The translations under genes were made by a program, and so were the position numbers. DNA of 42,699 nucleotides. It comes from a virus (taxonomy: Duplodnaviria > Heunggongvirae > Uroviricota > Caudoviricetes). Positions 1-42,699 of this stretch are shown here, piece by piece; position 1 is the stretch's first letter, and the number at the start of each line of letters is the position of its first letter. Under the pieces are notes generated by a model. The model had not been told where the DNA came from. It ran no database searches and was given only the letters and a program-made list of their open reading frames with translations. The stretch lies in IMG/VR virus record IMGVR_UViG_2870490042_000003. One strand, written 5' to 3'.

Positions 1-327
1 TCATTTTTTCCAGAGGCGGTCGAACTCCGCCTTCGCAAAATAAGCGGAAGCCTGGCGAAGGATATCGTTACTGCGGCGCAGTTCACGATTTTCACGTTCC
101 AGCTCTTTCAGACGCTGACGTTCAGCGGTGGTGAGCCCTCCATCACCGCCCCCGGTATCCCGCTCATGCTGGCGAACCCAGACACGCAGAGTCTCCGGCG
201 TACAGCCAATCTTTGGAGCAATGGAACAAATTGTCGCCCATTGTGAGTCATATTCGCTCTGACTTTCCAGAACCATACGGACTGCCCGTTGACGGACTTC
301 GGGGGAAAAACGAGTATTTTTAGTCAT
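1..327 (-). CDS. IS629 transposase OrfA (HTH protein)
   Basis: 108-aa translation identical to the ORF at 1082-1408; IS3-family OrfA-like. Confidence 0.85.
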
Positions 328-381
328 CCTGTTTACCTCTTTCTCAGGAAGTTTAGTCTCCAGGATTCCCGGGGCGGTTCA
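1..381 (-). mobile_element. IS629 (IS3 family), partial copy in inverted orientation, truncated by the window start
   Basis: Terminal repeat CCCGGGGCGGTTCA ends at 381 and is the reverse complement of the left end of the full copy at 1028; bases 1-327 encode an OrfA identical to that of the full copy. Confidence 0.85.
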
Positions 382-549
382 GTTCGTAGGCCACTCAATA
401 TCAGGTGCAGTTGATGTATCAACACGGTTCAGCAACACCCGATACTTTTTCCAGACTTCCAGCAACAAGGTTTCTTCCTCCGTTGCGATTTCCAGCTCAA
501 CAACAGTCTGAACGTACCGGGAACAGCCTCCTTCAGAGCTTGAAGGATA

Positions 550-1027
550 TTAATGTTCGCTTCCTGTTAACTGCCGGACAAGTGCAACCAGTTCGCTTAC
601 CTGATTTTCCAGAGTGCTGATCCGGGTGCCTGCTGTTGCCAGATTTTGACGTAGCGTTGTGTTTTCCTCTTCCAGCGCGGTAACGCGATCATCTGTTTCA
701 CGGGCGACCTGAACAAGTAAACCCGTCACGGCGGCGTAGTCAACATTAAGATAGCGCGTTTCTTCGCGTAGCTCGTTGCCGTCAACGGTCGGGCCTTGCA
801 ACTCTTCACCGTAATGGATGAATGAACCAACGGCCTCCGGGATGGCCTCTTCAACTTCCTGGGCTATAACCCCGGCGCAATGTGCCCCATTCTCCTTGAG
901 CGTGTACGTGTATCCATTAATTTTGCGGATTGCGTCAGTCGCGTTATCGATAATCTCGATATTTTCTTTCAGTCTGCGGTCTGATGACTGATTCAGTGTG
1001 GTGCAGTTAACACTTCCGTTTACAGTA
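550..1027 (-). pseudogene. Displaced 3' fragment of the side tail fibre gene (C-terminal intramolecular chaperone / peptidase S74-like domain)
   Basis: The - frame is open from the IS629 boundary at 1027 to a stop at 550; translation ...NGSVNCTTLNQSSDRRLKENIEIIDNATDAIRKINGYTYTLKENGAHCAGVIAQEVE... carries the SDxxLKxNI autoproteolysis-type motif; it is in frame with the tail fibre ORF upstream once IS629 and one GTA copy are removed. Confidence 0.7.
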
Positions 1028-1081
1028 TGAACCGCCCCGGGAATCCTGGAGACTAAACTTCCTGAGAAAGAGGTAAACAGG

Positions 1082-1408
1082 ATGACTAAAAATACTCGTT
1101 TTTCCCCCGAAGTCCGTCAACGGGCAGTCCGTATGGTTCTGGAAAGTCAGAGCGAATATGACTCACAATGGGCGACAATTTGTTCCATTGCTCCAAAGAT
1201 TGGCTGTACGCCGGAGACTCTGCGTGTCTGGGTTCGCCAGCATGAGCGGGATACCGGGGGCGGTGATGGAGGGCTCACCACCGCTGAACGTCAGCGTCTG
1301 AAAGAGCTGGAACGTGAAAATCGTGAACTGCGCCGCAGTAACGATATCCTTCGCCAGGCTTCCGCTTATTTTGCGAAGGCGGAGTTCGACCGCCTCTGGA
1401 AAAAATGA
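1082..1408 (+). CDS. IS629 transposase OrfA
   Basis: ATG at 1082 preceded by GAGAAAGAGG; 108 aa; ends in an A6 run (1400-1405, TGGAAAAAATGATG), the likely -1 frameshift site giving OrfAB. Confidence 0.85.
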
Positions 1409-2295
1409 TGCCACTGCTGGATAAGCTGCGTGAGCAGTACGGGGTCGGACCGCTATGCAGCGAACTGCATATTGCCCCGTCAACGTATTACCACTGTCAG
1501 CAACAGCGACATCATCCGGATAAACGCAGTGCCCGTGCGCAGCGCGATGACTGGCTGAAGAAAGAGATACAGCGCGTATACGATGAAAATCACAAGGTAT
1601 ACGGTGTGCGTAAAGTCTGGCGTCAGTTGTTACGGGAAGGTATCAGAGTGGCCAGATGCACTGTGGCACGTCTCATGGCGGTTATGGGACTTGCCGGTGT
1701 TCTCCGGGGTAAAAAGGTCCGTACGACCATCAGCCGGAAAGCCGTTGCCGCAGGCGACCGCGTAAACCGTCAGTTCGTGGCAGAACGACCTGACCAGCTG
1801 TGGGTGGCTGATTTTACTTACGTCAGCACATGGCGGGGCTTCGTCTATGTGGCGTTCATCATTGATGTGTTTGCCGGATACATCGTGGGGTGGCGGGTCT
1901 CATCGTCCATGGAAACGACATTCGTGCTGGATGCACTGGAGCAGGCGTTATGGGCCCGTCGACCGTCCGGCACGGTCCATCACAGTGATAAAGGTTCTCA
2001 GTATGTATCGCTGGCCTACACACAGCGGCTTAAGGAAGCCGGATTACTGGCATCAACAGGAAGTACAGGCGACTCGTATGACAACGCGATGGCGGAGAGC
2101 ATCAATGGTCTTTACAAAGCGGAGGTAATACACCGTAAGAGCTGGAAAAACCGTGCAGAAGTGGAACTGGCCACACTCACGTGGGTGGACTGGTATAACA
2201 ATCGACGATTGCTGGAAAGGCTGGGCCATACTCCTCCGGCAGAAGCAGAAAAAGCTTATTATGCTTCCATCGGAAACGATGATCTGGCAGCCTGA
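1405..2295 (+). CDS. IS629 transposase OrfB (DDE integrase-type catalytic domain)
   Basis: 296-aa ORF in -1 frame relative to orfA; IS3-family transposase-like sequence. Confidence 0.85.
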
Positions 2296-2297
2296 GT

Positions 2298-5200
2298 TCA
2301 CAGATAAAACACTCTCCAGGAAACCCGGGGCGGTTCAGTAAGGTTTTGCCCGTCTGTTGTTTTTTGCGCATAAAACAGATACGCAGCAGACGTTCCAACC
2401 TCAAAAACGTTTTGTCGAGTACTGGAACCCCACACCCTGATACTAACTGGTAGTTCTGAATTACCTGAATTAAGTAAAGCAAAACGATTGCCAGTCCCTG
2501 TTTGTTTTCTAATTACTAAATCGGCAGTTGAGTTAACCTCATCTTTGTTGATGGTTAGCGCCTGCGCTGTAGCACCGTTAACAGTGCCACTTAGTAGTTG
2601 AACCGCTCCATCATCGCCATTTAACAGCACTTGAGCGCTGCTTCTGTGGTTTTTCAGGAACAACATTTTGCCTGTGCTTTCTGATGTGCCTACCGACCAC
2701 GCCGAATTGGTTCCAGTGCTATCAACACCGCGCACAGCACAATTCATACTACTGTAATCTGACGTACTCCCCAGCACATCAACACGCCCGCCGCCTAATT
2801 TTGATGGAGTCGTCGAGGTTAACGACCTGACGGTTACATCCTGATTCCATCCTGAAACAACTACCTGACTCCACTCCGTCCAGTTTCCATTGACAACAAA
2901 GCGAACGTATATGCGTTTTGTGTCGCTGCCAATCAGCGTTTGCATGATCGCATAATCTGAACCCGTAGTTTTACGAGTAGATTCTACACGTAGCAAAAAG
3001 TTACCGCTTACGCCGTCAGGCTTATTGGTAATATATGCACCACCTGCAACAGTTTTGCATTGATAGTATTTAACAGATCCAGCCACTGTATTAGCAATGA
3101 TCAAGTCGTTTAAATCAATAGTCTTGTTGTCAATGGTTTCCGGCTCGATAGATCCCGCCATACCTGCGTTAAATGTGGCAAAGTCAGAAAAGGTTGTTTT
3201 ACCGCCTACCGTCACCCCGCTATCGAGTTTTGCTTGTGTGATTACTTTGCTGTTTTTTGTGTGGTCAGAATAACTACCAAAATACAAATCACCGTCACCA
3301 GCTATACCCAGGTATTTTTGATCAACATCATCAACCTTAAACCCAATGGACAAGTTTTTAATTGTGTTGTTGCTCGTTAAAACCAAAGGCGTATGCTGAG
3401 ATCCTTTGATGCTTACCGTAGTGTTATCGGAACTGGTGCTTGTGTTTGCAAATTCTGCGGTGGCTGCGCTGATTTTGTAAGTTATTTTTAGATTGCGGGC
3501 CTCAACCCTCCCGTCGTGGCGAACAATAAAATCACCACTTGATTCACCTTTTGTGTTTTTCGCCCTGATGTGGATTTCGCCAAGTGATTCGTTGTTTTCA
3601 GGCGACCAAACAACGCCGCGCTCGCTTCCGTCGTTGTTCATGAACCACAGATGAGCGGTTCCTTTTGCTGATTTTAGCCTGATAGATGGCGTTTCTTTCA
3701 ATATATCAAGATCACCAGACATAACATCGCCGGATTTTTTCACCTGCGCATCGTTAGTTACGTTGCCAAGTCCAACATCCGATTTCGACGGCTTGTTTGC
3801 CGAGCCGTATAGCTCATTGATGCTAAAAGTCCCGTTGTTAAGCCGGGCATCGTTGCCGGCATAGATCTTAATCTTCGCGGTTGAGTAGTCGATATTGATC
3901 GCTGACCACGTATCGCCGCACCGCGAGAATATACCAGAACCGTGGCTATAAATGGTCGCCGTGCTTCCGGTCGGCTTATCACCGCGCCAGAAATGACCAC
4001 CTTTGTCACGCAGAGCTTTTAAGATCTCTACATCGCTCATCTTGCCGTTTGTTGATATCCCGCTACCGCCAAGACCGAAAGCGCCTGTAAGCATAGCATT
4101 AGAAAGACCCAAATCTGCTTTAGTCGGCTTGTTTAACTGGTCGTAAATCCTTACAACGGGGCTTTCAACATATCCAGAAGGCGCGGCGGTTTGCTTAACA
4201 AATCCGTCTGGAATGTATAATTCCGGGCGTGCCGTCTGCGCCAGCACCGCAACCTTTGCGCCGTTGATAAATGCGCGCTGGAAGGCCCAAACCTCAATAA
4301 AGCCGTCACCTTTAACCAGGCCGTAACGCATCTGGTTGTTATCGGTCAGCCCGGTTGACCCTAAGCGGCGTATACTCAGATGACGAGAAACATTATCCGC
4401 ACTAAGCAAAGAAGGCAGACCGCGCGCCGAGATCTCGATAAAGTCAATGTTTCCGTAAGGGGAGCCGTAGTTACCGGCATTAGTAACCATTAGCGTTACA
4501 TGGCAATTGCCGCTTCCGGGATCGGAAAGTTTCGCGATCTTTATGTAAAAAGACTCATTACCAGTAACAACGGGCCAATCGTATTGCGTCATCGGGCTGA
4601 CGAGTCCCCCGACCTTGTCGAGATATTCTTTCGCCTTGTTCTCTGACGCTTTAGCGTTGGTTTCGCTGACCTTTGCTGCTGCCTCACTATTTTTCGCGTT
4701 GGTTTCTGATTTTTTGGCTGCTGTCGCGGAGTTTGCCGATGCAGTTTGTGAGTCTGCTGCCGCCTGTGCGCTGTTATCCGCATTCGTCTCAGACGTTTTT
4801 GCGGCCTTCGCGGAATTTCCTGCTGCCGTTGCCGAGGAAGCTGCACTGCCGGCGCTCGAGGCAGCGCTCGTTTCTGATGATTTTGCCGCCACTTTTGAAG
4901 CCGACGCATCCCGGGCTGAGGTGGCAGCTTCTGACGCTTTCGTGGTCGCGGTGGATGCAGATGTGGCCGCAGATTTTTGTGATGCTGCGGCATTCATTTC
5001 CGACGTTTTCGCTGCACCGGCACTGGTGGCTGCCGCGCTTTTTGAAGACTCTGCGGCGGCAGCACTTTTTGATGCTTCAGTGGCCTTTGTTGATGCCGTT
5101 CCTGCGCTGGAAGACGCTGACTGAGCCGACGACGCGGCCTGTCCGGCTGACGTGCTGGCTGCACGTGCTGAGCCTGCAGCATCAGTCGCACGGGTTGCCG

Positions 5201-5621
5201 CCTCACGGGCTGATGTGCTGGCATCGCTGGCTGACTTCTTCGCGGCTGCCGTGTTCTGTGCCACCGCGGACGCGTTACGCGCCACCTCTTCCACCATCAG
5301 TTCAAAACGGCGCAGTGCCTCAGGACGGGCATCATCCTCCGTCATGGCACCGAGAAAATCATTCAGCGTACCGGGTCGGGAATCTTCATACACGGTGATG
5401 GTCCCGGCATGTGACGGCGGGAATCCTTCCACCAACAGAATAACGCTGTACTGACCGTACTCAACGTCCATGCTGTAACGCCCGGCTTCATCCGGATTTT
5501 CTGAGGCCAGCGTGTTCACCACCACCGTGGTACTGTTACGTTTTGCTTTCAGCTGGATTGTGCAGTTCTGTACCGGTTTTCCTGTGCCGTCTTTCAGTAC
5601 ACCTGAAATCTTTACTGCCAT
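2298..5621 (-). CDS. stf: Side tail fibre protein (lambda Stf-like N-terminus, Ala/Ser-rich central repeats); 3' end interrupted by IS629, last 13 codons and stop are IS-derived
   Basis: ATG at 5621 (the track's M1 is GTG at 5627); N-terminus MAVKISGVLKDGTGKPVQNCTIQLKA matches lambda Stf from memory; the ORF runs 40 bp into the IS629 right end. Confidence 0.8.
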   Translation of the reverse strand: MAVKISGVLKDGTGKPVQNCTIQLKAKRNSTTVVVNTLASENPDEAGRYSMDVEYGQYSVILLVEGFPPSHAGTITVYEDSRPGTLNDFLGAMTEDDARPEALRRFELMVEEVARNASAVAQNTAAAKKSASDASTSAREAATRATDAAGSARAASTSAGQAASSAQSASSSAGTASTKATEASKSAAAAESSKSAAATSAGAAKTSEMNAAASQKSAATSASTATTKASEAATSARDASASKVAAKSSETSAASSAGSAASSATAAGNSAKAAKTSETNADNSAQAAADSQTASANSATAAKKSETNAKNSEAAAKVSETNAKASENKAKEYLDKVGGLVSPMTQYDWPVVTGNESFYIKIAKLSDPGSGNCHVTLMVTNAGNYGSPYGNIDFIEISARGLPSLLSADNVSRHLSIRRLGSTGLTDNNQMRYGLVKGDGFIEVWAFQRAFINGAKVAVLAQTARPELYIPDGFVKQTAAPSGYVESPVVRIYDQLNKPTKADLGLSNAMLTGAFGLGGSGISTNGKMSDVEILKALRDKGGHFWRGDKPTGSTATIYSHGSGIFSRCGDTWSAINIDYSTAKIKIYAGNDARLNNGTFSINELYGSANKPSKSDVGLGNVTNDAQVKKSGDVMSGDLDILKETPSIRLKSAKGTAHLWFMNNDGSERGVVWSPENNESLGEIHIRAKNTKGESSGDFIVRHDGRVEARNLKITYKISAATAEFANTSTSSDNTTVSIKGSQHTPLVLTSNNTIKNLSIGFKVDDVDQKYLGIAGDGDLYFGSYSDHTKNSKVITQAKLDSGVTVGGKTTFSDFATFNAGMAGSIEPETIDNKTIDLNDLIIANTVAGSVKYYQCKTVAGGAYITNKPDGVSGNFLLRVESTRKTTGSDYAIMQTLIGSDTKRIYVRFVVNGNWTEWSQVVVSGWNQDVTVRSLTSTTPSKLGGGRVDVLGSTSDYSSMNCAVRGVDSTGTNSAWSVGTSESTGKMLFLKNHRSSAQVLLNGDDGAVQLLSGTVNGATAQALTINKDEVNSTADLVIRKQTGTGNRFALLNSGNSELPVSIRVWGSSTRQNVFEVGTSAAYLFYAQKTTDGQNLTEPPRVSWRVFYL

Positions 5622-5630
5622 ATTCACCCC

Positions 5631-5659
5631 ACAAAAAAGCCCGCCTGAACCGGCGGGCT
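5631..5659 (-). terminator. Intrinsic terminator-like hairpin between lom and stf
   Basis: On the - strand AGCCCGCC-GGTTCA-GGCGGGCT followed by TTTTTT, then the stf SD and start. Confidence 0.5.
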
Positions 5660-5685
5660 GTCATAACACTGTGTTACCTGGCTAA

Positions 5686-6285
5686 TCAGAATTTATAACC
5701 GACACCCACGATGAAACCGTCAGTGCGCCAGTCGCCACTGCCGGAACCTTCATAAGCGACATCAACGGCCACGGATTCGGTCGGGTTAAACTGCACGCCA
5801 GCCCCCCACGCCAGAGACGTGTTGCTGTGGCGACCGTCATCACTTCCGGTCAGCACGTCGTGCGTTTTCCCCTTGTTGTCAGTTACGCGGAGATAATCCC
5901 CGGAGAAAGTCGACACACGGCTGTAAGCCATACCCGCCATCGCATACGCGCTGAACCATTCATTCACGCGCACAGACGGCCCCGCCATCACGCTGAACCA
6001 GCGGTTACGCACGGAATCTTCATGCCAGCGGGTATCGCTGTAATGCGTTTTTTGCTCATCTTTGGCATTGGCATAACTGAATGACGTCACCAGCCCCAGC
6101 GTGTCCGTAAATTCATAACGGTATTTCACGTTAATCCCGTTCAGATTATCGCTGCCGGGGACGTTCGTACGGGCATGAAGATACCCTGCGCTCAGTGTGG
6201 ACTGGTGTTCAGACGCCCATGCAGGCGTACCTGATACGGCCAGACAGATGGCTGCGGACAAAATAGCTGCATAAACTTTACGCAT
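5686..6285 (-). CDS. lom: Lom outer membrane protein (Ail/Lom family beta-barrel)
   Basis: 199 aa; N-terminal signal peptide; C-terminus ...YEGSGSGDWRTDGFIVGVGYKF as in lambda Lom. Confidence 0.85.
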   Translation of the reverse strand: MRKVYAAILSAAICLAVSGTPAWASEHQSTLSAGYLHARTNVPGSDNLNGINVKYRYEFTDTLGLVTSFSYANAKDEQKTHYSDTRWHEDSVRNRWFSVMAGPSVRVNEWFSAYAMAGMAYSRVSTFSGDYLRVTDNKGKTHDVLTGSDDGRHSNTSLAWGAGVQFNPTESVAVDVAYEGSGSGDWRTDGFIVGVGYKF

Positions 6286-6308
6286 AATTACCTCTCGCTT
6301 TTCTGCAA

Positions 6309-6334
6309 TAAAAAAGGCGCCATTTCTGGCGCCC
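6309..6334 (-). terminator. Intrinsic terminator-like hairpin between J and lom
   Basis: - strand GGCGCC-AGAAAT-GGCGCC followed by TTTTTT, then GAGAGG and the lom ATG. Confidence 0.5.
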
Positions 6335-6352
6335 GTATCTGGGTTATAAAAT

Positions 6353-9300
6353 TCAGCTAATCGTGATGCCTGCAGTGGCTTTCTTCATCACCACAACCAG
6401 CAAATCGCTGATACTGGCTGTGGGATACCAGTTATTTACCAGCCATGCTGACACCGAAAACTCCAGTGTCATGTGACCGTGACCGGCAGGCATATCAATA
6501 ACACCACTGTAAATCAGCGTATTATCCAGCGCGGTACGGTTATAAATTTCAGCACCGTTTTTCCGTACTATCAGGCGGCATGACGAATAAATATCGTTAT
6601 TCTCCCGCTCATGTTTAGCGCCGCTGAATGCCACCGCCGGAATAACAATCTGCCGGTCAAACGGCTGATCGTCATAAACCCTGACGGTGATGGTCCCTGA
6701 TGGCCACCGTTCCGGTGCACGGGAGTCCCGGGGGAAAGCTTTGCCCACTGTTTTAACGAGATCGCCTTCAATCTGGTTGGCGGACAGTTTTCCCAGAACC
6801 CGACAGTTCTCGTTAATCGTGACGTTGTTGAGCGTCCCGGCGTTCGCATTCACGTTACCGCTGATATCGGCATTTTTCGCCGTCAGCCGCCCGTCCGGTG
6901 TCAGGGAAAATACCGGAGGATTACCGCCGCTGGTAATGGTGGGAGCCGTCAGGCGTTTCAGGAACACTTCGTTCATGAATATCTGATCGCCCTGCCCAAC
7001 AAACATCGGCTTTGTGTTGCCATTCGCAGGATTAATCATCGCAATCCTGTCTGCCGCCAGCAGCACCTGACTCTGCATGCCGTCAGGGGTGTTCTCAATA
7101 CCGGCACCAATACCCGCGATATAAAGGCGTCCGTCCTGCATCTGCTGCAGCTTCACAGCCCACATGCTGTTCAGGTTATTATTTGTATCAACCTGAACCT
7201 TCTGTATCTGCTGAATTGCCGCACTCTGGTCTTCCAGTTTCTTATTGACGGTCTGCGTGATTTCATTGCTGACATCCGTAATGGACGTCCTGATTTCAGC
7301 CAGGTCAGGCGCAAGCTGACCGTTATCAATCTGCGTCCACAGCTCCTGAGCCAGATGGGTTTTCCCTATCTCGCCTTTGAAAAAATCCAGATAACCGGAT
7401 GCATCATCACTCGGCTGACCAACAGCCTCCACGAATGCCGATTTGCCAACGGTGTTCACACTGCGGATATAAAAGTAATAATCATGGCCCGGTTTGATAT
7501 TGATACTGGCGGCTATCCAGTACAGCGCCGTGCCAAGATAGCGTGCTGTGGTTTCAACCTGCCTGATATCGGTAATCCGCTTTTCCGAGAACCAGAACTC
7601 AAACTGTACCGTCGGATCATAAACCGCAAGATGCGGCGTGGCGGTTATCTGAAAATAGCCCGGCGTCAGCTCAATCCGCGACGGCGCTGCCGGTGCGGCA
7701 ATCCGGAACGATACCGACGCCGGATCGCCCTGCTGCCCCCACGCATTTACTGCCCGGACTGTCAGCCTGTAGTTCCCCAGCGCCAGTTGTGTGAAGCGGT
7801 AAGTGGTTTCCGTCGTCCGGGCCGTGCTGACCAGCCACTCACTGCCGTCATCCGCTGTTACGGTCAGACGGAGCAGGAAGCTCACGCCCTTCACCACCTT
7901 CGGCGTGTCCCAGCGCGCCAGCACCTGATATTCCCCGCTGTCTGCGGTGACTTCGGCAGTCAGGTGCTGCACCGCTGGCGGCGTGACACCATTCACCGTG
8001 CCGCTCTGGTCGCCGTCAAAGTGCGCCCCGTTATCCACGATGGCTTCTTTTTCCGGTACATGCTGCACGGCGGTGATGGCATACGTGCCGTCATCGTTCT
8101 CACGGATACTCACACAGCGGAACAGGCGCTGGCGCAGCGTCGGCAACTTCAGCCCCCACACGCTGTATTCTGCAACACCATCAGGAACCCGGCTCACTTT
8201 CACCTTCACGCCGTCGGTGACGGACTGGACCTCCACGCTGACCGGATTACCCTGACCGTCAACCAGGCTTATCAGCGTGGTACCGGAGGATGGCAGCGTG
8301 ATTTCACGGTCGAGCGTCAGCGTCCGGGTCTGGCTGTTCACCGCCAGCACGCGCCCGCCGGTGCTGATACCCGCATAGTCATCATCGCAGATTTCAATGA
8401 CATCCCCCGGTACATGGCGAAGCCCTTCCGCACCCACGCTGAAGTCCACGGTCTGCGTTTCCAGCAGTTCCGTTTTAATCAGCCACAGCCCGGCGCGGTG
8501 CGCCTGCCCCCGGCTGGTACAGCCAAAGGCATCCATCTTCGTGACGTTACGACCGTAACGGGCAATGGCCTGCGTATCTTCAACAAGCTCTGTCGCCGTC
8601 TCCCAGCCGTTGTCCGGGTCAATCCAGTTCACCTCAACGGCATTATGGCGGTCTTTCAGGGCGCTGAAGCTGTAGCGGAACGGCGCGCCATCATCCGGCA
8701 TCACCACATTACTGCGGTTATAGGTCCACACCTTATCTGATGGTCGGTCCTGCACGAACGTCAGCGTCTGCCCGTTCCATACCGGCATACAGCGCATCGC
8801 CGAGCAGAAATCACTGAGCACATCCCACGCCTTGCGCTGTGTGGTCAGGTACGCATTACAGGTGATGCGCGGCTCCGTGCCGCCAAAGCCGTCCGGCACC
8901 GACTGGTCGCAGTACTGGCCGATGACATACAGCGCCCATTTATCCACATCCGCCGCACCAAGACGTTTCCCCATGCCGTAGCGCGGATGGGTCAGCATAT
9001 CCCACAGACACCAGGCCATGTTGTTGCTGTATGCCGGTTTAAACGTTCCGTCCCAGATACCGCTGTATTGCCGCGTCTGCGGGTTATAGTTCGACGGCAC
9101 CTGCAGAATGCGCCCGCGCAGATGATAATTACGGCTCACCTGCTGGCTGCCGAACTGCTCCGAATCCACCTGTACGCCGACCAGTGCCGTGTTCGGGTAG
9201 CACTGTTTCACATCGATGATTTCGGTGTATGACGACCAGAGCGTTTTGTTCTGCAGCTGGTCTGTGGTGCTGTCCGGCGTCATCCTGCGCATCCGGATAT

Positions 9301-9832
9301 TAAACGGGCGCGGCGGCAGGTTATCCACCACCACCGAGGCCAGATACTGCGAGGTGGTTTTGCCCTTAATGGTGATGTCTTTTTCCGTCACCCAGCCACC
9401 ATTACGCTGTATCTGAACCAGCAGGCGAACTTCCGACGGATTCCGGTCCCCCTTTGAGGTGGTTTCCACCAGTGCCTGCACACCGAAGGTAAAGCGCAGA
9501 CGGTCGATGTTTGCAGACGTGATGGTGCGGGTGATCGGCGTGTCATATTTCACTTCCGTACCCAGCACCGTCTCGGAGCCGGAGGATTCAAACCCCTCCG
9601 GCGGTGTCTGCTCCTGCTCACCGGCACGGAACACCACCGTGACACCGGAGATGTTGGTATTCCCCTCAGTGTCCAGCACCGGCGTACTGTTCAGCAGCAC
9701 GCTTTTTAATCCATCCACCGGACCTTCAACCGGCCCTTCACTGATGGCGTCTATCACGCTCAGCATCTGGGATGATTTCAGGTTGTCCTTCGCTTCGCGC
9801 GGGGTATGCCCCTTACTGCTGCCTTTACCCAT
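6353..9832 (-). CDS. J: Tail tip / host specificity protein J
   Basis: 1159 aa; lambda J-like sequence throughout; ATG at 9832. Confidence 0.9.
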
Positions 9833-9850
9833 TCCTCACGCTCCAGAAAC

Positions 9851-9874
9851 GACAAAACCGCCCTGAGGCGGTTT
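9851..9874 (-). terminator. Terminator-like hairpin between I and J
   Basis: - strand AAACCGCC-TCAG-GGCGGTTT followed by TGTCGTTT and the J SD. Confidence 0.4.
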
Positions 9875-9892
9875 CACATAAAACGTTTTGCA

Positions 9893-10540
9893 TCAGCGAC
9901 CAATCACCACAACCTGACCACCGTCCCCTTCGTCTGCCGTGCTGATCTCCTGAGAAGCCACCCGCGACCCCACGCGCATTTCACCGTACAGAACGGGCAG
10001 AACATTGCCCTGGGCAACCATGTTATCCAGTGAGGAGAAATAGGTGTTCTGCTTACCGTTATCCGTTGTCTGTGTACGGGGAGTTCTGGCTTTCGGTGCC
10101 AGCATCTGCGCCACACCGCCAAGGATCATACTGGCCCCCGCAGCATACATGCCCGATACAGCCGCAGCTCCCAGCCAGCCCACAGGGTTCCACCACGCCA
10201 CTGCAATCAGCGCCGCACCCAGCACCGCCTGAAACACACCGCCACTTTTTGCTCCCGCAAGACGCGGAACGATGTGGATCACGGCACCATTTTTCAGCGG
10301 CTCATTAAGACGGGCTGATAATTCGTTTTCGCCTGCATCACGCCCGGCAATGCGCACCTGATACCAGCCATCGCTCAGTTTCTGACGAAACGCCGGGATC
10401 TGCATGGCCAGCGCCCGGATGGCTTCGGCCCCCGTTTTCACACGAAGGTCGATGCGGCGGCCAAATCGTTGCAAATCCCCGTAAAGGCAGATACGTGCCA
10501 TGCCCGGTGACGCCAGAGGGAGTGTGTGCGTCGCTGCCAT
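9893..10540 (-). CDS. I: Tail assembly protein I
   Basis: 215 aa beginning MAATHTLPLASPGMARICLYGDLQRFGRR, lambda I-like; overlaps K by 103 bp. Confidence 0.85.
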   Translation of the reverse strand: MAATHTLPLASPGMARICLYGDLQRFGRRIDLRVKTGAEAIRALAMQIPAFRQKLSDGWYQVRIAGRDAGENELSARLNEPLKNGAVIHIVPRLAGAKSGGVFQAVLGAALIAVAWWNPVGWLGAAAVSGMYAAGASMILGGVAQMLAPKARTPRTQTTDNGKQNTYFSSLDNMVAQGNVLPVLYGEMRVGSRVASQEISTADEGDGGQVVVIGR

Positions 10541-11181
10541 TTGTCGGTGTACCTCTCTCGTTTGCTCAGTTGTTCAGGAATATGGTGCAGCAGCTCGCCG
10601 TCGCCGCAGTAAATTGCGGCGTGATTCGGCACCGATGAACCAAAACAGCACAGCAGCACATCGCCCGGCTGTGCCGCTGACAACGGCACCTGATACAGCC
10701 CCGTCGCCTCCAGATTATCCAGATAGAGATTCTGGCCGTTACGCCACCAGTCATCCTCACGATGAAAATCAGGCATCTCAATTCCCGCCAGATGGTAAGC
10801 ATCCCGGAGCAGCGTGTAACAGTCCGTCACCCCGTGCTCAAAGCGCCGCCCGGTAAGATGCGGCACACAGCGGAACTTGTGAATCGCCCCCCGGCAGACC
10901 AGCCACCACGGCAAATCACTCTGCACCTGCAGCCGCCGGTCGGCCTCACTCAGCCAGGGCAGACCACCGGGGTGGCTGTGGACCAGCGCCACAATCTCAC
11001 CCTGCATTTCTGCCTGCAGCCAGTCTTCCGGCGACATACGGAAATACGCCTCCGGCTCACCGGAGATATTCACGCAGGGAAAATATCTTTCCCCCTCCGG
11101 CGTGCTTACCACGAAGCCGCACGACTCCGCTGGCGCACATCGCCGGGCGTGCGCCAGAATCGCTGATTCTGTCTGTGTCAT
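10438..11181 (-). CDS. K: Tail assembly protein K (JAB/MPN-type plus NlpC/P60-type domains)
   Basis: 247 aa from ATG at 11181; HSHPGG...SEAD JAMM-like motif; the internal Met at residue 49 would give a 199-aa form. Confidence 0.8.
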   Translation of the reverse strand: MTQTESAILAHARRCAPAESCGFVVSTPEGERYFPCVNISGEPEAYFRMSPEDWLQAEMQGEIVALVHSHPGGLPWLSEADRRLQVQSDLPWWLVCRGAIHKFRCVPHLTGRRFEHGVTDCYTLLRDAYHLAGIEMPDFHREDDWWRNGQNLYLDNLEATGLYQVPLSAAQPGDVLLCCFGSSVPNHAAIYCGDGELLHHIPEQLSKRERYTDKWQRRTHSLWRHRAWHVSAFTGICNDLAAASTFV

Positions 11182-11186
11182 GGGAT

Positions 11187-11885
11187 TTACTGCGAAAGTT
11201 TGTTAATGGAAAGGAAGCCGCCAAAGTTGCCGACGTTATTGCGGAACTTACAACCGCTCAGGCATTTGCTGCATTTATCCTTCGTGATATCGGACGTTGG
11301 CTGGTCATATTCATCCGCGACAGCCGGACCGCTATAACCGCACTCGTCACCGCGATAGGTCCAGGTGCAGGTGTTGGCCAGCATGATACGTCCCGGAAAA
11401 ACAGCGCCATCCGTTTCCGTCGGCGTGGACAGTACAAAGGAGGCACTCACCGCGCTCAGTTCGCTGCACTGCTCAATGCGCCAGCGGCTGATCACCTCCT
11501 GCTCCGGATCGGCGTAACTGTTTCCGTTGACGAAGTTCACCGCATCCAGAAAACGGGCGTAAACCTTACGCCGGACCACCGTTCCGCCGACCAGACTCTG
11601 CATATCTTCCGCCATCCCGGTGACCATGCCGTACAGATTAGAGACTTTAAGCGTTGGCCTTGCACTGGCTCCTTTGCCGTTCATCTCAAATCCGCTTCCC
11701 TGAATGGGATAAGCCTGATACTGCCGCCCCTGCCAGGTGACTGGTTCACCTTTTTCGTTCTGCTCATTACAGAAGAAATAACGATCTCCGCCGACCTCTG
11801 TCAGATCAATTTCCCAGAGCACGACCAGCGCGGATTGCTCCGTTTTAGTGCACTCATTGAGTGTTTCCTGCTGTATATCCTGCAT
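11187..11885 (-). CDS. L: Minor tail protein L
   Basis: 232 aa; lambda L-like; ATG at 11885. Confidence 0.85.
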   Translation of the reverse strand: MQDIQQETLNECTKTEQSALVVLWEIDLTEVGGDRYFFCNEQNEKGEPVTWQGRQYQAYPIQGSGFEMNGKGASARPTLKVSNLYGMVTGMAEDMQSLVGGTVVRRKVYARFLDAVNFVNGNSYADPEQEVISRWRIEQCSELSAVSASFVLSTPTETDGAVFPGRIMLANTCTWTYRGDECGYSGPAVADEYDQPTSDITKDKCSKCLSGCKFRNNVGNFGGFLSINKLSQ

Positions 11886-12226
11886 CAGTGAGTGACCTCT
11901 TCAAAGGTACAGTTAAAATCGGTATACATGGCATTATCCGAAATGCTCCACTCCCTGCAGACAACCCGGACAGTCCTGTTGTGTTTTGGCGGACGCCACA
12001 AAAAAGCACGAATCCCGGCATGACGGGATAAAAAACTGTCCAGCGCGGCACGGGAATATTCATCTGTGACACGAAATACCGGTTTAAACGTTTTCAGATC
12101 CGCATTCAGACCACCAGCCCGTCGCTGTTCATATCCGTCACCAAACTTTACCGTAATAACTGATGGCTTTCGTGTCGTCTCCATCCCCTCACGGGGGATC
12201 CAGTTAAAAACTTCAGGCTCAGGCAC
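11885..12226 (-). CDS. M: Minor tail protein M
   Basis: Lambda M-like (…VKFGDGYEQRRAGGLNADLKT…); start placed at GTG 12226, which has GGAGGA 7 nt upstream and overlaps the H stop by 8 nt; the start is uncertain (ATG alternatives at 12241 and 12184). Confidence 0.65.
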   Translation of the reverse strand: MPEPEVFNWIPREGMETTRKPSVITVKFGDGYEQRRAGGLNADLKTFKPVFRVTDEYSRAALDSFLSRHAGIRAFLWRPPKHNRTVRVVCREWSISDNAMYTDFNCTFEEVTH

Positions 12227-15200
12227 TGTACAATCCTCCATCCCGACGCGATGACTGCATAATTGACACAACCCTGCTGTCGATCAGATCCACCAGTCCC
12301 CTGGCTGAGCGCGCATCTATCTCGCCATTGCTCCCTTGATTCTGAATGCTGATGTGATACACGGGAGAATAAACAAATCCACCGCCACCATTCACATCTC
12401 CAATGGCCCTGACCCCAAGAGAGCCGTCCGCTGCCCGTGTCAGTGGCATGATTGCTTCAGGCCCGGCCTCGCCCATCAACCCGGCCCCCTTCGCAAAAGC
12501 AAAATACGTCGGTGTATCCACAATAGTGTTACTGTAAGCACTCAGATTTGCCGATGTGTAAACACCACCTTTTGCGTTTGCCACTGCCCCCGAAATCCAT
12601 CCGCCGACCGTACCAAGCCACCCTCCGGCACCGGAGAGTGATTTCAGTCCGTTAACAATGGCTGCATTCATCAGAATTTTTGAAACTTCCCGGAGAACTG
12701 AACTCCCCCAGTTCCTCCAGTCCACAACATTTCCGGCCAGTGCATCGGAAATATTTGATACCAGCCCGTCCATAGTGGAAACGACAGCATCTGCCGCCTG
12801 CGAAGCATAATCGGTGGCACTGTCTGCCCAGTTGGTCAGCCCCTCCTGGAGTCCTGCATTCCAGTTATTACGTAAAGCATCGGCCTTTGCATAATAATCC
12901 TGCTGATCGCTGAGACGCTCTTCCAGATATTTTTTATTCAGTTCTTTCTCCTGTTTCCACAGGGCTTCTTCAATTTCTCCGGCCTGATACTGTCTCAGCA
13001 GCTCGTTATTTTTCTGCTCAAACTCATGCCGGATACTCCACATTTCCTGGAGTCGTTCACGCATCCGTGAGCCTTCACCATATCCCAGTAACTGCGCGTC
13101 GTTAGACGCCCGGGTACTGGCATTACTGTCCGCCAGGCTGCTTTCATACGCAGCAAGCTGCTCACGAATCTTTTTCTGGTCGATGAGTGCTGCATTCTGC
13201 AAAAGCGTTTTTTTCTGCGCTTCTGACAGGGTTGATAATTCGCCCTGACTGACCTGATATTTCATCTTAGCCAGTTCAGTATTCTGCCCTGCCAGTGCTA
13301 TCTGTTCTTTTTGCTGTTTAATCAGCCGTTTATAAATATCTTCTGTTTTTTCCGCTTCGGTCTTTTTATGCGCTTTGGGTTTATTTGCCTGGTTATTTCG
13401 CCAGGCATCCAGTGAGTTATTGATATAATTCTGTCTGGCTGTCTGATACGCCTCTCCCACAAAGCCAAGATCATCCGCAGCATAGCCCAGTCGAGCACGC
13501 TCACGCGCTTCCCCCTTAAGGCGGGACAGAGCCAGTTCGCGCTTGCTGTTATTCAGTGCGGTCTGCTGTTTATCATCCAGGGTTGCCTGTGGTAGCCGTA
13601 ACGGTACATTCACCAACCCCTGTCGCTGCTGAAGTAATTCATTACCAAGCCCAAGAAGGCGATTAAACTCGGTATGCTGCCCATTCATGATCAACAGGGA
13701 CTGATACGCTTTGTTTTGTTCCGCCGCCTGTTGACGGATCAACGCAACCCGCCGCTCCTCCAGCCCGGCAAGCACATCCTGAATGGATTGCGCTTTGCCC
13801 TGCATTTGTGTGAGACGGGACTGTTCAACTGCCAGTTGATTTGTTGCTTCTGCAAGCCCTTCTGTGACTGTTTTTACCGACGTCATGTGGTTAATCATAA
13901 AACCGTTATCGGTTGTCCAGCCCGGGTTTGCCAGCACATACTGATAGCCAGCAATTTTTTCCTGTAAGGATTTAATCTTACTTTTCTGCTCGTCAATTAA
14001 CCTGTTTTGCTCATCAAGTGCCTGCCGCGTCTTTTCCTCATTATCTGACGCTTCAGGAAGCGACATTGCCGACGTTTTCTGGCGAATTTCGTCGATTGTT
14101 GCGGCATACTGGCGTGCAGATTCTCTGGCCTGCTCCTGATTCTGATACATCGTGTACCAGGCCGTCGCCCCCAGCATGACGAGTCCCGGCACACCACCAA
14201 CCAGCCCCAGCGCACCACTTAACAGACGACTCCCCACTGACGTGACAGTATTCAGCGTTGTCTGCGCCGCTGTTCTGGCCGCAATATTACGGGTAAGTGA
14301 CGCCTGAGCAGCTGTCAGCTTCGCTTCTGCTGCGGCCTGCCTTTCGGTACCGCGAGCAGCAACAACCGCCTGTTGCGCACGATAAACCGCCGCACGCGCT
14401 CTGGCGGTTGCTATCTGTGTCCCCCGAAGTTGCGCTTCAGCAAGAGCCACTTCGTTTCTGGCTGCAGTAATTAATCCGGCAGTTGCAGATCCAGCAGACG
14501 ACGCCATATTGCCAAAATATCGGGCTACCCCGACGGCAACCAGTGCGCCAGCTGCAGCAGCCACGGTATCAATATTGTCTGCAACACCATTCAGCACACC
14601 GGAGAGTGTCTTTGTCACTCCGCTTGCCTCGTTCGCACCACCAACCCAGGCCATAAAGGCGTTTTCAACTTTGGTTGCAGAGGATGAAACAGTATCAGGC
14701 ATTGCTGCATATTCATCACGCAACGCCCCAAGCTGACTAATCAGTGCAGGAACAACCTTATCGGCGGTCAGTTTTCCGTTATCCGCCATGGCCTTCAGAT
14801 CCTTACGGGCAACCCCCATTCCCGCAGCCAGCGCACGAATAACACGATCGCCGTTCTCATTCACCGAGTTAAACTCTTCACCGCGCAGCACTCCCTGCGC
14901 CAGTGCCTGACTGAACTGCATGATCACCGAACTGGCTTCTGCTGTACTGGCACCGGATAATTTCAGGCCCGTGGAGATCGCCTCGGTGACTTTCAGTACC
15001 TCCTCAGAACTGTAACCATACTCCCGCATGGAAGCTGCAGAACGGGCAAAAAGGCTGGCGTTATCAGAAAACGCCGTCCCCGTTCTCTGGCTGATCGCCA
15101 TTAATTCACGCTGTGATGCCTGAAAATCATCACTGGACTGTGAGGCCTGCTTCAGACGGGCATTTACTGAATTCCACTCATCGGCGAGAGAAATAAGATG

Positions 15201-15452
15201 ACCGGTAGCAAAAGCCCCGGCAAATGCCCCCGCCATATTCAGTGCCGAAGATTTAGCTGTATTTATCTGATCCGTCACTTCTGCCAGTGCACGCCGCATT
15301 TCACGGGAGGCAGCAGCAGACTGTTGGCCTCCGTTCTGCATGGTGCGGTAGTAATCCTGCCCCATACGCGAAGCCCGGGAGATCTCTGACTGGAATGACC
15401 GGGAGTTTGCCGAGATTTTAATAATCAGTTCACGTAATGTCGCCACACTCAT
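12219..15452 (-). CDS. H: Tail tape measure protein H
   Basis: 1077 aa, long coiled-coil-rich protein at the tape-measure position between GT and M; start ATG 15452 or GTG 15446. Confidence 0.85.
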   Translation of the reverse strand: MSVATLRELIIKISANSRSFQSEISRASRMGQDYYRTMQNGGQQSAAASREMRRALAEVTDQINTAKSSALNMAGAFAGAFATGHLISLADEWNSVNARLKQASQSSDDFQASQRELMAISQRTGTAFSDNASLFARSAASMREYGYSSEEVLKVTEAISTGLKLSGASTAEASSVIMQFSQALAQGVLRGEEFNSVNENGDRVIRALAAGMGVARKDLKAMADNGKLTADKVVPALISQLGALRDEYAAMPDTVSSSATKVENAFMAWVGGANEASGVTKTLSGVLNGVADNIDTVAAAAGALVAVGVARYFGNMASSAGSATAGLITAARNEVALAEAQLRGTQIATARARAAVYRAQQAVVAARGTERQAAAEAKLTAAQASLTRNIAARTAAQTTLNTVTSVGSRLLSGALGLVGGVPGLVMLGATAWYTMYQNQEQARESARQYAATIDEIRQKTSAMSLPEASDNEEKTRQALDEQNRLIDEQKSKIKSLQEKIAGYQYVLANPGWTTDNGFMINHMTSVKTVTEGLAEATNQLAVEQSRLTQMQGKAQSIQDVLAGLEERRVALIRQQAAEQNKAYQSLLIMNGQHTEFNRLLGLGNELLQQRQGLVNVPLRLPQATLDDKQQTALNNSKRELALSRLKGEARERARLGYAADDLGFVGEAYQTARQNYINNSLDAWRNNQANKPKAHKKTEAEKTEDIYKRLIKQQKEQIALAGQNTELAKMKYQVSQGELSTLSEAQKKTLLQNAALIDQKKIREQLAAYESSLADSNASTRASNDAQLLGYGEGSRMRERLQEMWSIRHEFEQKNNELLRQYQAGEIEEALWKQEKELNKKYLEERLSDQQDYYAKADALRNNWNAGLQEGLTNWADSATDYASQAADAVVSTMDGLVSNISDALAGNVVDWRNWGSSVLREVSKILMNAAIVNGLKSLSGAGGWLGTVGGWISGAVANAKGGVYTSANLSAYSNTIVDTPTYFAFAKGAGLMGEAGPEAIMPLTRAADGSLGVRAIGDVNGGGGFVYSPVYHISIQNQGSNGEIDARSARGLVDLIDSRVVSIMQSSRRDGGLYSA

Positions 15453-15462
15453 TCTCCGGACG

Positions 15463-15484
15463 AAAAAAAACCGCCGAAGCGGTT
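15463..15484 (-). terminator. Intrinsic terminator-like hairpin between T and H
   Basis: - strand ACCGC-TTCG-GCGGT followed by TTTTTTTT, then GGAGA and the H start. Confidence 0.5.
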
Positions 15485-15492
15485 ATGTTGAC

Positions 15493-16181
15493 TCACTGAG
15501 ACACTATTAAAAGCGCGTTTTCCAGTCCGGCAAATGGATCTGAAGCGCCTTCTGTCTGCTCCTTCTCCCACTGAAGAAGCGCATCATTCAGTGACACTTT
15601 GACCCCCTGCGCACCGTAAATAGCTGAAACAATCTGGGCAGCCCGGAAATCAGCCCGTTCGTCCCCCAGCGGGCTGAACCTGTCAAATTCTGCCCACATC
15701 ATGATTTCTGATGCGGACATTTCCCGGCGTAACTCTGACAATGTGCGCCCCATCCTGAGCGCCAGCATCATCAGAAAACGCATCCCCGGAAGCGCTACTT
15801 TTTTTTAACCTCGCCGGCATCACTGATCAGTTCCAGAGACTGCCGAAGAAGCCGCGCATGCACCGGGCCATACACGGCAATCACCTGTTCACGATCATCC
15901 TCTGAAAATACGGGTTGCAGTCCGGTATCACACAGAACATCAATGAACAGTTCAACATCTGCCTCCAGATTTCGGCGGGCGCGCTCCGCAACGGATAACG
16001 GTGTCTCATCATCTTTTGCTTTAACGATCTCCTGCCAGCGCAACCAGGCTTCTGCAGAAGGTTCCCGTAACACAACCGTTGCTCCCTCCCATTCAGGCAC
16101 ATCAACGGTTTTATGGCGAAACCCCGACATCGTTGCCAGTGCCAGATTACGGATATTTTTAGTCATCACATCCATCCTCAT
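15493..16181 (-). CDS. GT: Tail assembly chaperone GT, fusion made by a programmed -1 ribosomal frameshift
   Basis: The G frame ends GEVKKK-stop at 15795; the -1 frame is open from 15804 to the stop at 15493; slippery heptamer A AAA AAG at 15804-15798; same arrangement as lambda G/GT. Confidence 0.7.
15795..16181 (-). CDS. G: Tail assembly chaperone G
   Basis: 128-aa ORF immediately downstream of V; the real start may be the ATG at 16166 (MTKNIRN..., AGGA upstream). Confidence 0.75.
   Translation of the reverse strand: MRMDVMTKNIRNLALATMSGFRHKTVDVPEWEGATVVLREPSAEAWLRWQEIVKAKDDETPLSVAERARRNLEADVELFIDVLCDTGLQPVFSEDDREQVIAVYGPVHARLLRQSLELISDAGEVKKK
15798..15804 (-). other. -1 programmed frameshift slippery site A_AAA_AAG (G to GT)
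   Basis: The heptamer lies in the G zero frame 2 codons before the G stop; the downstream -1 frame is open for about 100 codons. Confidence 0.65.
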
Positions 16182-16885
16182 TAACTGACGGTTACAGTGC
16201 AGGAAGTGGAGGTCACTTTGTTAACCGGGCTCGCTGAATCAGAAATCTCGCAGGTATACGCACCGGCATCACCGGATGCTGCTGATGCCTTACTGAACGT
16301 TGCCGCCGTCTGTCCGGAAACAGGAGAACCACCTTTTTTCCAGGCATAAGAATAAGGCGGCACACCACCCACAGCCTCAACCGCCATTTCAAGTTTCGCT
16401 CCGGAAGCAACCCGCAGCGTGCTTTTTAAATCGACCTTCACTTTCAGCTGCTCTGTCGTCAGCACAGGCTTACCTTTCAGGCGCAGAGAAAACGTTGCAG
16501 CCACAACACCATTGGTTCCTGCAGACCAGGTATGCTGACGCACCTCTGCCATAAAGGTAAATCCGTTGCCTGACGGAAAAATAACTTTAAAGCCATACGT
16601 GGTGTCATTGTCATAGGCACTGCGCAACGCGTTCTGGGCAGCATTCAGATAAAAGTTGCCTGACATGGAAATCTCTGAAGCAGCCCCAAGACCGTTAATA
16701 TTTTCCTGCTCAACAGAATACAGCGTGGTGACATCAATATCCTGCTTTTGTCCTGCGGTAAACTGCACCTCTTTGATTGTACAGCTCAGGCCAAGATAGC
16801 TGGCAGAATCCAGGGTTTCTGCTGTTACCGGTGCAGACGAAATCATAATTTTCGTCAGTTGCGAACGCTCAAAATTAGAGGACAT
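16181..16885 (-). CDS. V: Major tail protein V with a C-terminal Ig-like domain
   Basis: 234 aa; position and lambda V-like sequence; ATG at 16885 with AGGAGA SD. Confidence 0.85.
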   Translation of the reverse strand: MSSNFERSQLTKIMISSAPVTAETLDSASYLGLSCTIKEVQFTAGQKQDIDVTTLYSVEQENINGLGAASEISMSGNFYLNAAQNALRSAYDNDTTYGFKVIFPSGNGFTFMAEVRQHTWSAGTNGVVAATFSLRLKGKPVLTTEQLKVKVDLKSTLRVASGAKLEMAVEAVGGVPPYSYAWKKGGSPVSGQTAATFSKASAASGDAGAYTCEISDSASPVNKVTSTSCTVTVS

Positions 16886-16902
16886 ACTCGTCTCCTGAAA
16901 AT

Positions 16903-16924
16903 AAAAAAACCCGCCAGCGGCGGG
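16903..16924 (-). terminator. Intrinsic terminator-like hairpin immediately upstream of V
   Basis: - strand CCCGCC-GCT-GGCGGG followed by TTTTTTT, then AGGAGA and the V ATG. Confidence 0.5.
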
Positions 16925-16945
16925 TGGGTAAAATCATTAATGACC

Positions 16946-17290
16946 TCAGGCTATTACCTGGAATTCAAGCGTGGCTCTGCTCAGACGGGAGTCAGGATCA
17001 TAACCCTGCGTTTTAGAAATAACGGAGGGTGCCAGTTTTCTTACCGCATCAAGCGCCTGCTCACGAATATTATCTGCGTCATCAGGTACTGTCGCCCAGA
17101 CATCGATCTGCACGGTAATTCTGGATTCAGCCTGCCCATCAAGCACATCAGATACCGTGTCAGACACCACAGAAAACACCAGCCACGGCGGAGATACTGC
17201 AGGCTTTCCCTCCGTCAGCGGGACCACATAAGGATAAACCTGTCCTCCGGCCAGCTGAGACAACAGGGAATACAGTGTGCCCTCCCTCAT
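16946..17290 (-). CDS. Tail terminator / tail completion protein (U-like position)
   Basis: 114 aa; ATGA overlap with the upstream gene; position between head-tail joining genes and V. Confidence 0.6.
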   Translation of the reverse strand: MREGTLYSLLSQLAGGQVYPYVVPLTEGKPAVSPPWLVFSVVSDTVSDVLDGQAESRITVQIDVWATVPDDADNIREQALDAVRKLAPSVISKTQGYDPDSRLSRATLEFQVIA

Positions 17291-17733
17291 TTACTTAAGA
17301 CCTCATCAATAGCCTGATTCATTCGCTGTATGGCAACCTGCGCCGCCAGCTCCTCTGTCGTATCGAAAGCCGGGCGAATGAATGGATGCGCGGGCATGTT
17401 TATCGTTCCCAGCTCCACAAAGCGCCAGTAAAATGCATTTCGGGGATCGCTGGCTTTCATGCTGTTATCACTGTTTCCGGTTCGCAGGTTCCGTCCGCGA
17501 ATGTGGACACCCGAGATAATTTCCCCCCGACGCTTTGAACGCTGAGTGAGAACAACCACATTTTTCTTCAGTTTCCCGGTTCGCTCCGGCGCACGTTCAA
17601 CAACTGCATCCCGCATAACTTCAGCACCGGCACGGGTGGCATCGCGCAGAACCTTATTGTTTTCTGCCCTGCTGAGCGTCTCCAAATCCCGTGCAATATC
17701 CGCCAGGCCGGAAAAATCAAGACTGAAATCCAT
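17287..17733 (-). CDS. Tail-component protein, HK97 gp10-like
   Basis: 148 aa from ATG 17733 (the track's M1 is GTG); conserved position in HK97-type head-tail joining modules. Confidence 0.6.
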   Translation of the reverse strand: MDFSLDFSGLADIARDLETLSRAENNKVLRDATRAGAEVMRDAVVERAPERTGKLKKNVVVLTQRSKRRGEIISGVHIRGRNLRTGNSDNSMKASDPRNAFYWRFVELGTINMPAHPFIRPAFDTTEELAAQVAIQRMNQAIDEVLSK

Positions 17734-18071
17734 CACACATTCCCCTTCAGGCTGCAGAGTATTTCAAGCCGGGTAGCGCGTGCATCCGGTATTGGTGGAC
17801 CTTCTATACCCAGAATGGCCCCTTTAAATGCACCGGTCAGCACTTTCAGACGTGAAGTCGCTGTCACATCGCGCCGGAATCTCATCCAGACTCTGACCGT
17901 AGCCTGAGCGGTTTCTGCTCCGCCTGAGATTATCTCCCTCCCGCTGATACCCTTAACTTCTGCCCATACGGTAGCTCCCTCCGTCACCGTCTCCACCGGA
18001 TGCCCTGACGGAGAGCGGGCGGTGGTGACATTCAGAATAATTACGCGATCACGTAATCTGCCCGCCTGCAT
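17733..18071 (-). CDS. Head-tail adaptor / head closure protein
   Basis: 112 aa; position after the connector in an HK97-type module. Confidence 0.6.
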   Translation of the reverse strand: MQAGRLRDRVIILNVTTARSPSGHPVETVTEGATVWAEVKGISGREIISGGAETAQATVRVWMRFRRDVTATSRLKVLTGAFKGAILGIEGPPIPDARATRLEILCSLKGNV

Positions 18072-18079
18072 GTCTCCTC

Positions 18080-18397
18080 CTACAAAGGAATAAAACGATA
18101 AGGCTCCAGCAGAGAAGAAAAACCAAACGGGACTGGTGCCTTACTGACATCTGAGGAATTTTCCCGGTTTTCGCACCAGTGCCCGACCAGCAACATGAGC
18201 GCCAGCAAAACATCATCAGCTATAAGCACCCCTTCAGGATCACCTTCCGGCACCGTCTCCTCATAAAGCTTACGGTTGATAAAATTTTCTGCCTTGCGGC
18301 AGGCAGCCCGGAAATACAGCATCAGTAACTCATCATCAGTTGCATCATCTGTATCAATACGGCACTGCGCCCTGAGTTTTTCCACTATTGCTGCCAT
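18080..18397 (-). CDS. Head-tail connector protein (HK97 gp6-like)
   Basis: Start placed at ATG 18397 (AGGAG 7 nt upstream); the track's longer ORF begins at a TTG inside the capsid gene. Confidence 0.6.
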   Translation of the reverse strand: MAAIVEKLRAQCRIDTDDATDDELLMLYFRAACRKAENFINRKLYEETVPEGDPEGVLIADDVLLALMLLVGHWCENRENSSDVSKAPVPFGFSSLLEPYRFIPL

Positions 18398-18430
18398 CAG
18401 AAACTCCTGCCCGCAACACTGTGCGGGCAT

Positions 18431-18452
18431 AAAAAAACCGCGTCGGCGCGGT
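18431..18452 (-). terminator. Intrinsic terminator directly after the major capsid gene
   Basis: - strand ACCGCG-CCGA-CGCGGT followed by TTTTTTT. Confidence 0.55.
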
Positions 18453-18473
18453 CTGTAACTGAACAACGAGTGG

Positions 18474-19691
18474 TTATTTGCCAGTGAGCGCCTTGATGGC
18501 TGCCACATCTTCCAGCACACAGTCAAAACGATGGAAAGCCAGAAATGCCACCTGATCAAACTCAGCATAACGCTCAACCAGACGTTTCAGTTCCATATAA
18601 GTAACGCGGCGAATGATAAAGCGGTTGAAATCCCCCAGGAAAATGAATTTTTTTCCAGTACCAATCCCGTCAATAGCCTGATCAATAACATAAGGGATCC
18701 CCAGCACAGTAGCCGGCGTACCGCCTGCAATATCCGGCAGCCATAACGGGCGTTTCTGTCCATCCTCCATCTCTTCAATAGTCTGCAATGTGGCATCATT
18801 GAATGCCCAGCGGTATTTCGGCCCACCACGATATGCCGGATCAATGGCATGTTTCAGGGCATTCATTTCTTTCCAGGTGAAAGCGGCAGAGGCTGCAGTC
18901 TGGATGGTTCCCGTCACCGACGCTGCCAGCCCTTTTGGCTGTAACGGTGATCCCGTTCCGGTCCCCTGAACCAGATATTTTGCCTCTCCACGACCAATAC
19001 GCTGGGCAATACGGTTTGCCAGATAAGATTCAATATCCACCCCACTGTCCTGGAGCAGCTCATTGGACACACGAATTATTTTTGATGACAGCTTTTTAGC
19101 CCCCAGAATAGCGGTCCCGAACGTCACATCCTGTTCCGTTGCGGCTGTATTTTCCGCCAGCAGTTCGCCCTCTTCAGTCGTGCCATCAGACGTTGACCAG
19201 GTGATATCCTGCCCGGTTGATGTGGTCAGAAGTTGCGCCACACTGGCAATCCCGCCATAAGCCTTCATGGTGTCAATGATTTTGTTACGCATCTGCGTGG
19301 GCACCGTATATCCGCCCTGAGAATCCGTTGTTACACTCTGAGCCCGCAGTTCACGCATCAGATTACGCTCTTCAGCATTCAGTTCTGCAAATCCGGCACG
19401 CAGAAAACGGTTAAATGCCGCAGCACGCTTCTCTTCCACCGCCTTTTTCCCGTTCTCCGCCTCATTATTCTGGCGCTCTTCCGGCCCGGACTCATCCACA
19501 TATGCCTGATCCTGACGGCGCAACTCTTCTTCACGGGCGATTTGCTCATCCAGCGCATCCAGCTCAGCTTTCGCCCTGTTCCACTCTGCCCGTTGCTCAT
19601 CAGTCCATGCGTTATCACCAATTTTTTCATGCAGTGCACGCATATCCTTTGCAATGGTGTTTCGTTTTTGCTTCATCTCATGAAGTTTCAT
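18474..19691 (-). CDS. Major capsid protein, HK97 family, with N-terminal delta/scaffold domain
   Basis: 405 aa; coiled-coil N-terminal region then HK97-like fold sequence; ATG at 19691. Confidence 0.9.
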   Translation of the reverse strand: MKLHEMKQKRNTIAKDMRALHEKIGDNAWTDEQRAEWNRAKAELDALDEQIAREEELRRQDQAYVDESGPEERQNNEAENGKKAVEEKRAAAFNRFLRAGFAELNAEERNLMRELRAQSVTTDSQGGYTVPTQMRNKIIDTMKAYGGIASVAQLLTTSTGQDITWSTSDGTTEEGELLAENTAATEQDVTFGTAILGAKKLSSKIIRVSNELLQDSGVDIESYLANRIAQRIGRGEAKYLVQGTGTGSPLQPKGLAASVTGTIQTAASAAFTWKEMNALKHAIDPAYRGGPKYRWAFNDATLQTIEEMEDGQKRPLWLPDIAGGTPATVLGIPYVIDQAIDGIGTGKKFIFLGDFNRFIIRRVTYMELKRLVERYAEFDQVAFLAFHRFDCVLEDVAAIKALTGK

Positions 19692-19705
19692 CGTCAGTAG
19701 TATCC

Positions 19706-20305
19706 TTATGCATTAAGAAGGGTCAAAAGGCGCTCACGCGCCATTCGTTCATTAACAGCTTTCTTCAGCGCACCACTCGCCCGCGCTTCCTGCCAGGCTT
19801 TCATTGAGCGGACACCGGAGTCTGCGTCCTGATAGGCCGGATATGTCACCGGGCTGACGTCATACAGACGAGAAATGCGCGTGATTTCCCGGATAACAAT
19901 CCCCTCGTCGTCTTCATACCAGCTCTCTCCGTCACGGGCGACACGAAACGCGAACGAGGACTGGTTAATGTCACCACGCAACATTGGAGACAGCACCAGG
20001 TCACAAATAGTCGGAGTATCCGGTGCAACAATGTCATAACGTAAACCGCGTTCATCCACCGACAATGACAATGTGCCGGCAGAACTTCGTCCGAGAATGA
20101 AATTAGGATCATGATTAAACAAGCCACGTACATCATCATTCAGTACATCATCAAAAGCCCCCGGCTTGATGATTTCACGAAATCCCCACAGAGGTTCTGA
20201 ACGACTGTTAAATACCGAGCCATACCCCAGAATGTGGGTCGGGGCATTATCATATTGTTCCGCCCGCACCTCCCCGCTGTAACAGCGCGTTTCACGGTCA
20301 TTCAT
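19706..20305 (-). CDS. Prohead maturation protease (HK97 family)
   Basis: 199 aa located between portal and major capsid genes. Confidence 0.85.
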   Translation of the reverse strand: MNDRETRCYSGEVRAEQYDNAPTHILGYGSVFNSRSEPLWGFREIIKPGAFDDVLNDDVRGLFNHDPNFILGRSSAGTLSLSVDERGLRYDIVAPDTPTICDLVLSPMLRGDINQSSFAFRVARDGESWYEDDEGIVIREITRISRLYDVSPVTYPAYQDADSGVRSMKAWQEARASGALKKAVNERMARERLLTLLNA

Positions 20306-21524
20306 CGTTCTTTTCCTCTTTGCCTTTCGTATCTTTAAAGTTATTCAACGGATTTGCTGCATTTACGCTGACCAGCATTTCATCCAGACCGTCAACCGGG
20401 TTCATATCCTCAAATGCCCTGGCTTCATTCCGACTCATCCAGCCATCTGTAATGGCAAAGTGATAGAACTGCGCACGCTCCTGTGGGGTCCCACGGAGCA
20501 ACCCCGTGAGGTTAAAACGAACGTAATACCCGGCAGCCCGTTCTGTACGGGTAAACAGGCGACGGTTAAGCTCCTGCTCCCAGTTCGCAACCCAGGGCAT
20601 CATCGTGTAGCGAACAAACTGAATCGCCTGCTGCGTAATATTCGAAAATGTGGCTTTTTCCAGGTCATTAATCATGTGCGCCGGGACATTAAAAATCCCT
20701 GCAATCATCGACCTGTTCAGCTTGGTCATATCAATGATCTGAGCATCCACCGGAGAAACTGTCAGAGCGCGGTAATCCAGTTGCGCAGGCAACAGCATGG
20801 TTTTATTTTCCTGGCTGCGAAGCGCTGTCACCGCCCGCTGCCACATATTTTTAAGCCTGCCCCAGCTCTGTTCGTTCAGTTCATTTTTCACAGAAATAAT
20901 ACCGGCAGGACGGGCATTACCGTTAAAAAAGGCGCTGGTATACTGCTGGCCACTCATTCCCATACCAATGGTTTCAGCATGCTGCATGATCGGGCTCAGT
21001 CCCATTTTCTGATTGTTTCCCAGCGCCCTGATATGGATCATGTCGTCCGGACTTACCGCAAATGCACCCTCTTCGTTATACACCCCGTAAGTATGACGCC
21101 CACCGGTGTTAAGTAACGTGGTTTCCCATGGCATACAGCATTCAAGGCTGGTAACCTCTCCACGACGATTACGTTTTACCCACGTATAACCATTGCCCCA
21201 CCCCAGCACATGACGCTGCTTCAGTTCCCGCCACTTATAGCTGGTCTGCCAGGCATTAGGTTCATCATGAACGAGCCAGAACAACGGATGATCGCGTGCA
21301 GGCTGAACATGCTCATTCGTTTTTCGCATCACATGCAGGGGCATCTGAGCCACACTGGATGAAATAACATAAATACAGGCATAGACAGCAGCCAGCTTCA
21401 TGGATGTTTCCGGACTGACATACACATCCCGGGCAAAAATATTATCCGTCTCAGCGGCCTCTCCGGTTACCGGAACCGAGGGATTTTCCAGAGACTCACT
21501 GCGAAACAGAGCATCAAGAAGCAT
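20298..21524 (-). CDS. Portal protein (HK97 family)
   Basis: 408 aa; position after the large terminase; AGGAG SD. Confidence 0.9.
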   Translation of the reverse strand: MLLDALFRSESLENPSVPVTGEAAETDNIFARDVYVSPETSMKLAAVYACIYVISSSVAQMPLHVMRKTNEHVQPARDHPLFWLVHDEPNAWQTSYKWRELKQRHVLGWGNGYTWVKRNRRGEVTSLECCMPWETTLLNTGGRHTYGVYNEEGAFAVSPDDMIHIRALGNNQKMGLSPIMQHAETIGMGMSGQQYTSAFFNGNARPAGIISVKNELNEQSWGRLKNMWQRAVTALRSQENKTMLLPAQLDYRALTVSPVDAQIIDMTKLNRSMIAGIFNVPAHMINDLEKATFSNITQQAIQFVRYTMMPWVANWEQELNRRLFTRTERAAGYYVRFNLTGLLRGTPQERAQFYHFAITDGWMSRNEARAFEDMNPVDGLDEMLVSVNAANPLNNFKDTKGKEEKNDE

Positions 21525-21671
21525 GTTTTCTCCTCATGGACACTACCAGTGCATAAAGCAGCAACAAACAGCCCGACAGCATCAGAGACGCTGGCAGACC
21601 TGCATACAGATAAACGCCAGCAGTGAGCAAACCGAAACCGATCAGCCCGGTCATATCAGTAATAAGCTGTT

Positions 21672-23429
21672 TCACAGAATTAACAGGTCCTCATCAGGAT
21701 CAAGCGTGGACAGAAAGTCATTCACGCCCCCGCCATTTACCAGAAAGCGGCTCATGGCCGTAAAAAGCGCAACAGGGCCGTCGATTTTGGCTTCAGGCGT
21801 GGATTTATTCGGGAAGATGTTGTCGTTTTTGTCCGGTTTTACCGTAACGTTAGACATCATCCAGTTCATGACCGGATGATTGCTGTGATGGAAACGCCCG
21901 GCATAAACCAGTGATTCCGTTTCCTTCATGGCCTCTGACAGATTGCGGACCGTCTGCGGAACCTCCACCAGCGGTATCCCTTCTTCAGCCAGTGCCAGGC
22001 TGAACTGCATTGCGCTCCACGGGTCAAATCCCAGTTCCCTGAGGTTTTCACCGCCAATCCATTCCAGTAAGTCACTTTTTATCTGAGCATGATCGATAAC
22101 ATCACCATCCGTCAGGATGAGCTTATCCATCTCCGCCCACTTCCGGTAAAGTTCTGCCTGCTGCCGCGAGCATCGCTCCAGCCGTCCTTCCGGAAGCCAG
22201 AATTTAAAATCAGCATGAACATGTCCGTTATCGGTTCGCCAGAGTTTTGCCGCCGCACAGATATCAATCTTATGAGCAAGGTCGACGCCGACCCACATGG
22301 GATATGTTTTCAGCTCATGTTGTGGAGCAATGTATTCGCACTTCTCCCACTTAATCATATCCATCCAGGCAGATTCGGCAGTGACCCACACATTCATGTG
22401 TTTGGTAAAAAAATTCACCCGCGCAGAGACCTGCTCCTTCGCTTTTTTCGCCAGACGACGCAGATCATCCCAGCGTTTACAGATGCCCAGGCCAGGATTC
22501 GCTTTCTGCCAGACCGTTTCATCAAACGGATCATCTCCCTCATCGAGCGTGTAAATGATCGCAAAGTAGGAGTCGTCTTTTACCGCGCCCTCCACGTCGC
22601 TGTTATAGCCTCGCAATACCTTAATGGCGTAATCGCGCTGCTCGTAGCAAATCCCTTCCTTGTTAAAGCCAGCCGTGGTGATGCCAAATAACAGAGACTG
22701 CAGACGGGCACCGGTTGCCGTTTCCAGAACGTCCCACACGTCACGGGTTTTATGAGCATGCAGCTCATCAATAATGGCGCAGTGGATGTTCAGACCGTCC
22801 AGGTTGTTTGCATCCGAGGAAAGCGGTTCAAATTTTGATGCGCTCTGCTCCTGGTAAATCGCCAGCTTGTTGAAATCAAACAACCGCCCGAGTGTCGACC
22901 GGGCTTTTCTGACCATATTTTTGGCGTCTTCAAACACAATTCTGGCCTGGTCACGCGTGGTTGCGGCTGAATACACCTCAGCCCCGCCTTCACCATCTGC
23001 CCCCGTCATATACAGACCGATACCCGATGACAGGGTTGATTTTGCGTTTTTACGGGCAACTTCGTTGTATGCTGTCCGGAACCGGCGCACCATCACCGGG
23101 CGTCCACTGCCATCGCTGCGCATGACAACTTCCCCGGTTTCTTCATTCACCAGCGGAATGACAAAACCAAAAATATTAATGAGGATAAACACATGCCAGT
23201 CCATCAACTCAATGGGCTGACCTGCCAGCGCCCCTTTCACATGGGGTACAAATTTGTAGAAATTAAGGATGTGCTGTGCACGGGGTTCACTGAAATAAAT
23301 CCCCCGCTCTTCGCCGTACTTCAGATCATCAAGAAAACGCTGGCAGGCCAGACGGACAAATTCGCCAGCAACAATTTCTCCTGCAACAACACGTTCGGCG
23401 TAGCGGATCCCGTCAGCCACTTTTGCCAT
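21672..23429 (-). CDS. terL: Terminase large subunit
   Basis: 585 aa; ATPase and nuclease region motifs (…IIDELHAH…); ATGA overlap with terS. Confidence 0.9.
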   Translation of the reverse strand: MAKVADGIRYAERVVAGEIVAGEFVRLACQRFLDDLKYGEERGIYFSEPRAQHILNFYKFVPHVKGALAGQPIELMDWHVFILINIFGFVIPLVNEETGEVVMRSDGSGRPVMVRRFRTAYNEVARKNAKSTLSSGIGLYMTGADGEGGAEVYSAATTRDQARIVFEDAKNMVRKARSTLGRLFDFNKLAIYQEQSASKFEPLSSDANNLDGLNIHCAIIDELHAHKTRDVWDVLETATGARLQSLLFGITTAGFNKEGICYEQRDYAIKVLRGYNSDVEGAVKDDSYFAIIYTLDEGDDPFDETVWQKANPGLGICKRWDDLRRLAKKAKEQVSARVNFFTKHMNVWVTAESAWMDMIKWEKCEYIAPQHELKTYPMWVGVDLAHKIDICAAAKLWRTDNGHVHADFKFWLPEGRLERCSRQQAELYRKWAEMDKLILTDGDVIDHAQIKSDLLEWIGGENLRELGFDPWSAMQFSLALAEEGIPLVEVPQTVRNLSEAMKETESLVYAGRFHHSNHPVMNWMMSNVTVKPDKNDNIFPNKSTPEAKIDGPVALFTAMSRFLVNGGGVNDFLSTLDPDEDLLIL

Positions 23430-23911
23430 CAGTCTCTCGCTTTTAAAAGCTCTGCCAGCGGATCAACATCATCCGGTCCGGCGGTATTTACTTTCGCCCG
23501 GCTTGCCGGTGACATACCAAACTCTGCAAGCATCGCCCGAATCCGCTTCCAGGCATCAGCCTTCATCGCAGCAGCCGGGTGTGCCTTGATCAGCACATCG
23601 CCATTCTGCGTTTCCGTGCGGTAGGTATAACCCTCAACATCGAGTATTTCGCAGTGATGCCGGTATTCGGTGTAGGCTTCCACCAGTAACTCGAGCGCAC
23701 GTGCATCGAGCTGAGAAATGATCCCTTCCGCATTCAGCTCTTCCGCCATTCGCCTGAACCAGTACTTCCCCTGCGCCCCTAAATGTTGCGGAATTTTAGG
23801 GAGACCTTTTTCATCCTTTTTAGCGGTTTTTTTGGAGTCTTTAACTGGCCGCTTTGAGGGGTTACCTCGTATCAAATGCAGGCGTGGCGGGGTTTTCGGG
23901 GGTCCAGACAT
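23429..23911 (-). CDS. terS: Terminase small subunit (P27 family)
   Basis: 160 aa, basic N-terminus MSGPPKTPPRLHLIRGNPSKRP…; immediately upstream of terL. Confidence 0.8.
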   Translation of the reverse strand: MSGPPKTPPRLHLIRGNPSKRPVKDSKKTAKKDEKGLPKIPQHLGAQGKYWFRRMAEELNAEGIISQLDARALELLVEAYTEYRHHCEILDVEGYTYRTETQNGDVLIKAHPAAAMKADAWKRIRAMLAEFGMSPASRAKVNTAGPDDVDPLAELLKARD

Positions 23912-24058
23912 AATCGATTTTACCTATCAATCATTTAATCACATTCCAAAAAAAAGTTTTCGAACCTGCGGCGATGCGAGGAAAGGTCAGGCGGCGGTAC
24001 TGAGCAGCCAGGGTTGCAGAGATTTGACCTGCCCCTCCCCTACAGATGGGAACTGTTA

Positions 24059-24409
24059 TCAATTGAGGCGTTCGCGCGCTGTTTTTGCTTTATGACAGGG
24101 CCAGCACAGACTCTGCAGGTTACTGTCTGCATCCGTGCCACCATGAGCTTTCGGAATGATGTGGTCCACAGTTCTGGCTTCAACGGCTCTCCCATTGCGC
24201 AGGCAGTTCTGACACAGATGATTATCACGCTTCAGTATGCGCGCACGTATGGCATCCCATTTCGAGCCATAGCCACGCTGGTGGCGGCTCAGTCCGCGTT
24301 GATGCTGTACCCATCCTTCGCCACGATGTTTATCGCAGTAACCAGAACTGTCTGTGGTTGTACCTGCACATCCACGCTTACGGCAGGCGCGTGGGATTCG
24401 TGGGGGCAT
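24059..24409 (-). CDS. HNH endonuclease (terminase-associated)
   Basis: C-terminal HNH motif …DHIIPKAHGGTDADSNLQSLCWPCHKAK…; start placed at ATG 24409 (GGAG SD); the track's M1 is GTG. Confidence 0.85.
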   Translation of the reverse strand: MPPRIPRACRKRGCAGTTTDSSGYCDKHRGEGWVQHQRGLSRHQRGYGSKWDAIRARILKRDNHLCQNCLRNGRAVEARTVDHIIPKAHGGTDADSNLQSLCWPCHKAKTARERLN

Positions 24410-24519
24410 ATGTACTCCAATGAAGAAGCCACCGACATAGCCTCCTCCATTCATAGTGAAACTATTTTCATCTACCCAGTAATGAATTCTTTGTAGAGTT
24501 GTGATCAATACAACTCACT

Positions 24520-24541
24520 AATGGAGAGGCTTGTCCAACAC
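24520..24541. promoter_or_regulatory. 22-bp near-perfect palindrome CTTGTCCAAC-AC-GTTGGACAAG followed by a T-rich tract on the + strand
   Basis: 10-bp arms are exact reverse complements; followed by TTTCCTGTTTGATTT. Confidence 0.4.
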
Positions 24542-24631
24542 GTTGGACAAGTTTCCTGTTTGATTTACTGGACACTATAGAAGGACAGAATGCCTTCATC
24601 ACTCGAATAACATCAATTAAGGAGGTTCAAC

Positions 24632-24754
24632 ATGTTTCATTCCACAAATCATCAGGCTGTAATTATGGCTGCATCAGCTTGTGCCACAGACCTTTTCCGC
24701 TTCACTTTGAGCCTGATTCATTTCTACCTGACCGGCTCGCCTCTATCTTTTTAA
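24632..24754 (+). CDS. Small ORF (40 aa) with a consensus ribosome-binding site; unknown function
   Basis: AAGGAGG 7 nt upstream of the ATG; translation MFHSTNHQAVIMAASACATDLFRFTLSLIHFYLTGSPLSF; below the track's length cutoff. Confidence 0.35.
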   Translation: MFHSTNHQAVIMAASACATDLFRFTLSLIHFYLTGSPLSF

Positions 24755-24934
24755 TCCCCGCTTTATCCAAATTGCATTGCCAGAATGCCGACAACAGACT
24801 GACATTCAAATCCTGACTACCTCCAATAGGCTGAGCATCCACCTATATAGTTTTAATTTTCATCAATCCATTTAACTATCGTTTAATTGTTGTCACATAG
24901 GATTCTGCCGTTTTTAACAATGCAGGATAATAAG

Positions 24935-25228
24935 ATGAAAAAAATGTTGTTTTCTGCCGCTCTGGCAATGCTTATTACAGGATGTGCTCAACAGACGTTT
25001 ACTGTTGGAAACAAACCGACAGCAGTAACACCAAAGGAAACCATCACCCATCATTTCTTCGTTTCGGGAATTGGACAGGAGAAAACTGTTGATGCAGCCA
25101 AAATTTGTGGCGGCGCAGAAAATGTTGTTAAAACAGAAACCCAGCAAACATTCGTAAATGGATTTCTCGGTTTTATTACTTTAGGCATTTATACTCCACT
25201 GGAAGCGCGTGTGTATTGCTCACAATAA
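24935..25228 (+). CDS. bor: Bor lipoprotein (serum-resistance lipoprotein, Iss-like)
   Basis: 97 aa from ATG 24935; MKKMLFSAALAMLITGC lipobox; lambda Bor-like sequence. Confidence 0.9.
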   Translation: MKKMLFSAALAMLITGCAQQTFTVGNKPTAVTPKETITHHFFVSGIGQEKTVDAAKICGGAENVVKTETQQTFVNGFLGFITLGIYTPLEARVYCSQ

Positions 25229-25259
25229 TTGCATGAGTTGCCCATCGATATGGGCAGCT

Positions 25260-25721
25260 CTATCTGCACTGCTCATTAATATACTTCTGGGTTCCTTCCA
25301 GTTGTTTTTGCATTGTGATCAGCCTCTCTCTGAGGGTGAAATAATCCCGTTCAGCGGTGTCTGCCAGTCGGGGGCTGGTTGCATTATCCACGCCGGAGGC
25401 GGTGGTGGCTTCACGCACTGACTGACAGACTGCTTTGATGTGCAACCGACGACGACCAGCGGCAACATCAGCGCGCAGAGTTTCATTTTCAGCTTTCGCA
25501 TTGGCTAATTCTCTCGAGTACTTTGCATCGAGTGCAGCAACATCACGCTGACGCTGCTGCATGTCAGCGATAGTGGCGATCGCCTGCTTCAGCTCACTGA
25601 CTTTTTTATCACGCTGTTCTTTGTAGGCGATGGCGTTATCACGGTAATGATTGACCGCCCACGACAGGCAGACGATGATGCAGATAACCAAAGCATAAAT
25701 AATCGCGGCGACTCTGCTCAC
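25260..25721 (-). CDS. Rz: Rz i-spanin
   Basis: Start placed at GTG 25721 (GGGGA SD) giving [18 protein letters not shown]…, lambda Rz-like; GTGA overlap with the endolysin stop. Confidence 0.8.
25319..25501 (-). CDS. Rz1: Rz1 o-spanin (lipoprotein), nested inside Rz in another frame
   Basis: 60 aa with LVVVGC lipobox and PPPPPAW proline-rich segment; fully embedded in Rz. Confidence 0.85.
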
Positions 25722-26251
25722 TGCTCTATCCCCCAACAGGCTAATGCGCTTTCCTGGTCACGACGAATAACCTGTCCATAGCAGTTATTTGAACGTATGC
25801 GGCAATCGCGCCCACCATCTTTTATCCACCAGCGAATCGCCTCGCATGCGCCCTTACGATCACCGGCATTCAGCCGCTTATAAAACGTCGACGGGAAACA
25901 CTTACCGGGGCCAATGTTATAGGGACAGAATGACGCTATACCCGCTTTTTGTGGTTCGGTCAGTAGTACTTTAATATTGCGCTCCACCCATGCCAGCGCC
26001 TTATCACGCTCAATGGCGTTGACCTGGTCGCATTTTTCCTTCGACAGTTTCATACCGGGAAAAACGGGTTTTCCATCCACCATCGTGGCACCCCGACAGA
26101 TGGTCCAGATGCCGGACCCATCGCGGTATGCCGTTGTGTGGTTACCTTCTTTTTCATCCAGAAACTGGTCGAGAATATCAGGCGCGGGCGCACCGACGGC
26201 AATCAGTGCCAGAACGGCAGCCGACAGGCCGTATCTGATTTTTGCGTTCAT
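25718..26251 (-). CDS. R: Endolysin, T4-lysozyme type with N-terminal signal-anchor-release (SAR) domain
   Basis: 177 aa; weakly hydrophobic Gly/Ala-rich N-terminus [14 protein letters not shown]; E-x8-D-x5-T catalytic spacing. Confidence 0.8.
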
Positions 26252-26314
26252 GGATATTTATCAGGATTTATCGGTTTCTGCCCACGGACAGGTTTATCTG
26301 TTCCGGTCAGTGAC

Positions 26315-26665
26315 TTAAGGTTGTGATTCCGGAGGAGTCTTCAGAGAACCAGTAATTCTTCCCGGTAGCTTTCCTTTGTAGGTTATCCATACATTCTGCG
26401 CCTCTAAAATTACGGGGCGCTTTTCCGGCGACTGCTCATCCCCTTCACATAACCCGGCAGCAACATCCAGGAAGACCTGTCTGATACTCATTCTGGCTGC
26501 TGCCTCATAAAACTCCAGCGCGGCACCTTCAACACGGTCCAGCGAGATGTCCAGGTCAAAAATTTCACCGTCAAAGCGTTTTTTGTCCCGTAACGCTAAA
26601 GTTACCGTAACTTTATTCTCAAAATTGCGGATCCCTTTCACAATCAGTTCATAGTTTTGAGTCAT
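26315..26665 (-). CDS. Conserved phage protein inside the lysis cassette (DUF1327/YdfR-like by recollection)
   Basis: 116-aa ORF with ATG start between the holin and endolysin genes; the family name is from memory only. Confidence 0.5.
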   Translation of the reverse strand: MTQNYELIVKGIRNFENKVTVTLALRDKKRFDGEIFDLDISLDRVEGAALEFYEAAARMSIRQVFLDVAAGLCEGDEQSPEKRPVILEAQNVWITYKGKLPGRITGSLKTPPESQP

Positions 26666-26669
26666 TGAA

Positions 26670-26885
26670 TTACTCTCCCCGTGCCGCCTTACGACGGTCC
26701 TCTCTGATTTTGAAATACAGGTTAGTCAGATATGTCAGCAGCCCAAACAGCAGACTCCCCAGCACGCCTATTGCCGCCCACTGAGACGGGGAAACCCTGT
26801 CCAGCAACTGCAGGAACCAGTAGCCCGTTCCCACCGCTGACGTGGTGTATGACACACCTGTTGTGATTTTTTCCATCTGGTCCAT
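26670..26885 (-). CDS. S: Holin, phage 21 S-like pinholin with dual start (MDQM)
   Basis: 71 aa from ATG 26885; …[50 protein letters not shown] resembles S21; the track's ORF extends to an upstream alternative start. Confidence 0.8.
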
Positions 26886-27192
26886 ACCCCGTCTCCCGTT
26901 ATCCGGAAGCTGACAACAATAAAAAAGCCACCAGTTAACTACTGATGGCTCTGATAACTCATGCAAGCGTCTCAGACGATCCACTGACACTACCGGTGAG
27001 TTTAACGATACCTTCCATTTGACTGGCTCACTTTTTATGATGATGCCGGTGTATTTATCTCCAGCACCAGACTTTCTATCTCAACGCCATACGTTGCATT
27101 TTTGGTAATATCCGTCAGCGTCAGTGCATTTAGTCCCACTGCCAGACCGTCTTTTATGGTCTGGAATGCCGGGCCAGTACGATGACGTAGTA

Positions 27193-27381
27193 TCACTCCG
27201 GCTCAGTTGCACCACTGACCACCACATCACCTTCTGCTGCAATCGCCTGCATCAGGGTATAAGGGGTTATGGCCACCGGACTACCAAACGGCTGCCAGCC
27301 CTCTTTCAGTTTATGTGTCAGCTTTTCCGCAAGATCTGACGGCGGCGCCGCCCTGACAACATCATAGTGTTTAAATGCCAT
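27193..27381 (-). CDS. Small conserved lambdoid-phage protein upstream of the holin
   Basis: 62 aa from ATG 27381 (MAFKHYDVVRAAPPSDLAEKL…); position between the Q/tRNA region and the holin. Confidence 0.5.
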   Translation of the reverse strand: MAFKHYDVVRAAPPSDLAEKLTHKLKEGWQPFGSPVAITPYTLMQAIAAEGDVVVSGATEPE

Positions 27382-27641
27382 GGTTCTTTCCACCATCTGA
27401 AAAATAATTCTTTAAAATACCAGACATGTAACACAGAAAAAACACAAAACCATACCTTAAATAGAAACCTGATCATCAAGCAGATATGCATGGATAAACT
27501 ACAAGACGAGATATAAACCACCCTGCATTTAAATAAACAATAAACAACATCAGAAAAATAATTCTGCTCTATGGTTTATATTCAAAAATATCATTTATAC
27601 TTTTCAGAACATCACCAGCAAGGCATAAACAAGGAAGCTAA

Positions 27642-27977
27642 ATGAAGTGGATTGTAATTGATACAGTTATCCAGCCATCATGCGGAATATCTTTTTCAGT
27701 CATATGGAGTAAAGTAAAATTAATAATCTGGTATCAATCGGATGCTTTCTTACCTCCTGAAAGTATATTTACACTGACTCACACAGGTATCATGCTCAAT
27801 AACAAAGTGCTACCTGTAACCATTTACAACGTAGTACCATTCAATAAAACATTCTGGAATTTAATCAAAAACAGCCAGGAATGCCCTACAAATACAGATA
27901 ACGTATTGAATGAATGCTTTAATAACCGTTGCATTCTGCAAATATGTCCTTATGGACTAAAACAACAAAGTCCATAA
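27642..27977 (+). CDS. Hypothetical protein (111 aa) in an AT-rich cargo island, convergent with late transcription
   Basis: ATG 27642 with AAGGAAG SD 4 nt upstream; surrounding 27.40-28.00 kb is markedly AT-rich; no family recognised. Confidence 0.45.
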
Positions 27978-28012
27978 GGAGTTTACTCACATCTGACAAA
28001 ATCAATATAAAC

Positions 28013-28216
28013 AGCCCCTCCGGAGAGGGGCTGGAGAGTGGCGCTATGTGCCATTGCATGGTGCCGGGTGCCTCCCGGTGAATTCAGTACCAGCACCTGA
28101 ATCCGCGATTATCCCATATACCTACTCGCTGATTACCCCTCCGCACAGGGGGATTCACCATGCGAAATTTTTTAACAAACTTCCCGCCGGCCAGACAATA
28201 ATCGCCAGCCTGAATT
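28013..28216. repeat. Copy 1 of a diverged ~205-bp direct repeat beginning with GC-rich hairpin AGCCCCTCCGGAGAGGGGCT
   Basis: Shared blocks with copy 2: AGCCCCTCCGGAGAGGGGCTG, CATGGTGCC..GCCTCCCGGT.AATTCAG, GGGGGATTCACCATGCGA, TTTTTAACAAA, GCCAGACAAT.ATC. Confidence 0.7.
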
Positions 28217-28475
28217 ATGAGCAACGTGGCATTTTACGGGAAAACTGTTTTCTGCAGTAAAAAGGCCCGCCGGAGCGAGCCTGGAAGGATAGCGGTCATG
28301 TGATGCCGGTTTCCCGGTAACTCAGCATCGGTATCTGAGTCAACGTTTTCTCTACTGGGTCATTTCCGATACGTTCCGCCTTCCGGCAGACTTTCATCAC
28401 GTCAGAAAATATAGCACCCTGAGTAACAGGACAGTACTCAGAATTCAGGAAACTGTGACACATCCTGCACAGAAA

Positions 28476-28685
28476 AGCCCCTCCGGAGAGGGGCTGAAGT
28501 ATAGCCTAATTTCTGTCTGTCGCATGGTGCCAGGGGCCTCCCGGTAAATTCAGCCTGTCTACTGAATTTGCATGTTCTCTGGATCATACACTTTGCCAGA
28601 TGCCCCGCCGCTGAGGGGGATTCACCATGCGATGTAATTTTTAACAAATTCTCCGGCAGCCAGACAATCATCAAGCTGTGGAATT
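28476..28685. repeat. Copy 2 of the diverged ~205-bp direct repeat
   Basis: Same conserved blocks as copy 1; the hairpin read on the - strand is followed by TTTTCTGTG. Confidence 0.7.
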
Positions 28686-28867
28686 GTGAGGTATTTAAAA
28701 ATTTCAACGGGTAACTGATACCCTGCTAATCGCCTGATGCTTTCTTTTTCAGCAACGGGAAAGCAACAACCACACACCCGCCACCAAAACACCATCAGAC
28801 AGCACCGACATTATCCGGCTGCTGAAGTCCACCATCACCACCAGAAACAACAGGAGTGCAACCACAG

Positions 28868-28910
28868 CTGCTTAGAAGGCAATTGCTCTGCCCGGCTGAG
28901 CTAACAACGC
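28868..28910 (-). pseudogene. Truncated tRNA-Arg(UCU): 5' half only (acceptor 5' strand, D-arm, anticodon arm)
   Basis: - strand GCGTTGT-TA-GCTC-AGCCGGGCA-GAGC-A-ATTGC-CTTCTAA-GCAGC has tRNA geometry with anticodon TCT, but no T-arm or 3' acceptor strand follows. Confidence 0.55.
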
Positions 28911-29010
28911 TGAATACCGATAATGGACCGCCATCGGGGACCCGCCCCCGCACCAACAACCCTGTTATCGTGTCGTCTGCTCTTCCTGATAAGCTAATGG
29001 CGGTTTGTGA

Positions 29011-29086
29011 TGGTGGCCCTTGCTGGATTTGAACCAGCGACCTGGCGATTATGAGTCGCTCGCTCTCACCACTGAGCTAAAGGGCC
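29011..29086 (-). tRNA. tRNA with CAU anticodon (tRNA-Ile2 ileX/ileZ-like, or Met), encoded CCA
   Basis: 76 nt folded by hand into a canonical cloverleaf: acceptor GGCCCTT/AAGGGCC, D-stem GCTC/GAGC, anticodon loop CT-CAT-AA, T-stem GCTGG/CCAGC, T-loop TTCAAAT, discriminator A, CCA. Confidence 0.85.
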
Positions 29087-29125
29087 GGGAGTAGAATAAT
29101 AACGGTCCGTAACTAATTCCGCAAT

Positions 29126-29149
29126 AAAAAACCCGCTCGGCGGCGGGTT
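29126..29149 (-). terminator. Candidate tR' (late terminator downstream of pR')
   Basis: - strand AACCCGC-CGCCGA-GCGGGTT followed by TTTTTT, about 50 nt downstream of the candidate pR' -10. Confidence 0.55.
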
Positions 29150-29196
29150 GTAGAAACTCTTCTAACGTCAGGCATAAAAAGCCCATTATTATGACG

Positions 29197-29224
29197 AATT
29201 TACCACAGATTCCGGAAAAATCAA
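29197..29224 (-). promoter_or_regulatory. Candidate late promoter pR' (-35 TTGATT, 16-bp spacer, -10 TAAATT)
   Basis: Immediately downstream of the Q stop on the - strand; the -10 TAAATT matches my recollection of lambda pR'. Confidence 0.45.
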
Positions 29225-29229
29225 CCTTG

Positions 29230-30051
29230 TTACCTAGTTACCTTTTTTAACTGCCGCTCAGCCCATGCTTCTTCAATATCAAACCGGGTCACCAGCGCAT
29301 CATAGAATTTCTTAACTGTTTTTTCCCATGACGCGCGTGTTATCTGGTTTGTCACCTCGCATATAGCATTAAATGTCTCCGTTGATGGTAGTCTTTCATA
29401 GCCACGACCACCACAACGCTGGCAGTCTCTGATAACAGGCATACCACGTTTTACCGACTCTTCACGATGAATGGCGACACCACGCCCACGGCAATCCTTA
29501 CAGGCGGTGGAAACCTCACCCTTTCCGCCACACTCCGGACAGGCAACTTTTACCACCTCCCTGACTTTTTTCCATTCTTCCCAGTAAGACGAATACACAC
29601 CTTTCGTACACTTTGCCCATACCGGCGGCTTACCATCCGGATACTGGACCTTGTTTGTAAAAACTACGCTTTCAATAAATTTTTCCCCATAGCAACAAGG
29701 GCACTGCTTTTTACTCGCTGCGCTGCGGGCATAATCCTCAAAAGCGTACGAAGCCATAATGCGCATCACTAACGGTTTTATTTCTGCCGGAAGTTTTCTC
29801 AACGCCGCAACACGATCGCACCGACTGAGTGCATAATCTGCCAGTAATTCTGTTGCCCGCGCCCTGTCATTCATACTGATGCCCATTTTCCCCAGGAACG
29901 CAGAAAACCCCATCTCAGCCCGATTCTGTGTCATGCCCTGCGCGGCCATCACATCAGTGATACTCAGCGCATCTTTTGACGTTGAGGCCGATGCATCGGT
30001 CAGGCCAGGGGATTTTGGGGAGTAGTATTTCGGTAAATCTTCCAGTTTCAT
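29230..30051 (-). CDS. Antitermination protein Q (QuuQ-like, zinc-binding Cys clusters)
   Basis: 273 aa; MKLEDLPKYYSPKSP… N-terminus and CxxC clusters (CPCCYG, CPECGG, CKDCRG, CQRCGG); ATGA overlap with rusA; followed by pR'/tR'/tRNA. Confidence 0.75.
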   Translation of the reverse strand: MKLEDLPKYYSPKSPGLTDASASTSKDALSITDVMAAQGMTQNRAEMGFSAFLGKMGISMNDRARATELLADYALSRCDRVAALRKLPAEIKPLVMRIMASYAFEDYARSAASKKQCPCCYGEKFIESVVFTNKVQYPDGKPPVWAKCTKGVYSSYWEEWKKVREVVKVACPECGGKGEVSTACKDCRGRGVAIHREESVKRGMPVIRDCQRCGGRGYERLPSTETFNAICEVTNQITRASWEKTVKKFYDALVTRFDIEEAWAERQLKKVTR

Positions 30052-30428
30052 TTTTTGACCTGCTCTTCATGCATTATGGGGTAAATCTTCACCCCCAGAC
30101 GTCCACCAGATACTGGCTGACCACGAACGATATTGATTTCATCAAACTGCTCATCGTCCATTAACACTCCCGCATGCGTCAGCGCATCCAGCGGTGCTTT
30201 CAGGATATTGTCCAGGTCGCGACGACGCTTATCCGGTGGCTCTGCAATCACCTTTATCGCCAGCCTTCCGGACAGGTTTAATTTCAGCCGCTGCTGGCGA
30301 ACAATTAGCGCCACATCACGGCGATAACGCTTTCCGGCCTCCGAGATGAAATACGTATTGCCATGACGTCGCCAGTAGGTATTCACCGTCGGCGGGTAAG
30401 GCAAAACAAATTCTATGCGTTCAGTCAT
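30048..30428 (-). CDS. rusA: Holliday junction resolvase RusA
   Basis: 126 aa MTERIEFVLPYPPTVNTYWRRHG…, RusA-family sequence. Confidence 0.85.
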   Translation of the reverse strand: MTERIEFVLPYPPTVNTYWRRHGNTYFISEAGKRYRRDVALIVRQQRLKLNLSGRLAIKVIAEPPDKRRRDLDNILKAPLDALTHAGVLMDDEQFDEINIVRGQPVSGGRLGVKIYPIMHEEQVKK

Positions 30429-31487
30429 TCATGCTTTCCACTTCAGGACACCCGAATTTCTCGCGTGCATTAAAAAACGAATCAGCAACAACAGCTGGCT
30501 GCCGTGTTTTTCTTCAAAATCTTTTACCCCGGCGTGCAGTTCGTTATGACATTTACGGCACAGCGGAATAACAAACAAATCATCAGCCTTTGTTCCCATA
30601 CCTCCCAGGCCATGACCAATGATGTGATGCGGATCATCTGCCTGATTACCGCACGTCATGCATTTCTGCGTTTTTACCCAGCGCGTGTATACAGGCATCT
30701 CTTCCCGTTGTGGTTTCTGGCGCTGGAGATACTGAACCGGAGACTCCGGATCAACGGCGATGCTTACTAACGTCTTTTCCTGGAGTGGGGGCTGTTGCTG
30801 GTGGACGTGAAGTGGCAGCGCAATATTTTTTGTGCGCTGCTTCAGTATGCTGGTGGCAGTCTGTTCTCCCGGTACGATGTCACTCTCACGGTATACGGAG
30901 CGGATTTTTTCCACCGGTAATCCCAGTGAACGACACAATACAGACTCCGGAAGCGCATCAGCCACCTGATTGCAGACCGCCCACCAGGATAATTCGGCCA
31001 GCGATAACTCCCTCTCCTGCGTACCGCTGATTGCGTGACGGATGACGTCAATCATCCATGCTGACAAGTTTTGATGAGCAAGTTGCCCGAGTGATTCTGA
31101 TGTCTGGTCCCGCAACTGGTTGTCACAGTGCCAGCACAACACCATCGCGCCGGTACCGTAACGGTGAATGACGGTTTCACTGTGATGATAGTCACCATGA
31201 GGCCACTGGCAGGATTTGACATGACGCAACAGCCAGTCAGACAGTGCCCCAGCGCCGCCAGCAGCACGAATCACCCGATCATCGCTGAAAAATGGCAGTA
31301 ATGATTTATCCTCCGCCAGCGGCTGGCGAACGGCAGGGACGACTCCGGACGGCAGACCGCGCATGCTTTTCGGTTCAGGCTCCACCAGCACTCGAGGGTT
31401 ATGAAATACTTGCATGGATTCACGGCCCGGCCTAAGGACCACCAGCCCGAGTTCCGGTACCAGAACAGGTCGAAGTAATATCCGCAC
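30429..31487 (-). CDS. DUF968-type phage protein (YdfU-like) with a C-terminal HNH-like Cys/His motif
   Basis: Start at GTG 31487 with GGAGG 4 nt upstream; C-terminal CMTCGNQADDPHHIIGHGLGG…CRKCHNELH. Confidence 0.6.
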   Translation of the reverse strand: MRILLRPVLVPELGLVVLRPGRESMQVFHNPRVLVEPEPKSMRGLPSGVVPAVRQPLAEDKSLLPFFSDDRVIRAAGGAGALSDWLLRHVKSCQWPHGDYHHSETVIHRYGTGAMVLCWHCDNQLRDQTSESLGQLAHQNLSAWMIDVIRHAISGTQERELSLAELSWWAVCNQVADALPESVLCRSLGLPVEKIRSVYRESDIVPGEQTATSILKQRTKNIALPLHVHQQQPPLQEKTLVSIAVDPESPVQYLQRQKPQREEMPVYTRWVKTQKCMTCGNQADDPHHIIGHGLGGMGTKADDLFVIPLCRKCHNELHAGVKDFEEKHGSQLLLLIRFLMHARNSGVLKWKA

Positions 31488-31488
31488 G

Positions 31489-31767
31489 TTACCTCCAGAT
31501 CCGTTGCTGGTATGTGCGGGATGAACGCGGTGGGCGTTCGGAGTAAGGGAGTCTGACTGAGATTATCCAGTGACGGTAGTCGAGGCTAAGAGCTTTCTTA
31601 ACCTCGTATCCGCGCCTGCGGTAACACTGAATTATCCATTCCGCCTGCTCTTCAGTGCATGGAGGATGCTGGAACCAGTCTGATTTGAATGCGTGAAAAC
31701 GCCGTCCGCACCTACTGGCAAAGACGGCAGAATCATTAGAATTGTGTAATTTGGTATCGTGCGCCAT
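31489..31767 (-). CDS. Hypothetical protein (start uncertain)
   Basis: ORF between hok and the DUF968 gene; first ATG at 31767 gives 92 aa; a GTG alternative lies at 31896. Confidence 0.4.
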   Translation of the reverse strand: MAHDTKLHNSNDSAVFASRCGRRFHAFKSDWFQHPPCTEEQAEWIIQCYRRRGYEVKKALSLDYRHWIISVRLPYSERPPRSSRTYQQRIWR

Positions 31768-31840
31768 CGGTTGTCTCTGCTGGCGCAGCAGGTGCCAGTT
31801 GTTCAGGCTGGCGTGCGAATTGTAAACCAGAATGCCAGGA

Positions 31841-31865
31841 AAAAACAAAACCCGCCGAAGCGGGT
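31841..31865 (-). terminator. Intrinsic terminator downstream of hok (probable hok mRNA 3' end)
   Basis: - strand AACCCGC-TTCG-GCGGG followed by TTTTGTTTTTT. Confidence 0.55.
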
Positions 31866-31934
31866 TACGTGCGGGTGCGTTGAGGATGCCTGACACATCA
31901 GAGGTGGCGAGGGATTTCTCCCCCGCCAGGTCTC

Positions 31935-32090
31935 TTACTCCTCAGGTTCGTAAGCTGTGAAGACAGCGACCTCCGTCTGGCCGGTTCGGATTCGTACCTC
32001 GCAGAGGTCTTTCCTCGTTACCAGTGCCGTCACAATGACGGTTAAACAGATGACGATCAGGGCGATTAACATCGCCTTTTGCTGCTTCAT
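31935..32090 (-). CDS. hok: Hok/Gef-family type I toxin (HokD/RelF-like)
   Basis: 51 aa MKQQKAMLIALIVICLTVIVTALVTRKDLCEVRIRTGQTEVAVFTAYEPEE; an in-frame upstream ATG at 32147 would give a 70-aa form. Confidence 0.85.
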   Translation of the reverse strand: MKQQKAMLIALIVICLTVIVTALVTRKDLCEVRIRTGQTEVAVFTAYEPEE

Positions 32091-32349
32091 AGCCTGCTTC
32101 TCCTTGCCTTTCGGCACGTAAGAGGCTAACCTAGATTTGCCGTTCATAGATTGAGCCTCAGATTAATGTTAAGCGTCTTGCAGGACGCGTAATGTTAACT
32201 GGGGCTTTTCTCTATCTGCCTTTTGGTGTTCATGCCTGAGACAGATAGCCTCAAGCACCCGCAGTCATTCTACTTAACTAAGATTTCCCCGCAAACCGTT
32301 TTTGTCCGGCACAGTAAATATCCAACTAAACCAATGGCGTTCGCTGTAT

Positions 32350-32529
32350 TTACCGCCAGTATTCAATGCACATGACCGCCATGAACACCCCTAAAAAAAG
32401 GGCATTTATATATCCAAATATTAATATCAAAACATCAACTTTTTCCATATACCTTGCTGTGAAGATGATGGGCATACATGATACGAACAACCAGAACGCA
32501 ACAAACAAAAACTGCAATGCGTTTTTCAT
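32350..32529 (-). CDS. Small hydrophobic membrane protein (59 aa, two predicted TM segments) in an AT-rich island
   Basis: ATG 32529 with AGGAGG 5 nt upstream; MKNALQFLFVAFWLFVSCMPIIFTARYMEKVDVLILIFGYINALFLGVFMAVMCIEYWR. Confidence 0.55.
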   Translation of the reverse strand: MKNALQFLFVAFWLFVSCMPIIFTARYMEKVDVLILIFGYINALFLGVFMAVMCIEYWR

Positions 32530-32758
32530 TATTCCTCCTACAATCAATGTGCAATTACATTTAAACACACCTCAATTTGGCCGAACATATAAATATCTAA
32601 ACCAGAAAAAATCACTTACATAGCGTTACAAACTCTTTAGTCTAAATATTCATCGTAAAACATTCCCCATACTTATCAGCCCGTTCTGCGCCAGGTAGCT
32701 CATTGCCTTATCTGGGAATCTGTAATCAGGTTTCCGGATGCTGGTGGATTTTCGCGTT

Positions 32759-33016
32759 TTAGTTGTTCATAAAAGTGCACAGCTTTAACCAGTTCTTCTG
32801 ATGTAACCGGGACTGGCGGGGCAGTGAATAAGGCCTGAATTTCATAGTTCGGCCTGTCGTTACAATCCTCTTTTTTCGGTACATATTTCCAGTCACCAGA
32901 CCACTACTTCTCCTGAAAGTCCGTAACGCCTTTTTTTTCACGTAGCGATATCGCCATGCCACTGTTTTTGCTTGCCCCGCCGTTTCATGCCCTTCCTGAT
33001 AATTAACCTCGCTCAT
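32759..33016 (-). CDS. Hypothetical basic protein (85 aa) containing an A8 homopolymer; possibly frameshifted
   Basis: ATGA start/stop overlap with the upstream small gene; Arg/Lys-rich; A8 run (T8 on +, 32931-32938). Confidence 0.3.
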   Translation of the reverse strand: MSEVNYQEGHETAGQAKTVAWRYRYVKKKALRTFRRSSGLVTGNMYRKKRIVTTGRTMKFRPYSLPRQSRLHQKNWLKLCTFMNN

Positions 33017-33189
33017 TCATCGCCCCACTCATCACAATATGCTTCGACCGGAGTTTTTCCTGCTTCATAATCATCACGCCATGCTTCAGCATCAGCAGCA
33101 CTGCCACCACGTAACTCTGCATAGTCCATTAACAGTTCATGCCATTCTTCAAAACTGACGTTGTATTTAGTTGAACCAAAATCAGCCAT
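33016..33189 (-). CDS. Small acidic protein (57 aa), nin-region-like small gene
   Basis: ATG 33189 with GGAAG SD; MADFGSTKYNVSFEEWHELLMDYAELRGGSAADAEAWRDDYEAGKTPVEAYCDEWGDE; below the track's cutoff. Confidence 0.4.
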
Positions 33190-33364
33190 TTTGTTCTTCC
33201 TCTTCGTCTTTTATTTCGTGATATGAGTAATTGCAGTAGTTAAAGAAAATATCTTTTGCTTCGTCATGTATTTCATCAGGCGTCGCATCATCATCCACTT
33301 CGAATTCATCCTCGAAATCTCCACCGGCTATTCCCGTTTCAATAATTATTTTAAACTTTCGCAT
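33182..33364 (-). CDS. Small acidic protein (60 aa)
   Basis: ATG start; highly acidic; 8-nt overlap with the next small gene. Confidence 0.4.
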   Translation of the reverse strand: MRKFKIIIETGIAGGDFEDEFEVDDDATPDEIHDEAKDIFFNYCNYSYHEIKDEEEEQNG

Positions 33365-33457
33365 TTAACTACCGCCCTTTCGGGCGGCCTCCTGATGTTC
33401 TGAGGGTGCAGAAATCCCTCCGGTTAAGGATTAAATTTTTAACAGAGCTAAATTTAA

Positions 33458-33814
33458 TTATTCAGTTCTGGATTTTGTCGCCCTGCGTATCCGCGCTTTC
33501 GCGTTACGCTCAATCTGAATTAGCTTTTCTATATTTTTTCGCCTTTCCCGCTCCTCCTGACGCAAGAGCCTTACATCATCTGCCAGTCTGGTTTCTCTTT
33601 TCGCCACAGAGAGCATCCAGTCAAATGGCTCCACAACTGCACCGCAGATTTTACAGCGGACCTGACGCTCTTTTTCGTCAACCCGGACAGAGGCGTGATG
33701 ACAATATGGTCTTTCCGATGGCTCATAAAGAAAATTAACCTGATTACGAGGGTCATCCTCTTTTACCGGAAATAAAACGATATTGCTTAACTCATCCTCT
33801 GGTTTTATTTCCAT
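33458..33814 (-). CDS. Hypothetical protein with a Cys-His zinc-finger-like motif
   Basis: Start ATG 33814 with GGAGAGGAG SD; …YCHHASVRVDEKERQVRCKICGAV…. Confidence 0.5.
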   Translation of the reverse strand: MEIKPEDELSNIVLFPVKEDDPRNQVNFLYEPSERPYCHHASVRVDEKERQVRCKICGAVVEPFDWMLSVAKRETRLADDVRLLRQEERERRKNIEKLIQIERNAKARIRRATKSRTE

Positions 33815-33871
33815 GCTCCTCTCCTTTGATGCGAATGCCAGCGGTAATTGAAGCCTGATAGCTAATTTCAC

Positions 33872-34294
33872 TCACAGTACCGCCTCCTGAAAATTACCCT
33901 GATAGAAAGCCAGTACACGCTGCATAGCTTCACTCTTCCGGCACTCGCGACAGATTATGTTTAGGCGACTGTCGTAGCGACGTATTTCTCCGTCAGGTAA
34001 CGACCAGATAAGGTCCGGATCAACCACAACCGGTTTCTTCAGCTTTGCCCTCGATAATTTTTTGCGGGCATTTTGCCAGTCTTTACGAGCCTGTTCAGAC
34101 GGGAATAACCCGTAGCCAGAATTGTATACATCGCCACTGGCAACCAGCTCTCTGGCCAGAACGCTCATCAGATATCTTGTTGCCCCAGTTTTAGCTTCCA
34201 GTTGTCGTAACGTCTCGCGCCCACTCTGGCGTACGAGTTCAAGAACCTGTCCTTTAATTTTTTCCCGCTCTTCTTGTGTAAAAACTTTTGCCAC
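33872..34294 (-). CDS. Hypothetical protein downstream of the replication gene
   Basis: 140 aa from GTG 34294 with AGGAGG SD; no family recognised. Confidence 0.5.
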   Translation of the reverse strand: MAKVFTQEEREKIKGQVLELVRQSGRETLRQLEAKTGATRYLMSVLARELVASGDVYNSGYGLFPSEQARKDWQNARKKLSRAKLKKPVVVDPDLIWSLPDGEIRRYDSRLNIICRECRKSEAMQRVLAFYQGNFQEAVL

Positions 34295-34334
34295 AAGCCC
34301 TCCTGAAAATTACCTCATGACCAGAAATTAACAC

Positions 34335-35405
34335 TTACCCCCTGAAGCCCGGCGGAATTTCGTTATCCGGTTCAGAAATATGATTCACACAACGCTGGTT
34401 GTTCGTGCCGCTTACCGGGAGCAGCCAGGGGTTTTCAAAATTCCGGTCCGGTCCAAAAAACGTCGTCGCTCGCTGAACAAATTCCGTTCCCGTTTTCCCG
34501 GTAGCCGCAAGGTATCTTGCGTAACGCCTCACGCCATCCAGCATGGCCTCTGGTGGCACCCCCTCGCGTAATCTGGCTTTCCAGGCACTGAAAGCGGATT
34601 TCTTCGGGTTTGCCCCGGCACGCAACGGGTATTCCCGCCAGACCTGTTCGAACACATCAGGATAATCCACTCGTCCCACAGGCTGCCCGGTGTTTTCCGG
34701 GACTACCCGATCGGCTTCCCGCTGAATGGCGGAATCGGCTTCAGGCTGCTGAAGTTGGTGTGATTGCTCCTGCCTTGCGGTCATCACCTGCTGCACAGCG
34801 CCCGAATCGGCTTTCAGCGCATACGCTGAATCGGCTTCCGGTGTCGTGCCTGCGGGCTGGCCAGGAGTGACGGTCTGAACATCCCCTGCCTGGTTCGTGG
34901 CGTTTTTTACGCCATGGACCATAGTGTTTTGATCTTCTTGATCTGTATCTTTATCTGTATCTTTATCTGTCGTGACTCGTCGTGACATGTGCGTGACATT
35001 TCGTGACTCGCCGTGACAATCGCCATTTTGTTCCCGCTTTCTTTCCCTCTCTCGCTGCGCCCTCTTGCGCTCTGCCGGAGATTTTGCGGTTTGCGAAATA
35101 TTGCCGTTGTCCTCTTTCAGCACCTGGCGTTTTTCCCATCCAGTGATTAAATCACCATCAAGTACCCGCCCCTGCATCGTCTGCAAAATTGAATCAATTA
35201 CCTCTTCTGTCACGTCGAGCGCACTTGCCAAATCTTCTGTCGTGACATCAATGTGACCTCGCGTGACATTTCGTGACGCGCTCACCAGGAGGTGGATATA
35301 CACTGCCATCACTGTTGCAATTGGCTGCCCTGACACCCTGGCAATTGTTCGCCACTTAGGGTCATTTGGCATGTCATGCCATAATCTGAGCCAGGCGTTA
35401 GCCAT
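34335..35405 (-). CDS. Replication initiation protein (O-like) with internal origin iterons
   Basis: Start ATG 35405 (GAGGTG SD); the central coding region contains phased CGTGAC repeats and AT-rich tandem repeats; located at the O position downstream of the Cro/CII-like genes. Confidence 0.6.
   Translation of the reverse strand: MANAWLRLWHDMPNDPKWRTIARVSGQPIATVMAVYIHLLVSASRNVTRGHIDVTTEDLASALDVTEEVIDSILQTMQGRVLDGDLITGWEKRQVLKEDNGNISQTAKSPAERKRAQRERERKREQNGDCHGESRNVTHMSRRVTTDKDTDKDTDQEDQNTMVHGVKNATNQAGDVQTVTPGQPAGTTPEADSAYALKADSGAVQQVMTARQEQSHQLQQPEADSAIQREADRVVPENTGQPVGRVDYPDVFEQVWREYPLRAGANPKKSAFSAWKARLREGVPPEAMLDGVRRYARYLAATGKTGTEFVQRATTFFGPDRNFENPWLLPVSGTNNQRCVNHISEPDNEIPPGFRG
34939..35016. 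repeat. Candidate origin: three tandem 12-bp AT-rich repeats (TCTGTATCTTTA) then five CGTGAC iterons at ~10-11 bp spacing
   Basis: Direct repeats seen in the sequence inside the O-like gene; a second CGTGAC cluster lies at 35241-35277. Confidence 0.55.
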
Positions 35406-35476
35406 ACTCACCTCTTCTGATACCGAATCTTTTTACTCACGAGTTGCCGGAAGCGATTCGATATGACTATTGTCAG

Positions 35477-35902
35477 TCAATGTACTGCCACAGCATTTCC
35501 TGCCGGGCCACCACGGTTCATCTGATTGAAACCGGCGATTGCCACTGCGACAAAATCATCAGCGTCTCTCACCAGTCGCTCCCGCGTCTCCACCAACTCC
35601 CGAAAATAAGCTGAACTGTGGCTGCGCATTCTGGCCACCAGCAAAGGTGGCATTGCCTTTTCGATCGCTGGTAACAACGCCTGAATTTTTTCAACTGCAT
35701 CAGGGGTGTCTTTCTCCACCCAGCGGAAAATTTTCTGGGTATTGCGAGCCAGGGCTTCCGGATGGCTGTCGTCATACAGTTCCGGGAACGTCATTCCCAG
35801 CTCGAAATACGCTTTGGTAATTTTCGCAGCCGGTACTTTTTCGCCGTCCGGATGCGCCCAGGCATTCATCGCCATGCGGATGTGTTCATGCTTGATTTTC
35901 AT
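35477..35902 (-). CDS. YdaT-like protein (CII-like regulator position)
   Basis: 141 aa from ATG 35902 (GGGGGG SD), N-terminus MKIKHEH… as I recall for Rac YdaT. Confidence 0.6.
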   Translation of the reverse strand: MKIKHEHIRMAMNAWAHPDGEKVPAAKITKAYFELGMTFPELYDDSHPEALARNTQKIFRWVEKDTPDAVEKIQALLPAIEKAMPPLLVARMRSHSSAYFRELVETRERLVRDADDFVAVAIAGFNQMNRGGPAGNAVAVH

Positions 35903-36128
35903 GAATCCCCCCTTGGTTAGAAGGCGGATTATGATCAGAACCGGGAATGACAACCGTCGGTATGTGTAACTCATATTTGAGCGCCCCGGCAGTGACTGCC
36001 TGAATTAGCAACGCCCATTTCCACGGAACCTCTTCCCCCCACATGCTGACTGTGGTTTTTGACGTTCCTAGAGCTGCGGCTGTTTTAACAACTCCGCCAA
36101 AATAGCCTAATACTTCTGATTTTTTCAT
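35886..36128 (-). CDS. Cro-type HTH regulator (YdaS-like)
   Basis: About 80 aa from ATG 36128 (GGAG SD); divergent from the CI-like repressor gene. Confidence 0.6.
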   Translation of the reverse strand: MKKSEVLGYFGGVVKTAAALGTSKTTVSMWGEEVPWKWALLIQAVTAGALKYELHIPTVVIPGSDHNPPSNQGGIHENQA

Positions 36129-36140
36129 GAGTCGCTCCAT

Positions 36141-36222
36141 AAAACTGAACGTCAAAAGTTTAATAATCAAAACCAAAGAAAGTCAAGAAACAAAACCATC
36201 TGTGTTTTAAAATCAAAACATG
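36141..36222. promoter_or_regulatory. Immunity control region between the Cro-like and CI-like genes: operator palindrome TGTTTT-N6-AAAACA (36203-36220) and candidate divergent promoters
   Basis: 18-bp palindrome abuts the cI ATG; TAAAAT hexamer 6 nt upstream of the cI ATG with no SD; AAAAC/GTTTT half-site repeats; - strand TTGACT…ATTAAA upstream of the cro-like gene. Confidence 0.5.
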
Positions 36223-36858
36223 AGCAAGCAAACTATATCTGAACGCATAACCCAACGTATGCATGCGCTAAACCTGAAAGGCAAAGACCTTGTCAATGGC
36301 ACTGGCGCATCAAAAGGCTCCGTAAGTCAATGGATGAACGGTGGAGGAGCGCCGTCCTCGCGTTACATAAGTTCACTGGCAAAAATATTGAAAGTAAACG
36401 AAAATTGGCTTCTTAATGGAGGAGAGTTAAATACAGGTGATTCGCTTGATCTATCTTTACCGCCGATAAAAACGGTTCCGCTACTATCACTTCAGCAGGC
36501 AGCAAGCTGGAGTGATTATATGAAAAATTCCTCAATAACCTCTTGTGTGCAGCTTGTCGGAGAAATCCCGGTCAATACCTTTGCAGTTGTTCTAGAGAGT
36601 GACAGTATGTCAACATCTGGTGGGGGAGTTTCCATCCCAAATGGTTCAACAGTTTTTGTTGATCCCGATCGAACCGTACAACCAGGAAATATTGTCCTTG
36701 CCTTACCCAAAGGGACCACAACACCTGTCATTCGTAAACTGGAGATAGAAGGGCCGGATATTCTTTTAGTCCCCACGAATCCTCGCTACCCTTCAATTAT
36801 GCTGGATGATCTATCTTGCATATTGGGCGTATGCTTTAAAATTCAACAAGATATTTAA
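36220..36858 (+). CDS. CI-like repressor (N-terminal HTH, C-terminal S24 LexA-type autopeptidase)
   Basis: 212 aa; HTH region …GKDLVNGTGASKGSVSQWMNG…; Ser (SDSM) and Lys (VIRKL) dyad candidates in the C-terminal half. Confidence 0.8.
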   Translation: MSKQTISERITQRMHALNLKGKDLVNGTGASKGSVSQWMNGGGAPSSRYISSLAKILKVNENWLLNGGELNTGDSLDLSLPPIKTVPLLSLQQAASWSDYMKNSSITSCVQLVGEIPVNTFAVVLESDSMSTSGGGVSIPNGSTVFVDPDRTVQPGNIVLALPKGTTTPVIRKLEIEGPDILLVPTNPRYPSIMLDDLSCILGVCFKIQQDI

Positions 36859-36924
36859 CCAACCTCATCTATTTGATTAACTGTATGCCATCGTGGTGAT
36901 GGCTTAACAGCTGCCTGCTTAAAA

Positions 36925-36971
36925 TGTTTTGATAAAAAAACATTGACCTGAAAAGTTCGTTTTTCTAAACT
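36925..36971 (+). promoter_or_regulatory. Candidate early-left promoter (pL-like: TTGACC-N17-TAAACT) with an overlapping operator palindrome
   Basis: -35 at 36943-36948, -10 at 36966-36971; TGTTTT-GATAAA-AAAACA at 36925-36942 has the same architecture as the site at 36203-36220. Confidence 0.5.
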
Positions 36972-37289
36972 TCATTCATTCCCTCACCCCATCCTACAGA
37001 ATGCAGGGCAATACTTCGAGTTACCAGGCAGTGGTCAGGGGTTAAGTAGCCAGCCCGAGGCGTAAGAACATGACGGCAGGGTTCAACTTTAATAACTATG
37101 CAGCAGGTTTTTGTTCCGCTACCCCGGCGTTAAGGGGAAACAGAGGATTTCTCAGTGGGCGAAGTCAAACATCAGAATGGAAGGCGTCCAGGGATCAGCA
37201 AAGAAACAGCGATGGCGCTTTATATTGATATCAGCGCCATTGCCGGACAGGTAAGAATTATCAGAGCGGTAACTAAGCGGTATGCGCCT

Positions 37290-37490
37290 TTACTTCAGAA
37301 AGTCTCTGGTGAGTGCACCGAAGATATTGTCAACGATTTCGTCATCAAACTGCGAGGACTCATCTTCAGTTACAAGGTGACCACAATTTTTGCAGATGGC
37401 TCCCGCGAAACTGTCAGAGCCCTGCGGTTTAAAGGATGTGTCAAAGACTTCGCCACCACATTCTGGGCAAGAAAACTTGATTGTATTCAT
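37290..37490 (-). CDS. Small zinc-ribbon protein (CPECGG…CKNCGH), 66 aa
   Basis: ATG 37490 with AGAGGA SD; two CxxC pairs; overlaps a + strand ORF (37155-37511) that starts with GTG and has no clear SD. Confidence 0.45.
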   Translation of the reverse strand: MNTIKFSCPECGGEVFDTSFKPQGSDSFAGAICKNCGHLVTEDESSQFDDEIVDNIFGALTRDFLK

Positions 37491-37582
37491 AACCAATTTC
37501 CTCTCGAGTAACAGACCCCTCAGAGGATACCACCTCGCCTGACGTGGTTAAAAGCAGGCAACGCTAACCACAAGGAGCCGAC

Positions 37583-37801
37583 ATGCAGAAACGAGAACCC
37601 GTCATCATCGCGCCAGACTATACCGATGATGAACTTTATGAGTGGATGCGCCAGAAAATTAATGCAGCGCAGGATTTGAAATGGGCCAATGAAGCCAGGG
37701 CTAAGCAGGCTGAAAATCTGTCCGCTCTGGAGCAGGATATCACCAGGCTGGAAAAAGCAGCGGCATTAAGCATTGCCAGAATGATTACATACCCGCGTTA
37801 A
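37583..37801 (+). CDS. Hypothetical early-left protein (72 aa)
   Basis: ATG 37583 with GGAG 6 nt upstream; predicted helical; no family recognised. Confidence 0.55.
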   Translation: MQKREPVIIAPDYTDDELYEWMRQKINAAQDLKWANEARAKQAENLSALEQDITRLEKAAALSIARMITYPR

Positions 37802-38208
37802 TAGATAACCAACGAAGCTAAGGTTGGTAATTAAGGAGTTCTCCACGGGTGAGGTGGAGTGCGTGCGCCGGACACGGGTGAGCATCCGGCACTGACAGTT
37901 TACTGAAAGGATATTTCCCTGAAAAGTCAGACCATAACGCGAAAGCGCACGGCGAGGTAGCTGGTTCATAGATAGCCTGTCGTTAAATTTTCGTCGACCG
38001 TGCGCTTCCGGTTGTGGCAATCCGCGAAATGGCGCGGCGGTAAGTATGGCGGGGTTATTCCTTCCCCCGTTGAGGACACCGGGTTGTCAGGTTGACCATA
38101 CGCTTAAGTGACAACCCCACTGCAACGCCCTCTGTTATCAATTTTCTGGTGACGTTTGGCGGTATCAGTTTTACTCCGTGACTGCTCTGCCGCCCTTTTT
38201 AAAGTGAA

Positions 38209-38348
38209 TTTTGTGATGCGGTGAATGCGGCTAAGCGCACGCGGAACAGTTAAAACCAAAAACAGTGTTATGGGTGGATTCTCTGTATCCGGCGTTAATT
38301 GTTAACTGGTTAACGTCACCTGGAGGCACCAGGCACCGCATCACAAAA
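38209..38348. repeat. Pair of perfect 15-bp inverted repeats (TTTTGTGATGCGGTG / CACCGCATCACAAAA) separated by 110 bp
   Basis: Left arm 38209-38223, right arm 38334-38348; the right arm lies about 20 nt upstream of the kilR-like ATG. Confidence 0.6.
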
Positions 38349-38369
38349 CTCATTGTTGAGGGCGCGATA

Positions 38370-38558
38370 ATGAAAACGTTATTACCAAACGTTAATACGT
38401 CTGAAGGTTGTTTTGAAATTGGTGTCACTATCAGTAATCCTGTATTTACTGAAGATGCCATTAACAAAAGAAAACACGAACGGGAGTTATTAAATAAAGT
38501 ATGCATTGTTTCAATGCTGGCCCGTTTACGTCTGATGCCAAAAGGATGTGCACAATGA
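38370..38558 (+). CDS. KilR-like small protein (Rac-type cell-division inhibitor candidate)
   Basis: 62 aa from ATG 38370 (GAGGG SD); …NVNTSEGCFEIGVTISNPVFTEDAINKRKHERELLNKVCIVSMLARLRLMPKGCAQ; the KilR call is from memory and position. Confidence 0.45.
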   Translation: MKTLLPNVNTSEGCFEIGVTISNPVFTEDAINKRKHERELLNKVCIVSMLARLRLMPKGCAQ

Positions 38559-38746
38559 ATCCAGTATTTGCACTTATTCTGACGGTTTTTCTTGTTTCCG
38601 GAGAGCCAGTTGATATTGCAGTCAGTGTTCACAGAACAATGCAGGAATGTATGGCAGCAGCAACCGAACAGAAAATTCCAGGCAACTGTTATCCGGTCGA
38701 TAAAGTTATTCACCAGGATAATAACGAAATCCCGGCAGGATTTTAA
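38555..38746 (+). CDS. Small protein with hydrophobic N-terminus (63 aa), translationally coupled to the kilR-like gene
   Basis: ATGA start/stop overlap at 38555-38558; MNPVFALILTVFLVSGEPVDIAVSVHRTMQECMAAATEQ…. Confidence 0.5.
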   Translation: MNPVFALILTVFLVSGEPVDIAVSVHRTMQECMAAATEQKIPGNCYPVDKVIHQDNNEIPAGF

Positions 38747-38839
38747 AACAGCACCGTAATAAATATCCAGTTTCATTCTTATATGTCAGCAATGGCAGAG
38801 ATTTGTTCACCCTTAAATCTGTGATGAGGTTTACCAATA

Positions 38840-41281
38840 ATGAGCACTGATAAAGAAGAATTTGCACTATATTGCGAAGCAAAAAATGACAAAGTAAGAA
38901 AACGCCTAGGAATTAAAGGTGGTTTTTACTGGACTACAGCAAAAAAATTATCTGTTGCAATCTCCCGCTGCATTACCGCAATGGATGACAACGATTATGA
39001 TGAAGACGACTTTAAAAAACCCGTCCGCGTCAATTTGCCCGTTGTTGACGACCTTCCGCCAGAAGGCGTGTTTGATACTGAATTCTGCAACCGCTATGAA
39101 AAAGGCGGGAAAGATGGCATCACAATGACATTTATCGGCCCTTCCCCCTCTGTTCAGGACAAACCAGCCAGCACTGACAATACCAACATCAACGGCGAAG
39201 CCATGACTGAGATTGAGGAGAGCATGCTTCTGCCTGTCTCCGGTCAGGAACTGCCCATTCGTTGGCTTGCTCAACACGGCAGCGAAAAACCAGTAACGCA
39301 CGTTTCACGCGACGAACTCCAGGCATTACACATTGCACGGGCTGAAGAACTACCGGCTGTTACTGCCCTGGCTATTTCGCATAAAACCAGTCTGCTCGAC
39401 TCGCTGGAGATTCGCGACCTCCACAAACTGGTTCGTGACACTGACAAAGTTTTCCCTAATCCTGGTAATTCAGACCTGGGACTAATAACTGCTTTTTTCG
39501 AAGCATACCTAGACGCTGACTACACTGATCGGGGTCTGCTGACAAAAGAGTGGATGAAAGGAAATCGTGTTTCACGCATCACCCGCACGGCTTCCGGTGC
39601 TAATGCTGGCGGTGGGAACAAAACCGATCGCAATCCGAATTTAGTACACACCCTCGACACACTGGATGTGGAGATTGCAGCAGCCACACTTCCGATGGAT
39701 TTTAATATTTATGAAATTCCGGGCAGCGTTTATCGTCGCGCAAAAGAAGTAGTCCTGAACAAAGAAAGTCCGTTCAAAGAATGGTCCGCAGCACTTCGTG
39801 CAACCCCGGGTATTCTGGACTATTCCCGCGCCGCTATTTTTGCACTTATCCGAAGCGCACACCCTGAATTTTATCACTACCCGGGACGCCTTCAGGGGTA
39901 TATCAACGCCTATTTGACGGAAACTGATCACGAGAACCCCAGCAAGGAAACTCTCACAGCTGCCCGGCATACGCCGGAAAAAGATATCCTGGAAGAAATT
40001 AACCGCGAGGTGGTTACTGAGCGTGAAACAGAAGAAGAAAAACCACAACCATCTGACGCAATGGCAGGTGAACAGGCAACAACTGAAACAATGGAACCGG
40101 ATACAACTGAACATGGCCAGAACGCGCAGTCGCTGGATGCTCAGTCGCAGGTGAGTTCCGCTAACCAAGTAAAAGTCACCGCTGACGAAGTAAACAAAAT
40201 TATGCAGGCAGCCAATATCAGCCAGCCTGACGCCGATAAGTTACTTGCTGTATCGCGTGGTGAATTTGTTGAGGGGATTAGCGACCCTAATGATCCGAAA
40301 TGGGTCAAAGGGATCCAGACTCGCGATTCTGTGAACCAGAACCAGCATGAATCGGAACGGAACGACCAAAAAGCGGAACAAAACAGCCCAAATGCGTTAC
40401 AAAACGAGCCAGAAACGAAACAATCCGAACCAGTGGCGCAACAGGAAGTGGAAAAAGTCTGCACCGCCTGCGGTCAGACCGGCGGCGGCAACTGCCCTGA
40501 TTGTGGCGCGGTGATGGGCGACGCAACATACCAGGAAACATTCGATGAAGAGTATCAGGTTGAAGTTCAGGAAGATGATCCGGAGGAAATGGAAGGCGCT
40601 GAACATCCACACAAGGAGAACACTGGCGGCAATCAGCATCACGATAGCGATAATGAAACTGGCGAGACGGCAGATCACTCAATTAAGGTGAACGGTCATC
40701 AAGAAATCACATCCACCAGCAGGACGTGTGACCATCTAATGATCGACCTTGAAACCATGGGAAAAAATCCTGATGCCCCGATCATCTCAATAGGTGCAAT
40801 ATTTTTCGATCCGCAAACCGGAGATATGGGACCGGAATTTAGTAAGACTATCGATCTGGAAACTGCTGGCGGAGTCATTGATCGGGACACCATTAAATGG
40901 TGGCTTAAGCAATCACGCGAAGCGCAATCTGCCATTATGACCGATGAAATCCCGTTAGATGATGCACTGTTACAATTGCGGGAATTTATCGACGAAAACT
41001 CCGGTGAATTTTTTGTTCAGGTCTGGGGAAATGGAGCCAACTTCGACAACACGATTTTGCGCCGTTCATACGAACGGCAGGGGATCCCCTGCCCGTGGCG
41101 TTACTACAACGATCGCGATGTACGCACAATCGTTGAGCTGGGGAAAGCCATAGACTTCGATGCCAGAACGGCTATTCCATTCGAAGGTGAGCGCCATAAT
41201 GCACTTGATGACGCCCGTTACCAGGCAAAATACGTTTCAGTTATCTGGCAAAAACTGATCCCGAGTCAGGCTGATTTTTAA
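38840..41281 (+). CDS. RecE-like N-terminal/central region fused to a C-terminal DEDDh (DnaQ-like) 3'-5' exonuclease domain
   Basis: 813 aa; N-terminal two-thirds (…[30 protein letters not shown]…[19 protein letters not shown]…) resembles Rac RecE as I recall it; the C-terminal ~190 aa carry DEDDh-type motifs ([28 protein letters not shown]). Confidence 0.65.
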
Positions 41282-41342
41282 TGTTCAACCGTCGCCAGTT
41301 GTCGTTGATATTCTGCAACTGGCGCGTTCCGGAGTGATAGCC

Positions 41343-41612
41343 ATGAGCGAACAGTACCTGATAACGCTCGACGAGTGGAAACCAAAACGGTTCAGTCTCC
41401 CAATAACAAACACTACCCTGGTGAAATACGGAAAACTAGGATACATCGTTCCAAGGCCACAAAAAATTCGTGGGCGTTGGCTGATAGATCGCCGAGCAGT
41501 ATTTGTTGGGCCTGGTGAAACGGGAATTGCGCCGGAAATTCATACTGGCGATGATGATGCACTGAAGGAGATTTTAACTCATGTCACCGAGGCCACGAAA
41601 AAACAGCACTGA
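41343..41612 (+). CDS. xis: Excisionase (Xis-like)
   Basis: 89 aa from ATG 41343 (GGAG SD); small DNA-binding protein directly upstream of and overlapping int. Confidence 0.6.
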   Translation: MSEQYLITLDEWKPKRFSLPITNTTLVKYGKLGYIVPRPQKIRGRWLIDRRAVFVGPGETGIAPEIHTGDDDALKEILTHVTEATKKQH

Positions 41613-42699
41613 CGTAGCCGGTCTTTACGAAAAGTTTGATCGCAGAACTGGCAGAGTTTACTACCAGTATAAAAATCCTGTGACTGGAAAATTTCACGGA
41701 CTCGGAACAGACAAAGGTAAGGCAGAAAAAATCGCTTCCACAGCCAATCAGCGAATAGCTGCAGCAGAAGCTGAATATTTCATGCGCAAAATTGATGAAA
41801 GTCTGTCAGCAACAAAACGTCGGGGTATCAGATTAAAGGCATGGGTTGATCGATATCTGAAAATACAGGACACGCGACTGAAAAATGGAGATATTGCAGC
41901 TACAACTCACAAAGAAAAAACTCGAATGGCTGCATACCTGGTTTCCCGTCTGGGAAACCACCCATTGAAAGAACTGGAAGTAAGAGACTTTGCATTAATA
42001 CTGGATGAGTGGCTGGATAAAGACATGGTCAGCACAGCGAGAGTAAATCGTGGATTATGGGTTGATATTTATAAAGAAGCACAGCATGCAGGGGAAGTTC
42101 CTCCTGGATGGAATCCTCCGGAGGCTACCCGTAAACCGATCCCTAAAGTAACCAGAGCCAGGCTCACCATGGAAGACTGGCAAAAAATTTACAATGCAAC
42201 GCCTGAAAAACACTTTATCCGTAACGCAATGCTTCTTGCGATTGTTACTGGTCAGCGCCGTGATGACATTTGCCACATGCGTTTTTCAGATGTGTGGAAC
42301 GAACACTTGCATATCACCCAGGGAAAAACCGGAATGCGTCTGGCGTTACCGCTTACACTACGCTGTGATGCCATTGGGATAACGTTAAAAGAAGTTATTG
42401 ATGGGTGCCGAGACAGAATATTAAGTCCATATCTAATCCATAGTCGGCACCAGAAACAACCGAAGCCGATGAGTAAAGACAACCTGAGCGACTACTTTGC
42501 CAAAGCACGGGATCTGGCTGGGATAATTCCACCAGCAGGAAAAACTCCGCCAACATTTCATGAACAACGCTCTCTATCAGAACGGCTGTACCGTGCACAG
42601 GGTATCGATACAAAAACATTACTAGGACATAAAGTCCAGGCAACCACCGATCGCTATAACGATACTCGAGGTCAGGAATGGGTTAAGTTGGTTATTTGA
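41581..42699 (+). CDS. int: Integrase (tyrosine recombinase, lambda Int family), 3' end beyond the window
   Basis: N-terminal arm-binding-type domain; the ORF is open to the window end, so the catalytic C-terminus is not visible. Confidence 0.8.
   Translation: MSPRPRKNSTDVAGLYEKFDRRTGRVYYQYKNPVTGKFHGLGTDKGKAEKIASTANQRIAAAEAEYFMRKIDESLSATKRRGIRLKAWVDRYLKIQDTRLKNGDIAATTHKEKTRMAAYLVSRLGNHPLKELEVRDFALILDEWLDKDMVSTARVNRGLWVDIYKEAQHAGEVPPGWNPPEATRKPIPKVTRARLTMEDWQKIYNATPEKHFIRNAMLLAIVTGQRRDDICHMRFSDVWNEHLHITQGKTGMRLALPLTLRCDAIGITLKEVIDGCRDRILSPYLIHSRHQKQPKPMSKDNLSDYFAKARDLAGIIPPAGKTPPTFHEQRSLSERLYRAQGIDTKTLLGHKVQATTDRYNDTRGQEWVKLVI

Follow-up and report, generated by a model that had tools for sequence, protein, structure and literature searches.

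The replication origin of phage lambda lies inside its initiator gene, in the part of O that codes for the interdomain linker, and a palindrome stands beyond its AT-rich tract. In the description of the replisome organizer family TIGR01714, the low-complexity middle of the protein is said to reflect direct repeats in the DNA that can act as an origin. [quoted passage not shown] In DopC, described by Brezellec et al. in 2017, an O-like N-terminus is combined with the C-terminal motif of DnaT, and the dopC locus showed no iterons (PMC5509034). DopC sets a precedent for the kind of fusion described below. As for the tail of DnaT itself, it was given no role in a 2026 paper on the preprimosome (PMC13377028).

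An origin within the gene of its own initiator is an ordinary kind of element, and the locus described here adds one further family member. The window, that is, the whole stretch of viral DNA that was analysed (42,699 nucleotides; IMG/VR record IMGVR_UViG_2870490042_000003), contains on its minus strand a replication initiator gene with two clusters of short repeats. From the sequence we put the probability at roughly 0.75 that these repeats are the replication origin of the prophage, situated inside the gene of the initiator that would use it. The first-pass annotation had already proposed that the gene carries its own origin, and the proposal is strongly supported by the independence of the repeats from reading frame, their conservation at synonymous sites, the presence of arrays throughout the family, a local codon bias and their location in linker-coding DNA.

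The initiator gene and its repeats

The initiator gene is intact, with an ATG at 35405 that is preceded by GAGGTG, a stop codon at 34335–34337 and a product of 356 aa, the N-terminus of which, MAN(A/S)WLRLWHDMPNDPKW, is common to all homologues. The product matches the 'replication initiation protein' family phrog_3729 with an E value of 7e-257, and the 99%-identity cluster that holds it (5786 member sequences) is named 'phage replisome organizer', the name that NCBI gives the protein. Phages vB_EcoS-640R1 and 813R8 carry it unchanged, and in phages Evi and Tritos it is 98.5% identical. About half of the complete E. coli genomes (2698/5426) have a match to the gene, which covers at least 80% of its length in 1646 of the 2698, and the N-terminal domain of the organizer recurs at 51 loci in gamma-, beta- and alphaproteobacterial genomes. 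A search of a plasmid collection returned large records only, several of them of chromosome size and all typed as non-mobilizable. No Pfam family was found in the initiator at E ≤ 0.01; lambda O (PF04492) and HTH_36 (PF13730) were absent from its list at E ≤ 1, and equally from the 25 Pfam families listed for 33 relatives at the same limit. By sequence comparison, then, the initiator is a member of the 'phage replisome organizer' group and not a homologue of lambda O. The earlier likening of the locus to lambda O and its origin consequently holds for layout and role, and the term 'O-like' has to be given up as a statement of homology.

Table 1. Coordinates of the initiator locus within the window (aa, residues of the initiator).
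Feature	Position	Strand	Basis or proposed role
Replication initiator gene ('phage replisome organizer')	34335–35405	−	ORF list; phrog_3729
N-terminal domain, aa 1–97, five helices and beta wing	35115–35405	−	presumed iteron-binding
N-terminal iteron array, three GTCACG and one variant	35241–35277	−	proposed auxiliary binding sites
Single inverted iteron core	35209–35214	+	gene nt 192
Disordered linker, aa 127–244	34674–35027	−	AF2 pLDDT about 32
Linker iteron array, five direct GTCACG cores (gene strand)	34971–35017	−	proposed origin-core initiator sites
AT-rich purine/pyrimidine-skewed tract	34927–34970	.	proposed DNA-unwinding element
Inverted repeat, 13-nt arms, 5-nt loop	34891–34921	.	far side of AT tract from iterons
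C-terminal helical domain, aa 245–330, distantly DnaT-CTD-like	34416–34673	−	AF2, hhalign
DnaT-like tail, aa 332–356, ...VNHISEPDNEIPPGFRG	34338–34412	−	BLASTP, PDB, NCBIfam
Downstream 140-aa gene	33872–34294	−	context; PF06163 DUF977 E 2.9e-29; phrog_142 'Ren-like exclusion protein'

The repeated core, GTCACG on the gene strand and CGTGAC on the other, is 6 bp long, non-palindromic and spaced with a period of 10–11 bp. Over both strands of the window it occurs 24 times, which is no overall enrichment (19.4 ± 4.4 in shuffles), and nine of the 24 sites fall within 307 bp (34971–35277) where 0.11 would be expected, with a Poisson P of 5e-15, or about 2e-10 once every start position is corrected for. 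In a scan of the whole window CGTGAC was the sole hexamer to reach five copies per 60 bp; the one other comparable cluster, four copies of ATAAAC, lies in an AT-rich intergenic stretch. The cores of the linker array start at 34971, 34981, 34992, 35002 and 35012 (spacing 10/11/10/10) and stand in reading frames 1, 2, 0, 2 and 0. In the N-terminal array GTCACG is found at 35272, 35262 and 35241 (plus-strand starts) and the variant GTCACA, or TGTGAC, at 35252, for a spacing of 10/10/11 on the gene strand. The inverted core had been overlooked in the first pass; many homologues have one too, at the matching point of the gene (nt ~192). Both clusters had been seen in the first pass and both are real: the helically spaced five had been placed one base off, at 34970–35016, and the second cluster comprises three exact copies, its fourth being TGTGAC.

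Three 12-bp repeats (GATAAAGATACA on the gene strand) abut the linker array at 34936–34970, where Tandem Repeats Finder reports a period of 12, 2.9 copies and 95% matches. They too had been noticed, within limits (34939–34974) that overlapped the first iteron by 4 nt. At 75% AT, no 40-mer of the gene is richer in these bases or less stable than the AT tract (−43.4 against −57.4 ± 3.9 kcal/mol), which ranks among the top 0.25% window-wide. It contains two GATC (Dam) sites, at 34931 and 34940, and GATC is enriched in enteric family members. A scan of the initiator gene for DnaA boxes (TTWTNCACA) found none.

The inverted repeat has DNA fold z-scores of −4.5 on the plus strand and −3.9 on the minus strand, equivalent hairpins in the homologues L003, L006 and L007 score −4.4 to −5.8, and inverted repeats are present at this position in 24% of the family as against 4–5% in controls. 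Its plus strand scores as terminator-like, with a 13-pair stem and then TAGTGTTTTG, and the stem is also the stronger on that strand (−10.9 versus −8.7 kcal/mol), which would fit an intrinsic terminator of antisense, plus-strand transcription; a signal for single-strand initiation is another way to read the hairpin and its T-rich strand. We think either role unlikely as an alternative to the origin, as the plus strand has no promoter-like site upstream within 33800–34890, the T-run begins several bases past the stem and an Rfam scan of the initiator gene matched no RNA family. Such a role would in any case account for one sub-element and is compatible with an origin.

Conservation across the family

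Both arrays are found at the same gene positions (nt ~129–160 and ~380–430) in 42 of 49 genes with the same N-terminal domain from gamma-, beta- and alphaproteobacteria, in each of which one of GTCACG, GTAACG or GAACGC occurs at least four times. Adjacent iterons in the family are 10 or 11 bp apart in 160 of 239 cases, and whichever of the three cores a gene carries, it always matches between the two arrays. In most family members a (GATAAA/GATACA)n tract follows directly after the last iteron. Codon choice in this tract is strongly skewed relative to the remainder of the same genes, with GAT:GAC at 126:9 versus 386:435 (P = 3e-27) and AAA:AAG at 110:20 versus 303:304 (P = 6e-14), and the preference for codons ending in A or T holds also for genes from GC-rich hosts. 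Against the L007 and L006 homologues, third-codon-position identity reaches 0.8–1.0 in the arrays and AT tract, versus 0.13–0.7 elsewhere. In homologues that have a different iteron it still peaks at the AT tract and hairpin, at 0.82–0.91, where the amino-acid identity of those same homologues is only 0.5–0.7.

These figures bear directly on whether the repeats are by-products of the codons and peptides of a low-complexity linker, with no function in cis. The whole segment does code for disordered linker, the 12-bp AT repeats keep the reading frame and so give DKDT repeats, and of 149 copies of AGATA[AC] in the family 132 share one reading frame, that in which GAT is a codon. Because the AT repeats are mostly in one frame, the D-K/D-T peptide may have a role at the protein level. 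The iterons, however, occupy all three reading frames and code for different peptides (CH, SR, VT), and the core switches jointly in both arrays. The highest conservation is at synonymous positions, the codon skew of the AT tract is extreme even in genes of GC-rich hosts, and L007 reads its hairpin DNA in a different frame and nevertheless keeps the stem. A by-product of this kind is hardly credible, and the possibility raised in the first pass, that the repeats simply mirror repeated codons, is not what the three frames and conserved synonymous sites indicate.

At the N-terminal array, constraints on protein and DNA are confounded, since the array codes for a conserved R-G-H/R loop; in the initiator this is aa 43–55, where the AF2 model has helix 3 ending and a loop of lower confidence, and homologues carry insertions at this position. 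When residues of the N-terminal domain were compared with iteron type, clear covariation was seen only in the loop coded by the iterons themselves, and the comparison is for that reason uninformative. Overall, the alignments of homologues show the arrays, the AT tract and the hairpin to be conserved at the DNA level in most family members, whatever protein sequence they specify.

Conserved iterons need not mark a start site. Two spaced arrays with an inverted copy recall the control iterons of P1/F-type plasmids, and the arrays might be sites at which the initiator regulates its own expression or copy number (by roadblock, titration or handcuffing), the true start being elsewhere in the phage. 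The distance of about 250 bp between the arrays and the inverted copy would suit such control, as would the N-terminal array with no AT tract adjoining it and the position of both arrays inside the transcription unit of the initiator itself. What makes this improbable is the linker array, which is always joined to a skewed, AT-rich tract where the DNA of the gene is least stable, in the classic layout of iterons plus a DNA-unwinding element (DUE) known from ori-lambda (PMC3349717) and SPP1 oriL (PMC6316719). Nor does the window offer a comparable hexamer cluster elsewhere, apart from the four copies of ATAAAC. A regulatory N-terminal array would be compatible with an origin in the linker-coding DNA and no replacement for it; this array probably strengthens or regulates the initiator complex, for instance by looping.

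Protein domains and helicase loading

AF2 predicts two confident domains on either side of the disordered linker. The length of the linker varies among homologues, and the DNA that codes for it holds the linker iterons, AT tract and hairpin (together aa 130–172) as well as EADS repeats, so that the low-complexity middle of the initiator mirrors direct repeats in the DNA. The N-terminal domain is modelled with a pLDDT of 71–93, and a Foldseek search of the model against the PDB returned only winged-helix regulators, none of them significant (E > 0.9), which makes the matches suggestive and unusable as evidence. The helix that would usually serve for recognition is acidic here. A match to PF09681 (Phage_rep_org_N) is sub-threshold, at E 0.12 and 12.8 bits versus a cut-off of 23.3, and extends over aa 5–122 on profile positions 1–118 of 121; a weak match to it is also present in 5 of 33 relatives. 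The N-terminal domain would presumably bind the iterons.

The C-terminal domain, with a pLDDT of 74–94 over most of its length, aligns with E. coli DnaT 107–179 in hhalign (probability 92–93%, E 4e-7 to 6e-7) and is 64% identical to that of the organizer of Shigella phage 75/02 Stx, whose N-terminal half differs. The Pfam DnaT domain, PF17948, was not detected by Pfam in the initiator; it is found in other organizers with the same N-terminal domain (E 1.4e-17), and the L007 homologue is 34% identical to DnaT 106–179 in tblastn (E 1e-5). The tail has the conserved DnaT ending ...SEPDxxIPPGFRG, is identical to E. coli DnaT 155–179 at 15 of 25 positions (BLASTP, E 1e-7) and matches the DnaT chains 6aep, 2ru8 and 9zbt_D in the PDB and, weakly, NCBIfam NF002770. 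When PDB sequences were searched with a profile built on one alignment (A3), the DnaT tail alone was recovered, and weakly, since the three full-length proteins in that alignment diluted the profile. In BLASTP and hhalign the similarity to DnaT is limited to the C-terminus, with no match to the N-terminal oligomerisation domain. The C-terminus of the initiator resembles, on these alignments, the host restart protein DnaT, and beyond the tail the resemblance comes from hhalign.

A helicase loader was not found in the window by Pfam, PHROG or tblastn with four DnaC-like proteins (E > 1), identical and near-identical phages have none annotated, and the annotation of the complete phage Tritos gives the initiator gene as its sole replication function. 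The first-pass remark that no P-like or DnaC-like loader is evident downstream is thus borne out. The genes after the initiator code for the DUF977 protein and then a 137-aa zinc-ribbon protein; each was considered as the missing loader and rejected, having no loader or ATPase signature. In the relatives L003, L005, L006 and L001 the organizer gene is directly followed by one for a DnaC-like protein, the L003 protein being 49% identical to E. coli DnaC, and the DnaC homologues of L003, L005, L006 and 75/02 Stx are 241–249 aa long and start a few bases from the organizer stop. In L007, which is from Salmonella, a small HTH-type gene directly follows the organizer. In 75/02 Stx a DnaC-like loader gene precedes the gene annotated 'Ren-like exclusion protein', which argues that the 140-aa protein is not a substitute loader. 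Two options had been left by the first pass, recruitment of host factors or the use of this 140-aa protein, for which a homology search was advised; the search led to DUF977 and Ren-like proteins, away from a loader. With a DnaT-like C-terminus in the initiator and the DnaC gene of its relatives missing here, recruitment of host factors is the better of the two.

If the repeats are the origin, the winged-helix-like N-terminal domain would bind the iterons, phased on one face of the helix, and the resulting nucleoprotein complex would open the adjoining AT tract. The DnaT-like domain and tail would engage the exposed single strand, primosome proteins of the host or both, and host DnaC would then load DnaB for a phage without a loader of its own, a task for which close relatives carry a DnaC homologue as the next gene. 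The literature searched yielded no experimental origin assay for the organizer family and no direct description of its origin, and likewise no direct description of 'DnaT-like' phage proteins or of iterons in replisome organizers. It is conceivable, and we put it forward tentatively, that the organizer is an 'origin-specific DnaT', its sequence-specific iteron-binding domain replacing the PriA/PriB-dependent targeting of the host restart primosome while the DnaT-like part coats the AT tract and hands it to DnaC–DnaB. Such a hand-over to the host proteins would mean that the phage needs no loader. If it is true, the organizer-plus-DnaC pair of phages and the dnaT–dnaC operon of the host would represent two forms of a single module, suggesting that dnaT, like dnaC, was domesticated from phage, and the conserved DnaT tail would stand out as the point of contact with DnaC/DnaB (or PriA).

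The family offers a rule for locating the origins of many prophages, namely two phased arrays of GT(C/A)ACG or GAACGC and then a (GATAAA)n tract. The switches of core across its members form a natural series for the co-evolution of initiator and iteron. A lambdoid replicon without a loader could also help to show how DnaT-type domains recruit DnaB–DnaC, a question to which the preprimosome structures of 2026 gave no answer (PMC13377028).

Comparison with known systems

Like ori-lambda, the proposed origin is contained in an initiator gene that belongs to the pR operon and comes after the cro and cII analogues, and it consists of a direct-repeat array and then, in the direction of transcription, an AT-rich tract. 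It also shares with lambda a position in DNA coding for a linker, here one predicted to be disordered, and the placing of an inverted repeat beyond the AT-rich tract. The differences are several: the initiator has no detectable O homology, its cores are 6-bp, non-palindromic and repeated every 10–11 bp whereas the lambda sites are 18–19 bp and dyad-symmetric, a second array lies within the region coding for the N-terminal domain, and there is no P loader, the C-terminus being DnaT-like instead of P-binding. With gp38 and oriL of SPP1 the locus has in common that the gene of an origin-binding protein would contain its own origin. Unlike the organizers of Gram-positive systems (SPP1 gp38; PF09681/TIGR01714), the family here has proteobacterial hosts and a different C-terminal domain, the PF09681 match of the initiator is sub-threshold, and the phage has neither a loader nor a helicase, whereas SPP1 brings both (gp39 and gp40).

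Among the closest relatives, L003, L005 and L006 have the same N-terminal domain, two-array origin layout, C-terminal domain and tail, and phage 75/02 Stx has only the C-terminal half in common with the initiator (64% aa identity). The present phage differs from all four in what comes next, a DUF977/Ren-like gene instead of a DnaC homologue. In E. coli DnaT, to which the last 25 residues are 60% identical and the preceding helices align (DnaT 107–153, hhalign 92%), the C-terminal domain also stands behind an acidic or disordered linker. The initiator departs from DnaT at its other end, where the oligomerisation domain is absent and a presumably sequence-specific DNA-binding domain is found instead. 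The likeness extends to gene order: the organizer gene of the relatives has a dnaC homologue directly behind it, as dnaT has dnaC in the host operon.

Phased iterons within the organizer gene

Read on both strands of the window, CGTGAC occurs 24 times against 19.4 +/- 4.4 in shuffled sequences, which is no overall enrichment, but 9 of the 24 sites fall within 34971-35277, against an expectation of 0.11 for that stretch (Poisson P = 5e-15). The first-pass annotation had described five copies at roughly helical spacing, a second cluster and adjacent tandem 12-bp AT-rich repeats within an O-like gene, here the gene of the phage replisome organizer, and each of these was recovered, with the stated coordinates correct to within a few bases. 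In the second cluster, three exact copies and a TGTGAC continue one series, and the AT-rich repeats, as called by Tandem Repeats Finder, adjoin the first array. The two arrays lie about 24 helical turns apart. The N-terminal array encodes residues 43-55, a loop of the presumed DNA-binding domain. The R-G-(H/R) motif of this loop is kept in all three iteron classes described below, so that a protein segment and the DNA sites possibly recognised by it occupy the same bases. Together with the inverted copy, the N-terminal array may stabilise or regulate the initiator-DNA complex.

Features of the organizer locus and other elements of the window (nucleotide positions unless marked aa; protein regions from the AlphaFold2 model)
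Feature	Position	Strand	Remarks
Organizer gene	34335-35405	-	356 aa; GAGGTG ahead of the start ATG
N-terminal domain	aa 1-97		five helices and a beta wing, confident
Basic helix	aa 110-126
Disordered stretch	aa 127-244		pLDDT ~32
C-domain	aa 245-330		helical, confident
C-terminal tail	after aa 330		low confidence
N-terminal array	35241-35277		CGTGAC at 35241, 35262, 35272; TGTGAC (one mismatch) at 35252; spacing 11/10/10
Inverted CGTGAC copy	35209		single
First (linker) array	34971, 34981, 34992, 35002, 35012		CGTGAC x5; spacing 10/11/10/10
12-bp tandem repeats	34936-34970		2.9 copies
AT tract	34927-34966		gene's most AT-rich, least stable 40-mer; top 0.25% of the window
GATC sites (2)	34931, 34940		in the AT tract
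Inverted repeat	34891-34921		13-nt arms, 5-nt loop; far side of the AT tract
GAATCGGCTTC x4	34710-34745 and 34806-34841	+	encodes (P)EADS repeats of the disordered linker
DUF977 protein	33872-34294
Zinc-ribbon protein	33458-33871		no assigned function; not a loader
hok/sok-type toxin-antitoxin	31935-32260	-	sok (Rfam) and Hok-like 70-aa ORF
tRNA	29014-29086	-	tRNA-Met in the phage 813R8 annotation
STnc100 sRNA family	28003-28191 and 28467-28660	-	two tandem copies (Rfam); with the tRNA, between the Q-like antiterminator region and the lysis genes
ATAAAC x4	27491-27545		~60 bp, AT-rich intergenic; sole other local hexamer cluster in the window
DicF sRNA	38144-38195	+	early-left region (Rfam)
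ALIL frameshift pseudoknot (IS3-family element)	1363-1479	+	near the window start (Rfam)

It could be that such repeats are nothing other than repeated codons. On the gene strand, however, the GTCACG cores use all three reading frames and encode CH, SR or VT. Codon alignments with two same-core homologues, L006 from a related prophage and L007 from Salmonella (52-62% amino acid identity), give third-position identities of 0.8-1.0 in the two arrays and in the AT tract, versus 0.13-0.7 elsewhere. The prophage homologues L003 and L005 have a different core; here third-position identity is highest, at 0.82-0.91, in the AT tract plus the next ~40 nt, a stretch with amino acid identity of only 0.5-0.7. 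Together with the family-wide placement of the arrays and the codon choice in the AT tract, this contradicts the codon explanation, and judged from their sequence the repeats are DNA elements.

Conservation across the family

Scanning one genome per species for the N-domain yielded 51 loci from Enterobacterales, Pseudomonas, Bordetella, Acidovorax, Chromobacterium, sphingomonads and others. In a set of 49 genes, which includes the window and four further homologues, 42 carry at least four copies of one core (GTCACG in 26, GAACGC in 10, GTAACG in 6). In these 42 the copies always form two arrays, at gene nt ~129-160 and ~380-430, both sharing the one core, and 160 of 239 adjacent core distances are 10 or 11 bp. 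The N-domain with its arrays looks like a portable cassette of an origin and its candidate binding domain.

Most family members have a (GATAAA/GATACA)n tract after the final iteron of the array at gene nt ~380-430, with a mean AT content of 0.66 versus 0.46 gene-wide and 0.72 purines on the coding strand. Codon choice in the tract departs from that in the rest of the same genes for Asp (GAT:GAC 126:9 vs 386:435, P 3e-27), Lys (AAA:AAG 110:20 vs 303:304, P 6e-14) and Arg (AGR:CGN 30:15 vs 223:827, P 2e-10). The inverted repeat of the window has strong folding scores for single-stranded DNA (z = -4.5 and -3.9), and the equivalent repeats of L003, L006 and L007 score similarly (z = -4.4 to -5.8); in L007 the hairpin DNA is read in another frame (PGSSQKIPMNQ vs LVHGEKIASEP) with a perfect 10-bp stem kept. 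Strong inverted repeats occupy this position in 24% of family loci, against 4-5% in controls, and the hairpin is therefore frequent, not universal. Of 10 enteric loci, 7 have GATC in or beside the AT tract, compared with 2 of 28 loci from other proteobacteria (Fisher P = 3e-4, for loci that are not phylogenetically independent), which hints at Dam/SeqA involvement at the proposed origin in Dam-positive hosts, as at oriC.

A DnaT-like C-terminus and an optional loader

The organizer matches phrog_3729 'replication initiation protein' (E 7e-257), and NCBI gives its 99%-identity cluster the name 'phage replisome organizer'. Pfam gives no match at E <= 0.01, with lambda O missing even at E <= 1, and the PF09681 profile aligns over its full length at a sub-threshold score. 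The gene sits in an early-right operon of lambdoid order (CI-like repressor, Cro/DicC-like, YdaT/CII-like, organizer, DUF977, small ORFs, hok/sok, DUF968, RusA, Q). It is identical in vB_EcoS-640R1 and 813R8, 98.5% identical in Evi and Tritos, and matched in 2698 of 5426 complete E. coli genomes, with at least 80% of the gene covered in 1646. The AlphaFold2 model was built on 33 homologues. As to the (P)EADS repeats, the EAD motif is present again in diverged homologues and its DNA repeat again in Shigella phage 75/02 Stx; they may be a DNA element or, alternatively, an acidic protein-level motif comparable to the PriB-binding acidic linker of DnaT.

Over its final 25 residues (…VNHISEPDNEIPPGFRG) the organizer shares 60% identity with the E. 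coli DnaT C-terminus (E 1e-7), and profile comparison widens the match to DnaT 107-179 (92-93% probability). This DnaT-like part is encoded at 34338-34673 (-). In other organizers with the same N-domain, Pfam clearly identifies the DnaT domain PF17948 (E 1.4e-17). In one bacterial contig locus, L046, the C-terminus is 45% identical to DnaT 85-177 and a DnaC-like gene comes next (57%, best tblastn match).

The absence of a P-like or DnaC-like loader downstream, as first proposed, held among the downstream genes, by tblastn of four DnaC-like proteins against the window (no match) and in related phages, where no further replication gene is annotated in 813R8 (19 kb around the gene) or in the complete genome of Tritos. 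The 140-aa downstream protein, put forward as a possible substitute, instead proved to be a DUF977 protein (E 2.9e-29; PHROGs 'Ren-like'). A DnaC-like gene of 241-249 aa lies directly downstream in the diverged homologues L003, L005 and L006 and in 75/02 Stx, which has only the C-terminal half in common with the organizer; the L003 protein shares 49% identity with E. coli DnaC. L007 is without one, as is the window, so the loader is an optional companion of the organizer, and the window phage presumably relies on host DnaC. The bacterial contig loci (L010-L058) have such a gene within ~2 kb downstream in a minority only. Across Proteobacteria, these loci join the same N-domain and two arrays to many unrelated C-terminal regions. 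In E. coli K-12 (L009), dnaT is directly followed by dnaC, the same order as in the phage organizer and DnaC pair of L003, L005 and L006 (genes at ~4001-5736 of these loci), which suggests a common origin of pair and operon.

Proposed mechanism and known origins

From the conserved DNA anatomy and domain layout, we infer a series of steps in which the N-domain would bind the phased cores, the resulting complex would open the AT tract, the DnaT-like C-domain and tail would act on the single strand, on host primosome proteins or on both, and host DnaC would load DnaB. Preprimosome structures from 2026 show the C-domain of DnaT docked on PriA and forming a filament along lagging-strand ssDNA, but do not settle how DnaB-DnaC is recruited (PMC13377028). 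The domesticated DopC fuses an O-like N-terminus to a DnaT C-terminal motif (PMC5509034).

That the array and AT-tract region functions as an origin is likewise a reading of its sequence. The likeness to the lambda origin inside O, noted at first pass, extends to the order of elements within the initiator gene, although the organizer is without lambda O homology in Pfam: in the direction of transcription, both have iterons, AT tract and then a palindrome past that tract. [quoted passage not shown] Its own features are the short cores placed one per turn, the conserved second array within the N-domain coding region, the lineage-specific core switches, the DnaT-like C-terminus and the lack of a loader.

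Follow-up and report, generated by a model that had tools for sequence, protein, structure and literature searches.

The window analysed here is a 42,699-nucleotide stretch of DNA from a virus of the Caudoviricetes (IMG/VR record IMGVR_UViG_2870490042_000003), read 5' to 3' on one strand. Its positions 37802-38369 constitute the intercistronic spacer of ydfC, dicF and dicB, that is, a portion of the dicBF operon of a Qin-type lambdoid prophage. To the 5' side lies ydfC (37583-37801, + strand, 72 aa), as identified from the list of open reading frames and from the RefSeq annotation of E. coli loci that are 100% identical. To the 3' side lies dicB (38370-38558, +, 62 aa), with its start codon at 38370 and a GAGGG ribosome-binding site at 38358-38362 (+), and then ydfD (38555-38746, +), annotated by RefSeq as a DUF1482 lysis protein. 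A preliminary description of this DNA had taken the gene following the spacer to be kilR-like. The product of that gene instead matches the Pfam family DicB (PF05358, E=5e-40) over residues 1-62 of 62, and carries the RefSeq name 'cell division inhibition protein DicB'. What does survive of the kilR label is that the same RNA element, as considered below, precedes kilR in Rac-type phages.

Many E. coli chromosomes match the 1.3-kb region at 100% identity and have its flanks annotated as ydfC, dicB and ydfD, and a match to it is present in 4755 of 5426 complete E. coli genomes. From ydfC to dicB the spacer is 98-99% identical to that of prophage Qin of E. coli K-12, with dicF found in the same place (alignment A1, mean column identity 99%) and with the order ydfC-dicF-dicB-ydfD common to both. 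Together these genes form a 1.6-kb transcript unit of which, going by transcript sizes, ydfD is the last gene (PMC10448788). The two prophages differ, however, at the head of the operon. Upstream of ydfC in the window, both the list of open reading frames and RefSeq annotation lack the dicA repressor, ydfA and ydfB of K-12, with a LexA/cI-type repressor gene replacing DicA. This LexA/cI-family gene (36220-36858) is followed by a PL-like promoter (TTGACC-17-TAAACT, 36943-36971, +), and where K-12 has ydfA and ydfB there is instead an ECs_2282-family zinc-binding gene (37290-37496, -). As the latter is on the opposite strand, the early-left transcript would be antisense to it. The operon itself is indeed of the early-left type, as had been proposed for the spacer's context, i.e., it is positioned 3' of the cI-like gene and PL-like promoter, and 5' of exonuclease, xis and int. 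A promoter and terminator scan of 36800-38900 left the spacer with no convincing + strand promoter of its own, which agrees with published work (PMC10448788); the same scan missed the DicF terminator, the stem of which is interrupted.

Several further elements of this prophage may be mentioned. Just upstream of ydfC is a hairpin-forming motif, CCACCTCGCCTGACGTGGTTAAAAGCAGGC (37527-37560, +), which recurs 5' of STnc100-like elements in many IMG/VR loci. Its Klebsiella phage form, ACCACCGAGCCTGAAGTGGTGAAAAGACAGGC, is likewise located 5' of STnc100-like elements, and the hairpin perhaps serves as an early-leader signal, nutL/boxB-like or of another kind. Elsewhere in the window, a sok antitoxin RNA (RF01794, 112 bits, 32085-32260, -) indicates a hok/sok-type toxin-antitoxin locus in the prophage. 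An ALIL pseudoknot (RF01497, 120 bits, 1363-1479, +) is the frameshift element of IS3-family insertion sequences, and therefore there is an IS element at the left end of the window.

Within the spacer is the 53-nt small RNA DicF (38143-38195, +, with the U-tract of its terminator extending to 38200). Rfam model RF00039 finds it at 38144-38195 (76.7 bits versus a gathering score of 48, E=1e-16), and its sequence is identical to that of K-12 dicF (b1574; alignment A1). A small RNA had been offered beforehand as one alternative for this segment, and the segment does contain one, but DicF itself had gone unnoticed.

DicF is preceded by two other structured stretches, both on the + strand. The first, recovered by inverted repeat search and folding, is a hairpin at 37940-38010 (arms 37940-37952 and 37998-38010), the arms of which are almost invariant over 42 homologues while the enclosed sequence is variable. 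The second, at 38011-38134, is the 5' module of the 190-nt DicF precursor, in which a closing helix (38011-38018 with 38119-38126) encloses three hairpins; it was delimited using blastn against phages, annotations and variants collected with nhmmer. By blastn this module is present as well in the leader of the P1 and P7 ban operon and in the early regions of phages cdtI and F1055, and its nhmmer helix variants are either wobble-to-Watson-Crick or compensatory. The copy in the P1 ban leader adjoins, and partly overlaps, a stretch labelled 'dicF-like region' in P1 record AF234172, and the cdtI and F1055 copies are 3' of cI. The closing helix, GUUGUGG...CCACAAC, resembles that of STnc100-like copies which precede DicF-like sRNAs, and because of this resemblance the modules on the two sides of DicF may be related to each other. 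The spacer overall is a chain of structured RNA modules, an RNA-processing region rather than a plain leader.

The inverted repeat between DicF and dicB

Five nucleotides past the DicF terminator U-tract there begins an inverted repeat, with arms at 38205-38223 and 38334-38352 (+). These arms are 19 nt long, 95% complementary and 110 nt apart, and their perfect 15-bp core is found at 38209-38223 and 38334-38348. When 37802-38369 was shuffled 200 times, perfect inverted repeats usually reached no more than 8 bp and never exceeded 13 bp, versus the 15 bp observed. RNA folding places both arms within one helix, whether it is 38144-38400 that is folded (z = -6.2) or 38197-38375 (z = -5.1), with 0 of 200 shuffles folding as well in either case. 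The minimum free energy (MFE) helix, extending to 38203 on the left and 38354 on the right, is approximately 21 bp, that is, 15 perfect pairs, one mismatch and five more pairs, and as about two turns (~20 bp) of mostly uninterrupted double-stranded RNA it has what an RNase III site calls for. From the start codon of dicB at 38370 the end of the perfect arm is 21 nt distant and that of the extended arm 17 nt. The preliminary description thus was accurate as to the repeat, its coordinates and its spacing of 110 bp, as to the downstream arm being some 20 nt from a start codon, and in proposing that the arms could pair in the RNA. In K-12 Qin, by comparison, two of the 15 pairs are G.U wobbles, whereas the arms in the window are fully complementary over 15 bp, and the one A.C mismatch of the window helix is an A-U pair in Qin.

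Homologues were collected by blastn of phage genomes, by a motif scan of IMG/VR (120 loci) and by a scan of GTDB genomes, and the element was recovered in Escherichia, Shigella, Pseudescherichia, Klebsiella, Raoultella, Enterobacter and Citrobacter. Copies of the E. coli-type dicF-dicB spacer are seen also on contigs within Veillonella parvula and Collinsella metagenome-assembled genomes (L145, L148), most likely as binning contamination. The 73 distinct homologue sequences make up alignment A3, on which the MFE structure of the window was counted. RNAalifold applied to A3 (n=73) recovers the closing helix along with two hairpins. For the whole structure 85% of cells are paired, versus 34-44% for slid controls, and the covariation score is 0.20 versus 0.04-0.09; neither value, covariation or percentage paired, was attained by any of 500 shuffles.

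The closing helix, counted over 20 pairs, is paired in 90% of cells and displays two-sided, compensatory changes at 10 of those pairs. Copies from Klebsiella, Raoultella, Pseudescherichia and Citrobacter have stems of 18-26 bp with quite different sequences. For the single sequence, the reverse strand gives a fold nearly as good as that of the forward strand (z = -5.7), and single-sequence folding cannot discriminate strands. Among the homologues, however, the helix contains 114 G.U versus 20 A.C combinations, and as G.U outnumbers A.C to this extent it is the + strand RNA that is the selected molecule. The earlier suggestion of long-range RNA pairing by the repeat is borne out by both the covariation and this bias.

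Probable RNase III processing of the spacer

Neither the locus nor the RNase III role of the stem is new, both having been known since 1990. Faubladier, Cam and Bouche reportedly described in that year an RNase III site in the dicF-dicB intergenic region of K-12 Qin, a site that was revisited later (PMC10448788).

In K-12 the 5' end of DicF is made by RNase E (PMC10448788, PMC9438474), with the 53-nt form being RNase E-dependent and ending at a Rho-independent terminator (PMC10448788). Two longer forms involve RNase III, i.e., a 190-nt precursor which is RNase III-dependent and possesses an RNase III-generated 5' end (PMC10448788), and a 72-nt isoform that arises when RNase III processes the full-length mRNA (PMC5069750; PMC9438474). 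In an RNA-seq comparison of wild type with Δrnc, MG1655 position 1649470 is reported as RNase III-dependent, 'dicF-dicB intergenic, known: yes' (PMC5371410 Table S1), and a review has the dicA-dicF-dicB intergenic region among listed RNase III substrates (PMC2777011). The MG1655 position corresponds approximately to 38231 of the window, just inside of the helix and not in an arm, this being a low-resolution site with 26 reads.

If 190 nt are counted upstream from the 3' end of DicF, the precursor of that length should begin at approximately 38006-38010, in the 3' arm of the upstream hairpin. Adding 19 nt to the 53-nt end puts the 3' end of the 72-nt isoform at approximately 38214-38219, halfway along the left arm. 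These cut positions are arithmetic from isoform lengths as supplied by secondary sources, and are accurate to about 5 nt. RNase III cleavage generates a 2-nt 3' overhang, and given this geometry a partner cut would be expected in the right arm at approximately 38340-38345, which would leave the dicB mRNA with a leader of roughly 25-30 nt. As the 3' end of the 72-nt isoform falls in the left arm and an RNase III-dependent site is listed for the dicF-dicB spacer, the segment very probably is the RNA-processing spacer of the dicBF operon, with the 15-bp inverted repeat serving as the RNase III stem between DicF and dicB.

Processing may then be envisaged as beginning with transcription from the PL-like promoter, which would pass through ydfC. 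RNase III would cleave the upstream hairpin, giving the 190-nt DicF precursor, and RNase E would cleave at about 38143, giving the DicF 5' end. The majority of transcripts would end at the DicF terminator (38195-38200). In RNA which reads through into dicB-ydfD, the repeat would be present, right after that terminator, as a double-stranded stem of some 21 bp that closes a four-hairpin module (38205-38352). An RNase III cut of the left arm would then yield the 72-nt DicF isoform, and a cut of the right arm would free the dicB-ydfD mRNA, with its short leader, from the sRNA part. The exact cut positions, the right-arm cut and any effect on dicB expression are what we infer in this scheme. The locus, the helix, its + strand covariation and the placement of isoform lengths within helices were computed here, whereas the dependence on RNase III and on RNase E, like the lengths of the isoforms, is taken from publications on the K-12 locus, which is 98% identical.

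Two observations count against this scheme. First, the motifs interior to the stem are strongly conserved, and as a simple hairpin suffices for a plain RNase III site, processing alone does not account for that conserved interior. Second, the closing stems of the copies in P7 and D6, and of copies located 5' of DicF-like sRNAs, are only 9-10 bp, which is too short for canonical RNase III cleavage.

Comparison can be made with RNase III sites of other phages. The lambda N leader and sib sites and the R1-R5 sites of phage T7 likewise are stems of some 20 bp between the cistrons of an early operon, and are cut by host RNase III, thereby separating functional RNAs and remodelling leaders. Those stems are simple or bulged hairpins, however, whereas the dicF-dicB stem closes a 110-nt module of four hairpins, and one of its products is a trans-acting sRNA isoform. 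It also resembles CJnc190 (PMC8687705) and ManS (PMC11745405), sRNAs whose ends are produced by RNase III cutting of a long intramolecular stem within a longer transcript. With CJnc190 and ManS it is the mature, functional sRNA that depends on the cut, while the main, 53-nt form of DicF is a product of termination and RNase E, with RNase III involved only in the 72-nt and 190-nt forms.

The STnc100-like interior and competing explanations

The interior of the module (38224-38333, +) was characterized by a sub-threshold Rfam match, MFE structure, covariation and alignment with STnc100. A GAAU linker is followed in the MFE structure by a hairpin at 38227-38242 that is invariant, then by a variable hairpin (38243-38290), a third hairpin (38291-38317) and, lastly, a CCUGG-AGGCA-CCAGG hairpin (38319-38333), all on the + strand. 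The interior also covaries, pair 150/160, for example, being UA in 51 and GC in 22. The Rfam STnc100 model (RF02076) matches 38207-38347 at 38.8 bits (E=2e-6), which is below its gathering score of 47, with the outer helix of the model corresponding to the inverted repeat; relatives of the module in other phages score 33-44 bits.

In common with canonical STnc100 are a closing stem (GNNGGUG/CACCNNC), a GGUGAAU motif, a GC-rich first hairpin and a ACCNGGAGGCACCNGGCACC hairpin, with the stem, the GGUGAAU motif and a terminal ACCNGGAGGCACCNGG hairpin being shared both by cmscan and in a MAFFT alignment (A4). STnc100/PasD and the dicF-dicB module also are both prophage-borne in Enterobacteriaceae. 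The module differs from STnc100 in lacking a terminator of its own, the dicB Shine-Dalgarno (SD) sequence and start codon instead following directly, in being situated between an sRNA and an open reading frame of the early-left operon rather than in the late region, and in having its closing stem lengthened to about 21 bp. It is thus a relative of STnc100 rather than a formal member of that family. We found no paper describing the dicF-dicB spacer as STnc100-like. STnc100 has been linked to the Hfq-associated PasD prophage sRNAs (bioRxiv 10.64898/2026.05.13.724894).

Two canonical STnc100 genes are present in the window as well, at 28003-28191 (-, 132.5 bits) and 28467-28660 (-, 138 bits), each ending in its own intrinsic terminator, i.e., a GC hairpin and T-run. 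Upstream of this pair, which belongs to the late region, are a tRNA (29014-29086, -) and a 273-aa open reading frame with a CxxC-rich zinc-finger region (29230-30051, -). Including the divergent copy of the dicF-dicB spacer, the prophage carries a total of three STnc100-type modules.

Given such an interior, two RNase III cuts may do more than separate DicF from dicB. They might release approximately 38216-38343 as a stable regulatory RNA, about 125-130 nt long and STnc100/PasD-like, an explanation to which we give some weight while thinking it the less probable. The stem, GGUGAAU motif, first GC hairpin and ACCNGGAGGCACCNGGCACC hairpin that the interior shares with the window's two high-scoring canonical copies (132-138 bits), along with the E=2e-6 match, argue in its favour, as does the association of STnc100/PasD relatives with Hfq (bioRxiv 10.64898/2026.05.13.724894) and the existence of other sRNAs excised by RNase III (PMC8687705, PMC11745405). 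The presumptive cut, moreover, would leave an 8-bp stem, which is the length of the canonical STnc100 closing stem, and the interior motifs are invariant in the 73 variants despite differing downstream genes. A search of the literature nevertheless yielded no report of an RNA from the 38216-38343 interval. Such an RNA would be without a Rho-independent terminator, hence without the Hfq-binding 3' end of the canonical copies, the STnc100 score is below the Rfam threshold, and the short-stem copies could not be released by RNase III cuts. Were excision to occur, the dicBF operon would possess a second sRNA besides DicF, i.e., a third regulator besides DicF and DicB.

A role in translational control, as had been suggested from the proximity of the downstream arm to the start codon, is unlikelier still. 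Here the helix in read-through RNA, with its outward extension, would hide the dicB ribosome-binding site, and RNase III cutting or unfolding would expose that site, an arrangement by which the toxic division inhibitor would be kept off. Activation of translation via RNase III cleavage of a leader is an established mechanism, as with the lambda N leader. For the window, the helix is predicted to continue past a 3-nt internal loop into 5-6 bp between the SD (38358-38363) and bases 38192-38197, on the 3' side of the DicF terminator. Accessibility of SD and AUG was calculated by partition function for five constructs of the window, with the SD being 99-100% paired in all of the long ones (MFE and partition function), and a predicted local hairpin, 38350-38358 with 38366-38374, can hold the AUG. 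The covarying helix, however, ends 5 nt short of the SD, the SD-terminator pairing is seen in only 68% of homologue cells versus 90% for the main helix, and most dicB-type copies have GAGGAC, with weaker pairing. In nine homologues with dicB, kilR, terB or other genes downstream, compared as long versus RNase III-cut forms, accessibility of the ribosome-binding site with versus without the upstream arm changed in no consistent direction. In the window, too, the SD is still mostly paired locally following the modelled cut (0.10 unpaired). Of long-range occlusion there thus stands the SD pairing predicted for the window but not a consistent effect among homologues. Occlusion, as modelled, would be a local and secondary effect rather than a conserved function.

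That the spacer might be a decayed protein-coding gene is highly improbable. Two short open reading frames overlapping it do match PHROG families, at 38000-38095 (+, phrog_8854, E=6e-19) and, as an in-frame extension, at 38265-38369 (+, phrog_24763, E=3e-21). Both families are unnamed and of unknown function, however, and both reading frames coincide with covarying RNA helices. The four spacer reading frames that were scanned against Pfam lack a match, no functional PHROG was found among the six scanned, and neither RefSeq nor the curated K-12 annotation places a CDS in the spacer, K-12 having there ncRNA dicF only. The two PHROGs probably collect spurious calls on conserved, structured, non-coding RNA. 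The earlier view that 37802-38369 holds no convincing open reading frame accordingly is upheld, and the decayed gene with frame-disrupted homology, which had been named as what would overturn it, is rejected following these scans.

Least probable of all is a DNA-level element, whether a cruciform or, as had also been raised, an inverted pair of recombinase or regulator sites. In its favour, the symmetry of a perfect 15-bp inverted repeat exists at the DNA level too, and the reverse strand of the single sequence folds nearly equally well. The substitution pattern across homologues rejects it, with arm sequences wholly different between lineages while pairing is retained and with a + strand G.U bias not expected from DNA symmetry, and the site is located within a transcribed operon for which RNA ends have been mapped in the K-12 orthologue.

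Recurrence before other phage genes

The RNase III stem and the module it closes are not peculiar to dicB. In enterobacterial phages the element precedes several unrelated small genes, at a distance of 36-49 nt from their start codons, with 57 copies before dicB and approximately 14 before kilR (e.g., Rac-SA53, 75/02 Stx and PhiR5_2). It is found as well before genes for a 145-aa and a 94-aa protein, before small Klebsiella open reading frames and before the TerB gene of the P7 ban operon. With Escherichia-type lambdoid copies in such leaders (dicB, kilR, 145-aa, 94-aa), a DicF-like sRNA plus terminator abuts the left arm. In some Klebsiella, Raoultella and Pseudescherichia copies no DicF-like sequence was found upstream. 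The order is reversed at 22 loci, i.e., the element comes first and then a DicF-like sRNA. In these reversed-order loci (L007, L009, L013 and about 19 others from IMG/VR; L132 and L151) the closing stem is 9 bp and the DicF-like sRNA has its own terminator. In phage P7 (L005) there is, in addition, an unannotated tRNA-Sec-like match (1304-1388, +, 46.6 bits versus a gathering score of 47), about 110 nt upstream of the STnc100-like element of the ban operon.

Such recurrence may be read, tentatively and with the balance presently tilted against it, as that of a portable RNA cassette bearing an excision helix, one usually coupled to a DicF-like sRNA and recruited before dicB, kilR, terB and others. 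What is new here is modest, namely, that the stem closes an STnc100-like module, that this module, usually with a DicF-like sRNA, is a portable cassette preceding several toxic phage genes and that RNase III might, though this is the less probable, excise it as a separate RNA. Were such excision to hold, the recurrence would imply a module of general use in processing or expressing toxic early genes of phages.

For the window the practical outcome is a corrected annotation, i.e., ydfC, DicF, RNase III stem and dicB. The two prophage products concerned, DicB and DicF, stop the host cell from dividing, reprogram its sugar metabolism and make it resistant to phage, and what sets their dosage is still being studied. 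The findings suggest that some of the 'STnc100' family are elements embedded in operons and not sRNA genes standing alone, and suggest as well that enterobacterial phages have in common a design in which DicF-type cassettes are processed by RNase III.

Follow-up and report, generated by a model that had tools for sequence, protein, structure and literature searches.

What does a RecE-like prophage protein do when its C-terminal domain is not that of RecE and no recT lies beside its gene? This question is raised by an open reading frame in a phage sequence of 42,699 nucleotides, the whole of which was analysed and is termed here the window. The original prediction, made from the letters alone, was of a RecE-like scaffold that carries a DEDDh exonuclease domain and has no RecT partner.

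Organization of the gene and its operon

The reading frame has 813 codons and a stop at exactly the predicted limits, and coincides with the RefSeq CDS WP_000102136.1, whose product is given as 'exonuclease' (Table 1). A GAGG sequence is located ~12 nt 5' of the ATG. The gene is the last early-left member of the dicF-dicB-ydfD operon, and is followed by xis, as predicted, and then by int. This gene order suggests that the fusion gene would be expressed from the early-left operon; promoter- and terminator-like matches between positions 36000 and 42699 did not exceed the count in shuffled sequence, and are thus uninformative on transcription. At one of the loci used for comparison (L095), dicB lies upstream of a true recE-recT pair, such that recE also sits in the same kind of operon.

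Table 1 Features of the fusion gene and its neighbourhood, in coordinates of the window
Feature	Position	Strand	Evidence
DicF sRNA, encoded 5' of the gene within the early-left operon	38144..38195	+	Rfam RF00039, 76.7 bits
dicB (38370-38558) and ydfD (38555-38746), immediately 5' of the gene	38370..38746	+	RefSeq annotation of identical locus
Whole gene, 813 aa + stop: RecE-type N-terminal module and DEDDh 3'-5' exonuclease domain	38840..41281	+	ORF; RefSeq CDS at identical coordinates
Alpha/beta fold at the N-terminus of the RecE-type scaffold, aa 1-100	38840..39139	+	
Pfam PF06630 (Exonuc_VIII) match, aa 57-189	39008..39406	+	E 1.5e-35
Helical domains of the scaffold, aa 120-390	39197..40009	+	pLDDT >90
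Acidic linker, predicted disordered, aa 394-631	40019..40732	+	pLDDT <50 over most; composition; dN/dS 0.35
CxxC-x7-CxxC, possible zinc ribbon, aa 541-555, also in Rac RecE	40460..40504	+	aligned with RecE CNACGQTGGDNCPDC
Final base of 94-95% DNA identity to true recE, marking the left breakpoint of the exchange (codon ~613)	40676	+	blastn
DEDDh (DnaQ-fold) 3'-5' exonuclease domain, aa 632-806, catalytic D636, E638, D736, H786, D791	40733..41257	+	PF16473
xis (41343-41612) and int (41581-42699), directly 3' of the gene	41343..42699	+	ORFs; RefSeq; annealase tblastn

The N-terminal module corresponds to the non-catalytic part of RecE

The AlphaFold model of the fusion protein comprises three confidently folded domains within residues 1-390, followed by a linker of ~230 residues. 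BLASTP aligned residues 58-615 of the fusion with residues 50-591 of K-12 Rac RecE at 59% identity (558 aa, 613 bits, Expect 0.0), which together with the PF06630 match bears out the proposal that the N-terminal two-thirds resemble the non-catalytic part of RecE. The NCBIfam model of exodeoxyribonuclease VIII (NF007259) likewise matches only residues 1-615, corresponding to model positions 1-602 of 877, with a score of 944.4 bits against a curated equivalog cut-off of 1269 bits. No similarity to the PD-(D/E)XK nuclease domain of RecE (residues 606-866) was detected in the fusion, as the BLASTP alignment ends at RecE residue 591, and Pfam gave no DUF3799 or PDDEXK match in the protein.

Further comparison revealed a conserved core at residues ~200-392, which is common to RecE and every tail variant. 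A search of PDB and BFVD returned no structural homologue of the N-terminal module. Residues 1-393 evolve under purifying selection, with a dN/dS of 0.146 over 61 unique alleles. The four cysteines of the CxxC-x7-CxxC motif in the linker are kept in 59-61 of these 61 alleles, at a position where the confidence of the model is low.

The C-terminal domain has the predicted fold of a DEDDh exonuclease

The C-terminal domain matches Pfam PF16473 (Rv2179c-like) over residues 632-803, which covers positions 2-177 of the 177-position profile, with an E-value of 1.2e-67 and a score of 227.4 bits against a cut-off of 27. All five DEDDh residues are present, D636 and E638 in the motif MIDLET, D736 in NGANFD, and H786 and D791 in HNALDDA, and they align with D7, E9, D119, H186 and D191 of T4 DexA, respectively. 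The five residues are invariant across the 61 unique alleles, and the dN/dS of 0.115 for the domain indicates purifying selection. The AlphaFold model has a pLDDT of ~85-90 for residues 632-806. Structural similarity search of this C-terminal model against PDB using Foldseek gave matches at a probability of 1.0 that include 8h2f, DexA (8kel), RNase T and Orn. A Cas2-DnaQ domain, DexA and RNase T were the top hits; Orn and REXO2 also rank high, and RNase T and Orn are equally good matches. Domain and structure prediction thus agree with the original assignment of a DnaQ-fold exonuclease of the DEDDh type, and not of the PD-(D/E)XK type. As a DEDDh domain stands in place of the RecE nuclease, the predicted polarity is opposite to that of RecE.

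Exchange of the nuclease at the linker and absence of an annealase gene

Alignment of the window against three true recE loci (L089, L091 and L095) by blastn showed that the homology spans positions 38813-40676 and then ends. At all seven loci with a K-12-type RecE nuclease, recT overlaps the stop codon. By contrast, tblastn with RecT, Bet, Erf and the type-3 tail (a possible Rad52-like protein, see below) found no homologue of any of these four in the 42.7-kb window, nor in the flanks of any of 75 scaffold+DEDDh loci, of which 70 have at least 1 kb of sequence downstream (median downstream flank, 1.6 kb). The claims that no annealase gene follows, and that the protein is not part of a classical two-component recombinase, are both upheld by these searches. 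Because recT always lies 3' of the K-12-type RecE and no annealase was found at the 75 fusion loci, the alignments show that, at the level of sequence, the PD-(D/E)XK 5'-3' nuclease domain and the downstream recT have together been replaced by the DEDDh domain at the interdomain linker. The C-terminal domain of RecE, which is missing from the fusion, is reportedly the part that binds RecT.

A protein homologue search yielded near-identical E. coli sequences only, and was replaced by a representative-library search; a scan of genome contigs gave only 12 loci. Two other candidates in K-12 proved unrelated to the fusion gene: the Qin pseudogene ydfE, which occupies the same operon position, has no homology to it by BLASTP, and the DLP12 pseudogene exoD has none as a C-terminal fragment of it. 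The type-3 tail had been suspected to be a Rad52-like annealase, but it has no profile match in PDB and its matches to Pfam Rad52_Rad22 are sub-threshold (E-values of 0.0064 and 0.12). PHROGs labels this tail 'exonuclease', and its phage homologues are inconsistently annotated.

Prevalence and annotation

The original prediction implied that the architecture is rare, which turned out to be wrong. Of 5426 complete E. coli genomes, 4019 (~74%) carry the fusion junction, compared to 1736 with true recE. The gene is often multi-copy, with several copies per pathogenic strain, and the identical 813-residue protein occurs on at least 1000 public contigs. RefSeq labels the fusion "exonuclease" or "3'-5' exonuclease", and literature searches found no paper describing a fusion of the RecE scaffold with a DEDDh domain. 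The protein is already labelled as an exonuclease in the databases, but is not known to have been studied as a RecE-scaffold/DEDDh chimera.

Comparison with known exonucleases

The fusion and K-12 Rac RecE are homologous over their N-terminal ~600 residues, including the acidic linker and its CxxC-x7-CxxC motif; they share the same place in a prophage early-left operon, and the gene is 94-95% identical in DNA to other recE alleles. They differ in that the fusion lacks the PD-(D/E)XK 5'-3' domain and an adjacent recT, possesses a DEDDh domain and falls below the NF007259 cut-off.

For the C-terminal domain, the nearest characterised relatives are EcD and T4 DexA, both DEDDh enzymes. EcD is an E. 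coli homologue of DexA (Kang et al. 2025, PMC12153337; GenBank HAK9828821.1). In vitro at 25 C it digested T4 DNA and left unmodified dsDNA undigested, and a plasmid-borne copy protected E. coli from T4 (PMC12153337). We located an EcD-like ORF of 189 residues (L122:5679-6248, minus strand) by the published forward primer, with a MIDTET start; its end corresponds to the reverse primer bar one base, and A78 is present. It is 39% identical to residues 634-806 of the fusion (E-value of 2e-38). EcD-like ORFs also occur on viral (IMG/VR) contigs. In contrast to the fusion, EcD is a stand-alone protein of 189 residues with Ala78 where the fusion has D708, and Trp where it has Y756; EcD is also the one that has been characterised by experiment. 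The column of DexA D90, assigned to the tetramer and occupied by A78 in EcD, carries Asp in 61 of 61 alleles, which is not the HREX residue. That of DexA W152, assigned to recognition of 5hmC, carries Y, C, H, T or N among the 61 alleles and thus also departs from HREX, as far as the alignment tells. At the column of DexA D169 the fusion has Ala, with an Asp two residues on, in an ambiguous loop where EcD itself is not cleanly aligned. Against the defence models of PADLOC-DB 2.0, the 813-residue protein matched no family, and the EcD-like ORF gave a weak generic match to a Cas-associated DEDDh family only.

T4 DexA (exonuclease A; PDB 8KEL/8KEN) is the sole solved structure found by sequence (PDB, E-value of 1.8e-6). 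It shares with the fusion domain the DEDDh motifs and the fold, with a target-normalised TM score of 0.6-0.67; however, the identity is only ~28%, and DexA is a stand-alone enzyme of a virulent phage, with additional loops and an extended C-terminus. More similar in sequence are two DEDDh exonucleases of the E. coli temperate phages PhiR55_1 (XSB43120) and PhiR46_1 (XSB42754), which are 60% and 53% identical to the C-terminal domain, respectively (MAFFT). Their motifs are all conserved, and they are encoded by early-region accessory genes with no annotated annealase in the stretches examined, but they are proteins of 190-199 residues that lack the RecE scaffold. Both are mis-annotated as 'exodeoxyribonuclease VIII'. 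The founder of PF16473, Rv2179c of M. tuberculosis, is reportedly a small chromosomal exoribonuclease, and the fusion belongs to its family by the profile match (E-value of 1.2e-67).

Proposed function and alternative readings

The fusion is a chimeric member of the RecE family, and we propose that it probably acts, though with considerable room for doubt, as a single-component 3'-5' exonuclease on 3'-ended DNA, and not as a recombinase. The protein would be made upon derepression of the prophage early-left dicF-dicB-ydfD operon, and would remove nucleotides from free 3' ends in a Mg2+-dependent, 3'-to-5' manner. Its substrate is most probably DNA, in the form of single strands or 3' tails: the characterised enzymes nearest to it in sequence, DexA and EcD, degrade DNA, and the scaffold is otherwise found on a DNA recombination nuclease. 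The flexible linker might tether the exonuclease to whatever the RecE N-terminal module binds. The enzyme would act by itself and not as one half of an exonuclease/annealase recombinase, and its likely effect in the cell would be that 3'-ended DNA is trimmed or destroyed. Such an activity might serve phage DNA metabolism or scavenging, the case of T4 DexA, or might interfere with competing phages, which is what EcD is reported to do. The anti-defence role that had also been put forward gained no support from our analysis.

The identity of 39% to the EcD-like ORF, together with the digestion of T4 DNA by EcD and the protection that it confers from a plasmid, could be taken to indicate that the prophage carries a defence enzyme, an exonuclease of the EcD ('HREX') type, which would digest the hydroxymethylcytosine DNA of superinfecting T-even phages and protect the lysogen. 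The gene is indeed prophage-borne, very widespread and often multi-copy, and DicB, encoded in the same operon, is said to be an anti-phage factor when expressed. The defining residues of HREX differ, however, with D708 invariant and the W152 column variable; moreover, EcD is a stand-alone protein, the fusion has no match in PADLOC, and the early-left operon is expected to be repressed in a lysogen, which together make this role rather unlikely. RNA is a possible substrate, since PF16473 takes its name from an exoribonuclease and the structure model fits RNase T and Orn equally well. The enzyme would then trim or degrade the 3' ends of RNA, such as operon transcripts, sRNAs like DicF, which is encoded in the same operon, or the genomes of RNA phages. 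The strength of the PF16473 match and the presence of REXO2 among the top structural matches are in line with this, and a preprint (PMC13344964) describes bacterial DEDDh exonucleases (ISG20-like) that possess auxiliary domains, are often encoded on mobile elements and provide defence against RNA phages. Those enzymes were chosen as ISG20 homologues of <500 aa, however, and any relationship to the family of the fusion is hypothetical. Since DexA, the one sequence match in PDB, and EcD, the closest E. coli homologue with a characterised activity, both act on DNA, and a DNA recombination enzyme has the same scaffold, an RNA exonuclease appears distinctly unlikely.

The location of the gene, at the place where operons of this kind can carry recE (dicB and then recE-recT in L095), could also be explained if the protein were still a recombination exonuclease that is served by an annealase in trans, for example Rac RecT or the annealase of another prophage. 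The N-terminal region of RecE enhances linear-linear recombination (review PMC11611040), and T4 DexA influences double-strand-break repair in intron homing (PMC12153337). Yet the fusion lacks the PD-(D/E)XK domain, the 3' tails on which annealases of the RecT/Redbeta type depend are just what a 3'-5' exonuclease removes, an annealase was found at none of the 75 loci, and only 1736 of the 5426 genomes have true recE compared to 4019 with the fusion; we consider this very improbable. That the gene is a functionless, decaying remnant of recE is hardly credible at all: it resides in prophages, many of them defective, and there are truncated and frameshifted relatives (L011 and L090), but the 61 unique alleles with an intact ORF, the dN/dS of 0.12-0.15 in the folded parts, the invariant catalytic residues and the spread of one identical protein over at least 1000 contigs all speak against it, and the selection analysis contradicts decay.

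Implications for RecE-annotated prophage proteins

A more far-reaching view, which we regard as unlikely, is that the ~390-residue folded RecE N-terminal module is a portable targeting platform, and that its DEDDh version is a weapon in phage competition or counter-defence rather than a recombinase. Lambdoid prophages would then recombine interchangeable effectors onto the module at the linker, namely a 5'-3' nuclease together with RecT, a DEDDh nuclease of 3'-5' polarity, what may be a Rad52-like annealase, and a fourth domain. The DEDDh version would bring an exonuclease that destroys 3' ends to DNA termini or to intermediates of replication or recombination, and might, for example, block the recombination-dependent replication of superinfecting phages or degrade retron msDNA; RecE itself is a trigger of retron-Sen2/Eco9.

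Altogether, the E. coli prophage proteins named 'exodeoxyribonuclease VIII' or 'RecE' are a mixed group, the commonest form of which is not RecE. As this form has the opposite predicted polarity and lacks an annealase, the name should not be taken as a guide to the capacity for recombination. Natural and repeated swaps of the C-terminus on a conserved folded module provide an experimental handle on the long-standing question of what the RecE N-terminus does. The PF16473 family has recently been claimed for anti-T4 defence and roughly three in four E. coli genomes carry the gene; the role of the fusion therefore merits testing.

Domain architecture and predicted structure of the exonuclease

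The gene, which is identical at protein level in at least 1000 public contigs, encodes a protein of two distinct halves (see table). The match to the NCBIfam equivalog for exodeoxyribonuclease VIII is confined to residues 1–615 (model positions 1–602 of 877), with a score of 944 bits under the 1269-bit cut-off. Direct BLASTP against RecE of the K-12 Rac prophage aligned residues 58–615 with RecE residues 50–591 at 59% identity, and the RecE nuclease domain did not align with the window protein. The C-terminal half covers the full PF16473 profile and possesses the five DEDDh residues: D636 and E638 in MIDLET, D736 in NGANFD, and H786 and D791 in HNALDDA.

The full protein was modelled with AlphaFold from a 58-sequence alignment; the model comprises three confident N-terminal domains (pLDDT >90), an α/β domain (residues 1–100) and two helical domains (residues 120–250 and 260–390), followed by an acidic, disordered stretch (residues 394–625) and a well predicted C-terminal domain (residues 632–806). 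Structural similarity search of the PDB using Foldseek retrieved DnaQ-fold DEDDh exonucleases only, all on the C-terminal domain, including the Cas2-DnaQ domain (8h2f), T4 DexA (8kel), RNase T and Orn/REXO2. As the domain, alignment and motif results agree with statistics far beyond chance, the original prediction of a RecE-like N-terminal part joined to a DEDDh domain, rather than to a RecE nuclease, is confirmed in all parts of its observation, and its structural interpretation holds.

Features of the window and domains of the exonuclease
Feature	Position	Strand	Remark
ALIL pseudoknot	1363-1479	+	Rfam RF01497, 120 bits
STnc100 sRNA, two tandem copies	28003-28191; 28467-28660	-; -	132 and 138 bits
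tRNA	29014-29086	-	
sok antitoxin RNA	32085-32260	-	112 bits
cI-like repressor ORF	36220-36858	+	212 aa
ydfC	37583-37801		early-left operon, first in listed order
DicF sRNA	38144-38195	+	intact; Rfam, 76.7 bits
dicB	38370-38558	+	after DicF
ydfD	38555-38746	+	directly before exonuclease gene
Exonuclease gene	38840-41281	+	813 codons; RefSeq WP_000102136.1 'exonuclease', exact same ORF in identical E. coli loci
PF06630 (Exonuc_VIII)	aa 57-189		Pfam, E 1.5e-35
PF16473 (Rv2179c-like 3'-5' exoribonuclease domain)	aa 632-803		Pfam, E 1.2e-67
xis	41343-41612	+	directly after exonuclease gene
int	41581-42699	+	after xis

Selection on both modules

The retrieved loci yielded 61 unique full-length alleles, in which the five catalytic residues are invariant (61/61); the four cysteines that form a CxxC-x7-CxxC motif (residues 541–555), which RecE shares, are kept in 59–61. 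The median pairwise dN/dS is lowest for the DEDDh domain (0.115), followed by residues 1–393 (0.146) and the linker (0.347). These low values and invariant residues indicate that both folded modules are intact and under purifying selection, and that the gene is not a relic.

Genomic context and absence of an annealase

The window corresponds to a lambdoid prophage of E. coli that is integrated beside potC, and its early-left operon ends with the exonuclease gene, after which come xis and int. With DicF, dicB and ydfD, this prophage has a full operon of the dicBF type, as does K-12 Qin; ydfE, the K-12 pseudogene at the corresponding place, bears no relation to the exonuclease gene. As originally predicted, xis comes next and an annealase is missing: tblastn over the entire 42.7 kb found no homologue of RecT, Redβ, Erf, Gam, Abc2 or the possibly Rad52-like type 3 tail described below, and RefSeq annotates none of them in the prophage, only RusA. 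Likewise, homologues of RecT, Bet, Erf and the type 3 tail are absent from 75/75 loci with the scaffold and DEDDh domain within their available flanks (median 8 kb upstream; at least 1 kb downstream, the expected place of recT, in 70 of the 75), which makes the DEDDh form consistently a single-gene module. dicB lies just 5' of the gene in most of these loci. RecT is present in all seven loci with a K-12-type nuclease.

Other variants occupy related loci. L098 (8001–12229) and L017 (7914–12145) encode RecE variants of ~1040 residues, with scaffolds at 91% and 35% identity to the window protein, respectively, and divergent nuclease domains (27–30% identity to K-12). Each is followed by an ORF of 367–372 residues that tblastn with K-12 RecT did not detect, presumably a different, divergent annealase. 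L011 and L012 (8001–12100) carry, at the locus of the window gene, a further form of the recombination module, in which a truncated scaffold ORF (474 residues) precedes a Gam-like gene (81% identity to lambda Gam) and a 365-residue ORF whose start, judged by eye only, resembles a RecA/Sak4-type ATPase; IS genes lie further downstream.

Elsewhere in the window, the tandem STnc100 copies sit in the late-gene regulatory region near the tRNA, and the sok RNA adjoins hokD, forming a hok/sok toxin-antitoxin locus within the prophage. ALIL pseudoknots serve as frameshift signals in transposases of the IS3 family, which places an IS element close to the window start. The cI-like ORF combines an N-terminal HTH-like region with an S24/LexA-type C-terminus; RefSeq has only its C-terminal 112 residues in the identical locus of NZ_CP023834 ('LexA family protein'), and a 199-residue cI is annotated in a phage record.

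Cassette exchange at the linker

The true recE genes of three IMG/VR loci (L089, L091 and L095) share 94–95% DNA identity with the window gene from just 5' of the start codon to nt 40676 (codon ~613), where the identity stops abruptly. Past this breakpoint, the three loci continue with a K-12-type PD-(D/E)XK nuclease domain and a recT overlapping its stop codon, whereas the window continues with the DEDDh domain and xis. Therefore, a cassette of nuclease domain and recT has been swapped for the DEDDh domain at the disordered linker. The two modules have independent histories in other loci too; for example, compared to the window, L079 has 69% identity in the scaffold and 99% in the DEDDh domain, and L072 84% and 80%, respectively.

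A phmmer search with residues 1–615 against 1.84 billion representative proteins yielded 267 clusters, and the part following the scaffold core (tail) was typed in the 80 representatives of at least 450 residues. These carry a RecE-type nuclease (22), a DEDDh domain (15), RecT (1), other tails (25) or only a short tail (17), some of the last being perhaps truncated. The single RecT fusion, P0124 (703 residues), joins a RecE scaffold (residues 50–527) in frame to a RecT domain (residues 528–678), and probably arose by a deletion removing the nuclease domain. The 25 other tails, which have no Pfam domain above threshold and all link into one phmmer cluster, fall by inspection into two motif classes, both on relatives of window residues 200–392. 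Type 3 (KKSLTDAxKKALSxLGFxADIxLGLYD; P0201, P0204, P0228, P0181, P0268, P0130 and P0199) is matched by stand-alone homologues from phages of Pectobacterium, Pseudomonas and Vibrio, and its sub-threshold matches to Pfam Rad52_Rad22 (E 0.0064 and 0.12) suggest that it may be an annealase fused straight to the scaffold. Type 4 (QQLTxAALQGLCANPA; P0219, P0224, P0236, P0193 and P0259) also occurs between core and nuclease in a RecE of ~1000 residues (P0214). A tree of the conserved core (residues 200–392) intermingles the tail types: only 23 of 54 entries have a nearest neighbour with the same tail, and different tails are found on cores at 81–91% identity. The linker has therefore been a site of repeated module exchange.

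Prevalence and annotation

Among 5426 complete E. coli genomes, DNA of the DEDDh domain is found in 4068 (8110 places, up to seven per genome) and the scaffold/DEDDh junction (nt 40480–40900, at least 80% covered) in 4019, compared to only 1736 with DNA of the K-12 RecE nuclease domain; recT lies under the latter match in 10/10 among the matches listed. The fusion is not rare; among the 'RecE-like' proteins of E. coli prophages it predominates. Nor is it unannotated, as RefSeq labels it an exonuclease: PGAP uses 'exonuclease', '3'-5' exonuclease' and '3'-5' exoribonuclease domain-containing protein', while 'exodeoxyribonuclease VIII' is frequent in phage records and PHROGs families covering the gene are labelled 'exonuclease', so that the architecture is implicit in public databases. 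In the literature searched, no paper described it, and three points were absent there: that the protein is a RecE scaffold whose nuclease has been exchanged and whose annealase has been lost, how frequent it is compared with true RecE, and that the scaffold is modular. The gene is also found at 95% identity, with dicB upstream, in L007 (GenBank JAGZPX010000007.1), a contig labelled as a Veillonella parvula metagenome-assembled genome and most likely a binning contaminant.

Relationship to DexA and possible roles

The CHARACTERISED relatives nearest to the C-terminal domain are DexA of phage T4 and its E. coli homologue EcD, T4 DexA (8KEL/8KEN) being the sole solved structure reached by sequence search (E 1.8e-6). 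The stand-alone homologues (190–199 residues) of other E. coli temperate phages share 60% and 53% identity in a MAFFT alignment and sit in early regions, with no annealase gene annotated in the stretches examined. EcD is reported to digest T4 (5hmC) DNA, to leave unmodified dsDNA undigested at 25 °C and, when plasmid-borne, to protect cells against T4, a defence named 'HREX' (PMC12153337). Using the published forward cloning primer (supplement of PMC12153337), we located on IMG/VR contigs an EcD-like ORF of 189 residues that starts with MIDTET, has Ala78 as in that report, and whose end fits the published reverse primer, one extra base aside; it is 39% identical to window residues 634–806 (E 2e-38). 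The defence form of EcD has A78 at the column of DexA D90, whereas the window protein has an invariant Asp (D708); the defence-defining column of DexA W152 (PMC12153337) holds a Tyr that varies among alleles, and the alignment is unreliable at D169. By residue comparison, the defence-form features thus appear not to be present in the window protein. No PADLOC model matched it, and the anti-defence role raised in the original prediction is unsupported.

Family knowledge predicts a Mg2+-dependent 3'-5' exonuclease acting on free 3' ends. With less certainty, its substrate would be DNA rather than RNA, because the closest relatives with known activity are DNases and the partners of the scaffold act on DNA; RNA is the substrate of Rv2179c, the founder of PF16473, and of RNase T, a structural neighbour. 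Also with less certainty, the enzyme would be expressed with the early-left operon upon derepression, and the flexible linker would tether it to whatever the RecE N-terminal module recognizes. The protein may take part in DNA-end processing or scavenging while the phage grows lytically, interfere with phage competitors, or have a function directed at RNA. As RecE degrades the msDNA of retrons and triggers their toxin systems (bioRxiv 10.1101/2020.06.22.160242), an interplay of this exonuclease with retron systems is conceivable. In terms of polarity, 3'-5' degradation would strip the very 3' tails that RecT-type annealases use; the window protein is therefore most likely a different, single-component enzyme at the recE locus rather than a RecE recombinase with reversed polarity.
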